This document shows, piece by piece, positions 1 through 64,000 of a stretch of DNA of 64,000 nt. Where the stretch lies: sequence record LC819009.1; one strand, given 5' to 3'. Below the pieces are notes generated by a model. That model was given only the letters and a program-made list of their open reading frames with translations. It made no database searches and was not told the origin of the DNA. How positions within the stretch are numbered: the first letter of the stretch is position 1; each line of letters begins with the position of its first letter. The position numbers were made by a program, and so were the translations under genes.

Positions 1-150
1 CAGCATCTGCTCGATCGTCAGGTCACTGTCCTGGATCGTAGCTGTCTGGCCCTGATACTCAAACTGCAGGAATGCTGAATCCTGCAAGATGAGATCGTTC
101 TGTACCTGCTCAAGGGTATAGAACGCATTCATACGCGGCTTTTGGCGCAT
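1..150 (-). CDS. Hypothetical protein, 5' part only (MRQKPRMNAFYTLEQ...), runs off the window edge
   Basis: ATG at 150 with GGAG upstream; open to position 1; not in the ORF track. Confidence 0.6.
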   Translation of the reverse strand, partial: MRQKPRMNAFYTLEQVQNDLILQDSAFLQFEYQGQTATIQDSDLTIEQML

Positions 151-215
151 GGTGTTACTCTCCTAAAAAGGTTTTAAGCAGAGGGCGGAATTGCCCTCCA
201 TTTTGGTCCAGCTGT

Positions 216-692
216 TTACATCCCGTACTTCACGAGGAAGTCGTCGAACTTCGTGTAGAACTCACTGCGAGTCATAACCTCGCCGTGGAACTCACGATTG
301 GCGATCCGTAGTTCTGATTCGACCCGATACGCTTGCAGCATGACTTCAGCAATCATGCATTCAACACGACGTGCGAAGTCCCTGGTATATGGAGCATCGA
401 AGCCGAAGTGACTCAGCACCGCCAGGTAAGCATTGACTTCGATCGAGTCATTGAACCTGTCGTATCTGAAATCGCCATTTTCAGCTTGCCCGATGAAGCG
501 ACTCGACATCAGCCACTTGTCGACTGTAACCGTAGCCAGTTTGAACGACTTGCGGTCTTCATTCGATTCCGCGAACGGATTGAAACGAAGATCGACCATC
601 TCTTTCGTGTAGTGGCTGCGAGGTTCACGCGCATTCATTGTGCGTAGAACTTCACCGTCGTAAACAACGTGGACCACGTACTTCTTATCCAT
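216..692 (-). CDS. Hypothetical early protein
   Basis: ORF 216..704; GGAG RBS favours the MDKKY start at 692; early-type promoter motif at 748-757. Confidence 0.7.
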   Translation of the reverse strand: MDKKYVVHVVYDGEVLRTMNAREPRSHYTKEMVDLRFNPFAESNEDRKSFKLATVTVDKWLMSSRFIGQAENGDFRYDRFNDSIEVNAYLAVLSHFGFDAPYTRDFARRVECMIAEVMLQAYRVESELRIANREFHGEVMTRSEFYTKFDDFLVKYGM

Positions 693-747
693 TACAAACT
701 CCATTGTAAAAGGAAGTTCAAAGCCTTTGATTGGCTTTATCCTTTTC

Positions 748-757
748 GTTATATATC
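748..757 (-). promoter_or_regulatory. phiKZ-type early promoter motif (GATATATAAC)
   Basis: Resembles the phiKZ early consensus TATATTAC; AT-rich intergenic position; recurs before six other minus-strand units. Confidence 0.6.
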
Positions 758-819
758 TTTGAAAAAATCTACAAAGGCAAATGACGAGGATAGGGCTTTC
801 GCCCTATCCCGTCTTTCGT

Positions 820-2202
820 TTAGTCCAATCCTGTCAGACCAGCCTGATTGGGATCATCCGCTTTCACGAAGATCACCATTGCGACGAATGAACGATAGCC
901 ATTTGCCATCAGGCCCTTGCCGTTCATCTTGGTTTGGATATGCGCTTTCAACAACACGCCATTGACTTCTTTCACTTCACCCTGATCGAGGAACATGATC
1001 TTCACGTTCAGACCAGGCTTGATGATTTCGGGATTAGCGTTTTCCCATTCGAGCGTGTAGAAATGTCCTTGTCCACGAGCCAAACGAGAAGTCGCCAGAT
1101 ACGGATTTGCCGTAATCCCTTCAGGCGAGAGTCGAACATTGTTCTTTCCGTTAGGAGCTTGCTCACCAACGAATTCACTGTTGTTCTGACTACGCCTAGC
1201 CAACGCAGTATTGTTGCCACCCTTGGAGAAGCCTTGGACGATCTGGTTAGCATCTGCGAACATGACGCCATTACCAGCATTGTCCTGAATCTGACTCTTG
1301 TCAGATTCGATCTTCTTGTTACCCGTCGACAGAATGGTCGTGATGCCATTTTGCGTAAGGTAAGTCTTCTCAACCTGAGGAAAGCGCTTGGCAGGAACTG
1401 AGATGATGATCAGCTTTTCTTTCGCCTCATCAAAGCCTGCCGTGTCGTATGGCGGATACACGTACCAGATACGCTCATGAACAAACTGAGCCATACCTGT
1501 CGGGAAGATACCGCCGCACTTGGTTTGAACGTAATCTGCCAGATCCGAGAGCATGACGCCGTGATCGATTACAACCTGGCTTTGCTTATCGGTAGCTGCT
1601 GATGGATGCATGTTCACACCCAGGAGCTTATTGTCGTCATCGACTTCCAGCTGACCACAGTTCATCGTGATCAGGTGCTTGACGAGATCTGCATTGGTCG
1701 TGTTGGTAAAGTTACCACCCACACTCACTTTACTGATGTCATCGAGCAACTTGGGTTTTAGCTGAATGTCGACTTCGACGAAGTCAAGCAGGTTCTGAAC
1801 CTCTCGACTCAAATTCTCGTTGTTGTTATCTTCCGACATGAAGGGACGAGCCTTCGGATCGATAGACACATTAAACGTTTCAACAGTCACCGATCCAGCA
1901 GCATCGGATTTGTCGTAACTGGTAGGATTGAGTAATTCTGTTTTCAGAATGAACTCAAGATTACCCTTGGCCGGATAAACGAAAGCCGTATAGTCACCCA
2001 ACATCATGACCACACGAATCATCTTCACCGCGCCATAGTTCAGTTCGTAGTCAGCATGCTCGTCGATGTCCGTAATCTTGATCACGTCATACGTCTGCGT
2101 GCCAACCTTGAACTGTCCCGTATAGCTGTAGAAGTTAGGCTGGAAGCTGGAATTCAATACCCGCTGGATATCAAAGTCCAATGGAGAGCTGTCGATGTTC
2201 AT
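820..2202 (-). CDS. Virion structural protein, probable baseplate hub/tail tip (phiKZ gp101-like)
   Basis: 460 aa; last gene of the structural block; assignment mainly by synteny and size. Confidence 0.55.
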   Translation of the reverse strand: MNIDSSPLDFDIQRVLNSSFQPNFYSYTGQFKVGTQTYDVIKITDIDEHADYELNYGAVKMIRVVMMLGDYTAFVYPAKGNLEFILKTELLNPTSYDKSDAAGSVTVETFNVSIDPKARPFMSEDNNNENLSREVQNLLDFVEVDIQLKPKLLDDISKVSVGGNFTNTTNADLVKHLITMNCGQLEVDDDNKLLGVNMHPSAATDKQSQVVIDHGVMLSDLADYVQTKCGGIFPTGMAQFVHERIWYVYPPYDTAGFDEAKEKLIIISVPAKRFPQVEKTYLTQNGITTILSTGNKKIESDKSQIQDNAGNGVMFADANQIVQGFSKGGNNTALARRSQNNSEFVGEQAPNGKNNVRLSPEGITANPYLATSRLARGQGHFYTLEWENANPEIIKPGLNVKIMFLDQGEVKEVNGVLLKAHIQTKMNGKGLMANGYRSFVAMVIFVKADDPNQAGLTGLD

Positions 2203-2903
2203 TGAATACGTCCGTGAATACCTGAACGATCCATGTACGACAAGAAGATGTCGCGCATGGATGGACGCTCCGGCAACTTCTTCTCTTCCACATTTTCCGG
2301 CTTGGGCTGATCGGTAACCGGTACTGTCGAGTACTTGTTGCGAACGGTGTACTGATCCTGCTTTGCCTTGCCTCGATCCCTGACGCGTTTGTCGACTGCA
2401 TCGAACATTGCGTTGAGGTTGACGATTTCTCTTTGAAGACCTTCCGGAATGAACGTGCGAGCAAACTCTTCGCCATACTCGTGACCAGCATACTGATACA
2501 CGGCTTCAGCGAATTCGTCGATCTGCACGAGATCTTCAAACGGCACATTGTGGTTGAACACAGTCGACTGGATGCGTTTAGCCCAATCGAACGTATAGTC
2601 CTGGCAGATCTCGTAGATCGCTTTCGTATCGTCACGCTTAACGATACTGACCATTGTGTGTTCGTGATAGTACTCCACCATCTGAGCGATGGGGATGTAC
2701 ACGGGAGCCTGTTGCTTCATGAGCTCCCGGTCTACGTTTTGATTACCCGATGTGTGCAGGCCGTAGCGTTCAAGGTACGCCGTACCAAAACGAGCAATAC
2801 GAGGTACCTTGCACAACCAGACCCGCCCCCACAACGGATACCGAGGATCATCGAAAGGGATGCTACTCGGGTTAGGTGCGGGGCGTTTCTTTTGTTCCGT
2901 CAT
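2199..2903 (-). CDS. Conserved jumbo-phage hypothetical protein (gp100-like)
   Basis: 234 aa; 4-nt overlaps with both neighbours; synteny. Confidence 0.6.
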   Translation of the reverse strand: MTEQKKRPAPNPSSIPFDDPRYPLWGRVWLCKVPRIARFGTAYLERYGLHTSGNQNVDRELMKQQAPVYIPIAQMVEYYHEHTMVSIVKRDDTKAIYEICQDYTFDWAKRIQSTVFNHNVPFEDLVQIDEFAEAVYQYAGHEYGEEFARTFIPEGLQREIVNLNAMFDAVDKRVRDRGKAKQDQYTVRNKYSTVPVTDQPKPENVEEKKLPERPSMRDIFLSYMDRSGIHGRIQ

Positions 2904-4249
2904 AGCCTTCTGAGGTTGTACTTGATCAGCAACAGGAGAAGCGGAATGTAGTAGAACCGTTCCACATGTCCCCAGTTGAGAATGTCGTCACACACTTTCA
3001 GAATATCGCCAGCGGCGATAATTTTAAAGTCGATGTAATCCAGCAGCAAACTTTCGAGCAACGACAGATTCGTGTTGTCGCGCGTATAGAAGGCGCTGGA
3101 GAGGACGTAGCCGTTGTCCATGTCGATGGGCTTGATGATGGGCATCGGAGCGATGGAGCCATCCGTAGGCGGCGTGGGAGGCACGTACGCAGGCATTGTC
3201 GACTTGATGTTGACTGGAAGCAGAGGTTTCTGGATTTCCTTGGCCATCATGAAGTCAACGTTCGTCTTCGGATCGACCGGATACACGACCTGAGCAATGC
3301 CCGAGTAGCGCATCGAAGCGAGAAGTGCCGAACGATGGAAATTCACCCGTGACGTCACGCCGGTCTTCGTGTAGATGAAGTTCATCAACTTCGGATCGCG
3401 ATTGGAGAGCATCGTCCACAGACTCATGGACGAAATCGCGCCATCGTCCCCGATGTTCAATTCACGAATCGACTGGATATGAACATCGTCGAACGAGTTC
3501 ATGATCGACTTGACGAAATCGACCAGTCCATGATCGTAAGTCGGCACGTCTTGCATCGGAACGACAATCGTCATGTACTCGCGACTGAAGTACTGGTTGA
3601 AGTACAGCTGGATGTAGTCGTACCAGTAGCCAGCCAGCTTCTTGCTGTTCTGATAGTCGTCCTCAACGAGCAAGGGATTCTGCAGGTTCAGCAGGAAGTC
3701 CTTGACGAAGTAGTACGTGACGATAGTCTTCTGATCCAGGTCGAAGATACGAGTCTGATCATTGATCGCAATCAGCTGATATTCGATCTGGTGGGCATGG
3801 TCCACGAAGATCTGCATCGCCTGCACTTTCGTGACCTTGAAGATACCTTCACGACCATCAGCAATGCCGGCGCGGAACATGTCACCTTCCTGAGGCACCA
3901 GGAAAGGATAGACGTTCGCCATACCCTGCATCGTCATTTCATTGGTTTGCGGATCTTGAGAAACCTGCGTCAAGTCCTGAGTCACTTTCAGTTCCATCGA
4001 CCAGATGCGACGGTACTGTTGGAGAACAGCAGGCAAGGACGTATCCTGGCCTTTGATCTCACTATTCTTGTCGAGGATCTGTGAGTAGTAATCCACTACC
4101 CACGGCGAGCCTTCGATATACGCAAGCAGATCGCTCTGAGGCGTATATTCGGTATCGATGACAGCGGTCTTCACACCCGGCCTGAAAGGACGGACAATGT
4201 CCTGCCTGGGCTGTGTGGGAGCGTTGTCGAGATCTGTCCAAAGCGGCAT
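2900..4249 (-). CDS. Virion structural protein (gp99-like)
   Basis: 449 aa; operonic; synteny. Confidence 0.6.
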   Translation of the reverse strand: MPLWTDLDNAPTQPRQDIVRPFRPGVKTAVIDTEYTPQSDLLAYIEGSPWVVDYYSQILDKNSEIKGQDTSLPAVLQQYRRIWSMELKVTQDLTQVSQDPQTNEMTMQGMANVYPFLVPQEGDMFRAGIADGREGIFKVTKVQAMQIFVDHAHQIEYQLIAINDQTRIFDLDQKTIVTYYFVKDFLLNLQNPLLVEDDYQNSKKLAGYWYDYIQLYFNQYFSREYMTIVVPMQDVPTYDHGLVDFVKSIMNSFDDVHIQSIRELNIGDDGAISSMSLWTMLSNRDPKLMNFIYTKTGVTSRVNFHRSALLASMRYSGIAQVVYPVDPKTNVDFMMAKEIQKPLLPVNIKSTMPAYVPPTPPTDGSIAPMPIIKPIDMDNGYVLSSAFYTRDNTNLSLLESLLLDYIDFKIIAAGDILKVCDDILNWGHVERFYYIPLLLLLIKYNLRRL

Positions 4250-4258
4250 TGCGTCCTC

Positions 4259-5824
4259 TTATTTCTTCGATTGGAACACGCCATTGACGGTGCTGAACTG
4301 CACGGTCTTCATGGCACGATTGATGGTTCGGCCTTTGAGGCATTCAGCGAATGCATCGTAGGTACGCGGCGTCAAGCCGTTAGCGATGATGTTATCGCAC
4401 GGACGATAGTTACCGGCCGTCGTCGGTGCAATGTACTGAACGATCTGATCGAACGCACAGCGGGCATTGCGAAGACGAGCTTTCGCATCTTCCGTGATGT
4501 AGGTCAGGTCAGTGGTCACCGAAATACGCAGATGCCAGACCTTACGCTTATTGAGAGGTTGAGTCGAATAGATGTTCAGATTCTCATCCATGCGAATCCA
4601 GGTAGGATCTACCAGCAGTCGACCCATGTAAAGGGCCACGTTCACGGCAGACTGACGAGGCTTTGTCACGTACTGGGCTTCCGATGCCATGAACTGCTTC
4701 ATGCAGTCACTGAACTGGAAACCATACGAATCCGCTTCGAGATCCGTCAGGTTCATGAGCAGGTTCGGATCCATTCCCGCCGCCACCTGATCGTCAGTCG
4801 GCAACAGAACGAGAGTCGTGACCATGCGCATCGTTCTCTCAGGAACATTGCGAGGCATAAACTCATCGAAGGTCGGGAAGTAACGACCCGGGAAATCCTG
4901 ATAGACAGGATTCACGTTCTGCATCGATTCGAACGATTTCAGATGCGCCATCGACCAGCTACGCGATTGCTGGTGATCTTGCAAACGCTGAAAGCCTGTT
5001 TCGTTTCGGAACTTCTTGCTCAGGATCTGATTGTGAATCGAGATCGGATACATGAAGTGAATGTCCTTCGGCTTCTCGTAACGCAGCACGTAAGGAATTT
5101 CCACTTCCCACACATCCGTCTCATCTTTACGCTGACCGAAGTCAGGCTCAGAGCCGATGTCAAAGAAGCCAAGACAACGCATCTGGGTTTCCTTGAAGAC
5201 ACCCAATGTGTTCTTTCCTGCCTGATCCGTCAATAGACCATAGCGGGGATTGACCCATTTCTGGAAGAACGTGTCAAAGTCCTCACCATAGCCTGCTACA
5301 GCTTCCTGGAGGCGATGGATCTCTCTGAGGATGACCATGTAGGACTCCGGCATCGCAAACGAATACTGAAGCGTATGGAGCCACGTATCCTCACGATTGG
5401 GGATCTTCATGATCATGTAATCGTACCAGCGACGAGCATCCGTCTTGTTCTTGGCACGATAGTGGATCGTGAACTTCATTTCCACCGATGCATAAATCGG
5501 ACGCATCTCGATTTCGAGGTCACGATTCAGAAAGAGCGGAATTTGTTCAGGTTGTTTGGTCACCATTGCAGGCAGCCAATCATTGACATAGTTCTCCGTG
5601 ATTTCGATGAAGATCTTGTCAGTCGTCGGCAGGCGAATGGTTTCGTATTTGTTCGAGATGTAGCCATGAGGCTGAGCGACCGTATCCGCATAACCCGGAT
5701 AGTTGATATTCATGTCTGCAGGCAGACCGAGTCGATCGATCAGAATTTCCTGGACCGTGGCTACAGCGATGGCACGACTCACCGACTGATCGGATTCCAG
5801 GATAGGTCTTTGAATCTTGGGCAT
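4259..5824 (-). CDS. Virion structural protein (gp98-like)
   Basis: 521 aa; operonic; synteny. Confidence 0.6.
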   Translation of the reverse strand: MPKIQRPILESDQSVSRAIAVATVQEILIDRLGLPADMNINYPGYADTVAQPHGYISNKYETIRLPTTDKIFIEITENYVNDWLPAMVTKQPEQIPLFLNRDLEIEMRPIYASVEMKFTIHYRAKNKTDARRWYDYMIMKIPNREDTWLHTLQYSFAMPESYMVILREIHRLQEAVAGYGEDFDTFFQKWVNPRYGLLTDQAGKNTLGVFKETQMRCLGFFDIGSEPDFGQRKDETDVWEVEIPYVLRYEKPKDIHFMYPISIHNQILSKKFRNETGFQRLQDHQQSRSWSMAHLKSFESMQNVNPVYQDFPGRYFPTFDEFMPRNVPERTMRMVTTLVLLPTDDQVAAGMDPNLLMNLTDLEADSYGFQFSDCMKQFMASEAQYVTKPRQSAVNVALYMGRLLVDPTWIRMDENLNIYSTQPLNKRKVWHLRISVTTDLTYITEDAKARLRNARCAFDQIVQYIAPTTAGNYRPCDNIIANGLTPRTYDAFAECLKGRTINRAMKTVQFSTVNGVFQSKK

Positions 5825-5858
5825 AAGTTGTCCAGTGTTGGTTCTATGTCAAAAGATG

Positions 5859-6275
5859 TCACTCGTTTCGCTGCATGTATTCAGGCAGATCGGGAAACGG
5901 CAAGATCTTTCCTTTCAATTCGTGCGAACAGTCGCCCAGGAAATACACTTCTCCCGGTTTAGCTCCGTTGCAACCTACCCAGGTATGACACTGCTGACAT
6001 TCGAAGTCATGCTCGTCTTCAGGATGCTTCTCATTAAACGTACACCAGCAATCATCCCCAGGTTTGTGGGAATCCATGTAATGTCCAGAACGAGTCAGGA
6101 CGCTCGGACCGAAGACGGGTTTGTTCACGTCTCCATTCCACGTCCAGTTCTGACCCGGAGGACCACCTTGAGTCGTGATCTGGTGACAAGTCTGACAACC
6201 CTGACACCAATAGGTCAAACCACTACGACCGCGATTGTCGGACCAGCTACGAAGTTTTGAAGACAGAAGTCCCAT
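5859..6275 (-). CDS. Small Cys/His-rich putative metal-binding protein, DUF6527-like
   Basis: Motifs WCQGCQTCH, WTWNGDVNKPVFGPSVL, CH, LGDCSHEL; start MGLLSS at 6275. Confidence 0.6.
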   Translation of the reverse strand: MGLLSSKLRSWSDNRGRSGLTYWCQGCQTCHQITTQGGPPGQNWTWNGDVNKPVFGPSVLTRSGHYMDSHKPGDDCWCTFNEKHPEDEHDFECQQCHTWVGCNGAKPGEVYFLGDCSHELKGKILPFPDLPEYMQRNE

Positions 6276-6310
6276 GATGTTCTCAATAAAGATTAACCAA
6301 AGGATCAACA

Positions 6311-6338
6311 CTACCAGTAGCCTTTCGGCTACTGGTAG
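6311..6338. terminator. Intrinsic terminator-like hairpin
   Basis: CTACCAGTAGCC-TTTC-GGCTACTGGTAG, perfect 12-bp stem with GAAA loop on the minus strand. Confidence 0.75.
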
Positions 6339-6350
6339 AGGATCTGCTGT

Positions 6351-6629
6351 TTAGTCGTCGTGACCACGAGTACGTTCGCGGAAGGAACTGTGTCCCGTCA
6401 TGCGGGCTTTCAGATCCTTGTTGCTGCTGCTGCCCGTACCGTAAGCATCGTTGATGGTCCTGACTGCACGTACGGCCGCATGGCCGACGTTCTTGGCCGA
6501 GCCCACCACTGCTTCCTTGACGTCATGCGCGGCGTTCTTCACACCTTGCTTGGCGTTTTCCTTGGTGTCCTGCCACGAGCTCAAGGAAACCTGGCTCTTA
6601 CGCGGTTTGTCGATCTGATAGAAGCCCAT
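6351..6629 (-). CDS. Small hypothetical protein with amphipathic Ala/Lys/Val helix
   Basis: 92 aa; starts 2 nt after the upstream stop. Confidence 0.65.
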   Translation of the reverse strand: MGFYQIDKPRKSQVSLSSWQDTKENAKQGVKNAAHDVKEAVVGSAKNVGHAAVRAVRTINDAYGTGSSSNKDLKARMTGHSSFRERTRGHDD

Positions 6630-6631
6630 GA

Positions 6632-7942
6632 TCAGTGTCCGTCCTTCTTCAAGTCAACGTGGTTGCCGCTACGGTTGTTGAAAGCCAACACGTATTGGGC
6701 AAGATTGATGAACGAGTTCACCACCCCATCCACCAGGCCGTAATACATCAGAGCAGGCTGGTCCATCGTCTTCTGGAAGAACTTCAGATCGTAAAGCATG
6801 ATGTCACGGTCGTTCTTCTTCTCTTTGGTGGAGAAGAGGTTTGCGCCGATCTTCTTGATCTTGGCTTCCATGCCCTTGATGAATGCTTCCTTGTCAACCT
6901 GATACTGCTTGACCTTATCTGCGCACGCTTTCAGCTGCGAGTTCAGATACTGGATGTTTTCGATGAGTTTGTCGGGATTGGCGAAATCGCCTTCGAGCAC
7001 AGCGTACTTGTTCAAGTTGATGATGCCTTCGACTTTCGTCTTCTGGATCTTCAGGCCGTCGACCCAACGCAAGTTCTGCTTCATCACGTCATCGCTCTTC
7101 GCATCGTACTTCGGAGGCGGGAGCATCTGAACAGTCACGAAGGTGTTGTCGCCGAATTCTTCCGACGCATACACCTTGAGTTCACCATTCTTGCCGCGAG
7201 CAGCGGTGAGAACTTTACCCTCACGGGTTTCCTCGAAAGGAACCGGCATCGAGTCGTCAGTCGGTTTATCGCCAAGCATGCTTTCTTTGGCCTTGCGGTT
7301 CATCTCATGCTGGGCACCAAACACCTTCAGCATTTCAGAACCGATCTTGCCGAGGTACGGACCATCCATGATGCCGTGGGTGGTCACGATATGCTTGAGG
7401 ATCTCCGGCTTGGACAAATCGCACTTGGTGTAAAAGCCATTGGAGCCAATCGGATACGGACCATCTTTCTTCTGCTCGTCGGTCTTTTTCTCGTTAGCAG
7501 CTTTGACTTCTTCAGCTTTGTGCTTCAGATCCGCGGTCTTTTCTTCGTGGTCCTTGTTGCGCGTGAAGATACGCTTAATCAGGCCCCACACCCACTGGAA
7601 CGCTTTCTTGATCGCATTGATGATCGACATGAAAACGTTCTTGATCCCTTCACCGAATCCTTCGAGAGCGGCATGACTGATGTCGTGCGTCTTGAAGGAC
7701 TGCAAGTCGGGAATCACTTTGTTCGGTTCGCCGCCAATGCGACCCAGACGCAGGAAGCATTCAACGGAGTGCTGGACGAGTTTGTACGCTGTCTCATCGA
7801 GTCCCTTATCGCCGTCGGTCATCAGTTCCTGGGTATACGTGAGACTTTCCAGAGTCTGAATAGCCGTTTCGACTTTCTCGTTATCGTGAGCATAAGCCTG
7901 GAGGTCCAGATCCAAGCTGTCGCTATAGGTGAGTGAGCTCAT
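6632..7942 (-). CDS. Internal head protein (phiKZ gp93-97 paralog family)
   Basis: Acidic propeptide-like N-terminus; ALE-GF motif typical of head-protease cleavage, followed by IINAIKKAFQWVWGLIKRIF helix. Confidence 0.75.
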   Translation of the reverse strand: MSSLTYSDSLDLDLQAYAHDNEKVETAIQTLESLTYTQELMTDGDKGLDETAYKLVQHSVECFLRLGRIGGEPNKVIPDLQSFKTHDISHAALEGFGEGIKNVFMSIINAIKKAFQWVWGLIKRIFTRNKDHEEKTADLKHKAEEVKAANEKKTDEQKKDGPYPIGSNGFYTKCDLSKPEILKHIVTTHGIMDGPYLGKIGSEMLKVFGAQHEMNRKAKESMLGDKPTDDSMPVPFEETREGKVLTAARGKNGELKVYASEEFGDNTFVTVQMLPPPKYDAKSDDVMKQNLRWVDGLKIQKTKVEGIINLNKYAVLEGDFANPDKLIENIQYLNSQLKACADKVKQYQVDKEAFIKGMEAKIKKIGANLFSTKEKKNDRDIMLYDLKFFQKTMDQPALMYYGLVDGVVNSFINLAQYVLAFNNRSGNHVDLKKDGH

Positions 7943-7969
7943 CGGATTCCTTAATTAGACGTCATAAGA

Positions 7970-8003
7970 GAATACTCAGGAGCCCGAAGGCTCCTGAGTA
8001 TTC
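7970..8003. terminator. Intrinsic terminator-like hairpin
   Basis: GAATACTCAGGAGCC-CGAA-GGCTCCTGAGTATTC, 15-bp stem, cUUCGg loop on the minus strand. Confidence 0.8.
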
Positions 8004-8047
8004 CCAGTGACAACTAACCGAAGTCAGTTACCGGCACGAAACGAGGA

Positions 8048-9364
8048 TTACTCCTTGTTTTCGTACTGGCGTGCCGACAGTTCAGCGTACTGCAGCGACG
8101 CGCTCATGCCGCGGATCGAGTGCGAAGCGAACGAAGCCGCCGGCTCGTCCATCAGCTTGCGGAACAGCGTTGCCGAAGCCTTCGCCTTCTTCTCGGCGTC
8201 GCCCTTCGAATCGCCGCCTTCGCGCGATTGACCGGCCGCGAACTTTTCGAGCTTCGCGATGAACTTCGCCTTGTTGTTGTTGATGTCGGTGAGGTTGCGC
8301 TTGTACTCGCTCACTTCACCGGCGAACTTCTCGATCGCTTCCGCGAAGCCGCGGATTTCGTCCGGCGTCAGGACCTTCAGCGTCTTGCCTTCGTCCTTCT
8401 TGTCGGACAGCGAGACCGAGCCGGCCTTGACCTTGTTCGCAGCTTCTTGAGCAGCCTTCACGTCGGCGCCGCCTTGTGCCTTCGGCACTGCGATGTACAC
8501 GACGGATTCGCCCGGGAAGCGCGAGGTCACGAACACAGCGACGTCGCTTTCAGCCGTCACGCGCTTGGCCGTACCGGCGTCAGCTTGCTTCAGGCCGTAT
8601 TCGGCCGGCGACACGCCTTCCGTACGATCGTTCGCGAGGTCCGTTGCCTTGCCGAAGACGTCCGAGAACGCCTTTTGCTGGCTGAACAGCTTCTTCGCTT
8701 CAGCAGCCAGACCTTGCAGGTCGGCGGTCTTGACCGGCTGGCCGTTCACGCGCACGCTGTTGTACAGCGAGTCGTTTTCGAGGTTCGGCTCGGTAGCCTG
8801 GCCCGACAGCTTCGTGGTCGATTCCTTCAGCTTCTGAGCGCGCGATTGCAGACGCTCGGCCGCGCCGAAGATCTTGTTGAAGAAGTTGCGGACCCACTCG
8901 ATCGACTTCTTGATCGCGTCGACGATCGATTGCCAGATCTTCTTGGCGGAGATTTCGAGCGCTTCGACCGTGGCCTTGCCCAGTGCCGCGCGGTTCGTGC
9001 GCGTACGGAACGATTCCGACGACGGGATGCCGAGTTGCTTGTACGTCACGCCGATGCGTGCGACCTTGAGCAGCGTTTCGACGGACGTTTCGATGATCTC
9101 GGCCGTGTTCTCGTCGATGCCTTCGCCTTCGTTCGCTTCCGCGACTTGTTCGGCGATGGTTTCCAGGCCGTCGGCTGCAACAGCAGCTGCGTCGATCTGG
9201 TCGTTGCCCGTGTTGATCGCTGCTTCGTCGGCGTTGATTTCGCTGACGGCCGATGCCAGGGTGTTGGTTTCGTCCGGAGCGATTGCGTCAGCGCCGGTCA
9301 TGGTGTCTGCGGCGTCGAAGTTTTCGTTCGAGTGCAGGATGCCGCTTTGCGGAAGGAAAGACAT
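8048..9364 (-). CDS. Abundant internal head protein (gp93-like)
   Basis: 438 aa; very strong codon bias; ALE-IS site followed by IVDAIKKSIEWVRNFFNKIFG helix, shared with the neighbouring paralog. Confidence 0.8.
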   Translation of the reverse strand: MSFLPQSGILHSNENFDAADTMTGADAIAPDETNTLASAVSEINADEAAINTGNDQIDAAAVAADGLETIAEQVAEANEGEGIDENTAEIIETSVETLLKVARIGVTYKQLGIPSSESFRTRTNRAALGKATVEALEISAKKIWQSIVDAIKKSIEWVRNFFNKIFGAAERLQSRAQKLKESTTKLSGQATEPNLENDSLYNSVRVNGQPVKTADLQGLAAEAKKLFSQQKAFSDVFGKATDLANDRTEGVSPAEYGLKQADAGTAKRVTAESDVAVFVTSRFPGESVVYIAVPKAQGGADVKAAQEAANKVKAGSVSLSDKKDEGKTLKVLTPDEIRGFAEAIEKFAGEVSEYKRNLTDINNNKAKFIAKLEKFAAGQSREGGDSKGDAEKKAKASATLFRKLMDEPAASFASHSIRGMSASLQYAELSARQYENKE

Positions 9365-9438
9365 GTTGGATTACTCCATTGCAATGAAGGTTACTAAGAG
9401 GCCCTTAGTTTAAAACACCTACTCTCGTAGGATCCTGA

Positions 9439-9479
9439 AAAACGTGCATTCTAAACTATATGCCTAAAATACACGTTTT
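9439..9479 (-). terminator. Long imperfect hairpin (terminator or processing site)
   Basis: AAAACGTGTATTTTAG...TTAGAATGCACGTTTT pairs fully only on the minus-strand RNA, using G-U pairs. Confidence 0.5.
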
Positions 9480-9496
9480 AGTTTCTCACCAAACAA

Positions 9497-10081
9497 TTAA
9501 GAGCCAAAGAACACGCGAAGGGTGAAAAGCATATCGCTCAAACCATCCCGTTGTCCCAGCCATGTACGCAGGAAGTCCCGGATGAGAACGGGTTCGTTGT
9601 TGTAGCGCCCCAAGAGGAACTCGCGTGTTGCGATCCCAATCGTCCAGGCATTGTGCTTACCGATGTCCAGTGTGTCCACATAGATCATCGGATGATACTT
9701 CCGGAACCCCGTGTACACGTAGCAGACCGTCTCGTCAACGAAACGATTTTGCATCGTGTCAAAATATGGGTTCTGTTTCTGTTTTTCGATCCATTCGTTG
9801 ATGGTCAAGGTGCCAAACGAGCCGAGGGCAGCTCGATACAGGCGTTCGCGAAAAGCGAAATCCCGCTTGAGCATGTCCTCGTGCTTCGTGACCTCTTTCC
9901 AGAGTTCCTCGATGTCCGCGTTCGGAGTGAGGTCATTAGCCTCAGACTCCAAAGTGATACGCCGAGTTGCGGCACCTATAAGATCCACCTGAATGGGTTT
10001 GTTCACCTGAGCCTTACGGTACTCGATGGGGGCACCGAGAAAACCGTTCGGGTAGAGTTTCAACCCACCGAAGATCTTCAT
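9497..10081 (-). CDS. Virion/head-associated hypothetical protein
   Basis: 194 aa; 1-nt overlap with upstream gene; structural block. Confidence 0.6.
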   Translation of the reverse strand: MKIFGGLKLYPNGFLGAPIEYRKAQVNKPIQVDLIGAATRRITLESEANDLTPNADIEELWKEVTKHEDMLKRDFAFRERLYRAALGSFGTLTINEWIEKQKQNPYFDTMQNRFVDETVCYVYTGFRKYHPMIYVDTLDIGKHNAWTIGIATREFLLGRYNNEPVLIRDFLRTWLGQRDGLSDMLFTLRVFFGS

Positions 10082-10971
10082 TACTGCATCTCCTCTTCGG
10101 CTTTGTTGATTTTGTAAATCAAGCCTTCCGACTTATCGCGCAGGAGTTTGATCTCCTTCTCGACTTGCGGGTTGGACTTGCCGGCTTGCGCTTCTTCCAG
10201 CAGCAAAATACGCGACTGGATGCGACGCAGGTCTTCCTGCGCCTCTTTGTAGCGCCATGCCTGGAACTCGACGATCCACTTGCCGATATGGAAGAACGGG
10301 TTCAGGCTGACCGGGATGAAACCCATTTTGAACGGGTCCATCTTCAGACGGCCGAAGAGCGCGTTGTTGTCGTCGCTTTCCACGTCGACCTTCACGTTCG
10401 GGATCTCGTCGAACTTCGACTTGAACTTGTCGTCCGACAGCGCTTCGAGGGTTTCCAGGAAGAACGGGAAACGTGCGTCGACCCAGGCAGCTTCGCCCTT
10501 GGACATGTTTTCCTTCTGGTAGTCCTCGTACATGCCGATGGCTTCGGTTTCGTAGATCGTGACTGCCTCGACGAACTTGCGCAGGAAACGATTCAGGAAC
10601 GAAGCGTTGTCCACCAGTTGCATCATGACAGCCGAGCGATGATCGATCGTTGCCTGCGATACCGTTTCGGGCATCGACTTGCGGATTTCCTGAGCCAGGA
10701 TATCCAGGTTCTTCTGAACCTTGTGCAGACGATCCTTCAGGTCTTCGATCACGCTCGCGTTGCGTCCCAGACGGAATGCTTCGCGATACTTCTCTTCGTA
10801 ACCGAGGACCATCTCCGACTTGGCCTTGCGGGTTTTGAACGCCGCAGCAGCGGTGTTGTAGATCGGCATGACCTTGGTGCTCAGATCTTGCTGAACCACT
10901 TCCAGCGAGGCCAGTACTTCATCCTTGCTGGTCACACCTTTGAGCGACTTGACGTATGCGTTGATATTCAT
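10081..10971 (-). CDS. Inner-body/head protein (gp90-like)
   Basis: 296 aa helical protein; strong codon bias; synteny. Confidence 0.65.
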   Translation of the reverse strand: MNINAYVKSLKGVTSKDEVLASLEVVQQDLSTKVMPIYNTAAAAFKTRKAKSEMVLGYEEKYREAFRLGRNASVIEDLKDRLHKVQKNLDILAQEIRKSMPETVSQATIDHRSAVMMQLVDNASFLNRFLRKFVEAVTIYETEAIGMYEDYQKENMSKGEAAWVDARFPFFLETLEALSDDKFKSKFDEIPNVKVDVESDDNNALFGRLKMDPFKMGFIPVSLNPFFHIGKWIVEFQAWRYKEAQEDLRRIQSRILLLEEAQAGKSNPQVEKEIKLLRDKSEGLIYKINKAEEEMQ

Positions 10972-10987
10972 GTTGGCGGCCTTGCTG

Positions 10988-12088
10988 TTAGAAGCTCGGA
11001 GCGTTGCCGAGCTGGTAAGCTTTCAGAATATCGGTGATCGAGGCGCTTTCCTTCTGGTTGGCCGCCTTGCACTCGCGGATCGACAGATCCGACACCGACG
11101 GGATACCGGTCGTGTAGAACTGCACACGGTCGTATTCCGTATCCATCACGGCCACGATGAACAGCCCCGTTGCATCGAACAGCTTCTGGCGAGCCTTGAA
11201 GTTGCTGAACTTGTCGTTCATCGCCAGTTCGACCTTCTTGATGGTTTCCGTCGTGGTCACCACCAGGTTCGTCGAGTTTGCCACCGACGGGTTGAGCGAG
11301 AGCAGGCCGGAGAGCTTGTTGCCACGACGCTGGTTGGCCAGTGCCGTGTAAACGCCCGACTTGTCTTGCATCAGGTTCTTCTTGTGTTCCTTCACGAGAT
11401 CGCGTGCCGTGAGCAGATCGACCAGATTGATCTGACCGCTGCGGTACTTGATCCAGCGCGTGGACACGTCATTGTCGACATGGCCCGTCGAGAGCAGCTG
11501 CGAGAGCAGATCCGGAACCATCGTCGATGCTTGCAGACGAATGAGAACCGGGAGCGTGCCCTTGTTGCCGCCAGCGGAGATCTGGACTTCCAGCAGCTTG
11601 CCGACAGACAGGTTGCTCGCTTCCTTGATCACTTCCGTCGAACGCGATGCCAGACCACCCGGTTCCGAGATTTCATTCTCGCCACCGAGCATCTGCGAAG
11701 CTTCGTTCGAAATCGACTTGAACGACGGCAAACGATGCTTGAAGCTTTCGTTGGACATCGTCCAGATTGCACCGGCAGTGTCGATGGCGCTGTCTTTCGG
11801 ATTGCGGTTGGGATTGAGCTTGTCCAGGTGACGAGCCACTGCGATGTTGTCGATGCTTGCCTGGAGCATGTTCCAGGACAGCAGATAGTATGCCGAAAAA
11901 GCCGAATGCAGTGACTGGGTCACTGTGGGCGTATTTTCGTTGAAGAGCACACTGGAGTCGACGATCATCAGGGGTTCGACGCGGACATTGCGCGTGTAGT
12001 CGACGTACGAATCGGCAGTGCCGGAACGCATTGCGTCGATTACTTTGCCAGCGGTAACGAGGCCGGCTTCTCCAAGCTTTTCAAGCAT
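10988..12088 (-). CDS. Inner-body/head protein (gp89-like)
   Basis: Start MLEKLGE at 12088 after AGGA RBS; SNE motifs near residue 120; synteny. Confidence 0.65.
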   Translation of the reverse strand: MLEKLGEAGLVTAGKVIDAMRSGTADSYVDYTRNVRVEPLMIVDSSVLFNENTPTVTQSLHSAFSAYYLLSWNMLQASIDNIAVARHLDKLNPNRNPKDSAIDTAGAIWTMSNESFKHRLPSFKSISNEASQMLGGENEISEPGGLASRSTEVIKEASNLSVGKLLEVQISAGGNKGTLPVLIRLQASTMVPDLLSQLLSTGHVDNDVSTRWIKYRSGQINLVDLLTARDLVKEHKKNLMQDKSGVYTALANQRRGNKLSGLLSLNPSVANSTNLVVTTTETIKKVELAMNDKFSNFKARQKLFDATGLFIVAVMDTEYDRVQFYTTGIPSVSDLSIRECKAANQKESASITDILKAYQLGNAPSF

Positions 12089-12120
12089 GATTTTATTCCT
12101 CGGGATAACAGGACTTTTAA

Positions 12121-13389
12121 ATGGATAACAGATTAGATCTAACGATCGACCAGATCTATTCACTCGGGAAAAACGGGTCGGAGACCTTGCAAGCCGGGTT
12201 GGATCGAATCTACAATTCGACGCCTCTCGGTCCGTTGCCGAGTAACATGGTCAACACGATTTACGGTATCAACCACCGACAGACTCAGTTGGCTTTGCCT
12301 TTCAACCGCGACAATTATGGTTTAACATTCTTTACGCGGCCGAGGTTGAACCTGACCACAAACAACATTCGTTTTGTTCGGCAAATGTATCCGTTGTTGA
12401 ACACGGAGCCACGGTCTATTCAGCGGATCATCCGTTGCCTGCTGGATCCCTCACTGGCCTATCCAGACACGCAATACACTCAGATCCAACCTGTCAAGTC
12501 GCCCTATGTGGACGACCTGAATATGTTTATTCCACTGCTGTCCAACCTCTGTCTGACTATTTCGGGGTGGCCTGATTACGTCGTCGATACGCATACGACG
12601 CCCGAGGGTCACTACCGGGAATCGCACAGCATGGTCGACAGCAGTATTGAAGTTAAAAACACATACGAATTGTCGGCTTCCTTTCGGAACATACCGAATA
12701 ATCCGGTCACATTATTGTTTTATTTCTGGATCTTCTACGCATCGAAGGTCTTTGAAGGTGAAATGATTCCGTATGGCTCCTCGCTGTACGAAAATGAGAT
12801 CGATTACAACACCCGAATCTACCGTCTGGTGCTGGATCCGACCAAGCGTTACGTTCAGCATATCTTGTCGACCGGGGCGTCTTTCCCCCTCAATGCGCCG
12901 GTTGGTGCGCTGGGTAACTTCGACCACGATCAGCCCTTCAATGAATCAGGGGATAACGTCAACATCCGCTTCCAATGTATCGGAATGGATTACAACGATC
13001 CGATCCAGATTCAGGAGTTTAACTCCGCTGTGACGATCATGAATCCTGGCATGGGCGATGGTTACCGTGACCAGTTCTACATCAAGATTCCTTACCAGAT
13101 CCTCTCGTTCTTCAATATGCGTGGTTATCCTCGTATCGAGAAGAGCACGATGGAACTGGAATGGTACGTGTCCTACGCGATGTTCCAGTCGTATGCCGCT
13201 CAGTTGAGTGACTTCGCCAATATCCAGGGCATGCGCAACCAGACATTCTTGCAATATATTTCCGCAGGCGACACCTCTAATTATAAGAAAGCCTTGGAAG
13301 ACCTGGATACCGAGAACCTGAATCAGACGTTTAACGGCGGCATCATTAAAGCTGATGTCAACGCGAACTCTGGTTCCTCACAGACTTAA
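12121..13389 (+). CDS. Virion tail/baseplate protein (gp88-like)
   Basis: 422 aa; GLTFFTRPRLNL motif; divergent pair with the 972-aa gene. Confidence 0.6.
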   Translation: MDNRLDLTIDQIYSLGKNGSETLQAGLDRIYNSTPLGPLPSNMVNTIYGINHRQTQLALPFNRDNYGLTFFTRPRLNLTTNNIRFVRQMYPLLNTEPRSIQRIIRCLLDPSLAYPDTQYTQIQPVKSPYVDDLNMFIPLLSNLCLTISGWPDYVVDTHTTPEGHYRESHSMVDSSIEVKNTYELSASFRNIPNNPVTLLFYFWIFYASKVFEGEMIPYGSSLYENEIDYNTRIYRLVLDPTKRYVQHILSTGASFPLNAPVGALGNFDHDQPFNESGDNVNIRFQCIGMDYNDPIQIQEFNSAVTIMNPGMGDGYRDQFYIKIPYQILSFFNMRGYPRIEKSTMELEWYVSYAMFQSYAAQLSDFANIQGMRNQTFLQYISAGDTSNYKKALEDLDTENLNQTFNGGIIKADVNANSGSSQT

Positions 13390-13403
13390 CTGGAGCCATT
13401 TTA

Positions 13404-16322
13404 ATGGGCACTATCCGTGACATCATGAACGACGCGCTGGCGGCGTCCTATGACCCTAGCGGTCAGTTCAGAGCGTCGATGCGCACGCTCGTAGCAATCA
13501 TGAATGGGGAGATCGATGACGTCTCTCCAGCCAACCCCGTGGTGATGACCATCGAGAACACGGGTGCGTTGATCGCGGCGTTCACTGAGAGCATGCAGAC
13601 TCAGACTCAGCGGCTCTTGCAGGTGAACGCTCTGACGCCTGAGGACCTCTATCCTCACATGGCGGACGTACACTTCACCAACATCTTCAATCTGCCGGCC
13701 AAGTCGACATTCACTCTGATTCTGGATAAGAAAGAGATCCTGAACCAGATGAAGCCGATTCCTGGCACGATGTCGAGCAAGGTGACGATTCCTCGCAACT
13801 CGTACTTTACGGTCTCGGATTACGTCTTCGGTATTCACTATCCGATCGATATCATCCAACAGGTGCATGGTGGAATTCGTGTTCAGTATGACACGAGTAT
13901 GCCGACTGCTCTGGAAGCGTTGTCGACCAACATCCTGAATACGCGTGAAGTTCAGCGTGACGGGGTGACGTATCTGGCAATCGACATCGACGTCTTCCAG
14001 TTCGACATTGCGAGTAAGACACCGGTAGTGACCCAAGGCACTACCTTCAGCTTCAACGTGGCGATCACGGATCTGTATTACGCGACCCGTGTCTACATGA
14101 CGAATGCTGACGGCTCGTACTCCGAGATCCCGGTAACGTACAGCGAGAAGATCTATGATCCTCTCAAGCCGTGTGCTGTGGTGAAACTGAGTGATGGGAA
14201 CGTCAATGTTTCCATCCCGCAGATCTACATCAACCAGGACATCATCCTGGGCACGCTGCGCATCGATGTCTACACCACGAAGGGACCGCTCCAGACCGAT
14301 TTCTCCAGTTTCGCTATTGGTTCGGTAGGCTACCGCTTCAGAGACCTCGATAAGAACGCTGTAACGACGTATACGGCCCCGATGACGCAGTTGGATACCT
14401 GCATCATACTGGCGGAGCAGCCCGTCTCTGGCGGCGCTCTGGCGATGACCTTCGACGAGTTGCGTACAGCCGTGATTGCCGACGCAATTGGTGATCCGAA
14501 CCTGCCGATCACGCCTGCCCAGATTCAGAACTTCATCACGCGTCTTGGCTACGACGTCATCAAGAATACCGACATCGTAACCGACCGTGTGTTCCTGGGC
14601 ACGAAGAACATGCCGGACCCGACCGATCCGTCTTTGCTCACTGCTGCGAACGCTTCTATCGAAACGATGAATGCGGCGTTCACCGATCTGATTGGTAACT
14701 CGGCAGTGATCGACAACACGGCGGATTCGAACTCCATTACCTTGACGCCTAAGGCTATCTACCAGTTGGTCGATGGCATGCTCAAGCTGGTGGACGACTC
14801 GACTCTTGCTTCGATCAATGCAATGCGCAGTGATCTGAAGGCAACTTACATCACCAATGGTGGTTTCCTCTATTCGCCGTATTACTACGTGCTGGATAAG
14901 AGCAACAACCAGTTCCGTCTTGCGCCTTACTACCTGGATAATCCTCAGGTGCTGTCGCAGACGTTCGTCGAAGACAACGAAGGCACGCTCCTGCAAGTCA
15001 ACACCAACGGGTACACGCTGGTGAAGACGGACTCGGGCTACACGCTTCGTCTGACAGTCAAATCCAACGACGACTACAAGGCTTTGCAGGACACGGACGT
15101 ACAGTGTCTGCTGGGCTTTAAGTCGCCCACGGAAGAAGATCCCTGCTGGCTCACGGGTACGCTCTACGGAACGGATCCCACGAGCAAGGAACGGATCTGG
15201 GAATTCGATCTCTCGTCCAAGTTCGCTATGGACGTCACCGATCGGATTGACTTCCGTAACTTCAAGATGTACGACACGACCGACAAGACGATCTTCGCAA
15301 GCCTCACGCAAGACTTCACGGTTATCTACGCGACTCAATCGCAAATGGGTAACCTCTTCGTGCCTGGTCTGATCGACGCATTGCTTCCGCGTTATCTGGT
15401 CGGCCTGAATAGCAAGGCGATCTGTCAGGAGAAGCTGACGCTGCAGTTCGGTCAAGCTTTGTCCAACCTCTGGGCACGTGCTCGTTCGGTTGCTTCCACG
15501 ATCGAATACGAAACATACCCGACCGACGTTATCCTGCGTTACACGGACGACGTCTGGAAGGTGGATCCGGCAACCAACAGCACGATCTTCATGGTCGACG
15601 GCAAGCCGACGCGCATTCTCCTGCATGCGAAGAACGATCCGATTCTGGATGCTAATGGAAACCAACAGGTTCAGTATCCGGCTGGTTCGATCGTGTATGA
15701 CTACACGCAGAATCCGCCCGTGCCGATCGTCAAGAACGTTCGTTATCTGAAACATCGCTTCGAGCTCTTCCTGATCGAAGGCGTCTATGCGTTCAGTAAC
15801 GACGACATCGCTGTTGCCTATCGTAACACTGTTGCTCAGACGGTGGCTTCGTGGGTGACAACCGACATGGTGAACGTTCAGAAGGCTTCGATGGATAAGA
15901 CGCGAGTCTACTTCTATCCGAAGACTATCTTCGGCACCATCGAGGTTGTGGTGGCCGATGGCATCATCCAGCAGATCTCGGCAGGTCAACGTTTCGACGT
16001 TGCTCTGACTGTGACCAAGGAAGTCTATCAGGACGACGTTAAACGTCAGCTGCTGACCAATCAGACGACGACGGTGATTGCCGCCTATCTGAAAGGCCAA
16101 ACACTTTCCAACAGCGACATCGTGGAACAACTTCGTGCAAGTTATGGCGAAGACGTTCTGGATGCTCAGGTATCGCTCTTTGGTGATGCTGCGAACATTC
16201 CGGTGATGCAGTTGGTCAATGAAGTTCATTGTTGCGGTATTCGTAAACGACTGGTGTCGCGTGACGACAACAAGCTGGTCGTGCAGGAAGACATTAACGT
16301 GACCTTCACGATGATTCAGTAA
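13404..16322 (+). CDS. Large baseplate wedge-like virion protein (gp87-like)
   Basis: 972 aa, beta-rich; size and synteny. Confidence 0.6.
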   Translation: MGTIRDIMNDALAASYDPSGQFRASMRTLVAIMNGEIDDVSPANPVVMTIENTGALIAAFTESMQTQTQRLLQVNALTPEDLYPHMADVHFTNIFNLPAKSTFTLILDKKEILNQMKPIPGTMSSKVTIPRNSYFTVSDYVFGIHYPIDIIQQVHGGIRVQYDTSMPTALEALSTNILNTREVQRDGVTYLAIDIDVFQFDIASKTPVVTQGTTFSFNVAITDLYYATRVYMTNADGSYSEIPVTYSEKIYDPLKPCAVVKLSDGNVNVSIPQIYINQDIILGTLRIDVYTTKGPLQTDFSSFAIGSVGYRFRDLDKNAVTTYTAPMTQLDTCIILAEQPVSGGALAMTFDELRTAVIADAIGDPNLPITPAQIQNFITRLGYDVIKNTDIVTDRVFLGTKNMPDPTDPSLLTAANASIETMNAAFTDLIGNSAVIDNTADSNSITLTPKAIYQLVDGMLKLVDDSTLASINAMRSDLKATYITNGGFLYSPYYYVLDKSNNQFRLAPYYLDNPQVLSQTFVEDNEGTLLQVNTNGYTLVKTDSGYTLRLTVKSNDDYKALQDTDVQCLLGFKSPTEEDPCWLTGTLYGTDPTSKERIWEFDLSSKFAMDVTDRIDFRNFKMYDTTDKTIFASLTQDFTVIYATQSQMGNLFVPGLIDALLPRYLVGLNSKAICQEKLTLQFGQALSNLWARARSVASTIEYETYPTDVILRYTDDVWKVDPATNSTIFMVDGKPTRILLHAKNDPILDANGNQQVQYPAGSIVYDYTQNPPVPIVKNVRYLKHRFELFLIEGVYAFSNDDIAVAYRNTVAQTVASWVTTDMVNVQKASMDKTRVYFYPKTIFGTIEVVVADGIIQQISAGQRFDVALTVTKEVYQDDVKRQLLTNQTTTVIAAYLKGQTLSNSDIVEQLRASYGEDVLDAQVSLFGDAANIPVMQLVNEVHCCGIRKRLVSRDDNKLVVQEDINVTFTMIQ

Positions 16323-16333
16323 CATAGATGAAC

Positions 16334-16367
16334 CATACACACCTGGGCGTAAGCCCAGGTGTGTATG
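16334..16367. terminator. Bidirectional terminator-like hairpin between convergent genes
   Basis: CATACACACCTGGGC-GTAA-GCCCAGGTGTGTATG, perfect 15-bp stem. Confidence 0.8.
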
Positions 16368-16378
16368 TGCTCTTTCGT

Positions 16379-18163
16379 TTATTCGTCTTTTTTCTCTTGA
16401 CCCGTCACGATGCGGAGAGCGTTCTCAGCTTCCGACGTGGACATGGTAATCGAAGGACGATCGTCATCTTCTTCATCCGCGCCACCGAACGACACCTTCA
16501 GGTGCTTAACGGAGACGAACGGCAGCATGTGTTGGTTGACTGTCGATTCCTGGGCTTCCTTACTCAGATCCGACAGATCATCCACGAGCTCTTCCAACGA
16601 AGGCGGAACCATCTCGCCCACCTTGTTGTAAAGCGCCACAAGACCAGCTGCGTTCTTCCTCAGCGTACTCACGACGTCTGCTGCGTTCTTGGTGACTTCC
16701 GTGTAAACACGGGAGATCTCCGCATACACACGCATCAAGCCGGCGTAGTTCTCCGTCAAGACGCGTTGCAGGCGAATGATCGATTCAGCTTGCGCTTTAC
16801 GTTCCGGGCGCGAAGGATCACGCGCAGCAGTTTTCTGAAGACCGCGTGATGCGCCTTCGAGATGTTGCAGGGCAGGCTGGGACTTCTTCAGCAGTTCGAT
16901 GAAGACGATCATGCCGCGCCAGTCTACTTCCTTCAGGCGACGCACACCGATCTGGTAACCAGAGAGCAGTTCTTCCAGATCGTTGAAGTTCGGCTCTTTC
17001 GAACCAGCTTCATGAATGCTGTTGCGAAGAGTCGATGCCCATTCGCCCGCCGTCATGAACGTGTGGGTGCCGATCTTGAATGCAGCTGGTCGTTCGTCGG
17101 AAATGGATGCCAACGAAAGAAGACCGGTGCGTTCCTTATCCCAACCTGCGCTGGGGGGTGCATTGCCTTGCGTGAAAGCAGACGTCGCTTCCTTGCCGGC
17201 AGCAAATGCTGCTTCGAGAGCGTCCAGTTCGGATGACATGATCTTGCTGTAGCTGTTGAAGCCTTCGAACGACGACGTGATGAGCGACATCGCATCGCTA
17301 CGTTCTTGAGCGAAAACAACACGAGCGTAACGGCTCGGCTTTCTCATGTACTCCAGAACTTCTTTGCCACCTTCAACGCCCATCAGTGCTTCGCCCAGGT
17401 CGATCTTCAGGAAGTGCTCGCGCTTTGCCTTCGGATCGATCTTGGTGTTGTCCAGCAGGTCGGGGATTTCAGCGATGATCTGGTCTTGAACCGACACAGG
17501 CAGCGAGGACTTGCGGACTTCCTCGTGACTGATCGCATTGGGCATGCGAATGTTCAGTTCTTTACCCCGCGTAGCTCGGACCTTGCTGACGGTGCGATCG
17601 AGAACCTTCTCCTGCTTGTCCACTTTCTTCTCGGATTCACGGACACCCTGCTCCGCTTTCTCCAGAGAACCGCCGCCACTACCACCACTCGATCCACCAC
17701 CACTGCCAAACAGCCAGTTGATGAACTTATAGATGATGGCGACGAGGAAAGCCGCTGCTGCTGCGATCACCACCCACATCTGGGTCGAGAGGGCTTCGAG
17801 ACTCGGCTCGTAGCCAACGCCCGAAACATCTTCGGTGAAGTAGTTGGGCTTGACGTGGGATTCGAGCGACGGAACGAGTTCCAGAAGCTCGTAAGCCATC
17901 CCACGACTCATGCCCTTGTTCTTCTTCATGCGGCGTTCCAGGTCAATCAGGCGATTGACGTAGGATTCGGTCGAGATGATCAGATCGATGTCGTCCTTCA
18001 TCTCCGGGAACTGGTTAGCCAATTCCGGTTGCTTGAAGAAGTTCGTATCCGGCATCTCGAAGCCGCTGTTGGGACCGCCCTCAGCTGCGGACTGCATAGC
18101 CTGAGCGCGGATCTCCTCGTTGTCGTTGAACTTGTCCCACGTGAAAAGCGAATCACCACGCAT
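16379..18163 (-). CDS. Head/ejection-type virion protein with propeptide and hydrophobic helix
   Basis: 594 aa; STE/SLE motifs; MWVVIAAAAAFLVAIIYKFINWLFG follows SLE-AL. Confidence 0.65.
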   Translation of the reverse strand: MRGDSLFTWDKFNDNEEIRAQAMQSAAEGGPNSGFEMPDTNFFKQPELANQFPEMKDDIDLIISTESYVNRLIDLERRMKKNKGMSRGMAYELLELVPSLESHVKPNYFTEDVSGVGYEPSLEALSTQMWVVIAAAAAFLVAIIYKFINWLFGSGGGSSGGSGGGSLEKAEQGVRESEKKVDKQEKVLDRTVSKVRATRGKELNIRMPNAISHEEVRKSSLPVSVQDQIIAEIPDLLDNTKIDPKAKREHFLKIDLGEALMGVEGGKEVLEYMRKPSRYARVVFAQERSDAMSLITSSFEGFNSYSKIMSSELDALEAAFAAGKEATSAFTQGNAPPSAGWDKERTGLLSLASISDERPAAFKIGTHTFMTAGEWASTLRNSIHEAGSKEPNFNDLEELLSGYQIGVRRLKEVDWRGMIVFIELLKKSQPALQHLEGASRGLQKTAARDPSRPERKAQAESIIRLQRVLTENYAGLMRVYAEISRVYTEVTKNAADVVSTLRKNAAGLVALYNKVGEMVPPSLEELVDDLSDLSKEAQESTVNQHMLPFVSVKHLKVSFGGADEEDDDRPSITMSTSEAENALRIVTGQEKKDE

Positions 18164-18174
18164 GGCGGGTCACC

Positions 18175-18651
18175 TCACGAGAGCGAGATCTTGTTGCACT
18201 CGCGCAACTTGCAGATGAGCAGGTTGGCCAGTTGGAGAACCGACGATGCCTGCATGCCGACTTCCTTGATGGCGTTCCACACTTCGACCGGCATGATCGG
18301 AGCGATGCCCAGCGCGGTAGCCAGGAATTCGAATTCCGGGTTCACGTTGTAGTCGCACGCTTCGCCGTTCAGGATACGGCTGCGCAGCAGGAACATCATC
18401 TTCGCGGCTTCGCAAGCTGCTTGCACGTCGATGAGCATTTCTTCGTTCAGGAACGAGACCGTGCGCGCGACGTTTGCTGTGTGTGCATCTGCGAACACCG
18501 TCATCGGGTTCAGTTCGTTGCCGATCTTCGGAACGAGGTGGTTGCCGATTGCCATGCCGATGATGACCGGCAGGATCAGGCGACGCTTGGCGGAATCGGG
18601 CAGCATGAGGCTGACCTTGCCAGCGAATTCTTGGACTTCGAAATTCTGCAT
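18175..18651 (-). CDS. Virion-associated hypothetical protein
   Basis: 158 aa; operonic. Confidence 0.6.
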   Translation of the reverse strand: MQNFEVQEFAGKVSLMLPDSAKRRLILPVIIGMAIGNHLVPKIGNELNPMTVFADAHTANVARTVSFLNEEMLIDVQAACEAAKMMFLLRSRILNGEACDYNVNPEFEFLATALGIAPIMPVEVWNAIKEVGMQASSVLQLANLLICKLRECNKISLS

Positions 18652-18666
18652 GATGGTGACCTGTGG

Positions 18667-19977
18667 TTAAGCGTTACGGAACTTGTTTGCGTAGTAGAAC
18701 AGCTTGTTGGACGCCATATCTTCGAGCTGTTGCTGGAATTCGATCTGTTTGCGTTTGTTGACGCCCGACGGAATCAGGTAGTCATAAACCAGGCCCACGA
18801 GTTGGGTATGGTCCTTGAAGTGATCGTTGGTCTTGTCGATGATCTCGATGTCTTCGCGAATGCGAGCCGAGTCTTCCTTCGTCAGGCCAGGTTCCTTCAG
18901 TTCGTTGATCAGGTCGTTGCGGATACGGATGAAACGACGACCTGCCTTGTCGTACCAGTCGTGATGGGCATCTGCCAGCAGGAGACCTGCGAGCAGCACG
19001 AACGTCGTGTAAGCGCCGTACACTTGACCGATTGCGATTTCGAAGATACCGAGCGCAAGCACACAGACCTTCACGAATTCCATGAAGAAGTAACCGACCC
19101 AGCCGCGACGATAGATCGTACCCTTGTACATCTTGTCGAGCGCCGTCACGAGATCACGACCAGCGCCATGACGCGTTGCGAACTGATCCGACAGGGCTTC
19201 GAAGCTGTTGATGTCGTAGCCTTCCACGCCCGACTGGCTGCGGTTCTTGCGTGCCAGGTTCGAGATGATGACCGTGTAGATCGTCGTGTTGTTCTTGTTG
19301 CCGAGATCCTGAGCATCCAGATTCGTGATCGCCAGCATATCGCCAGCTTCCTTGATGATCAGCTCACGGCGACCATGATCGGTCGTACCATCCAGTTCGC
19401 GCACCATCGTGATGAGGATCTGGTTGGTCGTACGGAAACGGATCAGGTGTTCGAAGAACGACCACACGTGACCGACTTCATGCAGGATGATAGCCGAGAG
19501 TTCCGGGCTGGAATATTCGCGGCCGTCGAAGAGCTTGTAGAGCAGGCCCTTGTTGCCGTAGATCATCGCAGCGTTCAGGTACATCTTGATCGGCGGCAGT
19601 TCTGCCAGGTAGCCGTCCACCCAGCCTGCGTTCGTATCGATGAACGCACGCACTTCCTTGTTCTGGCTCTTGCGGATGTCGGCGAGCGAGCGCTTGGAGA
19701 GCGTCGTGTCCTTCCAGCCGTAGCCTTCGAGCAGCGGGCTGTTCTTGTCCAGATGCGGGGGTTCCGTCATCATGGGCATGTCGCTCACGCTGATTTCGAA
19801 GTTGATGTTCGTGTTGTCCTTGATGCACTTGGCAACTGCGATCTCGAACTCGGTGCGAGTGTTACCGTCGCTCTTGGTACGGTACTTGTCGATGATCGCC
19901 GTCATCTCGCGGTGGAAGCGATCGTTCTGGAACGAAATGCTCTCCGGCGAGTAGATGGGATTGATGGTGGTAAACAT
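18667..19977 (-). CDS. Virion protein with zincin-like HExxH motif and hydrophobic hairpin
   Basis: IILHEVGH, downstream EALSDQFA, two hydrophobic segments near residues 295-340. Confidence 0.65.
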   Translation of the reverse strand: MFTTINPIYSPESISFQNDRFHREMTAIIDKYRTKSDGNTRTEFEIAVAKCIKDNTNINFEISVSDMPMMTEPPHLDKNSPLLEGYGWKDTTLSKRSLADIRKSQNKEVRAFIDTNAGWVDGYLAELPPIKMYLNAAMIYGNKGLLYKLFDGREYSSPELSAIILHEVGHVWSFFEHLIRFRTTNQILITMVRELDGTTDHGRRELIIKEAGDMLAITNLDAQDLGNKNNTTIYTVIISNLARKNRSQSGVEGYDINSFEALSDQFATRHGAGRDLVTALDKMYKGTIYRRGWVGYFFMEFVKVCVLALGIFEIAIGQVYGAYTTFVLLAGLLLADAHHDWYDKAGRRFIRIRNDLINELKEPGLTKEDSARIREDIEIIDKTNDHFKDHTQLVGLVYDYLIPSGVNKRKQIEFQQQLEDMASNKLFYYANKFRNA

Positions 19978-20074
19978 GTTTTGGCCGACCTTTTGTCAAC
20001 GGTAATTAAAAATCAGACGACACAATGTTGTGCCTGAAATTGTCCTACGCCTCATAAAAAAGGTGCGAAATAGA

Positions 20075-22171
20075 ATGGATAATATTCTGTTGCTCAACAA
20101 GAGGAACAAAACAGCAGTTTACCCAAGTGATCTGCTGGTCATTGACATTGACAGAACCTGTCCGATTCTCGGAAATCCGTTTCCGATGAAGGACAAAGAC
20201 GACGATGAAGAACGCTCTTTTGTGATCGATTCATACCGTCGGTATTTTGAAAAAGAGTATACCAATAATGGGATACTCACCAAACGAATTCATGAACTTG
20301 CAGACCTGGTTCGCTCTGGTAAGCGGATCGGTCTTCGCTGCTGGTGTCACCCTAAACCGTGTCACGGCAACATCATCATCTCCAAGATCAAAAAACTACT
20401 GGAAGGAAACATGTCTGAATCGCCTCAACAACCCAGTAAAGAGTTTCTGAACTATCCCTTCGCAAAGGAAGACATCGATTACGTCGAATGTCGTTTCGCT
20501 ATCCACATTCCGAAGGATCGAAACAACGAGAAAGGTATCGACCTTCATGCAGTTAAGGAAATCATTCACTTCAAGGATGGCACGACCAAGCCGTGGGTGA
20601 AGTACATTCCGAACTACCAGTGCAAATTCTGGACGACGAAGCCTCATGTTCGTAACGGCAAGTTTGCACACAAGCAGAAGAAAGAATGGGAGTCGCTCGA
20701 TAACCTGATTGAAGGTCAGGCTACCGCTTCCGGCATGGGCTTTGCTGTTGCTCGTGCGCTGGATCAGATGCGTCTGGCTGATCGTTATTTCGATCTGAAG
20801 GATTCGCCCTACGTCTACGGTCTGGATATTCCGTCGACGGTGCAACTCAAGCACGACTACACCGTGCGTATGCAGGGTAAGGCTGATACGCCGTTTACCA
20901 TCGCCTATTCTGATACTGAAACGAACATGCTCGGTATCGAAGAAGGTGCTTCGAAACACATCATCATGCAGTCGCTCTTCCATCAGGATGGACGTCTGTT
21001 CACGGTGATTCTCGAAGACTTCGTGAAGACGCTGCCTAATCCGCAGAAAGATCTTCGCGCCCTCTATGACGAACACATGCCTGAGCAAGGCAAGGAACTC
21101 GTCAAGGATTGGGAAATCGCAATCGTCAAAGAACCGATCGACATCGTCAAGGCAATTTTGCAACGTTGCCATACGTGGCAGCCTGACTTCCTGTCGTTCT
21201 GGAACATGATCTTCGACTTGGACAAAATGATCCAGTGCGTTGAAGACGCCGGTTATCGCCCAGAAGACATCTTCTGCGATCCTCGTCTGCCGCGTGAGTT
21301 GCGTTATGCATACCTGAAGCGCGCTAACCCGAGCAAGACGTCGGCATCGGGTCGTCTGATGACCAAGAAGCCTGCCGACCAGTGGCATAGCTGGCTATGT
21401 CCTGCCTCGTTTTACATCATTGACCAGATGGCCACCTACCGCTTCGTTCGTAAATCGAAGCAGCTGGAAAAGTCTTACGGTCTGGATGACATTCTGGGCA
21501 AGGAACTCGAAGGTCTGGGTAAGCTTAAGCACAAGCCTGCTGAAGGTTTGACTAAAGCTGAATTCCACATCTTCATGCAACAGAAATATCCTGGCGAGTA
21601 TGTGATCTATCACATCTGGGATGCGGTCTGTATGCACCTGCTGACATTGAAGACGAAGGACTTGTCATTCTCGTTGCCAGGTACGACGGAGTTCTCGGAC
21701 TTCATGAGCTTTGAATCGGAACCGAAGCGTTACATCCACAAGTTCCATTTCTACGCATTGGAAAACCATCGATGCGTCACTGGTGTATCCAGTAAAGCTC
21801 TGGTGCAAGAATACGACGACATGACCATCTCCACCAAAGGTCACATCGTTACTCTTGAACCACACTTGACTGTGGATTCGGGGATGAAGATCTTCAATGA
21901 TTATCCCGAGCTACAGACAAACTTCTACGGCCATAATGCTGACCTGGACGTCAAGTCCAGTTATCCATACGGCCAGTGGGTTTTCAACATGTCGCGTACG
22001 ACGACTGTTCGAGAACTCGTTGAGATCGAAGGTGTGCGTGATCATGTTCGCCGCATCCAGGGTCTTAACATCTCTGGTGGACGCAGTAATGCAGTTGAAT
22101 TCTGTACTGAGATCTTCGGTCTTCCGACTCTTGCCGAACTCGACAAGATTTACGATCAAGCAAATGCATAA
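20075..22171 (+). CDS. Split family-B DNA polymerase exonuclease/N-terminal subunit (gp82-like) with in-frame N-terminal DUF4326-like domain
   Basis: ExoI SDTET, ExoII FWNMIFD, ExoIII YHIWD, PolB motif A DLDVKSSYP; N-terminal GNPF and LRCWCHPKPCHG; second RBS+ATG at 20411. Confidence 0.8.
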   Translation: MDNILLLNKRNKTAVYPSDLLVIDIDRTCPILGNPFPMKDKDDDEERSFVIDSYRRYFEKEYTNNGILTKRIHELADLVRSGKRIGLRCWCHPKPCHGNIIISKIKKLLEGNMSESPQQPSKEFLNYPFAKEDIDYVECRFAIHIPKDRNNEKGIDLHAVKEIIHFKDGTTKPWVKYIPNYQCKFWTTKPHVRNGKFAHKQKKEWESLDNLIEGQATASGMGFAVARALDQMRLADRYFDLKDSPYVYGLDIPSTVQLKHDYTVRMQGKADTPFTIAYSDTETNMLGIEEGASKHIIMQSLFHQDGRLFTVILEDFVKTLPNPQKDLRALYDEHMPEQGKELVKDWEIAIVKEPIDIVKAILQRCHTWQPDFLSFWNMIFDLDKMIQCVEDAGYRPEDIFCDPRLPRELRYAYLKRANPSKTSASGRLMTKKPADQWHSWLCPASFYIIDQMATYRFVRKSKQLEKSYGLDDILGKELEGLGKLKHKPAEGLTKAEFHIFMQQKYPGEYVIYHIWDAVCMHLLTLKTKDLSFSLPGTTEFSDFMSFESEPKRYIHKFHFYALENHRCVTGVSSKALVQEYDDMTISTKGHIVTLEPHLTVDSGMKIFNDYPELQTNFYGHNADLDVKSSYPYGQWVFNMSRTTTVRELVEIEGVRDHVRRIQGLNISGGRSNAVEFCTEIFGLPTLAELDKIYDQANA

Positions 22172-22182
22172 AGCATAGGTGC

Positions 22183-22210
22183 CTACTCCTACCCGCAAGG
22201 GTAGGAGTAG
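22183..22210. terminator. Bidirectional terminator-like hairpin, identical to the one at 32016-32043
   Basis: CTACTCCTACCC-GCAA-GGGTAGGAGTAG. Confidence 0.8.
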
Positions 22211-22222
22211 AACTATGTCTGT

Positions 22223-22822
22223 TTACCACAAGCTGTAACCAGCAGGTGTGTATTTGGGATTTGCCTGCCAGTCCACAATGGTTGCACCTACCTGACCATT
22301 AGGACTGGAAATGACAGGATAGTAATTGGTTTGTCCCGGCGAATAGGTCGTGAGGCTAAGTGTGCCTTCATTGACGCCATTGCGGTAATAGGTAAACTGT
22401 TTGTTGACAAAATCGACAGCCATGCCGACGTAGTCGCCTTGAGTAAACCCAGTTACACCGTAGTTAGCACGAACGTTGCTGTTGTAAATCAGCTGACTCA
22501 CAGCACCTGTGCAATACCAGAAGACTTCCCCGGAATTGCTGGTCCATGGCGTATTAAAAGTCGTCGTGGTTGTTCCAAGACCAATAAGAGGACTGTATGA
22601 AACAGAACCCTCAAACTGAGTCATAAGAACTTCAAAATACCACTTGCCTCCATTGGCAACGGCTCTGGATAGAGTTGCAAAAACTGAGCCGCCCGTGTTT
22701 CCGCAGTTCGCTCTCAGGTTTCCGTTTGAAACGGAAACCGAAGTAGCTTTAAGTGTTGGGCTAAAAGTCGTTGTTGTTGCTGCGATTGTTTTCTTTTTTA
22801 ACAGCAAGCTAGTTGCCAACAT
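22223..22822 (-). CDS. SPRY/B30.2 (concanavalin-like) domain protein
   Basis: 199 aa; GGKWYFEV and GDYVGMAVDFVNKQFTYYRNG motifs. Confidence 0.8.
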   Translation of the reverse strand: MLATSLLLKKKTIAATTTTFSPTLKATSVSVSNGNLRANCGNTGGSVFATLSRAVANGGKWYFEVLMTQFEGSVSYSPLIGLGTTTTTFNTPWTSNSGEVFWYCTGAVSQLIYNSNVRANYGVTGFTQGDYVGMAVDFVNKQFTYYRNGVNEGTLSLTTYSPGQTNYYPVISSPNGQVGATIVDWQANPKYTPAGYSLW

Positions 22823-22825
22823 AAA

Positions 22826-23425
22826 TCACCACCGAGAAAAGCCGGACGGAATCGGATTCACCAGGTTCGTCGTGAAGTCAACGATCGCAGGCGAACCACC
22901 AGCATTCACGCTACATGAAACCGGATAGTACGTGTGTCCGAGGTTACTGTAAGTGGAAAGGGAGAGTTTTCCTCGCGCAGTTCCACCAAGAATAAATTCG
23001 ATCGTGTTGTTGACCAGATCCAGACAGATACCGATCACACCACCTGCACTTACGAATGTACCGTAGTTCAGACGTGCATCAGCAGCATAGCTGACCTGTG
23101 CATTATTGGGTGCGCTTCCGTAGAAGAGAACCTGATCCAGTGCGCCGCCGCCATACACGTTTGACAACCCTGTGCGTTCAGAACAGATCCCGGTCATTGG
23201 TGCTGCGCCGCCTGACCACCCACTCTCAGTCTGGACAATCAGAATTTCGGTGTACCACTTTCCAGTAGTTTTACCGATAGTGCCGCGAGCACCTGCTCGT
23301 GAGTTGGATGCCAGCGTTGCTCGTGAATTGGTATTCGACAGCGTTACACCGGAAACTACGACAGCAGGATCCCAAGCCAGCAAAGATCCTGTCTTCTTCT
23401 TTAAAAGCAGGGAGTTGTCAAGCAT
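22826..23425 (-). CDS. SPRY/B30.2 domain protein, tandem paralog
   Basis: 199 aa from MLDNSLLLKKK; GKWYTEI and GGVIGICLDLVNNTIEF motifs. Confidence 0.8.
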   Translation of the reverse strand: MLDNSLLLKKKTGSLLAWDPAVVVSGVTLSNTNSRATLASNSRAGARGTIGKTTGKWYTEILIVQTESGWSGGAAPMTGICSERTGLSNVYGGGALDQVLFYGSAPNNAQVSYAADARLNYGTFVSAGGVIGICLDLVNNTIEFILGGTARGKLSLSTYSNLGHTYYPVSCSVNAGGSPAIVDFTTNLVNPIPSGFSRW

Positions 23426-23460
23426 ATAAAGCCCAGTATAATTGGTCAAAAGTCATAGAA

Positions 23461-23488
23461 TCGTACCTAGGCTTTCGCCTAGGTACGA
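23461..23488. terminator. Terminator-like hairpin after tmk
   Basis: TCGTACCTAGGC-TTTC-GCCTAGGTACGA. Confidence 0.7.
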
Positions 23489-23492
23489 GTTC

Positions 23493-24188
23493 TTAACCGA
23501 TGTACTGGATGATTTCGTCGACGGATTTCTTCACTTCAGTGAAGAGGCGAGTTGCGTCAACAGTGAAAAGAGGACCCGCTTCCTGGATGCGACGCTGCGC
23601 GAATTGCAGGCGGAAATTCTGGATGAGATTCTCGAAGAATTCATCCGGTTTCGTTTCGAACGCGTCCTTCGTATTGCCGAGCGCACTCACTCGCTCGTCG
23701 ACACGAGCACGAGACGTTGCCAGATCGATGTCCAGGAAGATCGTGGCGTAGCCTTTGATCTGGCTGTAGAGCCATGCCCGCGTTTGAAGCGGATAGCCTG
23801 CCAGGATGTTGGGCAGATTCAGATGGTAGTCGAACATCTGATCACAGAGCTTCTTAGGGATTCCCTGGGTGAAGTGCTGGTACACCCATGTCGTGTCGTT
23901 CCAACGGTCACTGATGACCACCTGGCCAGACAGAAGGGCAGGTATGATGGTCTCGACCAGTACCCGACGTCGCAGATACAGAATGCACGACAAAACTGCC
24001 GGCATCGGGATTTTCTGATGGATCCATGCGTCCCGCATGAACGATGCTTCTTCGTCTTTCGGGTAGGCAGCCACGACGACGTTCGGAATACCCTTGGCGG
24101 TCAGGTATTCGCCGATGTGTTGCGAGATGCTGCTCTTGCCACTACCGTCGATGCCTTCAACGGTCCAGAAACGATTGTCACTTGCCAC
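23493..24188 (-). CDS. tmk: Thymidylate kinase
   Basis: P-loop VEGIDGSGKSS, VVISDRW motif, IFLDID strand; 231 aa. Confidence 0.9.
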   Translation of the reverse strand: MASDNRFWTVEGIDGSGKSSISQHIGEYLTAKGIPNVVVAAYPKDEEASFMRDAWIHQKIPMPAVLSCILYLRRRVLVETIIPALLSGQVVISDRWNDTTWVYQHFTQGIPKKLCDQMFDYHLNLPNILAGYPLQTRAWLYSQIKGYATIFLDIDLATSRARVDERVSALGNTKDAFETKPDEFFENLIQNFRLQFAQRRIQEAGPLFTVDATRLFTEVKKSVDEIIQYIG

Positions 24189-24294
24189 GATTGGTCTCCT
24201 AGTTTAACCAGGGTATCTGCCGAAAGAATAAAAAAATAAAGCAAAAAAAAATCCCCGGTGTTACCCGGGGAGAAAATACACGCGCCGCCGAGGG

Positions 24295-25065
24295 CTACAC
24301 GCGACGCATGTAGAGACTCAGTGGCACGTAGGACGGATTCACGAAACGATACATCGCAGCGGCACTCTGTTCCTTCTCGCGGCAGTTATTCGCGAAACGA
24401 ACGAAGTGCTCCAACTCGCCCTTGTTCTTGGCGGTGCCGACGTACACACTGTTCTGCTCCTTAAGCGAACTGTAGTAGACTTCGACGCCGCCTTCTTTCG
24501 AGCGAGCATATGCCTGTACGCCATCGGGGATGATGACGTCATGCACAGTCTTGATATAGTTCCGGTTGTACTTCACCGGATACCACAACGACTTGTTGAC
24601 CTCGTCGGTGAACTGACGCAGATTCTCGAAGTAGTAGTTCGCGGCTTCCAGGACCATGTTCTTGTAGTCTGGGTTGTGGAACTCCTGCGCAATGCTGCTG
24701 CCGCTGAAGACACGGATAACAACCTTGCGAGGACCCCGCATTACTGCGACCATCTTCGAAGGAAGAATGAAAACGCCATGGCCAGGAATGACCTTGACGC
24801 CTTCTTCTTTCTTATCAAACAACTGACGTAGCTTGCCTCGCTGGGCGAAAGCTTTCGACTGACCGAGCGCAACGTTGTAGATGCGAAATGTCTCAGCCGA
24901 TACTTCTTCGTCCACGATGGGCGTGAACACGTGATTCTGGCGAATGCTATTCACCCGCCATGCCTTGTCGCCATAGCTGGCGTTAACCATGGACAGGTCC
25001 GAATCGATCGGGAATTCGCGATTCAGAATACGCACTACGTTTTTGCCGACGGAGATCTGTTGCAT
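24295..25065 (-). CDS. Hypothetical protein
   Basis: 256 aa with AAGGA RBS; followed by CCCCGG hairpin and T-run at about 24240-24270. Confidence 0.7.
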   Translation of the reverse strand: MQQISVGKNVVRILNREFPIDSDLSMVNASYGDKAWRVNSIRQNHVFTPIVDEEVSAETFRIYNVALGQSKAFAQRGKLRQLFDKKEEGVKVIPGHGVFILPSKMVAVMRGPRKVVIRVFSGSSIAQEFHNPDYKNMVLEAANYYFENLRQFTDEVNKSLWYPVKYNRNYIKTVHDVIIPDGVQAYARSKEGGVEVYYSSLKEQNSVYVGTAKNKGELEHFVRFANNCREKEQSAAAMYRFVNPSYVPLSLYMRRV

Positions 25066-25099
25066 GTCGATTTTATCCTTACGTTTTGAAAGTTGAAGC

Positions 25100-25837
25100 T
25101 TAAGCTGCGTTGGTGCTTACATCTTCAGAGTTTGCTGCTTCCAGGCTTTCGCCCGATGCTGCTTTTTGGCGAGCCTTGATGATGCAGATCGCCATGTCCA
25201 CGGCCACCAGGAAGTGGGCGTGAGAGGTTTGGTACGGATTCTTCGGAACAGAAACCGTACTGGCCAGCCGTCGCGGATCGCCTGCTTCTTCATAGCTTTC
25301 CAGCGGAGCAGTCGTCTGATACGCGTCGATCATTTCCTTGGTAGCGGCGATGACCGAATCGACCCAGACATACTTCTTCTTCCATGCTGCCTTGTAATAG
25401 CGCTTGGCATCTTCAACCGAATAGCCGGCATTGGCGAGAGTCGCCAGACAGCCTTGTTCGAAGATTGCCCGCGTACGGACAGACAGCGGAATCGCGACGA
25501 TTGTGCGGCCGACTTCTTTTTCATCTTGCTTGCGGATGTTGACGCGCAGGTCCCATTCACCGAGTCGGTGGGGAACGCGGCTCCAACCGTGGAAGAACTG
25601 TACCAGGTCCTTCTGGCGTCCTTCAGACACGATCCGTTCGATTTCTGCTACAGCCGCTTCATCGGCGGCAGATGCGAGAGGTGCAGGGGCTACCCGATGT
25701 GCAGGACGATGGGCTGCATGGTTATTTCCTCCACGACTGAAGGTCGAGGTATGCGGCCGGTGACGTTGGCCTTCTGTGGATTGGGGCGTCTTATTCTTGT
25801 TGCCGCCGAATCGATGTGCCATGTTGAGATAAGTCAT
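25100..25837 (-). CDS. Hypothetical early protein with basic disordered N-terminus
   Basis: GGGAG RBS favours MTYLN at 25837; promoter motif at 25935-25944. Confidence 0.7.
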   Translation of the reverse strand: MTYLNMAHRFGGNKNKTPQSTEGQRHRPHTSTFSRGGNNHAAHRPAHRVAPAPLASAADEAAVAEIERIVSEGRQKDLVQFFHGWSRVPHRLGEWDLRVNIRKQDEKEVGRTIVAIPLSVRTRAIFEQGCLATLANAGYSVEDAKRYYKAAWKKKYVWVDSVIAATKEMIDAYQTTAPLESYEEAGDPRRLASTVSVPKNPYQTSHAHFLVAVDMAICIIKARQKAASGESLEAANSEDVSTNAA

Positions 25838-25934
25838 AATGACTCCCAAGACATAATTTTGGTAAGCGAGGAATTCGCTTGTTTTAACCAACAGAACAGA
25901 ACCCAGCAAAAGTTTTAGCCGGAAATTCATTTTG

Positions 25935-25944
25935 ATTATATATT
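25935..25944 (-). promoter_or_regulatory. Early promoter motif (AATATATAAT)
   Basis: Same motif class as 748-757; AT-rich intergenic region. Confidence 0.55.
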
Positions 25945-26031
25945 GTTGATTTTTTCTGCATTATATCTGAACGCTACACAAATAAAAACAGACATAGACC
26001 AATACCAGAAGCCTTGCGGCCTCTGGTATCG

Positions 26032-26544
26032 TCATTTCTTTTGCTGTTGATTACTAGGCGTTTGATCGAGCAACTTCTCCAACTTCCGAATGGCGCCGTT
26101 TCCGGCACCCAGGAGCTTGGCGCTATGCTTCTTCGCCGAGTTAATCACCTTCAGGAAATCGCGTCGAGGATAACGAATTAACTCATCGAAGGAAAACCCG
26201 AAGATTTCGTGCACCTTGTTTTCGGCAAACTGGTCGAGACGGAAGTCAAACGGGTCCACACGAGCCAGATCCTCAAGCGGCGAGCAGAATAACAGAGGCC
26301 ATGGAACGTTCTTGAAGTCGTCCGGTCCGTCGTGATTGTAGATGCCGAATGCGGTTTCGTACTTCATCCGCATGAACAACTCCGCGTCCACCACATTGGG
26401 TAGTTTGGCGTTGGTCATGGCTTCCAGAATCACGTTGACCGGAGACCTGCCCCTGTCTTCTATTCTCGCCAACTCGGGTTCTAGTCCGATGTGTCCTCCA
26501 GACTCCTCGATGAGAGTCCAAGCAACTTCTGCTCGACCAGCTGA
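26032..26544 (-). CDS. Downstream ORF of putative tail assembly chaperone pair (T-like part, probably reached by -1 frameshift)
   Basis: Open in the -1 frame across the T8 run; C-terminal FGFSFDELIRYPRRDF resembles GT-type chaperone ends; alternative own ATG at 26418. Confidence 0.55.
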   Translation of the reverse strand, partial: SAGRAEVAWTLIEESGGHIGLEPELARIEDRGRSPVNVILEAMTNAKLPNVVDAELFMRMKYETAFGIYNHDGPDDFKNVPWPLLFCSPLEDLARVDPFDFRLDQFAENKVHEIFGFSFDELIRYPRRDFLKVINSAKKHSAKLLGAGNGAIRKLEKLLDQTPSNQQQKK

Positions 26545-28007
26545 AAAAAAACCGAAACCGCATCGAGTGCAATCAGGCGCGGCCACTTGTCGCCGGACAG
26601 GGTGTCCTCGTACTCGTTGACCGAAGTCGTCGCAATGATTGCGACTTGCGTGTTGTTGATGTAGTCGCTGATCGCCTTGAAGAACTTCCGGGAGATCTCG
26701 TCGGAGGCCGAGAGAGACACGAGCACCTTGTCCACGTTTTCACGCGTGGTATAGAGCTCGCCATCTTCTTCGATAGCCTTGACGTAGTGCGAGTACTGGC
26801 GCAGACGGGAAGCCTTAGCCAATTGGCTGATGTACTGCATGCGCTTCTGGTCGGTCGCTTCCGCGCCAAGAGCTTCGTGAACCGCGGCGTTGATTTCGTT
26901 GATCCACTTCTCGCCGGTGTCGAAGTACTCGCGCAGATTCGGCGTATACAGATGCAGCTTCACACCTTCGCCGATTTCGACCACCGTGTTCTGGTTGAAG
27001 ACGAACTGGTCCTTGTAGTCCTTGATCGTCTTGAGCGTCATCGGCGCTTCGATGCGCTTGACCATGTGTGCCAGTTGCTCTTCCTTGAACATTTTGGCGT
27101 TCATGAAGAGACACTTGCGCAGGTCGATGATCTGGTGCAGTTCTTCCTTCGGCAGCTTCGTATCTTCCGTGAAGACAGCCCGCGACATCGGGAAGCCGTT
27201 CGGATAGATCGAGGATGCGACCGACAGAGCGATCAGCGGCAGATCGTTCACGGTGATGTGATCGACCAGGTTTTCCTTGGGCAGATCGTTGACCGTCGTT
27301 TCGATCAGCGAGCCAACCCATGCTTCGAAAACAGCTTTGGCCGTGAAGACCGAGTTGTTCGCGAACATGAGACCGTGCGTGGCCCGGCCGAGCTTGATCG
27401 GTTCAGCGATGATGGTACGCCACAGGCCGATGATGTCGTATTCTTCCAGCGGCTTCACAGTCGCATAGAAGCCCGAGCCAACGAGCGGAACCTGTACCGG
27501 CGAACCCAGACCAAGACGCGCACGAACCGACAGGTTCAAACGCTCCGAGCTCATCTTCGCGCCACGTCCCTTGTTCGTGAACTTGGGACGACCGACGTTG
27601 ACGTTCTGGCCTGCGTAGTTCAGAGCGTTGCGCCATTCGGCATTCGGGTCAGCGAGCGCATCTTCGAACACGCCATGAGCCGGAACCGAACGGAAGCCGT
27701 TGAGCAGCGTCTGATACCAGTTCACCGCATCTTCGTTGACGTCGACTTCGCCCATCTTGGTCGCTGTCATGTCGTCGTTGATACGGCTTGCCGAATCAGG
27801 CAGAAGAGGAACCAGGATATCCTGAAACTTCTTCAGTTCTTCTTCGCTGGGAGCAGGCGACATCAAGTCGGTCTTGCTTTCCCAGTTCTTTGCTTGCTTG
27901 GGCACCTCGACGGTCTGCGGGTCGATACTGACCTGCGTTTCGTCGGGCATGTGAAGCTCGGGCTCGTCACCCGAGCCGCCCTGGTTGTCTTCAGGAGCGA
28001 TTGCCAT
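26481..28007 (-). CDS. Conserved jumbo-phage protein, putative tail/baseplate assembly chaperone (G-like)
   Basis: 508 aa; FYATVKPLEEYD segment reminiscent of T4 gp26-type chaperones; slippery site near the 3' end. Confidence 0.55.
   Translation of the reverse strand: MAIAPEDNQGGSGDEPELHMPDETQVSIDPQTVEVPKQAKNWESKTDLMSPAPSEEELKKFQDILVPLLPDSASRINDDMTATKMGEVDVNEDAVNWYQTLLNGFRSVPAHGVFEDALADPNAEWRNALNYAGQNVNVGRPKFTNKGRGAKMSSERLNLSVRARLGLGSPVQVPLVGSGFYATVKPLEEYDIIGLWRTIIAEPIKLGRATHGLMFANNSVFTAKAVFEAWVGSLIETTVNDLPKENLVDHITVNDLPLIALSVASSIYPNGFPMSRAVFTEDTKLPKEELHQIIDLRKCLFMNAKMFKEEQLAHMVKRIEAPMTLKTIKDYKDQFVFNQNTVVEIGEGVKLHLYTPNLREYFDTGEKWINEINAAVHEALGAEATDQKRMQYISQLAKASRLRQYSHYVKAIEEDGELYTTRENVDKVLVSLSASDEISRKFFKAISDYINNTQVAIIATTSVNEYEDTLSGDKWPRLIALDAVSVFFQLVEQKLLGLSSRSLEDTSD
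26544..26551 (-). promoter_or_regulatory. Putative -1 ribosomal frameshift site (GTT TTT TTT CAG)
   Basis: 8-T run in the correct phase; -1 frame open for 170 more codons. Confidence 0.6.
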
Positions 28008-28019
28008 GTAGCTGGTTCC

Positions 28020-28781
28020 TTAGATGCTGATCAGGCCAGAGCCAACGCGCGGATCCACGTCGTTCGGTTCGGCGGCTTTCGTCGTGTCGACGTCGAAGTC
28101 GGTGGGACGACGGCCTTCAGCCGGCTGGTTGATGATTTCCGACGGTTTGAGTGCATCTTCGCCATCGGCGCTGATACCTTCCATGCCTTCGGCCGGAGCT
28201 TCGACTTCCTTCGCTGCTTGCGGAACGTCGCCTTCGTCGAGGATGGCGACTTCCTGGCCGGCAGCACGCGCAGCTTCGATCTGTTCGACCGTCAGTGCGT
28301 CTTGCGCTTCGAGCAGTTCCTTGAGCGCCTTGTTGTAGATCAGGTTCAGCGCGCCGATGATCGGCTGGAACTTGTTGAAGAGGTCGATGTCGAATGCCTG
28401 ATAGGCTTCGAAGATGCGGTACGCTTTCGAGAGCTCTTCGTAGCTCAGGCACAGCTTACGGATGTGGCCGTGGCTGTCCCAGAGAGCCTGGAATTCCTTG
28501 GCCATTTCGGCGACGAGCGGCTGGATCTTCGCGATTTCGGCGTCGAACGCTTCCTTCTCGCCGTTCTTGGCGACCTTCATCAGCACGACCGGGTGGTTGT
28601 ACTGTGCGAACAGTTCAGCCAGCTTGTTGATGTTCTTCTGGCTGCGTTGGTGAACTTCTTTCAGCTGATACCAGCAGCGGGAGGTCTTCTCGCGATCGAA
28701 CGATTTCTTGCCGCTCGTCATGCCGGCTGCTGCGCGGCGTTCTGCGTCTTTCTGACGACGGCTTGCGGATTTTTGCGTCAT
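28020..28781 (-). CDS. Hypothetical helical protein with acidic tail
   Basis: 253 aa; strong codon bias; GGGGA RBS. Confidence 0.7.
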   Translation of the reverse strand: MTQKSASRRQKDAERRAAAGMTSGKKSFDREKTSRCWYQLKEVHQRSQKNINKLAELFAQYNHPVVLMKVAKNGEKEAFDAEIAKIQPLVAEMAKEFQALWDSHGHIRKLCLSYEELSKAYRIFEAYQAFDIDLFNKFQPIIGALNLIYNKALKELLEAQDALTVEQIEAARAAGQEVAILDEGDVPQAAKEVEAPAEGMEGISADGEDALKPSEIINQPAEGRRPTDFDVDTTKAAEPNDVDPRVGSGLISI

Positions 28782-28895
28782 TTGTCATATCCCCAGTAGG
28801 AATTTTAGATGGTTCACCAGACGATAACTTCAGGTAAATAAAAAAGTATTTATTTACTCTGTTGTGTAGATCCTCTGATGAATAAGGAGAACACT

Positions 28896-29792
28896 ATGCT
28901 CGATCAGAGCTTGGACAACTTTTTGGAACAGGCATTGCCACCGGAGAAGTACCGTCTCTACGTGGACATTATCTCCTATTTGGAGAGCATAGAATACGAC
29001 ACCATCGAGAGTGAGCTACTCAATCTCATCTACATGTCGATTGGCGACGAGAACGAAAAGGTTCCGAAGCCTGAGTCGACCTGCGTGGATGAAATCTACG
29101 GTCACCTTCGCGAGTGTATGATCTCCCAACTTTCGCAAAGCGGTATCATCGCGAATGAAGAGGTCAAGCTAAAGGATGTGTACGATTTGGCCATCGGCCT
29201 TTTCCACATCTCCACTCACGAAGACATCGCAGGCATTGTTGCATGCTGCAGTCTCGATGAAGCCCCGATCCACCAACTGGCTGAAGTACTCCAACTGGTG
29301 ACGACGGTGAGCGCCGATCACTGGATGACAGTCATCGACGAAATTCAACCCGAAGTCATCGACAAGATTGTCGAGATGAGTAAAGAGACGATCAACTCCG
29401 AGTATCAAGTAATGGAGGAGACGGCTGAATATTTACAGAAGATCCGGATCTATTCCGAGTACTGTGTCAAGAAGGGAATGATTGACCTCAAGGTCTTCAA
29501 TCTCGTCTCGAATGTCGTGCTCGGACAGAACTACCAGACGTATCTGGATTCTGGTGTGATTCATGAACTCTTCGAAGGCGATCAGATGGAACGATTGGCG
29601 CTTGAGATGTACGGCATGGCGCTGATGTCCAACGATGCTTCGAAGGATCCGGTCGGAGCTATCCGAACTGTCATCGAGTCATATATCGAGGACACGCGTC
29701 GTATTGTCGACTTGAACTCGAAAGTGCAGCTGGTCAATGCCGAGTTCGTCAAGTTCTATCAAACCACCAGCCAGGGCCTGAACAATGGATAA
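28896..29792 (+). CDS. Conserved jumbo-phage protein adjacent to the vRNAP subunit
   Basis: AAGGAG RBS before MLDQSL at 28896; overlaps the start of the vRNAP gene. Confidence 0.65.
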   Translation: MLDQSLDNFLEQALPPEKYRLYVDIISYLESIEYDTIESELLNLIYMSIGDENEKVPKPESTCVDEIYGHLRECMISQLSQSGIIANEEVKLKDVYDLAIGLFHISTHEDIAGIVACCSLDEAPIHQLAEVLQLVTTVSADHWMTVIDEIQPEVIDKIVEMSKETINSEYQVMEETAEYLQKIRIYSEYCVKKGMIDLKVFNLVSNVVLGQNYQTYLDSGVIHELFEGDQMERLALEMYGMALMSNDASKDPVGAIRTVIESYIEDTRRIVDLNSKVQLVNAEFVKFYQTTSQGLNNG

Positions 29793-31083
29793 ACGTGACT
29801 TTTTCATGCTCTGCATGAAAGAACACAAGTATCGGGATAAGCGCTGGGTGCTACGTGCTTTCGCTTTGGTGCGGGAGAACAAGACACCCGAGACGTCTAA
29901 ACCTCTCGACATCATTCAAACGCCTGCCGGACACTTCTACAAGCATCCGGAAACCGGCGAGCTCGAACAGATTCGTGGTGCAGTCAAACCTGGCAAGCCG
30001 ATGTATGGCGTCAAGGAAAAGCTCACCGTGAAGAAAGGCGAGTTGCCGGGTATTCTCAAAGATGAGGAAACTGACTACGGCCGCATCCTCTACTTCTGCA
30101 TCGTCTTCCTCCATTCGTTTGACGGGCATGTGCCCTTTAAAAACCAGCAAATGGACATGGGGAAATTCGAAGATGAACTCGCAGCGAAACTCCAGGACGA
30201 TGTTGAACCTGGACAAGAGGAGAACCCGGCTCTATTCTATCCTCGTCAGCTCGTACGTTATTACGAAGCCATGGCGTACACCCGCGGCCTGGCAATGCTG
30301 TGCGTACCCGCTGCTTCTCCGGCCTCAATGACCATCGATCCGAAGGTCTTGAAGCGTCGTGATGAACTGTTCAACGATCCGAACATTGACCTGAACAATC
30401 AGGCAGTGGCGGCTTCGGTGGAAAAGGAACTGGTGGACATGGACCGCGATTCGTTCAAGGACGATTCGGCCTCCGGCTTCCTTATCAACAAAAAAGACTT
30501 CGCGGTTATCCGCAAGAAGCGTTTCATTTCATTCGGCTCGGGGGCTGGCCTCACGCCTGACTCCAAGACTGCGTACGTTAAACGTAGCTTGAACGAAGGT
30601 GTGGATGTAAAACAGTTCAAGGACTACAACGATGAAATGCGTACTGGCTCGTATAAACGCGGCGTTGAAACGATGTTCGGTGGCGAACTGGACAAGTGGC
30701 TCGTTCGTGAGTCTTCGAACATCAGGGTTCTTCCGGATGACTGCGGTAGCACTGTCGGTATTCCGACCCTCATCAACGAACTCAATCAAAACCAGTGGAT
30801 CGGCTTTAACATCGTCGAAGGACGAGGCGTCAATAAGCTGAGTTCCGACAACATCGGCACTTATATGGGCAAGGTCGTTCTGCGACGGTCTCCGGCTGCA
30901 TGCTGGGCACCTAAGCCTGACTATTGCACGGTGTGCCTGGGCGAAAAGCTCTCGATGAACCCGGACGCAATTTCCATCGCGTTCTCGCAATACGGCCACG
31001 ACTTCATGGGTGAATCCATGTCCGCAATGCACGGCAAATCCTTGTCGATTGCTCGGATGGATCTCGTGGCAGAAGCTTCTTAA
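29785..31083 (+). CDS. Virion RNA polymerase beta' subunit fragment (phiKZ gp80-like)
   Basis: DDCGS, RSPAAC and CTVCLG zinc-site motifs of beta'; bridge-helix-like GSYKRGVETMFGGELDKWLVR. Confidence 0.85.
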   Translation: MDKRDFFMLCMKEHKYRDKRWVLRAFALVRENKTPETSKPLDIIQTPAGHFYKHPETGELEQIRGAVKPGKPMYGVKEKLTVKKGELPGILKDEETDYGRILYFCIVFLHSFDGHVPFKNQQMDMGKFEDELAAKLQDDVEPGQEENPALFYPRQLVRYYEAMAYTRGLAMLCVPAASPASMTIDPKVLKRRDELFNDPNIDLNNQAVAASVEKELVDMDRDSFKDDSASGFLINKKDFAVIRKKRFISFGSGAGLTPDSKTAYVKRSLNEGVDVKQFKDYNDEMRTGSYKRGVETMFGGELDKWLVRESSNIRVLPDDCGSTVGIPTLINELNQNQWIGFNIVEGRGVNKLSSDNIGTYMGKVVLRRSPAACWAPKPDYCTVCLGEKLSMNPDAISIAFSQYGHDFMGESMSAMHGKSLSIARMDLVAEAS

Positions 31084-31109
31084 CACTTTTCTTTCTGGAG
31101 AACATTCTC

Positions 31110-31991
31110 ATGGCAACGGAACAACAAGGCGGTACGCAAGACAACACTGGCGTCGATCAGGAAGCTCTGAAGGCAGCAGCTGCCGATCAAGCCGCTCAAC
31201 AACAAGAGCAGCAAGACGCCGCAGGTGACGCAGCAAAGGACACGCCTCCGGCAGACGACGCTGCTGCAAAGCAAGCTGCTGCTGACGCTCAGGCCGCCGC
31301 CGATGCTCAAGCTGCACAAGCCGCTGCAGATGCAGCTGCCGCCGCCAAGGCTCAGCCCGTGACCGCACAAGTCCGCAAGACGATCCCCGCTCCGGCTGCT
31401 CAGCAAACGGGTGCGAAGGATGCTTCGACGACCACGGCAACGACGCCTGCCGCCGCTGTCGTCACCAAGCAAGTCGCCGCTGCAACGGTCACTGACACGA
31501 CCACCAAGGCTCCGGCCAGCGATCGTGATCTGCCCGAAGTCGTCGCTGCGATGAAGGTCGCGAAAGCGCAGACGCAATCGGCTCTGTACCAGGTCATCCA
31601 GTACGCGATCGACATGCATCCGGGCAAGCGCGTGGAACTGCCGGCGATCGAACAGGCTCAGATCAACCTGCGCTCGAACCTGTTCACGATCCTGTCGGCT
31701 GAAGACGTGAACTTCAAGGTCGTGTACCAGGCACTGCTCGCAATCGTCAAGGCACATCGTCAGAACTGCTTCGCGATCACGGCACGCAACCGCGGCCTGA
31801 ACACGGTCAGCCTGGCAGCGCTCGACAACAAGGGCATGCGTTTCCTGACGAAGATCGTTGATCTGCTGGTGCTGACTGCCGGCATGAACGACGTCGAAAA
31901 CGTCAAGAAGCAGTTCGACTTCTCGAAGCTGGCTGAATGGTGCCCGAACGTGCGCATTCAGCAAAACCTGACGTCGTACTACTCGGCGTAA
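31110..31991 (+). CDS. Hypothetical protein with Ala/Gln/Thr low-complexity N-terminal half and globular C-terminal domain
   Basis: 293 aa; GGAG RBS; strong codon bias. Confidence 0.75.
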   Translation: MATEQQGGTQDNTGVDQEALKAAAADQAAQQQEQQDAAGDAAKDTPPADDAAAKQAAADAQAAADAQAAQAAADAAAAAKAQPVTAQVRKTIPAPAAQQTGAKDASTTTATTPAAAVVTKQVAAATVTDTTTKAPASDRDLPEVVAAMKVAKAQTQSALYQVIQYAIDMHPGKRVELPAIEQAQINLRSNLFTILSAEDVNFKVVYQALLAIVKAHRQNCFAITARNRGLNTVSLAALDNKGMRFLTKIVDLLVLTAGMNDVENVKKQFDFSKLAEWCPNVRIQQNLTSYYSA

Positions 31992-32015
31992 TTCGCAGCA
32001 ATGCGGACATAGCTC

Positions 32016-32043
32016 CTACTCCTACCCGCAAGGGTAGGAGTAG
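32016..32043. terminator. Bidirectional terminator-like hairpin, identical to the one at 22183-22210
   Basis: CTACTCCTACCC-GCAA-GGGTAGGAGTAG. Confidence 0.8.
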
Positions 32044-32056
32044 GGCTTTATGCCGC

Positions 32057-32917
32057 TTAGGCGTAATTCATCTTGCGCGCTTTACGATTCTGCTTCTTGA
32101 TACGAGCAGAACGCTGGCGACGATTCTTCTGATGCTCCTGGTTATCCAGGCGTGCTTGTGTTGCGTAGTTCTCACGCTCCACATGCTTCACAGCACCAGC
32201 GAAGTATTGGTCGATGCCACGCTCGAAGAACTCATGGCGAACACTATCCCAGCTGGTCAGGTCTTCATCTTCCCGACACATGTCGAACGGAACAGCGCAG
32301 GACATGACGACGCTTTGCGAGATGGGACGACCAAAGAATTCCAGGATGGCAATGGCCATGCATTCGCAACGATCAGCATAGTGCAAATGCTGCCGATGAC
32401 GATACAGAACGCCATTCAGATTCTTGATGCGGAAGTGATGTTCCACGAACTGCATCAGATCCATGCCGATGGCCTGCAAGCCTTTGCGACCAGAGTGCTC
32501 GATGATTGCCCGCATACCGTGCATCATGATGACTGCGTAGTAGTTGGGCATGTACTGGCCGATGTAGTGCGGCTTCGTGCAAGCACCTTCGTAAGCGATC
32601 ATTTCATCTTCGATCTGATCGAGTACGCCCTTGGTGAAACGAACCAGAGAGAAGTTGTGGATCTTGCTTTGTTCGACGAACTTCTTCAGGCTGTCCTTGA
32701 ACGCGTCGTACTTCAACTGCTGTGCGCTACGTTCTCGGCTGCTCGCTAGAGCAGCTGCGTGAAGCAAGCGTTTGAGTTCACGCTTGTCTTTACGCGACAT
32801 TTTCTTTTCTTTCTTTGATCTCTTCTCGGCGATCACCCACTTGAACGCGATGACAACGATCAAGATAAGCAGACCCACCAACCCCACAGCGACGGCATTC
32901 GGATTATACATTTTCAA
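32057..32917 (-). CDS. Membrane-anchored hypothetical protein
   Basis: N-terminal hydrophobic AVAVGLVGLLILIVVIAFKWVIA followed by a basic stretch. Confidence 0.7.
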   Translation of the reverse strand: MKMYNPNAVAVGLVGLLILIVVIAFKWVIAEKRSKKEKKMSRKDKRELKRLLHAAALASSRERSAQQLKYDAFKDSLKKFVEQSKIHNFSLVRFTKGVLDQIEDEMIAYEGACTKPHYIGQYMPNYYAVIMMHGMRAIIEHSGRKGLQAIGMDLMQFVEHHFRIKNLNGVLYRHRQHLHYADRCECMAIAILEFFGRPISQSVVMSCAVPFDMCREDEDLTSWDSVRHEFFERGIDQYFAGAVKHVERENYATQARLDNQEHQKNRRQRSARIKKQNRKARKMNYA

Positions 32918-32934
32918 ACTCTTCTTGGTTTATG

Positions 32935-33339
32935 TCATTCAGGAATGTAGGAAAGAACTACGTACGAAATACCAGGTTCGAGACCGATCTTGTCACCCAG
33001 AATCGGAATCAGGCTAATACCGGCCAAAGTCGACAGATAAAGCGCAGTCAACCCAGCCTTGTCGTCTTCGAAAGTGCATTCACAAGTGAAAGCGCCATCG
33101 TCTTCGACAATTTTGCCAGCCACAATGCACTGGCTAAAATCCGTTTTGGAGGGATTCTTCTCCCGGATGTACTGCTGGAGGGCATAGGCCAAGCGAGCCG
33201 GTCTGGGACCCTCGTTGAAGGCCGCAAAGTGCTTCCTCCACTCATCTACGGTGGTCTCGTACTCCGGCGGCAGAAAAATGTCCACGACCTGGGAAGTACG
33301 AGACCGGATAGTCTTTTGAACTAACCGGTCAAGACTCAT
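32935..33339 (-). CDS. Hypothetical protein
   Basis: 134 aa; GAGGAG RBS; starts 1 nt after the ACP-like stop. Confidence 0.7.
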   Translation of the reverse strand: MSLDRLVQKTIRSRTSQVVDIFLPPEYETTVDEWRKHFAAFNEGPRPARLAYALQQYIREKNPSKTDFSQCIVAGKIVEDDGAFTCECTFEDDKAGLTALYLSTLAGISLIPILGDKIGLEPGISYVVLSYIPE

Positions 33340-33340
33340 A

Positions 33341-33616
33341 TTACTCCTCGTTCAGATGCTTAATTACCTTGTCAAAGACGTCCTGCCAGGTAGCGAACGG
33401 GCCATCGAGAAATCCGATTTCCAATTCATCTTCCAGTTCAGACATGATGTCCATGTGATCCAGCGAATCCAGATCCCCGCTCTGGAAAGGCAACGCCAGG
33501 AACTCACGGAACTCCGTACTGTTCTCGACCGCGGTCTTGCGAACCGTTTTCGTGTCGTACGACGATACTACTTGGACGAGCACTCGACGTGCTTTCTGTG
33601 CTTTGGCCTCAGCCAT
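33341..33616 (-). CDS. Acyl carrier protein-like protein
   Basis: GDLDSLDHMDIMSELEDELEI aligns with ACP GADSLDTVELVMALEEEFD; Ser51 in the DSL motif; ATWQDVFDKV aligns with TTVQAAIDYI; AGGGG RBS. Confidence 0.75.
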   Translation of the reverse strand: MAEAKAQKARRVLVQVVSSYDTKTVRKTAVENSTEFREFLALPFQSGDLDSLDHMDIMSELEDELEIGFLDGPFATWQDVFDKVIKHLNEE

Positions 33617-33671
33617 TTTAAAAACCCCTGCTTGTTATTACTGTTACTGGTTTCGGTCGAAAACCAAATAA

Positions 33672-33869
33672 TCAGTCTCGCTTTATATCGTACAAATCCG
33701 TCAGTTCCGGATGGTAAACACGCAACTGAATCATGTCCCGGTTGTTCGGTACTTCGTTGAACTCGAAGAACATGTTGAACGCTTGACCTTTCTGATCCAC
33801 TACCTGGCAGAGGATGTGTCGGTCCTGTGGCAATTTATCCATCAAAGCTTTAATGTCTACCGGGGTCAT
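33672..33869 (-). CDS. Small hypothetical protein (65 aa)
   Basis: GAGG RBS before MTPVDIK. Confidence 0.6.
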   Translation of the reverse strand: MTPVDIKALMDKLPQDRHILCQVVDQKGQAFNMFFEFNEVPNNRDMIQLRVYHPELTDLYDIKRD

Positions 33870-33905
33870 AAAAACCTCAAAAAATAAGTAGGCAGCAAAA
33901 AGGGC

Positions 33906-33935
33906 GGGACAGAGTGGCCGAAGCCACTCCATCCC
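33906..33935 (-). terminator. Intrinsic terminator at the 3' end of the structured non-coding region
   Basis: GGGATGGAGTGGC-TTCG-GCCACTCTGTCCC followed by GCCCTTTT. Confidence 0.7.
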
Positions 33936-34380
33936 ATGCCTAAGATGAAACTGAACTTACATCCCTAGGTCGTCGCATCACCACAAGGAAATGACGAGTG
34001 ACGACTAAGGGCTATAAGCTTTGCAGCGTTTCCCAACGGATGCGCTACCTATAACTGGTCCCGAAAAGACCCCTTACAATCGATGCGGGCTTAATACACA
34101 CGAAGGCCAAACGACGTCCCCGCAAGCGCGAACGCGCGCGCCAGCGATTTACGTCAGGCATCACTAAGTCCTTAAAGGGAAACTCATATCGGCGGCACTA
34201 AGAGGCGGCCATGAGTCGTGATCTTCGCGCAGCTTAGAGCAGTAGTATCGAGACTCTGCCTTCACCACATACGACGTGTGTATTTCGCGGGCCTTTCACC
34301 CGAGCCAGGATATATCGCGCAATCGCACCATCCCGACCTCTGCCTCGAACAGATCTTCAGAAGCCATGTTGTTAAAGAAC
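33936..34380 (-). ncRNA. Candidate large structured non-coding RNA of unknown class
   Basis: No credible ORF; many nested helices with GNRA/UUCG loops; 10-bp long-range complement 34093-34102/34275-34284; terminator at the 3' end. Confidence 0.55.
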
Positions 34381-34430
34381 GAGACGGCTAACCAGTCCCT
34401 CACGAGATTAGGTTAGCCGCCAGATCACGC

Positions 34431-35729
34431 TTACGGTTGCAGCGTGTCGGTTTGATCAGCAGCTGCTGCGCCGTCATCGTCAGCCTTCACGTCGGTAGCC
34501 GCCGGCGTTTGGACTTCTGCTTGAACAGCAGCATCTGCGACTTCAGCGGTCGGGGCAACGTCGGCGGGAGCAGCGACTTGTTCAGCCGTCTGTTCCACTG
34601 CGGGCGTTTCCACGGCCGGAACTTCTGCTTGCGCTTGTGCAGCGTCGGTTTCCACCGGCGCGGCTTCTTGCGCTGCGTCAGCAGCTTGTTCCACCGGAGC
34701 AGCGTCGACAGGTGCGCCAGCCAGTGCTGCAGCCGTTTCCGGATCTGCATTCACTTCGGGCGTTTGTGCCAGAGCTTCGGGCGAGTGATCGACTTCTTGC
34801 GAGGTCAGATCCGCCGGAGCAGCTGCTTGTTCCACAGCGGGAGCTTCAGCTTGACCAGCATCGGCTGCCGGTGCTTCCACTTGTGCTGCGGCATCGACGG
34901 CCGGAGCCGTTTCTACCGGTGCTGCTTGCTCGCCAGCGGCGGGGTCGACTTCAGGGGCAGCTTCTTGAGCCACGCCTTCGTCGGCTACGCCGGCCGGTTG
35001 AGCTTCGACAGCAGCAGTGTCGGTCGTTTCAGCGGCAGCTTGAGCCGGAACTTCGGCTTGTGCATCTGCTGCATTCGCGTCGACTTGCGGAGCTGCGTCA
35101 GCCGGGGTTTCAGCTTGCGCTTCGCCTGCGGCCGGGTCCACTTCTGCTGCTGCGGGTGCTTCCGGAACTGCCGGGGTTTCCGGTTGTGCCGGTGCATCTG
35201 CGGGCTGTTCCACTGCCGGTGCAGCTTGTTCAGCCGTACCTGCATCCGTGCCCGCTGCCGGATCTTGTTCGACGGCCGGAGCATCGCCCGTCGGTTGTTC
35301 TTGTTCAGCTGCCGATGCGTCAGCTGCGGGAGCAGCATCCGTACCAGCGTTGTCTACCAGCACGTCGCCGGTGGGTTGTGCTTCTGCGGGAGCCGCGTCA
35401 GCAGGTGCCGGGTCTTGAGCTTGATCACCAGCGACCGGAGCCGCGTCTTGCGTTTGGTCGCCAGTTGCGATCTGGTTGTCCAGATCAGCTGCTGCTGCGC
35501 CAGCGGCTGCGGCAGCTGCCGTACCGTTGTCGCCCAGACCGAGCGCTTCGTTCGTGGTGTCGCCGAGCGGTGCGTCGCCGCTTGCCGGCGGGACGATCGG
35601 ATGGTCTTCCTTCTTCTTGTGGAAGATGCCGACGATACGTTCGACCACGTGTTCGGGCAGGGAGGCCAGGGCTTCGATCGCCAGGATTTCAGTCTTCAGT
35701 TCATCGAGAACTTTGTGGATGATGCTCAC
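34431..35729 (-). CDS. Acidic Ala/Pro/Gln-rich intrinsically disordered protein
   Basis: 432 aa; AAGGA RBS; about 40-aa helical head, then degenerate repeats (EVDPAAGE, PAVEQ, APVET). Confidence 0.8.
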   Translation of the reverse strand: MSIIHKVLDELKTEILAIEALASLPEHVVERIVGIFHKKKEDHPIVPPASGDAPLGDTTNEALGLGDNGTAAAAAAGAAAADLDNQIATGDQTQDAAPVAGDQAQDPAPADAAPAEAQPTGDVLVDNAGTDAAPAADASAAEQEQPTGDAPAVEQDPAAGTDAGTAEQAAPAVEQPADAPAQPETPAVPEAPAAAEVDPAAGEAQAETPADAAPQVDANAADAQAEVPAQAAAETTDTAAVEAQPAGVADEGVAQEAAPEVDPAAGEQAAPVETAPAVDAAAQVEAPAADAGQAEAPAVEQAAAPADLTSQEVDHSPEALAQTPEVNADPETAAALAGAPVDAAPVEQAADAAQEAAPVETDAAQAQAEVPAVETPAVEQTAEQVAAPADVAPTAEVADAAVQAEVQTPAATDVKADDDGAAAADQTDTLQP

Positions 35730-35813
35730 GATTTTTCCTTGATAAGGAGTGTTTTAAAAGTACGGCTCAACCAGCAAAAACGTTGTTACTGGCTCATACA
35801 ATTTCGGTCTATT

Positions 35814-36176
35814 TCAGTGCCAGATGATGGTCACGAAAGGTCCTGCAACGGCGAAGGCGAAAAGCAGTTTGCACGCAATATGCAACGCTTGATCGCCCAT
35901 CGCACTGATGATCTTGTTGACACGCAGCATGTCGATTACCCAATGCCAGGCGAACTCGCAAAATGCAATCGTGAATGCTGCTTTCGGATTGAACAACCAG
36001 ACGACTCCACCTGCAGCTGCACCCTGAATCAGGGCATGCATCGTCAGGCCATACCACCACGGGAAGCCAGGCACCAACTTGTTCTTGATGTCGGACAGGA
36101 ATTGTCCTTGACCAGGAAAGTCGAAGAATGCGTGAACTGCCAGCAGGAGACCGAGGACTGCAAGAAACGTCACCAT
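35814..36176 (-). CDS. DUF3307-like membrane protein
   Basis: HAFFDFPGQ, HALI, HWVID and DQALH motifs in hydrophobic helices. Confidence 0.75.
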   Translation of the reverse strand: MVTFLAVLGLLLAVHAFFDFPGQGQFLSDIKNKLVPGFPWWYGLTMHALIQGAAAGGVVWLFNPKAAFTIAFCEFAWHWVIDMLRVNKIISAMGDQALHIACKLLFAFAVAGPFVTIIWH

Positions 36177-36214
36177 GGTTGTTATCCTTATTAGAGTGAA
36201 GGCGCAGCCTGAGT

Positions 36215-36559
36215 TTAGTTACCTAATGAATCCAGGACCTTCCGAGCCTCAGACGGTTTCCAACAATCCCGTCCGTACACCTGCTTCAGAAGTTCAAAGG
36301 ACTCGTAGTACTCCGGTTCCCACTGATCCTCAAGGCCGTAGCACGAGCAGTGTGATCCGTGCACATCGAAGAATTGCTTCTTCTCGTGATCGTAACCAAA
36401 CACCACCGATGATCCGGAATAATCCTCATACGTGTACCCTGCGTACAGGATTTGGTACTTTGGATCGTCCTTGACGTTGAACTGGCGAAAGACATCTTCG
36501 CGTGATTCGAACAGATCGTGGAAAATGGGTTCTTTAGACAACAGGATAGCTTCAGTCAT
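36215..36559 (-). CDS. Hypothetical protein
   Basis: 114 aa from MTEAIL; YEDYSG and HGSHCSCYGLE motifs. Confidence 0.7.
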   Translation of the reverse strand: MTEAILLSKEPIFHDLFESREDVFRQFNVKDDPKYQILYAGYTYEDYSGSSVVFGYDHEKKQFFDVHGSHCSCYGLEDQWEPEYYESFELLKQVYGRDCWKPSEARKVLDSLGN

Positions 36560-36754
36560 GATAATTCCAGTATTGAGTTTGAAGGAAAAGCATTTCCCTA
36601 AAGCACTCTTTACTGAACTTCTCACTACTTAACCACCCAAGTTGCGCCTTCGTAAAGGGGTGGCCCGAGATCTTTATCGTTGGATTAGAACGCTTTGTTG
36701 AGCCGCACACCGTAGGAGGTTGGAGTATGCGCTCGAACTCGATCTCAAAGCCGA

Positions 36755-36870
36755 AAAAAAATAGCAGGAAGGCATCTTCCTGCAAAAGGGGGAGTTACCC
36801 CGAACGTACCGACTCCCTTCACCACAAAGGAGTTTGCTGCCGCATGAGCGTGCTGCTAATCGAGTCGGTC
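36755..36870 (-). ncRNA. Candidate small structured RNA ending in a terminator
   Basis: ACCGACUC/GAGUCGGU stem enclosing two hairpins; GGGG/CCCC hairpin; GCAGGAAG-AUGC-CUUCCUGC plus U8. Confidence 0.4.
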
Positions 36871-36905
36871 GTTCTGGGCAAATCATAGCTACAGCATTTA
36901 TTTTT

Positions 36906-37415
36906 TTATAGTTCGACGAAGTCCACCTTCGGACCATAACGTAATCCACCCGACCATTCGCTGCTATCACGCAGCTTACCATGAATGGTTGAACGGATAA
37001 TGCTTTCGCGTTGGGACTTGCTGTAGTAGAGGCGCGGAATATACATGTCGCATTCTACAGCGATATTGTCGACGGACACCAACACTTTGACAGGCAGCAT
37101 GTGATCATGACGACCCATGTTATCCCGATCGTTCAGCGCTTCAGCAATTTTCAAAAAGGTATTGCGCTGATTCGTGAGATAGTCATAAGCCGGATCGAAC
37201 GGACCGCAGTCTTGTGCCAGTTGTTCGCCTTCATTAACGAGTCGGATACACTCGTCGTAGGAAATGGGGCCGATGGTTTTTAACCACAACGGAAGCATCA
37301 TCTCGGCTCGACGCTTCAGTCTGTCACTGCCTGGACCACGATCCTCCATCAGGTCCTTCAAATTGGCTTCGCGTTTTTTCGCGATTTGGTCTTCTAGTTC
37401 TTGACGGGAAAGCAT
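36906..37415 (-). CDS. Hypothetical protein
   Basis: 169 aa; operonic. Confidence 0.7.
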   Translation of the reverse strand: MLSRQELEDQIAKKREANLKDLMEDRGPGSDRLKRRAEMMLPLWLKTIGPISYDECIRLVNEGEQLAQDCGPFDPAYDYLTNQRNTFLKIAEALNDRDNMGRHDHMLPVKVLVSVDNIAVECDMYIPRLYYSKSQRESIIRSTIHGKLRDSSEWSGGLRYGPKVDFVEL

Positions 37416-37417
37416 TT

Positions 37418-38107
37418 TCAGCCCTTGTAGAGTTGGAACAGCTCAACAATCAGTTCCCGCTCTTCGATATCGCCCATCTCGAAGTCATTGTAAATCGTCG
37501 TCGCTTCCATGTAGAGATCATGGATATCGCCGTTGATCAACATACGCTTTCCTTTCATGGTAAGCGCAGAGACGTCCGGGACTTCTTCACCCTGCATCGC
37601 CATCAGAAGACGGCCGTTAACAGGATGCTCGTAAATCGAAAGCGGTTCCAGGTGAGTCAGTACATCGATGCCGACAACAATCTGCATGTCGCTGTGGGAA
37701 GCACGAGCACGCTGTACTGCCATGACGCTCATGCCCAATTGCTTGAACAGCGCAAGCTTGTTGTACTGACGCAGATAATCGAAGACACCTTTCATCAGCA
37801 CGCTTGATGCGGGGTTATTCGCAACAAACGCCAGTGCTTCAAAACCATCCATCGACGGATGGACAAACAGATGTTGGAGCGGTACGCCGTAAAAGAACGG
37901 CTTCCAGTTGCTCTGGTTATCCTTGACAAACGGATGACCGAACGGACCAACGTGAATGAATTCCTGAAGCAAGAAATTGACAAGCTGATTCAATTCCTCG
38001 TTTTCAGGAGCATCGGGTGAACGCATGAACCAGAAGTCGGTGGAACGGAAATTGACTTCCCCTTCCATGTCATCGTAGCGTTCTTTGTGTTCAGAACCTA
38101 ACAGCAT
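37418..38107 (-). CDS. Hypothetical protein
   Basis: 229 aa; GGAGGG RBS. Confidence 0.7.
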   Translation of the reverse strand: MLLGSEHKERYDDMEGEVNFRSTDFWFMRSPDAPENEELNQLVNFLLQEFIHVGPFGHPFVKDNQSNWKPFFYGVPLQHLFVHPSMDGFEALAFVANNPASSVLMKGVFDYLRQYNKLALFKQLGMSVMAVQRARASHSDMQIVVGIDVLTHLEPLSIYEHPVNGRLLMAMQGEEVPDVSALTMKGKRMLINGDIHDLYMEATTIYNDFEMGDIEERELIVELFQLYKG

Positions 38108-38187
38108 AGGCCCTCCAATTAAATAGCCAACTGATTAGTGCTGGCATTAGAAAAAAAGATCCCGTCGTACTGACCGGGATCGAATCT

Positions 38188-38826
38188 TTAGCGACCGCCA
38201 CCCATCATGGTGCGGACCATTTCCATCGTTGCTGCACCAGCGTTGCGTGCCAGAACGAAAGAGTTTGCAGGACGGCCGGGAGGAATGCGTACTTCGTCGT
38301 CATCCTTGTCGTATTCGAAACCGAACATCTGCGCTGCAGTCACGAGATCGTGCAGGCAGAATTCCTTCCATTCCGGTTCCATGTGATTGGCCAGTTTGGC
38401 ATTTTCGATGTTCGAGACGAGGTCGACCGTATAGTCTTGGGCGCCGTTCGGCTTGGTTTCGTAGTACACGATATTCAAGCCGGGGAAAGCGACCACGATG
38501 TACAGCTTGCGGAAATTGAGCGGGTCCGCCATGTAGATCGTCGAGCAAGGAGGAACTGGATTTCCTTCATCGTCGATGAACATGGTGGAGTTGAACCGTC
38601 CATAATAAGCCGGTTCATTTCCCTGAAGCTTTTCCGTGAACTGGGCTGTGGATACTTCTGCTGCCGTATAATCGGCGCACAGACAACCTGCCGAGAAGAC
38701 GTCCGACAGCTTGGCGGTTTGTTCGCCTTCCCGATTCATGAACATTTCCATGCGGGCAACAACCGACTTCGCGGTGACTGCATGGACAGGAATGATGTTG
38801 ATTGCTTTAGCGAGTTGCTGATTCAT
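38188..38826 (-). CDS. Hypothetical protein, divergent paralog of 38891-39724
   Basis: GAGG RBS before MNQQL; shared motif described in findings. Confidence 0.7.
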   Translation of the reverse strand: MNQQLAKAINIIPVHAVTAKSVVARMEMFMNREGEQTAKLSDVFSAGCLCADYTAAEVSTAQFTEKLQGNEPAYYGRFNSTMFIDDEGNPVPPCSTIYMADPLNFRKLYIVVAFPGLNIVYYETKPNGAQDYTVDLVSNIENAKLANHMEPEWKEFCLHDLVTAAQMFGFEYDKDDDEVRIPPGRPANSFVLARNAGAATMEMVRTMMGGGR

Positions 38827-38890
38827 TTTAATCCTCTCTGTTATAAAAAGAAAAAGGCCCCGAAGGGCCTCTTGTATTGCGTGCTGCTGA

Positions 38891-39724
38891 TTACTTCGCG
38901 ATGACTTCGGCTTGCGTAGGAGCCAGCGGGATCTTGAAAGCTTCCTTTTCAGCATCCCAGGGAAGACCGAAGAAGTCTGCCATCTTCTTCCAGTCGCCCT
39001 TCACCTTTTCCCAGAAGGAACCGGCACCGCCGTCTTCCTTATTGTAGGAAAGCGAGAAGCGATCGTCGTCACGATGCTCGACGTGCGTGATGACTTGGTT
39101 CACGCCAGGCGACAGAACCTTGACCCACAGGTGGGCCTGGAAGTTCTTTTCGTGAACCGTGATCGTCTTGCCCGGCTGGATGAATTCACCAGCTTCATCG
39201 ACGAACACCATCTTCTTCAGGATGCTCGGGATATCCTGGCGATCCATGAAGCCGCCCGACAGTGCGACGAACTTCACATAGTCCGTCATCACCAGAGCGA
39301 TCCCGAATGCATCGCGCATGCGTATCACATCTTCGCCCTGAGCCTTGGCCAGATCACTCAGCCACACAGCAGCTTGACCTTCCGGCAGCTGACCGACGGT
39401 CATCGTCTTGAGGACGCGGCCGTTGTTTTCCGAAACGGGCTCTTGCGGAACGGCGAGTTCTTGCTTATTCATCTTGTTCTCCAGAAGTTCATTACGGGTC
39501 GGTTGCAACAACATCCATGCGTCGTTGTCCGAGACGTTCTTGGTAAGTTCAATCTTACCCTGATTCATGAGACCCGTCAACGTTTCGAGGATCTCTTCTT
39601 CAGTCGCTACAACTGCCTGGCGCGCCACCTTATGCTTGATGGCTGCCAGCGTGCAGCTGATTTCCTGAGCCGGGTTCAGCAGAGCGTTCAGGATAGCGAC
39701 TTGCAGGTTGATTGCGTTGTTCAT
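38891..39724 (-). CDS. Hypothetical protein with possible N-terminal winged-helix domain
   Basis: 277 aa; EEEILETLTGLMNQGKIELT wHTH-like segment; GGAG RBS. Confidence 0.65.
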   Translation of the reverse strand: MNNAINLQVAILNALLNPAQEISCTLAAIKHKVARQAVVATEEEILETLTGLMNQGKIELTKNVSDNDAWMLLQPTRNELLENKMNKQELAVPQEPVSENNGRVLKTMTVGQLPEGQAAVWLSDLAKAQGEDVIRMRDAFGIALVMTDYVKFVALSGGFMDRQDIPSILKKMVFVDEAGEFIQPGKTITVHEKNFQAHLWVKVLSPGVNQVITHVEHRDDDRFSLSYNKEDGGAGSFWEKVKGDWKKMADFFGLPWDAEKEAFKIPLAPTQAEVIAK

Positions 39725-39794
39725 GTTTTTCTCCAGAGAAAAGAATTGTAGCGGAGTCGATCATTCGACTCCATTGGGTTTGTACTTCTACTAC

Positions 39795-40016
39795 TTAAAC
39801 TGCTGCTTGGAAAGTCAGCGTATTGATCTTGCCAGCCTTGAACAGAGCGCGTTCGATGCGCATCATGCGGCTGTCGATCTTCTTGCTGATTGCTTCGAAG
39901 CGACCGAGGTTATTCGTCTTGCGTGCTGCTTCCTTAGCTGCCTTAGCTGCTTCGAGCTTAGCGGCCAGCTTGTTAACGCGTGCATTGAAAGCGATTGCCT
40001 TGAGGATCTTGTTCAT
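39795..40016 (-). CDS. Small basic Ala/Lys-rich early protein (73 aa)
   Basis: AAGGAG RBS before MNKILK; first gene after the promoter motif. Confidence 0.75.
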   Translation of the reverse strand: MNKILKAIAFNARVNKLAAKLEAAKAAKEAARKTNNLGRFEAISKKIDSRMMRIERALFKAGKINTLTFQAAV

Positions 40017-40090
40017 GTTGTTCTCCTTGGGTACTAAATTTTGGCCATACGGGAAAGGGTATTCAGGCTTCATTGCTGAATGTCACCCGA

Positions 40091-40100
40091 GTTATATATA
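40091..40100 (-). promoter_or_regulatory. Early promoter motif (TATATATAAC) at the head of the accessory island
   Basis: Preceded by TTTTCAA, as at 748-757. Confidence 0.6.
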
Positions 40101-40146
40101 GTTGAAAATCTTTGGAATGCGATTTTTTACAGCAAAAAAAGATAGC

Positions 40147-40176
40147 ACTCTCCAGGGGCCGAAGCCCCTGGAGAGT
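40147..40176 (-). terminator. Terminator after the helicase
   Basis: ACTCTCCAGGGGC-CGAA-GCCCCTGGAGAGT followed by a T-run on the minus strand. Confidence 0.8.
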
Positions 40177-40179
40177 ATG

Positions 40180-41790
40180 CTATAAACCTAATGTTGCGGT
40201 ATGGTGCATTGTCGTGGAGATCAACGCCCTGTCTTTCAGCAAGTCTTTCTTGGACTTGTGATAGCTCATGTGTTTCGCAATGTTCATGCACACGAAGTAC
40301 ACAAACGTGGGAACACGATCCGAACCATAAAGCTTCTTAAGATCACGTAAGCGACCCAAAGCTTGCAGGTTAGACTGAATCGAATCGATAGCAACCGTCA
40401 TGATCACTGTCGTCAGATTCGGGATATCGATAGCAGTGCCGGCCTTTTGCAAGGTAGCAAAGATGACGTCAGCGCCAAGCGCATCAATCAACGAATCCCC
40501 CTGGTTGTATTTCGCCAACTTCAGTTCAGGCATCAACTGCTTGTAGTACATCATCGCATCTTCACACATCTTTCGAGTTGCAAAGTAGATGAGGCACTTC
40601 TCGCCATCCTTTCTTTCGAAGAAATACGTCTTACGCATCACATCGTAAATCATCAAGTAATACTGCTTGTACAACTTACTTGACCGATGCAAAGACTTCT
40701 CGAACTCCACATGGGAATACGACGTTCTTCCCCTTGCCGTTGTTTTAAGACGACGCGGTTCGTGAATATCGAACATCCATGCAACAGTCCGAGCGTACTT
40801 CCTGTACTCAGGCACCTTCATCCGGTTCTTATCCGGATACGCCATCTGGTACATGTCCATCAGAAACTGGTTACGATTCACCAGAGTAGCGGACAACGAA
40901 ACGGACTGCTCGATATGTGTGTACAGATCGAACAGGAAGTTAGCATGAAAGTCCTGGTGCGTTTCGTCAATGATCCGGAAACCAAAGCCGCACGCCTGCA
41001 TGAACTCCCACGGGAAGATACGGAAACCAGGAACGTATTCGCCAGGCGGCATCTTTTCCTGATCCGAAATCCAGTTACGCATGGTGGCGTTTGAAATGAA
41101 GACGAATGTTGGCTCCAACCAACCGTCCATCAATCCATTGATCAACCAGATGAGTTTTTCTGATCCGCCTTTATTGTTCTCGCCGCCAATCAACAGGATC
41201 TGCGTAGGTGCGATGTCACATTGCTTCATGACATCATCACGCCACTTATCGAGATAGCCGGGTTTCATGAACCCAACAGTCCGATAGCCCCAGTGAGCGG
41301 CTGCGAAAATCGACATGGCTGACTTACCGCCGCCAGTCTGCATTCCCACCAATTTTGAAACGATCTCGGGATTTTTCAACTGCTCCACGATGTCAACTTG
41401 ATCGGGGAACGGCTTAAAGAAATCCTTGATCTTAATCTCTACCTTTGCCGACTCGTAAATCGGTTCAGTTATATAAGTTACGTCCTCAGGTCTGGCGCCT
41501 GCTCGCTCCAGAATGTTCTTGAAGTCGGGCAAGCTGTTGATGTGAAAACGGTACTCCAGATCGGGATGATTCCAATCGTATTCGAGCGGAGGTTCGTTTA
41601 TACTTGTTCTTGTCGGCGGGGAAGAGTAGGAATCTTTGAAGTCGAGATACCTCTCGCCTCCTGCTTCATCCCAGTCCCAATGCTCGAACCAGGATGCAAA
41701 TTTTCCCACGATCTTTCGCGCCGCCGGTGACTCTTCGCCAAACTTCACTGCGTAGTGATGGCTAAAGATCCGGACGTTTAGCTTACTCAT
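40180..41790 (-). CDS. Superfamily 2 DExH helicase (gp75-like)
   Basis: MQTGGGKS Walker A, IIDETH, SLSAT, GTAIDIP and QALGRLR motifs. Confidence 0.9.
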   Translation of the reverse strand: MSKLNVRIFSHHYAVKFGEESPAARKIVGKFASWFEHWDWDEAGGERYLDFKDSYSSPPTRTSINEPPLEYDWNHPDLEYRFHINSLPDFKNILERAGARPEDVTYITEPIYESAKVEIKIKDFFKPFPDQVDIVEQLKNPEIVSKLVGMQTGGGKSAMSIFAAAHWGYRTVGFMKPGYLDKWRDDVMKQCDIAPTQILLIGGENNKGGSEKLIWLINGLMDGWLEPTFVFISNATMRNWISDQEKMPPGEYVPGFRIFPWEFMQACGFGFRIIDETHQDFHANFLFDLYTHIEQSVSLSATLVNRNQFLMDMYQMAYPDKNRMKVPEYRKYARTVAWMFDIHEPRRLKTTARGRTSYSHVEFEKSLHRSSKLYKQYYLMIYDVMRKTYFFERKDGEKCLIYFATRKMCEDAMMYYKQLMPELKLAKYNQGDSLIDALGADVIFATLQKAGTAIDIPNLTTVIMTVAIDSIQSNLQALGRLRDLKKLYGSDRVPTFVYFVCMNIAKHMSYHKSKKDLLKDRALISTTMHHTATLGL

Positions 41791-41843
41791 CGTGCAAAAA
41801 ACCCCATAGGCATAGCTCAAAGGATGTATGCCCTAGGAGCTTT

Positions 41844-42674
41844 TTAATCTACGAACTCGTATTCTGTAAATACTGCTTTAGGACTTTCACACCGGCGAAC
41901 AATTGCCTTACGTTGCACGCCAGTGGCTCTTTCAGCGTCCATGAGGCTGTCGTAGACAACACCATGAACTTTGACTCGTCTGGTTCGACCAGAGTCTTTA
42001 ATGGCTTGTTTCAAGCGTTCACGAGCCTCTTCTGATTGACGTGATTCGAGCATCTTCTTACGATACTCTTCATCTTGCCATTGTTGTTTATTGCGTTCTG
42101 AATTAGCCGCACGAGCTTCTTCAGTATCGCGACCACCCATGATAGCTTTACGCTTCTCTGGGTCTTTCCATTGCTCGGTAGTAGCTTCAGCAGCACGAGC
42201 TTTAGCTTCTTCCGTATTGCGATGGATCTTGGAACCTTCGGACTGTTTGGCACGATACTCGTCTGTACGATGAGCGGCGATGCTATTGGCAATCCGTTGC
42301 GCTTCTAACTCTCCGATGAGAGCAGGTCGTCTTGCGTCAAACGACTTATTTAAAAGCAATGGATTACCTTTGTTTTCGTCGAGCATTGATTGCTCATGAT
42401 CATAGGCCATTTCACGAGCACGCTCGTCATGACCGGTCAGGAACAACTCAAAATGAATTTCAGGATCTTTGTTATAAGCTTCCTGCAACTCGGTTACGAA
42501 ATGCTTTCCCATTCGAAGAAGAACGATATGGTGTTTGCGTCTTTCGTAAAAGTTTTTAGTAGAGCCGACATAAAACTTGCCGGTCTTAACATGAGTAAGT
42601 CGGTATGCCCCAGTTACAGTGTCGTCTTGCCAATGCGGCTTGTCGCCAGTAACTGTGTCTTTCTTTTTTTCCAA
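41844..42674 (-). mobile_element. Free-standing GIY-YIG homing endonuclease gene
   Basis: GAYRLTHVKTGKFYVGST...R.K.H GIY-YIG core; NUMOD3-like repeats; C-terminal HTH (VYDSLMDAERATGV); GGAG RBS before TTG at 42674; more AT-rich than flanks. Confidence 0.85.
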
Positions 42675-42692
42675 AGTTAAACTCCAAAAATA

Positions 42693-42722
42693 AATAGAGA
42701 GAGGCCGAAGCCTCTCTCTATT
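42693..42722 (-). terminator. Terminator between nvRNAP beta'-C and the endonuclease
   Basis: AATAGAGAGAGGC-CGAA-GCCTCTCTCTATT followed by TATTTTT on the minus strand. Confidence 0.75.
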
Positions 42723-42730
42723 CAACTCAA

Positions 42731-44737
42731 CTACACTCTTGGTAAAAGCTCGGGATGGAGTATCGCGTCCATAGGGTGATCGGGACGATTCTTGTTGATG
42801 AATGACTCAACCGAACTGAAGATGATCGTATGTTTTTCAAAGGCCATCGTCGCCGCGAGTGAACGCATTGCCATGGCTCTCGACATAACACCGATACCAC
42901 GCTTACTCCACGGCTTGCTGAGTGCGTAGTTACCTTCCTTCGCAGAACGTACCGAAATCCCGTAAACCGCCACAGAGACCTGAGCCATGTTGATGGTCAG
43001 TTCACTATTGAGCAGTTCGTAGGTATCCAGCAGGAATTGATCCACGTCAGTAAACTGATCGCGAATCTCTTCACGTTTCACTTCCGACTCGATGTGAGAT
43101 TTGAACCCCAACGAGAAGTCGATCAGCGAATCGTTCTTCATCGGCACGAACGCAAAGGGCTTGCGATAATCCCAATTGCTCATGTCGATGACGAAGTTGT
43201 TCTTATCGTCAATCTCCCAATACTGCTCCTTCACATACTTCAGCATGTCATGACTGAACGACGCCATGCGCTTGCCGGTACCGAGGATGAACGGGCGCCG
43301 ATCCACATACTCGACCTTGCCCTTGTGTTCGATCTCCAGAGACATTGAGCCGATTTCCGTAATACGACCGATAGAAACACGATCGATGTCGGTGAGATAC
43401 ATCACGTCGGTCAACGATTTTCCTTCGTCGTGACTGATGATCATCTTGTAATTCATGCCCTTCATGTTCTCTGTGAAGTAATACGAAATACCATCGCGAC
43501 CTACTTCGAGGTACTGCGCATCTTCTTCATCGATTCTCAGCTTCTGCACCACGCTGTTGGCCAGGTAATGCTTCTTCGACAACTGACGCTGAATAATAAA
43601 CGCGTACAAGTCGGTGGTCATCAACTGACCGAGGTTGGTACGTTTCGGAATCGTCAGGCTGATTGCGCCCAGACAGCATTCGCATACGCCGTTCGGATCC
43701 GGATGCGCACAATGGTTAATGTTGCGCGCATGAATGATTTTCCCGATCAGATGCTCATCGGTACTTTTCAGTTCGTACAGTGTTTCCGTCGGATCTTCAG
43801 GCAGCGTATAATACACGCCTTCGTTCAATTCCAGATCGCTTGCGGTCAGATCGTTTTGCTCACGAATCTTGAACGGAATGAAGCTCTTCGTACCACAGTC
43901 GCCAGGATGCACATTCATCAGGATTTCATTCAAGATTTCCTGACGCCGAGACTGATACACCGCATCTTCCAACTCAGCTTTGGTAGCTTCGATGGCCTGC
44001 GATGCCTTGCGCGACTCGACCATGTTGTCATACAGCGTGCGATGGCCGTCGGTATAATTCGACATCAGCGGATACTTGAAGATCTCGCCGCCCAGATCCT
44101 CAATGTAACCAGTCGGCGCAATTGCCTGAACCAACTGGTTCGTCTTGATGACGCCCGCTCGCGCCATGCGGACCGCACGGTTGTTCATGATTTCGGGAAT
44201 CGTCGATTTCGCAATCAACTTCGTGATTCCCTGAGTCGTTCCCAACACCGACTCTTCCGTGGGTCGCATCTTTTCCAACAGATCGGCGATCTCGGGCACC
44301 TTGAACAACTTGATGACATCCTTGATGGACACGGTCGAAACCGACGTGCCCATCTTGACTGCCAGCAGATTGTACATGACATTCCCATACTCGTAAAACT
44401 CTTTGGTGAGTTCTTCGAGCAGGTCATAGTCGCCGAATCGTCCAGTCTTCTTGTACGCTTCGTAGATGTCCCAGTGGATGATGTTCAACAAGTCCATGTG
44501 CATGTTCTTGTGGAACGTCTTCTTCGCCATCGAGTTGGAGATGTGATGACGCTTTTTCAACGGGATCGGGCGCTTGCGAATCCAATCCCACATCGGCATC
44601 GTGAAGTTGGTTTCACGATCGTTGGTGAGCAACTGGCCGTCCTCGAACTCCAGATAAAACTCACCGGTCAGTACGTCGCTGAGTTCCCAATGAGAATACT
44701 TCAGCAAATCCTCGGCTGGAAAGATAATGTCTGACAC
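42731..44737 (-). CDS. Non-virion RNA polymerase beta' C-terminal subunit (gp74-like)
   Basis: 668 aa; DCGT, CECCLG, NLG...QRQLSKKH and beta'-like C-terminal motifs. Confidence 0.85.
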   Translation of the reverse strand: MSDIIFPAEDLLKYSHWELSDVLTGEFYLEFEDGQLLTNDRETNFTMPMWDWIRKRPIPLKKRHHISNSMAKKTFHKNMHMDLLNIIHWDIYEAYKKTGRFGDYDLLEELTKEFYEYGNVMYNLLAVKMGTSVSTVSIKDVIKLFKVPEIADLLEKMRPTEESVLGTTQGITKLIAKSTIPEIMNNRAVRMARAGVIKTNQLVQAIAPTGYIEDLGGEIFKYPLMSNYTDGHRTLYDNMVESRKASQAIEATKAELEDAVYQSRRQEILNEILMNVHPGDCGTKSFIPFKIREQNDLTASDLELNEGVYYTLPEDPTETLYELKSTDEHLIGKIIHARNINHCAHPDPNGVCECCLGAISLTIPKRTNLGQLMTTDLYAFIIQRQLSKKHYLANSVVQKLRIDEEDAQYLEVGRDGISYYFTENMKGMNYKMIISHDEGKSLTDVMYLTDIDRVSIGRITEIGSMSLEIEHKGKVEYVDRRPFILGTGKRMASFSHDMLKYVKEQYWEIDDKNNFVIDMSNWDYRKPFAFVPMKNDSLIDFSLGFKSHIESEVKREEIRDQFTDVDQFLLDTYELLNSELTINMAQVSVAVYGISVRSAKEGNYALSKPWSKRGIGVMSRAMAMRSLAATMAFEKHTIIFSSVESFINKNRPDHPMDAILHPELLPRV

Positions 44738-44750
44738 GAATTAACCTTCC

Positions 44751-47030
44751 TTATTTAAAAAGTTTTCTAATGAAACCGCTGGCCTTGCGAGCCATGTTCG
44801 CTGCCGAGCGTGCCATACGTTGGAACGTGCTGGTCGCTTCGAACAGATACTCGCGCTTCTTGTCGATATAGGCGTCGCGGTGTTCGATGTCCGGATCCTT
44901 GTACTTCTGGAATACGAACTTGTAGCCATTCATGTCCAGAATGTGCTTGAAGAGTTTGAGGGCCCGATTGTTGCCAAGCGGTACGTTGTTGCGATCCACA
45001 CCACGTTCGATGTTGGTCGGCGTTTTCGAATCGAGAATCGAGTACACATACTCGCGGTGAGTTGCGAGAGAGTTGTTTCGATCCAGCAGATCGGCTGCCA
45101 CCTGCCCACCACAATACGACATGATGATCCGCAGTTCTGCTTCGGAGATTGCTTTGACTGCCTGCGTCTTGGCCGGATTGGAATACTTATCCGAACTCGT
45201 GACTTGCCCGAGGACACCCAGATGCTGAACCTTGGCCGTATTGGTTGCGATCCAGTCGTCGGAAATCTTTTCGAGCAGCATGAAGTACTTGTGGCCCATC
45301 TCGATGTCTTCTTCGGTCCATACCCACTCGCCCGAATAATCTCGATACTCCACAGGTCCAACACGAGGCGGGAACTCCGCTTCACATGCTTCAACTGCCT
45401 GACGCCATGCGGTCATGTTGTGCGTCGGACTGAGAATGTGGATGCATGGGAACTTCATCAGCCATGACAAATGCAGTGCGCGCTTTTCAACATCGTCGAA
45501 TTGCGCACTCGTATAATGCTCGTGCATTGTCGGGCTGAGAATTTCATACAGCCTCATCAGGTCGCCCCAAACCTGGTCATACGCCTGCTGACGCTTAGGC
45601 ATATCTTCCAGGACTTGCTTTTGGGTCGGCTGATCATCCGGTCCAAGCTCAATCGTGTCACGAACCGTCACCAGGAACTCACGAGTCACCTGATTGAAAT
45701 ACGGCTCATACAGGCCGCCGAAGTTTTGCCGGTTAAACGGCGACTCCGGAGACATGACCACTTCAGCGCGAACACCATACTGGTTACGCGGCATTTCGTT
45801 GTCAGGCAGAACGTGACACACAACGCCCTTGTCGCCTGCACAACCAGTTGCCTTGTTACCGATGTTCGGCAGAATGTTGTACTTGATCTTGAACTCGACG
45901 CGCCAATCATCGATCGGTGCTTTGTGATACAGCTTTTGCACCACGTCACCGATGTCGTAATCCGTCATCGCACATGCTTCGAGAACGAGACGATGGAATT
46001 CGTCCGTCAGATGCATTTCACCACGACGCTGACGATACTGCTCGTTATAGACGTTCAGGATTTCCCGATAGAAGCGATCGGTCAGATCCTTGTAATACTC
46101 GACCTGATCATTCATGCCGTTAGGCAACGAACGATTGTCGTGATAGACCATGATGTCGATGATTTCGCCATCGCCTGCGCGAGTATACAGCTTGTCATCG
46201 TAAGTCATGTCCAGCATACGGGTATCGTGAATACCCATGCTGCACACCGCGAGTCGTTCATCGAACTCACGAGTGGCCATCAGCAGGCCGTCAGGACGAA
46301 TGCGCTCACCTACGTCCTTGAAGATTTTATAACGCTTGCGCGGGTCTTCACTCCGCGGGTCGCCGAACATATTCAGGCCATAACGGTTTTGGCCCCAGCT
46401 GGCAGTACGAGTCTCAATCATGTTGAAACTCATCTTCTTCAGTGCGGACTCCGAAATCAGAATACCGTCTTCAGATACTGCCGGGTGACTCATGTTGGCG
46501 AACATGAGATTCAGGCCATAGCCGTAACCACCACCAGCTTTAATCGATGGCGATGTGAGGAATTCGGTCCCTTCCTCGAAACTTGCTCCTTTTGCAATGC
46601 GAGCCCAGTCGCTCGTTTTCTTATACTGGAAACCGAAGTACTGGTGTTCCAGCGAATAGTCTCGCAGATCCAGACAGCCGATCGGACGGCCAGGATTTTT
46701 CAAATCGACATAGATCGCGATCCTTTGAGGATTCGTGATCGTGCTGCCGATAGTACGAGAGCGTGGAAACCGATCGATGACCGCAAGAATCTCGATATCG
46801 CTCGGTGCTTTAACTGAAAAACAATACTCCCCGAATCGTGCTTCAGTCCCTGTTTGCCAATAGCGCTCCTCCGAACCAGAGATGACAAGTGCTTGCGGCA
46901 AGTGCCCAGCGAACATCACCTTCCGAGGACCACTGTTTACATCGACCCATGGATCCATGGAATTGTTTGAAAGAAACTCCGCGTGGAGCTCGCTTGGATG
47001 ACGGGCTAATATTGTCATTGATCCATCCAT
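44751..47030 (-). CDS. Non-virion RNA polymerase beta C-terminal subunit (gp71/73-like, uninterrupted)
   Basis: GNKATGCAGDKGVV (cf. GDKLAGRHGNKGVV), EDGILISES and YFMLLEK motifs. Confidence 0.9.
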   Translation of the reverse strand: MDGSMTILARHPSELHAEFLSNNSMDPWVDVNSGPRKVMFAGHLPQALVISGSEERYWQTGTEARFGEYCFSVKAPSDIEILAVIDRFPRSRTIGSTITNPQRIAIYVDLKNPGRPIGCLDLRDYSLEHQYFGFQYKKTSDWARIAKGASFEEGTEFLTSPSIKAGGGYGYGLNLMFANMSHPAVSEDGILISESALKKMSFNMIETRTASWGQNRYGLNMFGDPRSEDPRKRYKIFKDVGERIRPDGLLMATREFDERLAVCSMGIHDTRMLDMTYDDKLYTRAGDGEIIDIMVYHDNRSLPNGMNDQVEYYKDLTDRFYREILNVYNEQYRQRRGEMHLTDEFHRLVLEACAMTDYDIGDVVQKLYHKAPIDDWRVEFKIKYNILPNIGNKATGCAGDKGVVCHVLPDNEMPRNQYGVRAEVVMSPESPFNRQNFGGLYEPYFNQVTREFLVTVRDTIELGPDDQPTQKQVLEDMPKRQQAYDQVWGDLMRLYEILSPTMHEHYTSAQFDDVEKRALHLSWLMKFPCIHILSPTHNMTAWRQAVEACEAEFPPRVGPVEYRDYSGEWVWTEEDIEMGHKYFMLLEKISDDWIATNTAKVQHLGVLGQVTSSDKYSNPAKTQAVKAISEAELRIIMSYCGGQVAADLLDRNNSLATHREYVYSILDSKTPTNIERGVDRNNVPLGNNRALKLFKHILDMNGYKFVFQKYKDPDIEHRDAYIDKKREYLFEATSTFQRMARSAANMARKASGFIRKLFK

Positions 47031-47066
47031 TCTGTTTTGAAAGTTGAACTGTCGGGAACTTCTAGA

Positions 47067-47089
47067 CAGTATCCAAGATATGATATATT
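47067..47089 (-). promoter_or_regulatory. Early promoter motif with extended element (AATATATCAT-ATC-TTGGATACTG)
   Basis: Near-identical to 59444-59466. Confidence 0.6.
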
Positions 47090-47125
47090 TCTCTAATATT
47101 TTATATAGGCCGTTAAAGGATTCCT

Positions 47126-47467
47126 ATGCCTGCCATTCTGGATAACATCGATAACCAAGGTCCGGCGATTTACTATTCCGAAACCTTCAGACAGATGATT
47201 GAGGATCACCTGACTGTTCTCAAAACGATGTCGACTACTCAAGTCCGCACCATCACCGATGATGACTGGGCGACGTTGTACAAATATGAAGGAGACTTCT
47301 ACGGTCTTCTTGGCGCATTGCAAGTTGACCGCAAGTATCACTGGACTGTGATGCGCATGAATGGTTTCCGTAGCCGATTCGAAGCTACGGACGACATCGC
47401 TCAACTGATGCTGCCTGACTGGACGTATGTGGACAAGCTCGCGCAACTGAGCAAAGAGAAGAAATAA
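47126..47467 (+). CDS. Small protein, possibly T4 gp53/LysM-like baseplate wedge component
   Basis: 113 aa; YEGDFYGLL...HWTVMRMNG pattern; AAGGA RBS. Confidence 0.45.
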   Translation: MPAILDNIDNQGPAIYYSETFRQMIEDHLTVLKTMSTTQVRTITDDDWATLYKYEGDFYGLLGALQVDRKYHWTVMRMNGFRSRFEATDDIAQLMLPDWTYVDKLAQLSKEKK

Positions 47468-47478
47468 ACAAAAGAAAA

Positions 47479-47510
47479 TACTACTGGATCCCGCGAGGGA
47501 TCCAGTAGTA
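47479..47510. terminator. Bidirectional terminator-like hairpin
   Basis: TACTACTGGATCCC-GCGA-GGGATCCAGTAGTA. Confidence 0.8.
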
Positions 47511-47522
47511 CCTTATGCCGTC

Positions 47523-49154
47523 TTAACGACGGTAGTAGCGGTCACGCCGATCGTAACGATCATCCCGATCATCGTAATCGCGATCGCGACGAGCGCGGTC
47601 ACGGATGTCGCGGATACCACGACGACGATCATTGCGATCGTAATCACGGTCATCATAGTCACGATCACGGCGGCGACCATAACGCTCGCTGCTACGTTCT
47701 TCATCACGCAGTGCATCACGCAGTGCCGGATTATCTTCGAAGATATCTCCGGTACGTTCGCGGCGACGATCGTCATAGTCACGATCATCACGGCGATCGC
47801 GATCACGTCGGCGGTCATCACGATCGTAATCACGATCGCGCGAACGACGGTCATCGTAATCACGCTCACGGCGACGTTCACGCAGTTCGCGTTCTTCTTC
47901 TTCGCGACGCTCGCGTTCGAGTCGTTCTTCACGTTCACGCAACTCACGCTCACGCCGTTCGAGTTCACGACGTTCACGATCTGCTGCGCTACGGGCTTCA
48001 CGTTCGCTCGTAACTGCCCGATCAGTACCGGAAGCCTCGCGGGTTCTGTCGGGCAGTGCTTTTCCCAGCGTTTCACCGGTCGACACGGGAGCCGGAGCAC
48101 CCAGAACCATACGACCACGCGGAGCCGAGGAAGATACAGAAGTCGATGTCGCGCCGAGAACAGGACGTTCACGACGGGCTTCATCGGCACGACCCATATC
48201 GCGTTCTTCACGACGAGGTTCGCGGCGAACTTCCTCTTCCTTCTCACGATCCATCTCTTCCCCAGCTTCGTTGGAGTTGAGAGCAGGAATCGTGCGAGCG
48301 AGCTTTTCGACCATGTCCTTGCTGTCGAAGATTTCCTTCCAGGTCCCGAGGTCTTCCGGGAACGTCAGGATTTCCGGCAGATCGACGATGCCCATGTAGG
48401 GCTGCGCCGTTTCCACCAGAGCGTCGACGACATTCAGAACCGAACGCACGAGCGACTCGATGAACGGAGCCGAACGCGAGTTGATGCCGACATTGAAGAA
48501 TTCCGGATCTGCGAGCAGAGTCGGGAACACGAACTCGTAGAGCTTGATCAGCATCTCGCGGTTCTTGTTCGTCAACTTCACACCGTTGATCGGTTCCTTC
48601 TCCGGCTTCTTCAGGCTTTCGTAGATCGGGAACGTGACGATACCTGCACGGCCATACGTCACGCCCTTCACCACACCGCCGCGCTTGATGAAGATGTTGA
48701 TGAACATGTCCGCATTGTTGCGGGACTTCGTCGACTTCTGGATCGATTCGAAATCCTTCACGAGCGATGCATCACACTTCGACAGCGCGTTCAGAACTTG
48801 CGACTGTTCGGTCGTCAGGTTCTTCTGGTTGTCCTGATCGTACGCGATCGCAATGAGCTCCTTCATCAGGTAAGCGATCGACGCATTCAGACGTTGAACG
48901 AACTGGTCACGCAACGTGGCCACCATGTCACTGATGCCCAGGTTGAATGCTTCACGCAGCGGATGGAAGCCTACGCGAGTTTTCCAGTTTTGATTCTTCA
49001 TCTGCTCCCGGGTAGGCAGAACAACCCGCTTGCCATCGATGGTGGCAGGCATCAGTTGATCGCCGAGCTTCACCGACACGTTCCCTTCTTCGTCGGCAAC
49101 CATCCACCCCAGGTCCAGCAGAATCTTGTAATAATCGATGATCTTATCACGCAT
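47523..49154 (-). CDS. phiKZ gp70-like protein with long Arg/Asp/Glu low-complexity tail
   Basis: 543 aa; position after the PicA-like gene; RE/RD/YDDR repeats in the last about 190 aa. Confidence 0.65.
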   Translation of the reverse strand: MRDKIIDYYKILLDLGWMVADEEGNVSVKLGDQLMPATIDGKRVVLPTREQMKNQNWKTRVGFHPLREAFNLGISDMVATLRDQFVQRLNASIAYLMKELIAIAYDQDNQKNLTTEQSQVLNALSKCDASLVKDFESIQKSTKSRNNADMFINIFIKRGGVVKGVTYGRAGIVTFPIYESLKKPEKEPINGVKLTNKNREMLIKLYEFVFPTLLADPEFFNVGINSRSAPFIESLVRSVLNVVDALVETAQPYMGIVDLPEILTFPEDLGTWKEIFDSKDMVEKLARTIPALNSNEAGEEMDREKEEEVRREPRREERDMGRADEARRERPVLGATSTSVSSSAPRGRMVLGAPAPVSTGETLGKALPDRTREASGTDRAVTSEREARSAADRERRELERRERELREREERLERERREEEERELRERRRERDYDDRRSRDRDYDRDDRRRDRDRRDDRDYDDRRRERTGDIFEDNPALRDALRDEERSSERYGRRRDRDYDDRDYDRNDRRRGIRDIRDRARRDRDYDDRDDRYDRRDRYYRR

Positions 49155-49167
49155 TTTTTAATTTACC

Positions 49168-50625
49168 TTAATAGCTGTAACCACGACCCGAACCACCAGC
49201 GCCCATTCCAGTTGTCGAAAGGATTTCATCGAACAGGCTATTGTAGTCACGAGCCACGTCGCGGACGTCTTGCCGACTGTTGGTCAGAATCGGAGACGTG
49301 AGAGAATTGCAGAAGCAAGGGAACACATAACGGCCATGGTTCTCGCCATCATAGAACAGCTTGAAGTCGATTTCCCCGAACACACGGCACTTCACTTGCA
49401 AACCGATCGATACGCGATCTTCAGCGGTAATCGGGAACATCAGCTCGTCGAGCAGGCGATCTTCGAATTGGTCCACGAACCAGCTGAGGTCCACGTCACG
49501 CACGAACGACTTCGCAGTCGTCGGAATGAATTCAAACGGAGCCTCGTGAGACGCCGTTTGATTGTGAACCTGGAAGTCCAGCCGATGCAGACCGGTTTCC
49601 ATCATCAGAGCCGGAACTGCAACCTGAATCAAGGCTGCAATCTTGTCCCATTCTTCGCCGCCGTTCAGATCGTTCGAATCGACGTGATACTCGGTCATTG
49701 CCTTCGATTCGTTGTCGAACAGCTTCGTTTCCGTACGACGCTCTGCTTCCGGATCGATATACAGCAGATCGCGGAACGTGAAGTTGTCGGTGGTGGTCGA
49801 CAGATTGCGAGCATTCGAAATTGCACGCAGGAACACGTCGTCCGTGGCATATGCTTCTTGCACATAGCCTTGAGCCGTCGCATTCACGTCGAGTACGGAT
49901 CCACCAAACTCCGTGTTGTCGATTGCCTTGCGGCGCGATTCGAGAACCTTCGACATGTAACGCGAACCGATGCGATTCGAGGTCGACGACTTCACCGAGT
50001 TCTTCGACAGAGTCACACGCAGATCGGTGAGGTCTTCCACGAGCTCGCCAGTTTGTTCCGCATCGAGCGACGAATAGATATCTTCCGGCCGCATCGTGTA
50101 CAGCTTGTCGCTACGACGACGCAGGCCAGCATTCTCACGATCGGACAGAACATCCGCTGCGCGAGCCGGCATGAACGTACGCTGATAGCCGCCGCGGCCA
50201 TCCGGGATCATACGTTCTTCGAGCATGAACGTATTGTTGACATAGAACTCCATGTCATGATCCACGTTACGTGTGGTGAAGCCGACCGAGTTGGTATAAC
50301 CCATCACGACCTGCTTCAGTTTGTCGCCGGTACCGATCTGGATTTCCAGCGTCAGGATAAAACGGCCACGCCGAGCATCCCAGCCATTCGGGACATCGAT
50401 GATGCCACGAGTGTGGAACGACGGAACCATGAACTGGTTTGCGATCTGTGCCAGCATCGACGGCGTGAAGCGCCTGGACTTTTGGTAACGCTCTTCGACA
50501 CTGTCGAGGAGTGTACCGCTGAAATGGGTTTCATACGGACGGAGGAACTGATCCTGGAACGTAGCCGACTCAGCGATGATCAGCTCTTCAACGAAAATCT
50601 TGATGTCTTGACGACCTTGGCGCAT
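49168..50625 (-). CDS. picA: Phage-nucleus protein import factor PicA/Imp1-like (gp69-like)
   Basis: 485 aa; directly after the gp68-like gene in the conserved block; assignment mainly by synteny and size. Confidence 0.7.
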   Translation of the reverse strand: MRQGRQDIKIFVEELIIAESATFQDQFLRPYETHFSGTLLDSVEERYQKSRRFTPSMLAQIANQFMVPSFHTRGIIDVPNGWDARRGRFILTLEIQIGTGDKLKQVVMGYTNSVGFTTRNVDHDMEFYVNNTFMLEERMIPDGRGGYQRTFMPARAADVLSDRENAGLRRRSDKLYTMRPEDIYSSLDAEQTGELVEDLTDLRVTLSKNSVKSSTSNRIGSRYMSKVLESRRKAIDNTEFGGSVLDVNATAQGYVQEAYATDDVFLRAISNARNLSTTTDNFTFRDLLYIDPEAERRTETKLFDNESKAMTEYHVDSNDLNGGEEWDKIAALIQVAVPALMMETGLHRLDFQVHNQTASHEAPFEFIPTTAKSFVRDVDLSWFVDQFEDRLLDELMFPITAEDRVSIGLQVKCRVFGEIDFKLFYDGENHGRYVFPCFCNSLTSPILTNSRQDVRDVARDYNSLFDEILSTTGMGAGGSGRGYSY

Positions 50626-50642
50626 TTCTTTAGCCCTCTATT

Positions 50643-52208
50643 TTAAAAAGTGTACAACGAAATGAACTGTTCATTCCGCCCTTGCACGTAAATGGCATAG
50701 TCTGCCAATCTGTTCCGAATGTCGTACCCCACTCGGAATGTTTTGTTTACCGCGCTGCCACGTTGGGCTGCGATTTGCTCCTCAGGCAGATTCAGGAACC
50801 ACGTATGGTCAGACAGAGCCTGAGCCAATTCCATGATTTCATTCACTGCATCGTTGTTGGGCTTCACCGCCTTTTTCGTCGGATGACGACGGTAGTACGG
50901 ATAAAGCTCATTGAGTTTGTCGATTTTGTCCTTCGTGATGTGGGCACGGGACTCCTGGCTATACGAACCATATCCTTCTGCATTCATGCTGCGTGCAGTC
51001 GGGATACCGGCCAGATCCTTGAAATCGGTATTCCACAGAACGAACTGCGCAACACCAGCAAGCCGCAAGATGCTCGACTTGTTGATATCCCACAGCGCCC
51101 GTGGACTGACGATCGGATTGACCACCCACTGAATCATGCGGATCTGGCATTCTTCGAGTACGTTGGTCGACATCGTTTCAGCCGAGTCCATTGCCTTTTC
51201 GAGTTCAGCGAGTTGCTCTTCGGACAATTCGTTTTGAAGCAGCAATCGCGCAGCGATCTCGGGATAATACTCGGTCCACTTCTCGATCGCCGTGAACTCA
51301 CCCGGAGGCACCAGGGGTTTGTTCTTGTACTTCTCCGCACGAGACGAGGAGTCTTCACTCGAATCATCTTCGTTCGGATTGATCTTTTCAAGGATCGCGT
51401 TCTGATGGCTGTCGTTTTGCGAGAGCCGATTGCGAAGCGTCTTGTGGATGATCTGCACCAGATGCGTATCCGACGGATGTCGCGTGAAGCTTGCGATCAC
51501 CAGGAAGCGCACGAGAATGTTCGCTACCAGGTTCGTCTGAAACACATCGGAACCAATGCCGTCGATCGACGAACGAATGTTAATGTCGTCCTGCTTGACG
51601 TTCTTCGCCACATAGTGGTTCAGACGCTGCATTGCAGGAGACTCTTCGATCGAAGTCTTCGAGATCGTGAAATACGTATTCAGATCCCTGAACGTCGGCC
51701 CAGATTCCTTCTTGGTGATTTCTGCGAACTCGCCCCAGATCGGTGCGATTGAGCGCAACTTGATCACCATGAACACGAGTTCCCAATAGTCGGCGACCAG
51801 ATAAGTCTGCTCGCGGCTGCCAGGTTTCTCGTGAGTGAACTTGTACTCCACATCCAGATCTTCAGGAATCCAGATGCCGCCGTGATACCGAGTCCAACGC
51901 TCGAAATCTTCCGTGTCATGGATATTGATAATCTCATTGACGATCGGACGAAGCTGAAGGATCAGCGGATTGACGTTGAACGTCTCGTTGAAGATGTTCT
52001 TTGCCTGGCGATACAGATCGAAGATTTTGTCCTGAAGTTCGATGTCGATCCGAGCCCAGTACTTATTGATTTGCTGAAACGGTTCGTACGTTCCTTTCTT
52101 AAAAGCTTGTCCATAAACCCCACCATTGAACTCCAGGGTTTCCCCGCGGTGTTCGATGAGAATCATCCCGCTACCAGCGACGCCTGCGTGTTGGAATTTC
52201 GCTTGCAT
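50643..52208 (-). CDS. Non-virion RNA polymerase promoter-specificity subunit (gp68-like)
   Basis: About 520 aa helical protein; AAGGAG RBS; own early promoter motif; synteny. Confidence 0.75.
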   Translation of the reverse strand: MQAKFQHAGVAGSGMILIEHRGETLEFNGGVYGQAFKKGTYEPFQQINKYWARIDIELQDKIFDLYRQAKNIFNETFNVNPLILQLRPIVNEIINIHDTEDFERWTRYHGGIWIPEDLDVEYKFTHEKPGSREQTYLVADYWELVFMVIKLRSIAPIWGEFAEITKKESGPTFRDLNTYFTISKTSIEESPAMQRLNHYVAKNVKQDDINIRSSIDGIGSDVFQTNLVANILVRFLVIASFTRHPSDTHLVQIIHKTLRNRLSQNDSHQNAILEKINPNEDDSSEDSSSRAEKYKNKPLVPPGEFTAIEKWTEYYPEIAARLLLQNELSEEQLAELEKAMDSAETMSTNVLEECQIRMIQWVVNPIVSPRALWDINKSSILRLAGVAQFVLWNTDFKDLAGIPTARSMNAEGYGSYSQESRAHITKDKIDKLNELYPYYRRHPTKKAVKPNNDAVNEIMELAQALSDHTWFLNLPEEQIAAQRGSAVNKTFRVGYDIRNRLADYAIYVQGRNEQFISLYTF

Positions 52209-52247
52209 CGACACTCCTTTTAAAAATTTCTTAGCTAATACAATCGA

Positions 52248-52257
52248 ATGATATATT
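52248..52257 (-). promoter_or_regulatory. Early promoter motif (AATATATCAT)
   Basis: Identical 10-mer to 47080-47089. Confidence 0.6.
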
Positions 52258-52284
52258 TGTTCGTTTTGTTTAAATGAGGGTTTT

Positions 52285-52312
52285 CACATGGGTGGCCGAA
52301 GCCACCCATGTG
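52285..52312 (-). terminator. Terminator after the ChmC-like gene
   Basis: CACATGGGTGGC-CGAA-GCCACCCATGTG. Confidence 0.7.
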
Positions 52313-52333
52313 TTATGTTTACGAGGTTACTGC

Positions 52334-53101
52334 TTAAAACGAGATGTCGTCGAAATCGGAACCGCCTCCGCCGAAGCCGCCACCCGATGATTCGCCATCG
52401 CTGTCGTTACTGCCACCACCCCAGCCACCACCACCACCGCCGTTACCACCACGGTTGTAATTGCCGCCACCACCGTTACCGCCACCGCGGTTGTAACCAC
52501 CGCCGCCGCCATTGCCGCCCGGCGTCTTCGGTTCCGGATGCTTGTACGTTGCCACCGACACATGTACGACGATACGCGACACGAGGTTGTAGAACGCACG
52601 TGCTGCGAACACCGAGACTTCTGCTTCCGACATCGGCTGATCGGCGCGAGCCAGATGGTGCCAGTACGTCGGTGCGAACGGGAAGTAGATCTGCGGGCGA
52701 CCTTGCTTCAGCAGGTCTTCGACCATGATGTACACGACGCCGCCCGGATTCTTGCCGACTTCCACGCGAGCGATGTTCGACTTCTTCTTGTCGGCGCCGA
52801 CCGGTGCCTGGCAGAACGTGCTGTACTTGACCGGTTCTTTCGATTCGGTCGCCGACTTCAGCTGTTCGAGCATGATCTGCAGATCGACGATGCCGAACTT
52901 TGCCTGGATTCGGCCGAAGTTGTTGTCCTTGTCGTTGGGGTCACGGGTGTAAACCGTGATGCCGGGGTTGTCGTTGTTGGCGTAGAAGTGCAGTTCCGAG
53001 AAACCCTTTACGCCCTTGACGGGACAAGGGGTCGAAAGCACGATGCGCTTCGAATCCAACAGATTCTTGTCGCGCGCCTTGGGTTTGAAGTCACCAGCCA
53101 T
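52334..53101 (-). CDS. chmC: ChmC-like nucleic-acid-binding protein with Gly/Asn-rich disordered tail
   Basis: 255 aa; globular domain plus GGNGGGGGYNRGG tail; located just before the gp68-like gene; strong codon bias. Confidence 0.65.
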   Translation of the reverse strand: MAGDFKPKARDKNLLDSKRIVLSTPCPVKGVKGFSELHFYANNDNPGITVYTRDPNDKDNNFGRIQAKFGIVDLQIMLEQLKSATESKEPVKYSTFCQAPVGADKKKSNIARVEVGKNPGGVVYIMVEDLLKQGRPQIYFPFAPTYWHHLARADQPMSEAEVSVFAARAFYNLVSRIVVHVSVATYKHPEPKTPGGNGGGGGYNRGGGNGGGGNYNRGGNGGGGGGWGGGSNDSDGESSGGGFGGGGSDFDDISF

Positions 53102-53163
53102 GGTTGCCTCTTCTGAGAAAGTTGTTAGTCGTACTCCAGATCATGAGTAGACCTGGTAAAAGA

Positions 53164-54009
53164 TTACATCATGTCCTTCACGGTGTCACGGAAGAACGGG
53201 TTTTTCAGCTGATCCAGATTCATCCGGATACGGGCGTCAGTCGTCAACGCACTCCAGCCATATTTCGTTGCAAGCTCGACGATGTCTTTACGAAGCTTCG
53301 AATCCATCGGCGAGAAGAATTCCTTTTCACCAAAGATACGTGCAAAGTACTGGGTGAAAGGAATCATCGAGAGTTCTTTACCGTTGTTGAGTTTGGTGTA
53401 CCACAACGAACGGTTCTTGATTGCTCCCGTATGCGATTCGATCAGGTCCAGTTCCTCGAAGGACTTATAGGACAACAGATCCCACGCAATGTGTGTTTGG
53501 ATCAGAAAGTTTCCATCCTTCTTATCCGGAGCAATGTCAGTATCGAATCCTTTTACGTAATCCTTACCGACATCGTCCAGGAATTGCTGAATGGATGTTT
53601 CCATGCGCTTGCGTTCTTCCACCTGCTTCGGCGTGATATCCGATTTGAAGATGGAATGGTGACGATAGCGAGTGTAGATGGCTTTATAATTGCAGAGGTA
53701 CAAGGTCGGATCGATCTTGGTATCTGCAAGGACGCGTTTCACTGCTTCCCATTCGTCATGCATGAGTTCTGCAATGACGCCCGGCTTGAGCAGAATATTG
53801 ATGTCAGCCGAGAAAGAGCCGACAATGTTTCGATAAAGCGTACGGGCGTTAAGCCAGTAGTGGTTGTACTTCAGGTGAGGCGACTCATCCCACTTACGCT
53901 CGGGATGGATGTTCATCAGGCTTTCGAGGGCCAGAGAAGTCGGTACATTCACCGGAAACTGACCACGCGCCATCTTCTCAGTGAATGTGAAGACGTTCAT
54001 TGTGTCCAA
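53164..54009 (-). CDS. Conserved jumbo-phage hypothetical protein
   Basis: 281 aa (start may be 53973); synteny between SbcD-like and ChmC-like genes. Confidence 0.6.
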   Translation of the reverse strand: MDTMNVFTFTEKMARGQFPVNVPTSLALESLMNIHPERKWDESPHLKYNHYWLNARTLYRNIVGSFSADINILLKPGVIAELMHDEWEAVKRVLADTKIDPTLYLCNYKAIYTRYRHHSIFKSDITPKQVEERKRMETSIQQFLDDVGKDYVKGFDTDIAPDKKDGNFLIQTHIAWDLLSYKSFEELDLIESHTGAIKNRSLWYTKLNNGKELSMIPFTQYFARIFGEKEFFSPMDSKLRKDIVELATKYGWSALTTDARIRMNLDQLKNPFFRDTVKDMM

Positions 54010-54166
54010 ATTCCCAAATGGATGGATGCCATCAACCCAGCTTCACGCTTTGTCGGATGGTTGTAAATGGTCGAATGATTCAATGCCAGCAGCGGCCAAT
54101 CGTTCTTCACGAAGGGGTAAGTCCTCTTCTTAAACCACATCAGAGGCTGACCATTCATCATTTCAA

Positions 54167-54667
54167 TCATGATGTCCTCACAATGCTCTTGACCCACGCT
54201 TCGATGAACTTGTATTCGCCAATCGTGATGTCGGTCGGGAAGGTCGGTATACGACGAATCGGCATTCCGTTAAGCAGCCGATAACCGCGATAATGAAACG
54301 ACGGATCTCCGAAAGGATGTTTGTCACTGATCCCACGAGGAATCGAGTTCTTCGGCCAGAAGCGAGGAGTGCCTTCCGGCGGACGCGGATACTTCTTGAT
54401 CAGATCGCCGAGAACTTGAACCTGAACGCGATCGACGATCTTTTTCTGCCATGTCCCGAAGAAGGACGACGGCAATGACTTCCCGACATTACTCGGCCTA
54501 GTGACGACAACGCCTTTCTCTGTCCAATCAGAGTCAATTGGCTTCTCGACCCATTGGCCGTTCGACAACCATTCGATCTGAGTAAGAGGCTGCGGTTTTG
54601 CTTGCGGCAACGGCGCATGACCATTGCGCTTGAACTGATTGATGTAACCGAAGTTAGCTTTGCTCAT
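54167..54667 (-). CDS. Hypothetical protein
   Basis: 166 aa; AGGA RBS. Confidence 0.6.
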   Translation of the reverse strand: MSKANFGYINQFKRNGHAPLPQAKPQPLTQIEWLSNGQWVEKPIDSDWTEKGVVVTRPSNVGKSLPSSFFGTWQKKIVDRVQVQVLGDLIKKYPRPPEGTPRFWPKNSIPRGISDKHPFGDPSFHYRGYRLLNGMPIRRIPTFPTDITIGEYKFIEAWVKSIVRTS

Positions 54668-54809
54668 TTTCTTTCCTGTAGAGATTCAGGACCGTCTCTT
54701 TGATGGTGTTGGTGATGGCCTCTCCGATACTCTTACGCTTTTCAGGCGTCATCTCGGCAAGATCTTGCACCGGATCGAATTCAACCATTTCGTAATCTTC
54801 AGAAGCCAT
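54654..54809 (-). CDS. Small hypothetical protein (51 aa, MASEDYEMVEF...ENEQS)
   Basis: GAGG RBS; fills the gap between SbcD-like and 166-aa genes; absent from the ORF track. Confidence 0.6.
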   Translation of the reverse strand: MASEDYEMVEFDPVQDLAEMTPEKRKSIGEAITNTIKETVLNLYRKENEQS

Positions 54810-54815
54810 ACATCC

Positions 54816-56012
54816 TCACATAACGGAAGCCATCAGTTCGTCAAAGTACTCACGCTCATCATCGTTGTTAAGCGTAATTCCCAGACGTTCCATGATGATT
54901 GTTTTAATGTTCGACGAGTCGATCGTGAAAGGCACGTAATCAGCCTCGTCAGTAGTTTCTAACACAGTCGTCGTATCGACTTCTTCCTCATCCAGGAATT
55001 TCTTCGAGAAATGCAGGAAGGGATACATCGACTGGTATGTGTCTATCGCAGCCAGAACTGGATGTCCACGACGAGCAGCAATCCTAACATGATTGTGAGG
55101 ACGAAGAGAATCGCAGGTGTGTAAGACCTGAAGGTGCGCCTTGTCGAGATCCTCGTCAACCTCAATTGTCTTGAAATCCATCGCATGTTCATTCACCTGA
55201 AACGTAGCAGTATACGAACCATCTCGGTTCACTGCTGCATGGACGAAGCCTTTAGGCGTTTCCATTCCATGCCGCTGACGGTCTGGAGAGCCCTGAACGA
55301 TGATACGACCCTCTCTACGGAACTCATGATCGTGTCCAATAAAGATCAGGTAGCGAACGATGTCTAGGTAAGCTTCCGAGCTATGGAACCGTGAGTGTCT
55401 GCCCACAGGAACCTGAAATTCGAAAAAGCCATGCATGATTCCGAAGTCCACTTTCTCAAGTGCTCGTGCTTCCATCATGTCCATGACTTGTCGGTACGTA
55501 ACTTCGTCCGACGTATTCTTTTCATCAGGAATACAGAGAAGATGGATATCATACTTCTCAATGTATTCGATCGATACTTCCTTCACATAACGCAGTTCGC
55601 ACTTGTCTTCAGGTTCAGCCGCATCATTGATGGCGACGAACAAGTGAGATTGCAGTCGGTCATGTGAGGGAGTGCCTTCCAGCACAACGACCGTGGTATC
55701 CGTCCTCGCACAACGAGCGAGTAAGCGACGGATCCACGATACGATAGATGGAACATCCCGATGGTTAACCGGGAGACCTCGATCGAAGACATCACCGACG
55801 ATAAAGAGAATGTTGATTCCCTTCAAGAAGTCATACGTCAACATTGAATCGAGGCCCTTGACCATGAACTCGGCCGGATTAGACGGGCACCCCAGATGAA
55901 TATCCGAGATGCTCGCAACCTTAATCTGTGTCCAGTTCGTAGTCGCCGACGTCTGCAGTGTTTGCACTGCTGCTTCCACCGAGGTCGACAGCTTTGTCTT
56001 TGTTGGGGTCAT
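54816..56012 (-). CDS. sbcD: SbcD/Mre11-like metallophosphoesterase nuclease subunit
   Basis: SDIHLG, GDVFD, EGTPSHD, HG and GHDH calcineurin-like motifs. Confidence 0.85.
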   Translation of the reverse strand: MTPTKTKLSTSVEAAVQTLQTSATTNWTQIKVASISDIHLGCPSNPAEFMVKGLDSMLTYDFLKGINILFIVGDVFDRGLPVNHRDVPSIVSWIRRLLARCARTDTTVVVLEGTPSHDRLQSHLFVAINDAAEPEDKCELRYVKEVSIEYIEKYDIHLLCIPDEKNTSDEVTYRQVMDMMEARALEKVDFGIMHGFFEFQVPVGRHSRFHSSEAYLDIVRYLIFIGHDHEFRREGRIIVQGSPDRQRHGMETPKGFVHAAVNRDGSYTATFQVNEHAMDFKTIEVDEDLDKAHLQVLHTCDSLRPHNHVRIAARRGHPVLAAIDTYQSMYPFLHFSKKFLDEEEVDTTTVLETTDEADYVPFTIDSSNIKTIIMERLGITLNNDDEREYFDELMASVM

Positions 56013-56637
56013 TTTCGAGGAGATTCCCGAGATTCAGGATCTTGTCGTGCTTGCCGTAGCGTTCGAAGATCGCATTCCAGATACGCATGTTCGCGTAGAC
56101 TTGTTCAGTCGGCTTGTCCTTGATGTGCAGACCCGAAAGTTTCTTATTCAGGAACTGCTGCGAAGCTGCCGCATCGAATTCCTTCAGACGCGAATAATGC
56201 CGCTCGATCAGCGTCATCGATTCGCCGCCCGGCTTCGACTGTTCGAGGATCGACGTATCGAAGAGTGGCGGAACCGTGAAGAGGATCTTGCCGTTTTCAT
56301 CGACGATGTCGACCGAAACCTTTTCACCACCAGCAACCTTTTCGAGCCAGGTGCGGTAGTTCACTTCCGCGGTCGGCTGGACTTCGCCAGCGAAGAGCGG
56401 CAGGAAGTGTTCGACGAAGAGCGTTTCCGGGAACTGCGAGTTCTGCTCGATTTGCGTGAGCGAGTTCGAAATGCCGCGGATGTCGATACCGATGCCCATC
56501 CGGCGTTGTTGCTGGAAGTTCGCAAAGACCTTCATCGCTTCTTGCTGGCGCGGATGAGGCTGAGCAACATCGGTTTGAGGTTCCGGCACACGGGAAGTCG
56601 TGCCATCCAGTTTGTTGTCGAGTTCGCGTTGGTTCAT
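55921..56637 (-). CDS. Conserved jumbo-phage hypothetical protein
   Basis: 238 aa; AGGA RBS; strong codon bias. Confidence 0.7.
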   Translation of the reverse strand: MNQRELDNKLDGTTSRVPEPQTDVAQPHPRQQEAMKVFANFQQQRRMGIGIDIRGISNSLTQIEQNSQFPETLFVEHFLPLFAGEVQPTAEVNYRTWLEKVAGGEKVSVDIVDENGKILFTVPPLFDTSILEQSKPGGESMTLIERHYSRLKEFDAAASQQFLNKKLSGLHIKDKPTEQVYANMRIWNAIFERYGKHDKILNLGNLLENDPNKDKAVDLGGSSSANTADVGDYELDTD

Positions 56638-57050
56638 GTCGGGCTTCCTGTTGCATCGACGTTATAGATGCGCTGGACTTGAGTGCCCAGCAGGTCAATA
56701 GCTCGTGACAGATCGTGGCGAATACCCTGATCGTCGACGAAGCTACATCCTATCGTAATCGTCAATGAAGTATTATCGTTCGGATCAGTTTGAGCAACAT
56801 TGCAATCCATCTGCACGTTGGTAAACTGGGTGGAGAAATATGTGTTCAGATACGCATTCAGGTTGGACGTGAGTTCGCCATCCGAAGTCGAATCTGCTAT
56901 CAGTGACTGATACGACGTCACATTCAGCTTGTCTTTATAGAACTGCGTCTGGCTCTTCTGTGTCGTAAAGAAGTGTGCCAGCATGTAGTCTGCTTTTTCG
57001 AGCGGGTTCGACACGAAACCACTCGGGGAATAAGTCGGAAGCAAAGCCAT
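56634..57050 (-). CDS. Conserved hypothetical protein, possibly T4 gp25-like
   Basis: 138 aa from MALLP; helix plus beta-hairpin pattern; fold guess only. Confidence 0.5.
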   Translation of the reverse strand: MALLPTYSPSGFVSNPLEKADYMLAHFFTTQKSQTQFYKDKLNVTSYQSLIADSTSDGELTSNLNAYLNTYFSTQFTNVQMDCNVAQTDPNDNTSLTITIGCSFVDDQGIRHDLSRAIDLLGTQVQRIYNVDATGSPT

Positions 57051-57112
57051 TTTCAGATCCCGAAAACAAAAAAAAATATGGTCAGGGATTTCCCCTGACC
57101 ATACTCCGAACA

Positions 57113-57772
57113 TTACATGTTCTCGTTCAACACCGAAGTCGGATCTTTCTTCTTCGCCGCATAATGCGCTTCAAGCACATCCCACGTCGAGATGATGTCG
57201 CCCTGTTCGATTACGTCGAGATCCCGTTCATCAACGGAATCGTTCATATCCGAATAGAGGACAAATGCGTCTTCGCCTTCACCGAGGCGATTGAAGTCAT
57301 TCTTGATGCCGTGACGATCTTCCGTCCAGATGACACCATCAATGACACGCATGAAGTCCGGGTCATCGAACCCACGTCGTTCGGGATAGCGATTGCGATA
57401 ACTGTCCGAATACCCATCGATTGCCTGCTGTTCATGCAGGATTCTCGACATGATATTAGCCATGAGATAGCGTTGCATCACAGGCTTTGCGTTCTGGATG
57501 GATTCGATCGTCGACAACGGACGGATCACATCTTTACGCATCGGGTCAGCAGTCTGACGAACACGTGCTCGAATACGACGCAGTGCTCGCTCGCCATTAT
57601 ACCGATCAAACGCTTCACGCGAATCCTCAAAGAACCCATTGAAGAGTTCACTGATTCTCGGCGCATAGCGTTCGACACGATCTCTCAGATAACTGAGAGT
57701 TCCCTGATGGGGTTCTCCAAACAATTCGGCGTCGATATCCTCTTCACTGATATAACCGCCTCTGATTCCCAT
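57113..57772 (-). CDS. Conserved jumbo-phage hypothetical protein
   Basis: 219 aa; TAATG overlap with the nvRNAP stop codon. Confidence 0.7.
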   Translation of the reverse strand: MGIRGGYISEEDIDAELFGEPHQGTLSYLRDRVERYAPRISELFNGFFEDSREAFDRYNGERALRRIRARVRQTADPMRKDVIRPLSTIESIQNAKPVMQRYLMANIMSRILHEQQAIDGYSDSYRNRYPERRGFDDPDFMRVIDGVIWTEDRHGIKNDFNRLGEGEDAFVLYSDMNDSVDERDLDVIEQGDIISTWDVLEAHYAAKKKDPTSVLNENM

Positions 57773-59403
57773 TAGTGCAGTGTCCTCGTATTAAACATTT
57801 TGTGCATCCGCGCCAGCTTAGCTGGGTCGGGTCTGCGTGCTTGTTCGCTGTAGTTGTACAGGTGATTCACCACCGACGACACGATCGGTTTGGGCAACGG
57901 CATGTTGTCGCCGATCTTGCGCGGGCCGGACAGTTTCCACGCACCGAAGTGCGGAGCCAGATAACGGAGTTCATCCGTCGTCCAGTTGTCCATGGTCAGG
58001 AAGCCGAACATCTGATCGCCATCGAAGTCAGCATTCGGGCCAGCCACCGAGATGATCGGATAGCTGATCGACATGATCTTCGGATTAGTCTTGATCTTGG
58101 TCACGAACATCCGCTGGATCGAAGTACGATACATGGACGGGTTGCGACCGAAGATAACCGGAATACCACGGCGAACTTTGATCTCGCGAAGCTCGATCTC
58201 TCCATTCTCCAGATACTTCGGTTTCATCTGACCATCGACAATCGAAGCTTCGATTGTCGGCGACAGTTCGTACGGCGACTCATCCAGAAGCTCGTCGAAG
58301 AGTTCTTCGAGCAGCGGATGATGGACGTGCGTATGCGCATTCAGAAAGTACGATGCGTCGTTGTGGCCAAAACCACGACGGAACAACTTACCCATCAAGT
58401 GCAGACGGAACGTCGTTACTGCCAGAGCCCACGGCAGGTGAATCTCGTCATGGTGATGCGGCTCCGTGAGCGAATTGATAACCGCACGGAAGCTGAACCA
58501 ACAGCGAGTTGCGTAAACGTGTTTCCGTACCAGGCCAGGTTTGCCGGCGATGAAGTTCTTTTCGTAATCACGCCCGAACTCGGACAATGCTTCCGAAAAC
58601 TTGGACGCACGGTTTTCCTTTTGGGCAACCGTATAGTCCTTGATATCGCTGTCGATACCGGAGATGTTCCGGACGGCATCGATAATCGTCTTCAACGTCG
58701 TATCCATGTAAGTACCGAACTTGGTGTTCTCGATCACCAGGATGGTCTTGTTGTGCACAGGTACGTGTTGCGAGAAGATGCGATCGCGATACATTGCGAT
58801 AAAGATCTGCATCTCCCTGAGTTTCTCCTTCTTGTCTCTCGTGGAACTGAATTGTGGAAATTCACAAAGCTGACCGATGATCCAGTCAAAGTTGTGATAG
58901 AAGAAGTTCAGCCCGCGCTCGATGCGGCGGTTTTCCAGTTCGTCCATCCACCGACCATGATGCTGGCGATTCGGACGATAGTCCGTATTCGTCAGATACT
59001 TGATGATGTTGAACTTCTGGTTGCTGTTGTTCGAGAGACTGAAGAAGTCCGACAGCAGACGCCAAGCCTGAGGATTGATCAGTGCATCGACGCCTTTAGG
59101 CGCTTCAACCCAGATGATGGGCTCAAGCGGTTTATCCAACACAGCCTGAACCGGTTGCTTACATTTTCGACAGACGGTCCCCTTACCGTTTCTATCTACG
59201 TGATGCTGGCCGAACGTATGCCCACACGAACATTTCGGAATCGTGTCAAGCAGATCGGTATCGTTGTACGTCACGAAGAAGTTTTCGTCGAAGGCCGACT
59301 TCTCCGTTTCCAGCGTGTCCAGTACCTTATTGACGATGATGGGGTCTGATGTTATCTGCGAGAATAACTCGTCATAGTTTTGCATTTCCAAATGTGTGCC
59401 CAT
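57772..59403 (-). CDS. Non-virion RNA polymerase beta' N-terminal/catalytic subunit (gp55-like, uninterrupted)
   Basis: NADFDGD catalytic motif; CSC...CRKC zinc finger; GRNPSM; GGAGG RBS before ATG 59403. Confidence 0.92.
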   Translation of the reverse strand: MGTHLEMQNYDELFSQITSDPIIVNKVLDTLETEKSAFDENFFVTYNDTDLLDTIPKCSCGHTFGQHHVDRNGKGTVCRKCKQPVQAVLDKPLEPIIWVEAPKGVDALINPQAWRLLSDFFSLSNNSNQKFNIIKYLTNTDYRPNRQHHGRWMDELENRRIERGLNFFYHNFDWIIGQLCEFPQFSSTRDKKEKLREMQIFIAMYRDRIFSQHVPVHNKTILVIENTKFGTYMDTTLKTIIDAVRNISGIDSDIKDYTVAQKENRASKFSEALSEFGRDYEKNFIAGKPGLVRKHVYATRCWFSFRAVINSLTEPHHHDEIHLPWALAVTTFRLHLMGKLFRRGFGHNDASYFLNAHTHVHHPLLEELFDELLDESPYELSPTIEASIVDGQMKPKYLENGEIELREIKVRRGIPVIFGRNPSMYRTSIQRMFVTKIKTNPKIMSISYPIISVAGPNADFDGDQMFGFLTMDNWTTDELRYLAPHFGAWKLSGPRKIGDNMPLPKPIVSSVVNHLYNYSEQARRPDPAKLARMHKMFNTRTLH

Positions 59404-59443
59404 CCAACCTCCTTCAAAGCACGATTGTAAAAGATTTCTACTG

Positions 59444-59466
59444 CAGTATCCAATAGATGATATATC
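59444..59466 (-). promoter_or_regulatory. Early promoter motif with extended element (GATATATCAT-CTA-TTGGATACTG)
   Basis: Near-identical to 47067-47089. Confidence 0.6.
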
Positions 59467-59564
59467 GGTATACTTTTTTACATATAGAGACATCTATATA
59501 AAAAAACATACGGATAGATCAAAAGAAAAATCCGCAAGACTCGCTGGATTTTCCTCGACTGTCC

Positions 59565-59837
59565 TTAGTGGACAGTTGCCAATCGGAGTGGTTCCGATTG
59601 GTTGACGGTACGGTAGAGTGCTGCTTGTGTTGCATTGAGGTCATTCAGTTTCCGGCGTCCGTAATCGTTTTCGATCATGAACATCGCTGTTGCAATTTCC
59701 ACAACCGGTATTTCAGGAAAAGCTTGCATGACTGCGAGAGTTGCTTCTCGAATCGTTTTACCTGCATCACGCTCTTTGTAATAAGCTTCGCGAATGTTAC
59801 CGAAACTCAGGAGAGCGGAACTTCTTATTGTGTTCAT
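59565..59837 (-). CDS. Small hypothetical protein
   Basis: About 90 aa between the chimallin terminator and the nvRNAP promoter. Confidence 0.55.
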   Translation of the reverse strand: MNTIRSSALLSFGNIREAYYKERDAGKTIREATLAVMQAFPEIPVVEIATAMFMIENDYGRRKLNDLNATQAALYRTVNQSEPLRLATVH

Positions 59838-59867
59838 CTCAGTTCTCAAGTTGACGGCAAAAAAGAA

Positions 59868-59899
59868 AATAGAGAGAGTCCCGAAGGACTCTCTCTATT
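59868..59899 (-). terminator. Terminator after chimallin
   Basis: AATAGAGAGAGTCC-CGAA-GGACTCTCTCTATT followed by TTCTTTTT. Confidence 0.8.
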
Positions 59900-59930
59900 C
59901 AGTGGGTTACTACTGGCTTACGCCGGCAGC

Positions 59931-61877
59931 TTACCAGCGGTTGTCGTTGCGATCGGCGCGATCGTAGTAACGATCGTCGTAACGGTCACGCGACTGACGC
60001 TGATTGCGATACAGACCACCGCTACCCGGACGGGCCAGGATCGTATCGATGTTGCCATACGTGGTGCGATAGCGATCGCTGCCATCGCGGCTGCTCGACG
60101 TCGGGTTGAGCGACAGCTTGCAGCGGCTGATTGCTTCGATCAGCGCTTCGTCGAAACGGGTATCCCAGTTGTAACGCTGGAAGAAGCCCGTGATGACGGC
60201 GGTCGGCACGAAGTCACGGATGATTTCGTAGCGTTCCGATTGCGACAGCGTGTTGTCGTCGTTCGAAGCTGCGGCCATGCCCCACTTCTGGATCAGGAGC
60301 AGGTCGTCTTCCTTTTCCGGACGCAGCATGTTCAGCAGCGCCAGATAGTCGAAGTCGCGCAGGTCGAGGCGCATGCCGCGATCGCCTTCCGTGTAGTAAC
60401 CGCCATGGATCCGCTCGACGTGGCTGTCGAGGATCGGTTCCGTACGGTCGTACAGGTCTTCGAAGTGACCGTCGGTCAGCACGCAGCACGCGTCGTAGAT
60501 GCGATCCATTGCCTTCTGGCTGCCTTGCGCAGCTGCCATCAGGTCGACATGTTGCCAGGTCGAGGAGCCGCATTCCGGCACGTCGATCGAGTGGATCACG
60601 CCGGGACGCACGGTCGTACGCAGCAGAGCCTGACGCTTCGCAGCGGTGAAGCTCGCGTTCTTCGTTTCCCAGCGCTCGCCGAAGCCGCGTTCCAGATCCT
60701 GGAGGTTGGGTTCGATGGCCAGCGCGCCGATGTTGCGCATGTCGTCTTCACCGACCGAGAGGTTCGGTTCGAAGGCACGCATGATCTCGGCCGATTCACC
60801 AACTGCATGAGCCGTCGCGTGAGCGAGCATCATGGTCGTCGGCGAGAAGTCGACGGTGTCGGTGAACGTGTTGATGAAGCGCAGTGCGTACAGCTGGCAT
60901 TCTTCGCTGCGACGATCGCCACGACGAGCGTACAGATCGTTGCGGCTCGACGCGCCGTCGGCCGGAGCGTAGACGAAGTCGAAGTAGCCGCCGACACGCG
61001 AGATGCGAGTGCCGGTAACCAGCTGGTCGATCGGGTCGCGGCTGTTACGGCCACGGTTTTCGCGCGAGACGAGATCGATGATCATGTCAGCACGGACCGG
61101 CAGATGGCCACGATCGTAGATGTGGTTCTGGCGGTGCTGGATGTGCACGCTGTTGAAGCTGTCGTCGTCGGACTTCAGGCACAGCTGCGGCGCGTCCGGG
61201 TCGTTGCGGTCGATGGCCGTCTTGATGGCGGCGAACGAGTTCTTCACGCAATCGGCGATTGCCTGCGGATCGTCCTTGGCGGTCGGGAAACCACCGTAGA
61301 TGACTTCGGCATCTGCCGTGTACAGGTTTTCGTTCGGATACGCGTTGCCCAGAACTTCCTTCACGACGTCGCGAACCTTCGAGTCGTAGCCGTCGCCCGG
61401 CACTTGCACGACCGTCACGCGATTGCCGCGATAGCTTTCTTCACGCGGACGCAGCTCTTCGGCCGAGCCGGCGAGCAGGAACGTGTGATAGCCGACGCCC
61501 AGCTTTTCCTTGCCACGCTTCTTGCCTGCGATGACGATGCAGGAGAACGGAATGCCGGCGACCGATGCGTCGATCGGGAACACCTGGCAGTCCAGCATGT
61601 TGTTGTCGGTCTTGGCCGGCATGGCTTCCACGAAGTCACGACGGAACACTTCGAGCGCTTCCGCCGTGCCCGTCATTGCGATCGGGGTCGGGTTCATGCG
61701 GCCGATGTTGCTCAGCGATGCCGTACGGATAGTGCCGCTGGAGCGGCTTTCGTCACGGCGCGACGAGCGTTCTTCTTGTGCACGATCTTCTTGTTCGCGG
61801 CGGCTGCCACCTTGCTCTTGCGCACGGCGCATTGCGTCACGGACTTGCGATTGCTGATCTTTGCCTTCGATGCTCAT
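59931..61877 (-). CDS. chmA: Chimallin, major phage-nucleus shell protein
   Basis: 648 aa; segments PVRADM, MRNIGALA, ETKNASF, EPIL and RLDLRDFDYLALLN match recalled chimallin sequence; directly upstream of nvRNAP beta'-N; very strong codon bias. Confidence 0.9.
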   Translation of the reverse strand: MSIEGKDQQSQVRDAMRRAQEQGGSRREQEDRAQEERSSRRDESRSSGTIRTASLSNIGRMNPTPIAMTGTAEALEVFRRDFVEAMPAKTDNNMLDCQVFPIDASVAGIPFSCIVIAGKKRGKEKLGVGYHTFLLAGSAEELRPREESYRGNRVTVVQVPGDGYDSKVRDVVKEVLGNAYPNENLYTADAEVIYGGFPTAKDDPQAIADCVKNSFAAIKTAIDRNDPDAPQLCLKSDDDSFNSVHIQHRQNHIYDRGHLPVRADMIIDLVSRENRGRNSRDPIDQLVTGTRISRVGGYFDFVYAPADGASSRNDLYARRGDRRSEECQLYALRFINTFTDTVDFSPTTMMLAHATAHAVGESAEIMRAFEPNLSVGEDDMRNIGALAIEPNLQDLERGFGERWETKNASFTAAKRQALLRTTVRPGVIHSIDVPECGSSTWQHVDLMAAAQGSQKAMDRIYDACCVLTDGHFEDLYDRTEPILDSHVERIHGGYYTEGDRGMRLDLRDFDYLALLNMLRPEKEDDLLLIQKWGMAAASNDDNTLSQSERYEIIRDFVPTAVITGFFQRYNWDTRFDEALIEAISRCKLSLNPTSSSRDGSDRYRTTYGNIDTILARPGSGGLYRNQRQSRDRYDDRYYDRADRNDNRW

Positions 61878-61980
61878 TTTAGTGCTTTCCTGTTTTGGAA
61901 GAAATGAAAAGTAGATACGCGTACCAGAATTAGTCACGTACGATAAAGAATTGATCGCATTACTAACGCAGATCAACTTT

Positions 61981-61990
61981 GTAATATATC
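61981..61990 (-). promoter_or_regulatory. Early promoter of chimallin (GATATATTAC)
   Basis: Contains the exact phiKZ early consensus TATATTAC. Confidence 0.7.
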
Positions 61991-62178
61991 AATGAAATTT
62001 ATTTAAATCGCACGATATACCACAGCACGCGAACATAGGTGCTACAACATGCAGACGTTGTCATCTGCACAGTATAGGGGTAAAACAATAACTTTTTATT
62101 TCCCTGTACTTTGTCCCTGTCGCATGTTCATGCTATGACTCTGATTGCTAGAAAATTACCTAATACGGATGTGTTCGC

Positions 62179-63258
62179 ATGCTCAGCATCTTCAACGACC
62201 TTCAACCCAGGATGAAAGGTATCATCAGCTTTCCTGAATGGACATTCATTCGGGACGGTCTGATGATGAACCTGGACCACACCAACAAGTATTACCGCAG
62301 TGGTGCTTATGCGGTAGGTTCCGATCATGAACTGGTCAAGTTGTTGTTCGGTTTGACAACCAGTACGGATGAAGAACTGGCCACTTATTACAAACGCGTC
62401 GATGCAAAAGCATTGACGGTTGCTCAGCAATTGGGATTCACGACTTCTATCAGTAAGGGACGCATGTTCAACAATGTGTTCTTCTCCGGTAAAAGTCGAG
62501 AAGTCATCATCGTTCATAACGAAGACTTCGATCCCCAGCAAGTTACGGAGAACTGGCGTGATGCTCGTCCGATTCAAATCCTGCGTCATGGCTTTGACTT
62601 CATCGATTGTTTTCCTATGCAAGGGCAGCTGGAAAGCTCTGGAGTCAGCTGCTTCGCCATCAATCTGTCCATGCTCGGCGTGCAGTATCGAGCGTATCGC
62701 CAATGGCAAAAAAGCTACGTAACAGAAGAGACAGGTCGTAATTCGGTCTATCACTTCCTGTTTGCGTATCCGTTGAACAACATGATTTATGACGCAATGG
62801 ATCATGCGGTGTTTAACCGTTTGGTGCGTCTGAATCAAGATCTACCTACAAGCGACAATCAGTATCGTCATCCGTTTCATGTGACGAACTTCGTGGGTCG
62901 TGTGGATCGAATCCTGGGGAAAGTTCTCGATACACTTCGAAACAATCCTCTTGACTTTTACAACATCTGCGCCACGATCCCTCTGATCAATCAGGGCAGT
63001 TTGCTGGATCTCCTGAAGCTTCCGGACATCTACGAATCGCGGCAAATCAACTGGGCTATTTACATGGCTCGGATCGATATGCTGTTGTTCCTCCTGAGTT
63101 TCGATAACAATCTGAAGATGATGAATCAAAGCGAACTGAGTAAGATCAAGTACGCACTGAAGCTGTATCTGAAGGATGGTACGATTCAGTCTGCAGTACC
63201 GCGCGATCTGTTCGGCAAACAAAAGATCGTCATCGAACGACTGGTTGAAAAGATGTGA
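62179..63258 (+). CDS. Conserved jumbo-phage protein, probably virion-associated
   Basis: 359 aa; divergent from chimallin; assignment by synteny only. Confidence 0.6.
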   Translation: MLSIFNDLQPRMKGIISFPEWTFIRDGLMMNLDHTNKYYRSGAYAVGSDHELVKLLFGLTTSTDEELATYYKRVDAKALTVAQQLGFTTSISKGRMFNNVFFSGKSREVIIVHNEDFDPQQVTENWRDARPIQILRHGFDFIDCFPMQGQLESSGVSCFAINLSMLGVQYRAYRQWQKSYVTEETGRNSVYHFLFAYPLNNMIYDAMDHAVFNRLVRLNQDLPTSDNQYRHPFHVTNFVGRVDRILGKVLDTLRNNPLDFYNICATIPLINQGSLLDLLKLPDIYESRQINWAIYMARIDMLLFLLSFDNNLKMMNQSELSKIKYALKLYLKDGTIQSAVPRDLFGKQKIVIERLVEKM

Positions 63259-63259
63259 A

Positions 63260-63295
63260 CATATACCACTCTGGCGTAAGCCAGAGTGGTATATG
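63260..63295. terminator. Bidirectional terminator-like hairpin
   Basis: CATATACCACTCTGGC-GTAA-GCCAGAGTGGTATATG, perfect 16-bp stem. Confidence 0.8.
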
Positions 63296-63298
63296 GGC

Positions 63299-64000
63299 TT
63301 ATGGGTCTGGTGTGAAATTCGACGTGTATTTCGCGTAACTGTACATCTTGAAGTTATCAAGGTTTCCAATCCACGGGAACTCGGTCGTCGCGCCATTGGC
63401 TGTTTCAGAAATACAACCGATGGTCAGTATCTTCGTATTCAGTGAAAAAGCGGAAGCATTGAAAGTTGTACTTCCGTTCGCAACACCATTCTGATAGATG
63501 GTGAAGACATTACCCTGCTTAACGAACGCAGCATGGTATTTGGTATTCAGGTTGAAACTGTTCGTGGCACCAACGATGGTCAAATGGTTATCGTTTTGTC
63601 CGACGCTATAAAACAGCCCAAGCTTCTGGGAACGTCCAGTTGCATAAAGGGCATAGCCGTTATCGTTGTGATTTCCAAACGTGAAGAAGACAGCTTGACC
63701 AAAGTTGCCTTGCTTCAGATTGTAAAAATAGAATTCGAATGTGAAATCACTGACGAACGGATTAAAATTCCAAGGCGTCGTATCTGTTCGAAGATACGTT
63801 GTCGCCGGAGTAACGTTCGTCGATGCAAACAATGCATTCTGGGATCCAGACAATGCAGGCGTGCTCGCGAGTGTTACTCCTGTGTTTGTGATCGGCCACG
63901 CGTTCGGGCTCTTGTCTGTGAAGTCGCCTTCAAAATCAAGATTCAAGAGCGCTGGCGGTGTAGCTATTTTCTTTTTATAAAGGAGATTGGCACCTAGCAT
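63299..64000 (-). CDS. LamG/concanavalin A-like lectin-fold protein
   Basis: 233 aa; DFTFEFYFY, YHAAFVKQG...IYQNG and GNLDNFKMY..AKYTSNFTP motifs; RBS lies outside the window. Confidence 0.8.
   Translation of the reverse strand: MLGANLLYKKKIATPPALLNLDFEGDFTDKSPNAWPITNTGVTLASTPALSGSQNALFASTNVTPATTYLRTDTTPWNFNPFVSDFTFEFYFYNLKQGNFGQAVFFTFGNHNDNGYALYATGRSQKLGLFYSVGQNDNHLTIVGATNSFNLNTKYHAAFVKQGNVFTIYQNGVANGSTTFNASAFSLNTKILTIGCISETANGATTEFPWIGNLDNFKMYSYAKYTSNFTPDP

Follow-up and report, generated by a model that had tools for sequence, protein, structure and literature searches.

A structured RNA with a putative hammerhead-type core between two genes of the Ralstonia phage FLC4-5C

The locus and its genes

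The DNA analyzed here, referred to as the window, is the last 64 kb of the genome of the Ralstonia phage FLC4-5C (Chiangmaivirus, Chimalliviridae), in which positions 33600-34800 correspond to LC819009.1 195207-196407 with 100% identity. As an earlier note on this DNA had stated, the longest ORF-free stretch of the window is a gap with coding-like GC content (52.8% vs. 52.0% for the whole window). A six-frame scan places it at 33933-34430 (498 nt), with no ORF of at least 60 aa; the next-longest ORF-free gaps within the window measure 215 and 151 nt. None of nine related phage records has an annotated gene in the gap. The RNA of the gap is real and previously undescribed; it is about 470 nt long and extends on the minus strand from approximately 34365 to 33897, in the same direction of transcription as its neighbors, which are:

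34431-35729, minus strand: gp213, an acidic low-complexity protein, with its stop codon (34431-34433) 66 nt upstream of stem I of the RNA
33672-33869, minus strand: gp212 (65 aa; true start codon ATG 33869), which may be present or absent between the RNA and the ACP-like gene
33341-33616, minus strand: gp211, weakly ACP-like, found downstream of the RNA in all Chiangmai-like phages that were examined

Searches of the neighbor proteins in Pfam, PHROGs, and the PDB gave no functional lead. The protein gp213 belongs to no Pfam or PHROG family, gp212 matches phrog_35443 over its full length, and the label "ACP-like" of gp211 is weak (PHROG E = 0.009, PDB E = 0.26, no Pfam match). The gene gp212 is precisely absent in FLC8, FLC6, and FLC4-11C, and in the homologous locus L022. 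The proposal that the RNA and both neighbors form one accessory system is not supported as a whole: Chiangmai-like phages consistently keep the RNA beside the ACP-like gene, but in L022 a further gene separates it from the acidic protein, and the core of the RNA occurs in quite different gene contexts. No promoter for the RNA was identified; a sigma-70 scan is uninformative for the phage FLC4-5C, and the invariant sequences CGUUCUUUAACAA and CUACUUAUUUUUU are not repeated beyond chance elsewhere in the window.

Folding of the minus strand

The minus strand of the gap folds with a minimum free energy (MFE) of -219.2 kcal/mol, compared with -187.1 ± 7.3 kcal/mol for shuffled sequences (z = -4.42, none of 100 shuffles as good), while the plus strand reaches z = -3.22. 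All helices listed in the earlier note were found in the fold at their positions:

34302-34288, minus strand: CGGG-UGAAAGG-CCCG
34283-34275 with 34102-34094, minus strand: long-range pair
34217-34211 with 34187-34181, minus strand: GACUCAU/AUGAGUU
34156-34151 with 34117-34112, minus strand: UGACGU/ACGUCG around a UUCG hairpin
34071-34057, minus strand: GGUC../..GACC
34038-34027, minus strand: hairpin CGUU-GGGA-AACG
34011-34000 with 33974-33963, minus strand: CCCU + GUCGUC / GACGAC + AGGG

The long-range pair, described beforehand as a perfect 10-bp helix with its 3' half in a hairpin loop, does exist, but this half lies outside any hairpin loop. The helix, called stem III below, is nested and closes a domain of three hairpins, so the pseudoknot that had been suggested is unnecessary. 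The terminator that was said to close the region was recovered at 33936-33905 as a hairpin with a 14-bp stem, of which 8 pairs are G-C, and a loop of 4 nt; CCCUUUUU follows it.

Homologues and covariation

Homologues of the RNA were found in nine sequenced relatives, three Logan assemblies, and one IMG/VR contig, and were aligned structurally by means of anchors and the folding of each sequence singly. Among 10 phage sequences, 62 pairs show changes on both sides, compared with 31.9 ± 3.2 in shuffles (0 of 500 as high), and in the whole-RNA model 89.8% of the cells are paired, against 81.6% in shuffles and 37-43% with slid partners. For the concatenated core, 98.9% of the cells are paired vs. 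68.8% in shuffles and the covariation score is 0.84 vs. 0.22 (0 of 500), although these shuffle statistics, like the Fisher statistic given below, overstate independence because the sequences are related by phylogeny. Many of the conserved pairs are G-U pairs on the minus strand, which would be A-C mismatches on the opposite strand, a point in favor of the minus strand. The central claim of the earlier note, a noncoding, strongly structured, and conserved RNA on that strand, thus holds.

Two outcomes of RNAalifold were discarded. The long-range pairs between columns 107-110/409-412 and 115-122/358-364 of an eight-sequence MAFFT alignment are alignment artefacts, as the lineages fold a local variable hairpin there, and the hairpin GCUUCUG/CAGAGGU was dropped for the inner T hairpin (see below), which is preferred because of its covariation in the homologues L021, L016, and L017.

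The hammerhead-like core

The core of the RNA follows the order stem I - CUGANGA - hairpin - ... - C-GAAA - stem III - U-H - stem I', and consists of the following elements, numbered as in hammerhead ribozymes where they correspond:

34361-34365, minus strand: stem I 5' strand GGCUU, pairing with 34092-34088
34354-34360, minus strand: CUGAAGA box, hammerhead C3-A9 (CUGANGA), directly 3' of stem I
34339-34353, minus strand: T-loop hairpin (T hairpin) UCUG-UUCGAGG-CAGA at the stem II position, abutting A9; stem covariation
34303-34338, minus strand: variable hairpin between the T and L7 hairpins, a local hairpin of different sequence in each lineage
34288-34302, minus strand: L7 hairpin CGGG-UGAAAGG-CCCG, an extra helix before G12; stem covariation
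34284-34287, minus strand: C-GAA, an invariant C plus G12, A13, and A14 (G34286, A34285, A34284), invariant in all members
34275-34283, minus strand: stem III 5' strand AUACACACG; A34283 is A15.1 and pairs with U34094
34094-34102, minus strand: stem III 3' strand CGUGUGUAU; U34094 is U16.1
34093, minus strand: H17, here U; predicted scissile bond 34093/34092, with cleavage by analogy with hammerheads
34088-34092, minus strand: stem I 3' strand AAGCC, pairing with GGCUU

The same layout is present in 23 distinct sequences. All nucleotides that are invariant in hammerheads are also invariant in the core (C3, U4, G5, A6, G8, A9, G12, A13, A14, and the pair A15.1-U16.1), and the positions that vary are those that are free in hammerheads, namely N7 (A, U, or C) and H17 (U, C, or A, never G). 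The CUGANGA box, invariant save for N7, lies directly 3' of stem I in 23 of 23 distinct cores; in those members that were collected with patterns containing the boxes, CUGANGA and CGAAA are necessarily invariant. The CUGANGA box was outside the search pattern for L015/L021, L016, L017, L022, L023, and L025, and the three of these retrieved by the L7 + GCGAAA pattern alone (L015, L016, and L017) proved to have CUGANGA, the T hairpin, and both stems as well. No search pattern contained stem I, stem III, or H17, and yet every pattern match has them at the expected distances of 0, 0, and 1 nt. Some scans yielded nothing of the family: two metagenome pattern scans for the motif returned no matches, the single match of the first viral scan (L011) is a chance match inside a coding region, and L018, L019, and L020, from the L7 + GCGAAA scan, are without the remainder of the motif and were treated as chance matches.

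The pairing of the stems is conserved better than their sequences. Stem I is 100% kept in the 10 phage sequences, where three of its five pairs covary; across the core and phage alignments, all five pairs change on both sides with 100% of the cells paired, and the family has nine different stem I sequences, all of them complementary. Stem III is likewise 100% kept in the 10 phage sequences, with U-A replaced by C-G in five of them and A-U by G-C in L022. Its first pair is A15.1-U16.1 in 12 of 12 distinct core rows and in all sequences of the H17 survey, in which the H17 site was located by stem complementarity alone, with the base unconstrained; in every member, a single unpaired nucleotide (U, C, or A, never G) parts stems III and I.

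The T hairpin varies in its stem (UCUG/CAGA, GGGG/CCCC, GUGG/CCAC, ACGG/CCGU, GCCG/CGGC, and others), and its loop fits the T-loop pattern U-N-C-R-A. The L7 stem occurs as CGGG/CCCG, CAGG/CCUG, or UGGG/CCCA. Position 2 of the T-loop and position 6 of the L7 loop covary, being U/G in 14 cores, G/A in five, and G/C in four, with no exception in the 23 cores (Fisher p = 1.2e-6, subject to the phylogenetic relatedness noted above). The variable hairpin between them is reduced to a GAAA-capped mini-hairpin in L017 and in the phage PaBG, and is absent from L016, L027, and L028.

Folding the RNA with the hammerhead-like junction yields -217.1 kcal/mol against -222.2 kcal/mol for the free MFE, a penalty of only 5 kcal/mol. 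The junction, however, is not the three-way junction of hammerheads, as the strand after A9 pairs locally to form the T hairpin and the strand before G12 is taken up by the L7 hairpin and the invariant C. A canonical stem II formed by 10.x/11.x pairing was rejected, since in most lineages the two strands do not match each other. The 10.1-11.1 pair of the window is U-A, not G-C, and the predicted cleavage triplet is AUU (GUU in relatives); AUU and GUU triplets rank as slower than GUC in established hammerhead kinetics. The predicted sites of PaBG and L027 read GUA and GUC, respectively. The L7 hairpin and the C before G12 might interfere with the stacking of A9-G12 on stem II, a requirement for catalysis. 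In all described hammerheads, no more than 1-2 nt separate stem II from G12 (PMC10085705). The architecture of the core thus differs from that of every described hammerhead, and the RNA is most likely a new hammerhead variant, for which self-cleavage is suggested by analogy.

Searches for known RNAs

The scan of the window and of 150 kb of the remaining genome gave no Rfam 15 match at the gathering score. At E ≤ 10, the region 33700-34600 has only three non-significant chance matches to Rfam 15, all below the gathering scores, and nothing relevant was found with Rfam 15 on the related loci. Known large and housekeeping RNAs (ROOL, GOLLD, HEARO, OLE, RNase P, group I and II introns, 6S, and riboswitches) gave no Rfam 15 match, and neither did the Rfam 15 hammerhead models, at the gathering score or at E ≤ 10, in the window and the compact copies L016 and L017. 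ARAGORN detected no tRNA or tmRNA gene in the window. The statement of the earlier note that the RNA does not match tRNA, tmRNA, RNase P, or group I signatures agrees with these results, but the RNA is not devoid of a known signature, because its core carries the full consensus of the hammerhead ribozyme. Likenesses to RNase P J11/12 (GGGUGAAAGG), a 23S rRNA hairpin (GCGGGUGAAAAGCCCGC), the hairpin ribozyme (GAAACACACG), and the group I R element were set aside, being without Rfam support and not conserved in the family.

Peripheral domains and terminator

Around the core, the following elements are present:

34384-34420, minus strand: hairpin H1 and then the U-rich run UCUCGUUCUUU, just past the gp213 stop codon
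34103-34274, minus strand: 172-nt three-arm domain inserted in stem III, based on covariation (helices 10-19) and the folds of nine lineages
34274-34225, minus strand: arm B1
34222-34160, minus strand: arm B2, with conserved GGCCGCC...GCCGCC
34159-34106, minus strand: arm B3, with a UUCG apex
34049-34079, minus strand: hairpin C1 UUGUAA-GG-GGUCUU-UUC-GGGACC-AG-UUAUAG, kept in Chiangmai-like phages, missing in L037
34027-34038, minus strand: GNRA-capped hairpin CGUU-GGGA-AACG; stem covariation
33954-34020, minus strand: long hairpin D1 AGCUUAUA-CCCU-GUCGUC...GACGAC-AGGG-UGUAAGUU
33897-33936, minus strand: terminal 14-bp hairpin (UUCG loop) plus U5, a predicted intrinsic terminator (terminator scan) and conserved 3' helix

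Hairpin H1, in which 6 of 10 pairs change on both sides within Chiangmaivirus, is absent in the distant homologues L022 and L037; it is probably the gp213 terminator or a spacer outside the conserved core. The architecture of the three-arm domain recurs in independent MFE folds of nine lineages despite divergent sequence, and the domain is present in the distant L037 too. In the GNRA-capped hairpin, the stem occurs as CGUU/AACG, CGUC/GACG, and UGUC/GACA, and the loop is GGGA, or GAGA in L023. Hairpin D1 (96.7% of cells paired, four pairs changing on both sides) persists in L022 and L023, where its sequence differs. The terminal hairpin, with 99.3% of cells paired and five covarying pairs, is retained in L022 and L037 without the U tract.

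The core in other genomes

Two thirds of the 23 distinct cores come from contigs larger than 200 kb, including the phages PaBG and FLC9, a bias that hints at an RNA-processing role specific to phages with their own multisubunit RNA polymerases. In many cases, the motif begins only a few nucleotides from an upstream stop codon. In L016, it lies between two ORFs on the same strand, and GGAGGU, the 3' strand of stem I, also serves as the Shine-Dalgarno sequence of the next gene. In L021 and L040, the core is located upstream of a gene for a prolyl-hydroxylase-like 2OG oxygenase. In PaBG (Baikalvirus), the motif is found at about 121,560-121,660 of KF147891.1, in a 1.5-kb unannotated gap adjoining a tRNA cluster, and L017 has a tRNA some 800 nt upstream of the motif. 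Some copies are compact, comprising about 65-75 nt between ORFs without further RNA; together with the cultivability of PaBG on P. aeruginosa PAO1, these 65-75 nt copies make the hypothesis of a self-cleaving core directly testable.

Proposed function and alternative explanations

On balance, the gap probably encodes a structured RNA with a hammerhead-type self-cleaving ribozyme core and an undescribed junction. The RNA would be transcribed, probably on the gp213 transcript, its junction would fold like a hammerhead core, and it would cut itself between U34093 and A34092. The 5' piece would then consist of the gp213 mRNA and the ribozyme body, ending in a 2',3'-cyclic phosphate. On the 3' side, the product would be an RNA of about 195 nt with a 5'-OH end, comprising hairpin C1, the GNRA hairpin, hairpin D1, and the terminator; after read-through, it would become the leader of the gp212-gp209 mRNA. 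The role of such a cut would be transcript processing, by which the fates of the upstream and downstream RNA are uncoupled, and the large lineage-specific domains may tune or regulate it. The gene contexts of the motif agree with the published finding that hammerheads flank genes in phage transcripts (PMC3088659), and transcript processing has already been proposed for those between phage genes.

Among the alternatives, one or more unannotated small protein-coding genes are extremely improbable: although ORFs of 34-57 aa are present in the gap, none is conserved, the best-placed one (AUGGCUUCUGAAG...) has its ATG changed to AGG in RsoM3USA, the homologues carry indels of 1, 2, 4, 5, 16, and 17 nt, and the substitutions are paired across helices and do not fall on third codon positions, unlike in the adjacent gp212 ORF. 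A passive gp213 3' UTR or terminator, or a DNA element such as an origin or packaging site, would have no RNA function and would agree with the position directly after gp213 and with the failure to identify a promoter. This explanation, already disfavored, is very improbable, as blocks of the region are more conserved than the adjacent coding DNA (the T hairpin is 100% identical in L022, vs. 32-57% for the neighbor proteins), and the covariation preserves RNA pairing, including the strand-specific G-U pairs. Unlikely, though less so, is a cis-regulatory leader of the gp212-gp209 operon, either an attenuator or an allosteric ribozyme, in which the 172-nt domain or the 3' hairpins would respond to a ligand or protein and set the terminator read-through at 33936-33897 or the rate of cleavage. 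In the Chiangmai-like phages, the ACP-like gene always directly follows the RNA on the same strand, past a terminator-like hairpin, and the stem III insert contains the highly conserved unpaired sequence GGCCGCC...GCCGCC, both of which would suit a leader. Against it, an alternative antiterminator pairing was not found, no known riboswitch family in Rfam 15 matches, the 3' hairpins are missing in L037, and elsewhere the core lies upstream of unrelated genes (the 2OG oxygenase in L021 and L040, tRNAs in PaBG, and others).

The alternative that deserves most weight, while still doubtful, is a stable, noncatalytic structured ncRNA acting as a scaffold, protein-binding RNA, or decoy, in which the resemblance of the junction to a hammerhead would be only architectural and the T-loop/L7 module would be a tRNA-elbow mimic that recruits some factor of the host or the phage, for example RNase P, a tRNA-modifying enzyme, or the ribosome. 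The strong predicted terminator right after the RNA fits a stand-alone ncRNA equally well, the T-loop, GNRA, and UUCG loops are hallmarks of tertiary motifs, and the motif is close to tRNAs in PaBG and L017; the large phage RNAs ROOL and GOLLD also occur near tRNAs. Furthermore, an insertion at G12 is without precedent among active hammerheads (PMC10085705). A noncatalytic RNA, however, leaves unexplained why exactly the catalytic nucleotides of the hammerhead are invariant and N7 and H17 vary within hammerhead rules, and also why compact copies of about 65-75 nt exist between ORFs.

Within the self-cleaving reading, it is possible, as a tentative extension, that the core is the first example of a new ribozyme class, derived from the hammerhead, with a four- or five-way junction that an internal tRNA-elbow mimic stabilizes. 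This class would be strongly enriched in jumbo phages, among them Chiangmaivirus (Chimalliviridae), the Baikalvirus PaBG, FLC9, and numerous contigs above 200 kb from uncultivated phages. The grafted domains would make cleavage conditional on a ligand, a protein, or a tRNA-related signal, and the RNA would thereby be a programmable processing switch for the transcripts of phage-encoded RNA polymerases.

Comparison with known RNAs

To our knowledge, no structured RNA families have been described for the nucleus-forming jumbo phages of the group to which FLC4-5C belongs. Like ROOL and GOLLD, the RNA is phage-encoded, structured, several hundred nucleotides long, and sometimes adjoins tRNA genes; unlike them, it has a ribozyme-like core and peripheral domains that differ between lineages, and it matches no sequence or structure in Rfam 15. 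In the elbow of tRNAs, G18-G19 of the D-loop contact psi55-C56 of the T-loop. The core resembles this arrangement in that positions 2 and 3 of its T-loop are matched by the last two positions of the L7 loop, with an invariant C-G contact and a second one that covaries, but the module is located inside a ribozyme-like junction, without acceptor end or anticodon arm, and both ARAGORN and the Rfam tRNA model are negative.

The hammerhead is the best-studied small ribozyme. With the type I hammerhead (Rfam Hammerhead_1 and relatives), the RNA shares the order of elements, all invariant core nucleotides, and the location between phage genes. It differs by an additional 4-bp hairpin, whose 7-nt loop is UGWAAVG, and an invariant C, both placed between stem II and G12; the result is a four- or five-way junction, depending on the optional variable hairpin. 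In addition, its loop II is a T-loop that pairs with the loop of the extra hairpin and does not contact stem I, its stem III holds the 172-nt domain, and a further 195 nt or so of RNA follow.

The mammalian hammerhead in the 3' UTR of Clec2 is discontinuous, with a large insertion in stem I and a canonical three-way junction. Both RNAs have an insertion of hundreds of nucleotides within one stem, which by analogy suggests that cleavage is regulated rather than constitutive; in the gap RNA, it is stem III that carries the insertion, and the junction, too, is changed. A large-loop mouse hammerhead is also mentioned in PMC3088659. The non-circularly permuted SGC and CSG hammerheads are natural connectivities that were missed by standard models and noticed via the conserved CUGAnGA (Eckert et al., 2023, PMC10085705). 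In these types, the three blocks are intact and their order is rearranged by means of pseudoknots, whereas the gap RNA has the classical C-G-S order with block G interrupted by a hairpin. If the core cleaves, the definition of the hammerhead would be widened, as an extra helix could be inserted next to G12 and a loop-loop contact of the tRNA-elbow type could replace the usual contact between stem I and loop II, which would bear on ribozyme engineering and on the design of homology searches.

Genomic setting and folding of the RNA locus

The genome of Ralstonia phage FLC4-5C (225,607 bp; LC819009.1), a member of the RSL2/RSF1 group in the genus Chiangmaivirus, family Chimalliviridae, contains an RNA locus flanked by gp213, which encodes an acidic low-complexity protein (432 aa; 34431-35729, minus), and by the small gene gp212, with every flanking gene on the minus strand. 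The window corresponds to the final 64 kb of this genome, positions 33600-34800 matching it at 100% identity. The gap singled out in an earlier note, here delimited as 33933-34430 (498 nt), is indeed the window's longest stretch free of ORFs of at least 60 aa in a six-frame scan, the runners-up measuring 215 and 151 nt, and its GC content is coding-like as described there (52.8% vs. 52.0% window-wide). None of nine related phage records has an annotated gene in this gap. Outside the window, positions 72,423-83,320 of FLC4-5C are annotated with a cupin and with two each of Fe-S oxidoreductases, radical SAM proteins, dihydrofolate reductases and 2OG-Fe(II) oxygenases, a metabolic or modification cluster that is unusual for a phage.

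The minus-strand RNA folds at -219.2 kcal/mol, compared with -187.1 ± 7.3 kcal/mol in dinucleotide shuffles (z = -4.42). All helices previously proposed from the sequence are recovered in this fold at their proposed positions, and a terminator scan picks up the expected terminator as a 14-bp stem followed by U5 (33936-33897). The 10-bp long-range pair (34283-75 / 34102-94), which had been taken to suggest a pseudoknot, is a nested helix closing a three-hairpin domain. Rfam 15 at gathering score yields no match, either in the window or across the remaining 150 kb of FLC4-5C, and in sensitive mode, applied to 33700-34600, just three non-significant matches, all under their own gathering scores; ARAGORN detects neither a tRNA nor a tmRNA, as anticipated.

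Conservation and covariation

The RNA region is matched by BLAST in 11 Ralstonia and Burkholderia jumbo phage records (74-100% identity), and three further Logan assemblies with the RNA were recovered via the neighbouring protein gp210. A distant relative among the Logan assemblies is L022, in which the neighbouring proteins are just 32-57% identical, and another distant member is the IMG/VR contig L037 (218,660 bp), where the RNA likewise precedes the ACP-like gene. Nine lineages, each folded independently by MFE, arrive at a common architecture despite divergent sequences.

The structure model of the window was projected onto a 10-sequence alignment, with 500 shuffles and partners slid by 1-3 columns as controls. 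Paired cells amount to 89.8% (81.6% shuffled, 37-43% slid), pairs changed on both sides to 62 (31.9 ± 3.2 and 13-23) and the covariation score to 0.294 (0.171 and 0.05-0.07), with none of the 500 shuffles as high on any measure; these figures are biased towards the model because it was derived from one of the aligned sequences and the sequences are related, but the margin over the controls is large. The main claim of the earlier note, a novel large structured phage RNA, stands, and the locus is almost certainly a real functional RNA.

A hammerhead-like core

The pattern GGUGAAARGCCYGCGAAA, taken from the most conserved loop, led to IMG/VR contigs in which similarity to the phage RNA is confined to ~90 nt. 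Their alignment exposed a common core layout, which an automated parse recovered in every member. From 5' to 3', the core comprises the stem I 5' strand; CUGANGA; a 4-bp T hairpin in the stem II position, with a 7-nt T-loop (U-N-C-R-A-G-K); an optional variable hairpin; the 4-bp hairpin L7 (loop UGWAAVG); C-GAA; stem III, which opens with an A-U pair; one unpaired nucleotide; and the stem I 3' strand. As read from the sequence, this layout is the hammerhead consensus, with CUGANGA, GAAA, A15.1-U16.1 and H17 at the correct junction spacings. The motif is single-copy in FLC4-5C.

Elements of the core in the window
34365-61 / 34092-88, minus: stem I
34360-54, minus: CUGAAGA
34353-39, minus: T hairpin
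34338-03, minus: variable hairpin
34302-288, minus: L7 hairpin
34287-84, minus: C-GAA
34283-75 / 34102-94, minus: stem III
34093, minus: U, the unpaired base H17

By these coordinates, the supposed pseudoknot helix is stem III, and the first hairpin of the earlier note is L7. When imposed on the RNA, this hammerhead-like fold lies 5 kcal/mol above the free MFE.

Two more IMG/VR pattern scans, which required only CUGANGA, T-N-C-N-A-G, GGUGNAANNCC and CGAAA, returned 7 and 14 loci; pattern-scan loci and homology-derived members together represent 23 distinct cores. No search pattern included stem I, stem III or H17; every sequence nevertheless offers a single site at which a stem III ending in U16.1, then exactly one nucleotide, then a stem I of at least 5 bp follow one another, the identity of that nucleotide having been left unconstrained. 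Across the family this unpaired H17 base is U, C or A, never G. Pairing in the concatenated core reaches 98.9% of cells (68.8% shuffled, 0/500 as high; 22-41% slid), and in stem I each of the five pairs shows changes on both sides. Position N7 varies among A, U and C and the remaining core bases are invariant, by construction in pattern-derived members but not in loci L015/L021, L016, L017, L022, L023 and L025.

At ~7260 of the window (minus), CUGACGA-CUCGA...UCGAG-GAAACC forms a canonical-looking hammerhead stem II arrangement; this is a single sequence, not detected by Rfam, and probably due to chance.

Distribution and gene context

Cultured carriers of the core are the Chiangmaiviruses, Burkholderia phage FLC9 (322 kb) and Pseudomonas phage PaBG (258 kb; locus L029), and 14 of the 21 IMG/VR contigs from the two family scans exceed 200 kb. 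The upstream stop codon often lies within a few nucleotides of the motif start. Peripheral domains vary between sub-groups: the Chiangmai-like clade has a 172-nt stem III insert (conserved GGCCGCC...GCCGCC) and a last hairpin common even to L037, with which the hairpins C1, GNRA and D1, 3' of the core, are not shared.

One distant copy (L021/L015; ~680 nt intergenic, folding z = -4.8) lies on NZ_CAAJGK010000011.1, a 286,074-bp contig, the size of a jumbo phage, of the Paraburkholderia sp. BCC1886 bacterial assembly, of which IMG/VR rates 172 kb as viral; similar IMG/VR contigs (L033, L038 and L040) span 279-324 kb, and the Paraburkholderia contig may represent a jumbo phage or large mobile element, not a chromosome. 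Downstream of the copy are genes for a prolyl-hydroxylase-like 2OG oxygenase and a DUF6817 protein, and the former neighbour recurs in L040. In PaBG (L048; KF147891.1, 120,800-122,295), the core sits in a ~1.5-kb unannotated gap immediately before a four-gene tRNA cluster (Ala, Lys, Asp, Lys), and in contig L017 a tRNA lies ~800 nt upstream of it, a proximity that may reflect a link with tRNA-array transcripts. A compact copy of ~70 nt in contig L016 (4340-4460, minus) is flanked by two ORFs on the same strand; GGAGGU, the 3' strand of its stem I, is the Shine-Dalgarno sequence of the next gene, whose ATG lies 8 nt downstream, and predicted cleavage or folding there would bear directly on ribosome access.

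In FLC4-5C, the deposited gp212 CDS (86 aa, 33672-33932, minus) begins within the terminator hairpin; conservation, a GAGG ribosome-binding site and a PHROG match over the full length (phrog_35443, 65/65 positions) place the true start at ATG 33869, giving 65 aa. Since gp212 is an optional insertion, precisely missing from FLC8, FLC6, FLC4-11C and L022, with a 4-codon remnant in FLC6 and FLC8, the constant downstream neighbour of the RNA is the weakly ACP-like gp211 (33341-33616, minus). The evidence for this label is weak, consisting of a PHROG acyl carrier protein match (E = 0.009), an ACP as best PDB match (E = 0.26) and a DSLD motif, and Pfam gives no match at E ≤ 0.01. Just upstream of the gp211 ribosome-binding site, between gp212 and gp211, lies a second hairpin, UGGUUUUCGACCGAAACCA (33648-33666, minus), which is invariant in every Chiangmaivirus; its L022 counterpart, GGUUUCUCGAAACC, is followed by U9 and is terminator-like. 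Apart from conserved adjacency to the ACP-like gene, there is no support for the proposal of a single system joining the RNA with this gene and the acidic protein.

Proposed function and alternatives

This RNA of ~470 nt is conserved and covarying, and its junction holds all hammerhead core nucleotides. The core is probably hammerhead-derived, an identity new beyond the earlier note; catalysis is inferred by analogy, and self-cleavage in vivo is somewhat more probable than not. The RNA would be produced on, or just after, the gp213 transcript, then fold and cut itself between 34093 and 34092, parting the upstream mRNA and ribozyme body from a ~195-nt 5'-OH RNA that ends at the terminator or, upon read-through, forms the gp212-gp209 leader. 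Its role would be transcript processing, as proposed for hammerheads between phage genes (PMC3088659), and the size of the inserts suggests modulation.

An unlikely alternative is that the RNA acts as a non-catalytic scaffold or mimics the tRNA elbow. A cis-regulatory leader or allosteric switch of the ACP-like operon would fit the adjacency to gp211 and is doubtful, other copies preceding oxygenase or tRNA genes. The plus strand of the gap also folds beyond shuffles (z = -3.22), and the many conserved G-U pairs mark the window's minus strand as the RNA sense; a passive UTR or DNA-level element is very improbable. The short ORFs in the gap, of at most 57 aa, lack conservation, RsoM3USA has AGG in place of the best-placed ATG, homologue indels are not multiples of three, and substitutions sit in paired positions, whereas those of the adjacent gp212 ORF follow a third-codon-position pattern, so that a coding sequence has next to no likelihood.

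Comparison with known hammerheads and the tRNA elbow

Judged by its sequences, the core is most likely an undescribed four- or five-way-junction hammerhead variant that contains a tRNA-elbow-like contact and is enriched in jumbo phages, for which a literature search found no reported hammerheads or structured RNAs of this kind. Unlike in known hammerheads, the strand after A9 pairs locally as the T hairpin, and the strand before G12 lies in L7 and an invariant C. The extra helix between stem II and G12 gives a four-way junction, which becomes five-way where the variable hairpin is present. Described hammerheads have at most 1-2 nt at this place (Eckert et al., PMC10085705), and Perreault et al. 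(2011; PMC3088659) describe hammerheads whose stem II is very short, as well as pseudoknots, without a helix of this kind. Rfam hammerhead models leave the compact copies unscored at E ≤ 10.

Covariation between position 2 of the T-loop and position 6 of L7 has zero exceptions: 14 cores combine U and G, 5 combine G and A, and 4 combine G and C, in that order (Fisher p = 1.2e-6, uncorrected for phylogeny). The adjoining C and G are invariant. In the tRNA elbow, the contacts are psi55-G18 and C56-G19, and the covarying pair with its invariant C and G follows the same pattern. By analogy, we infer that L7 would dock on loop II, rigidifying the junction and replacing the usual contact between loop II and stem I.
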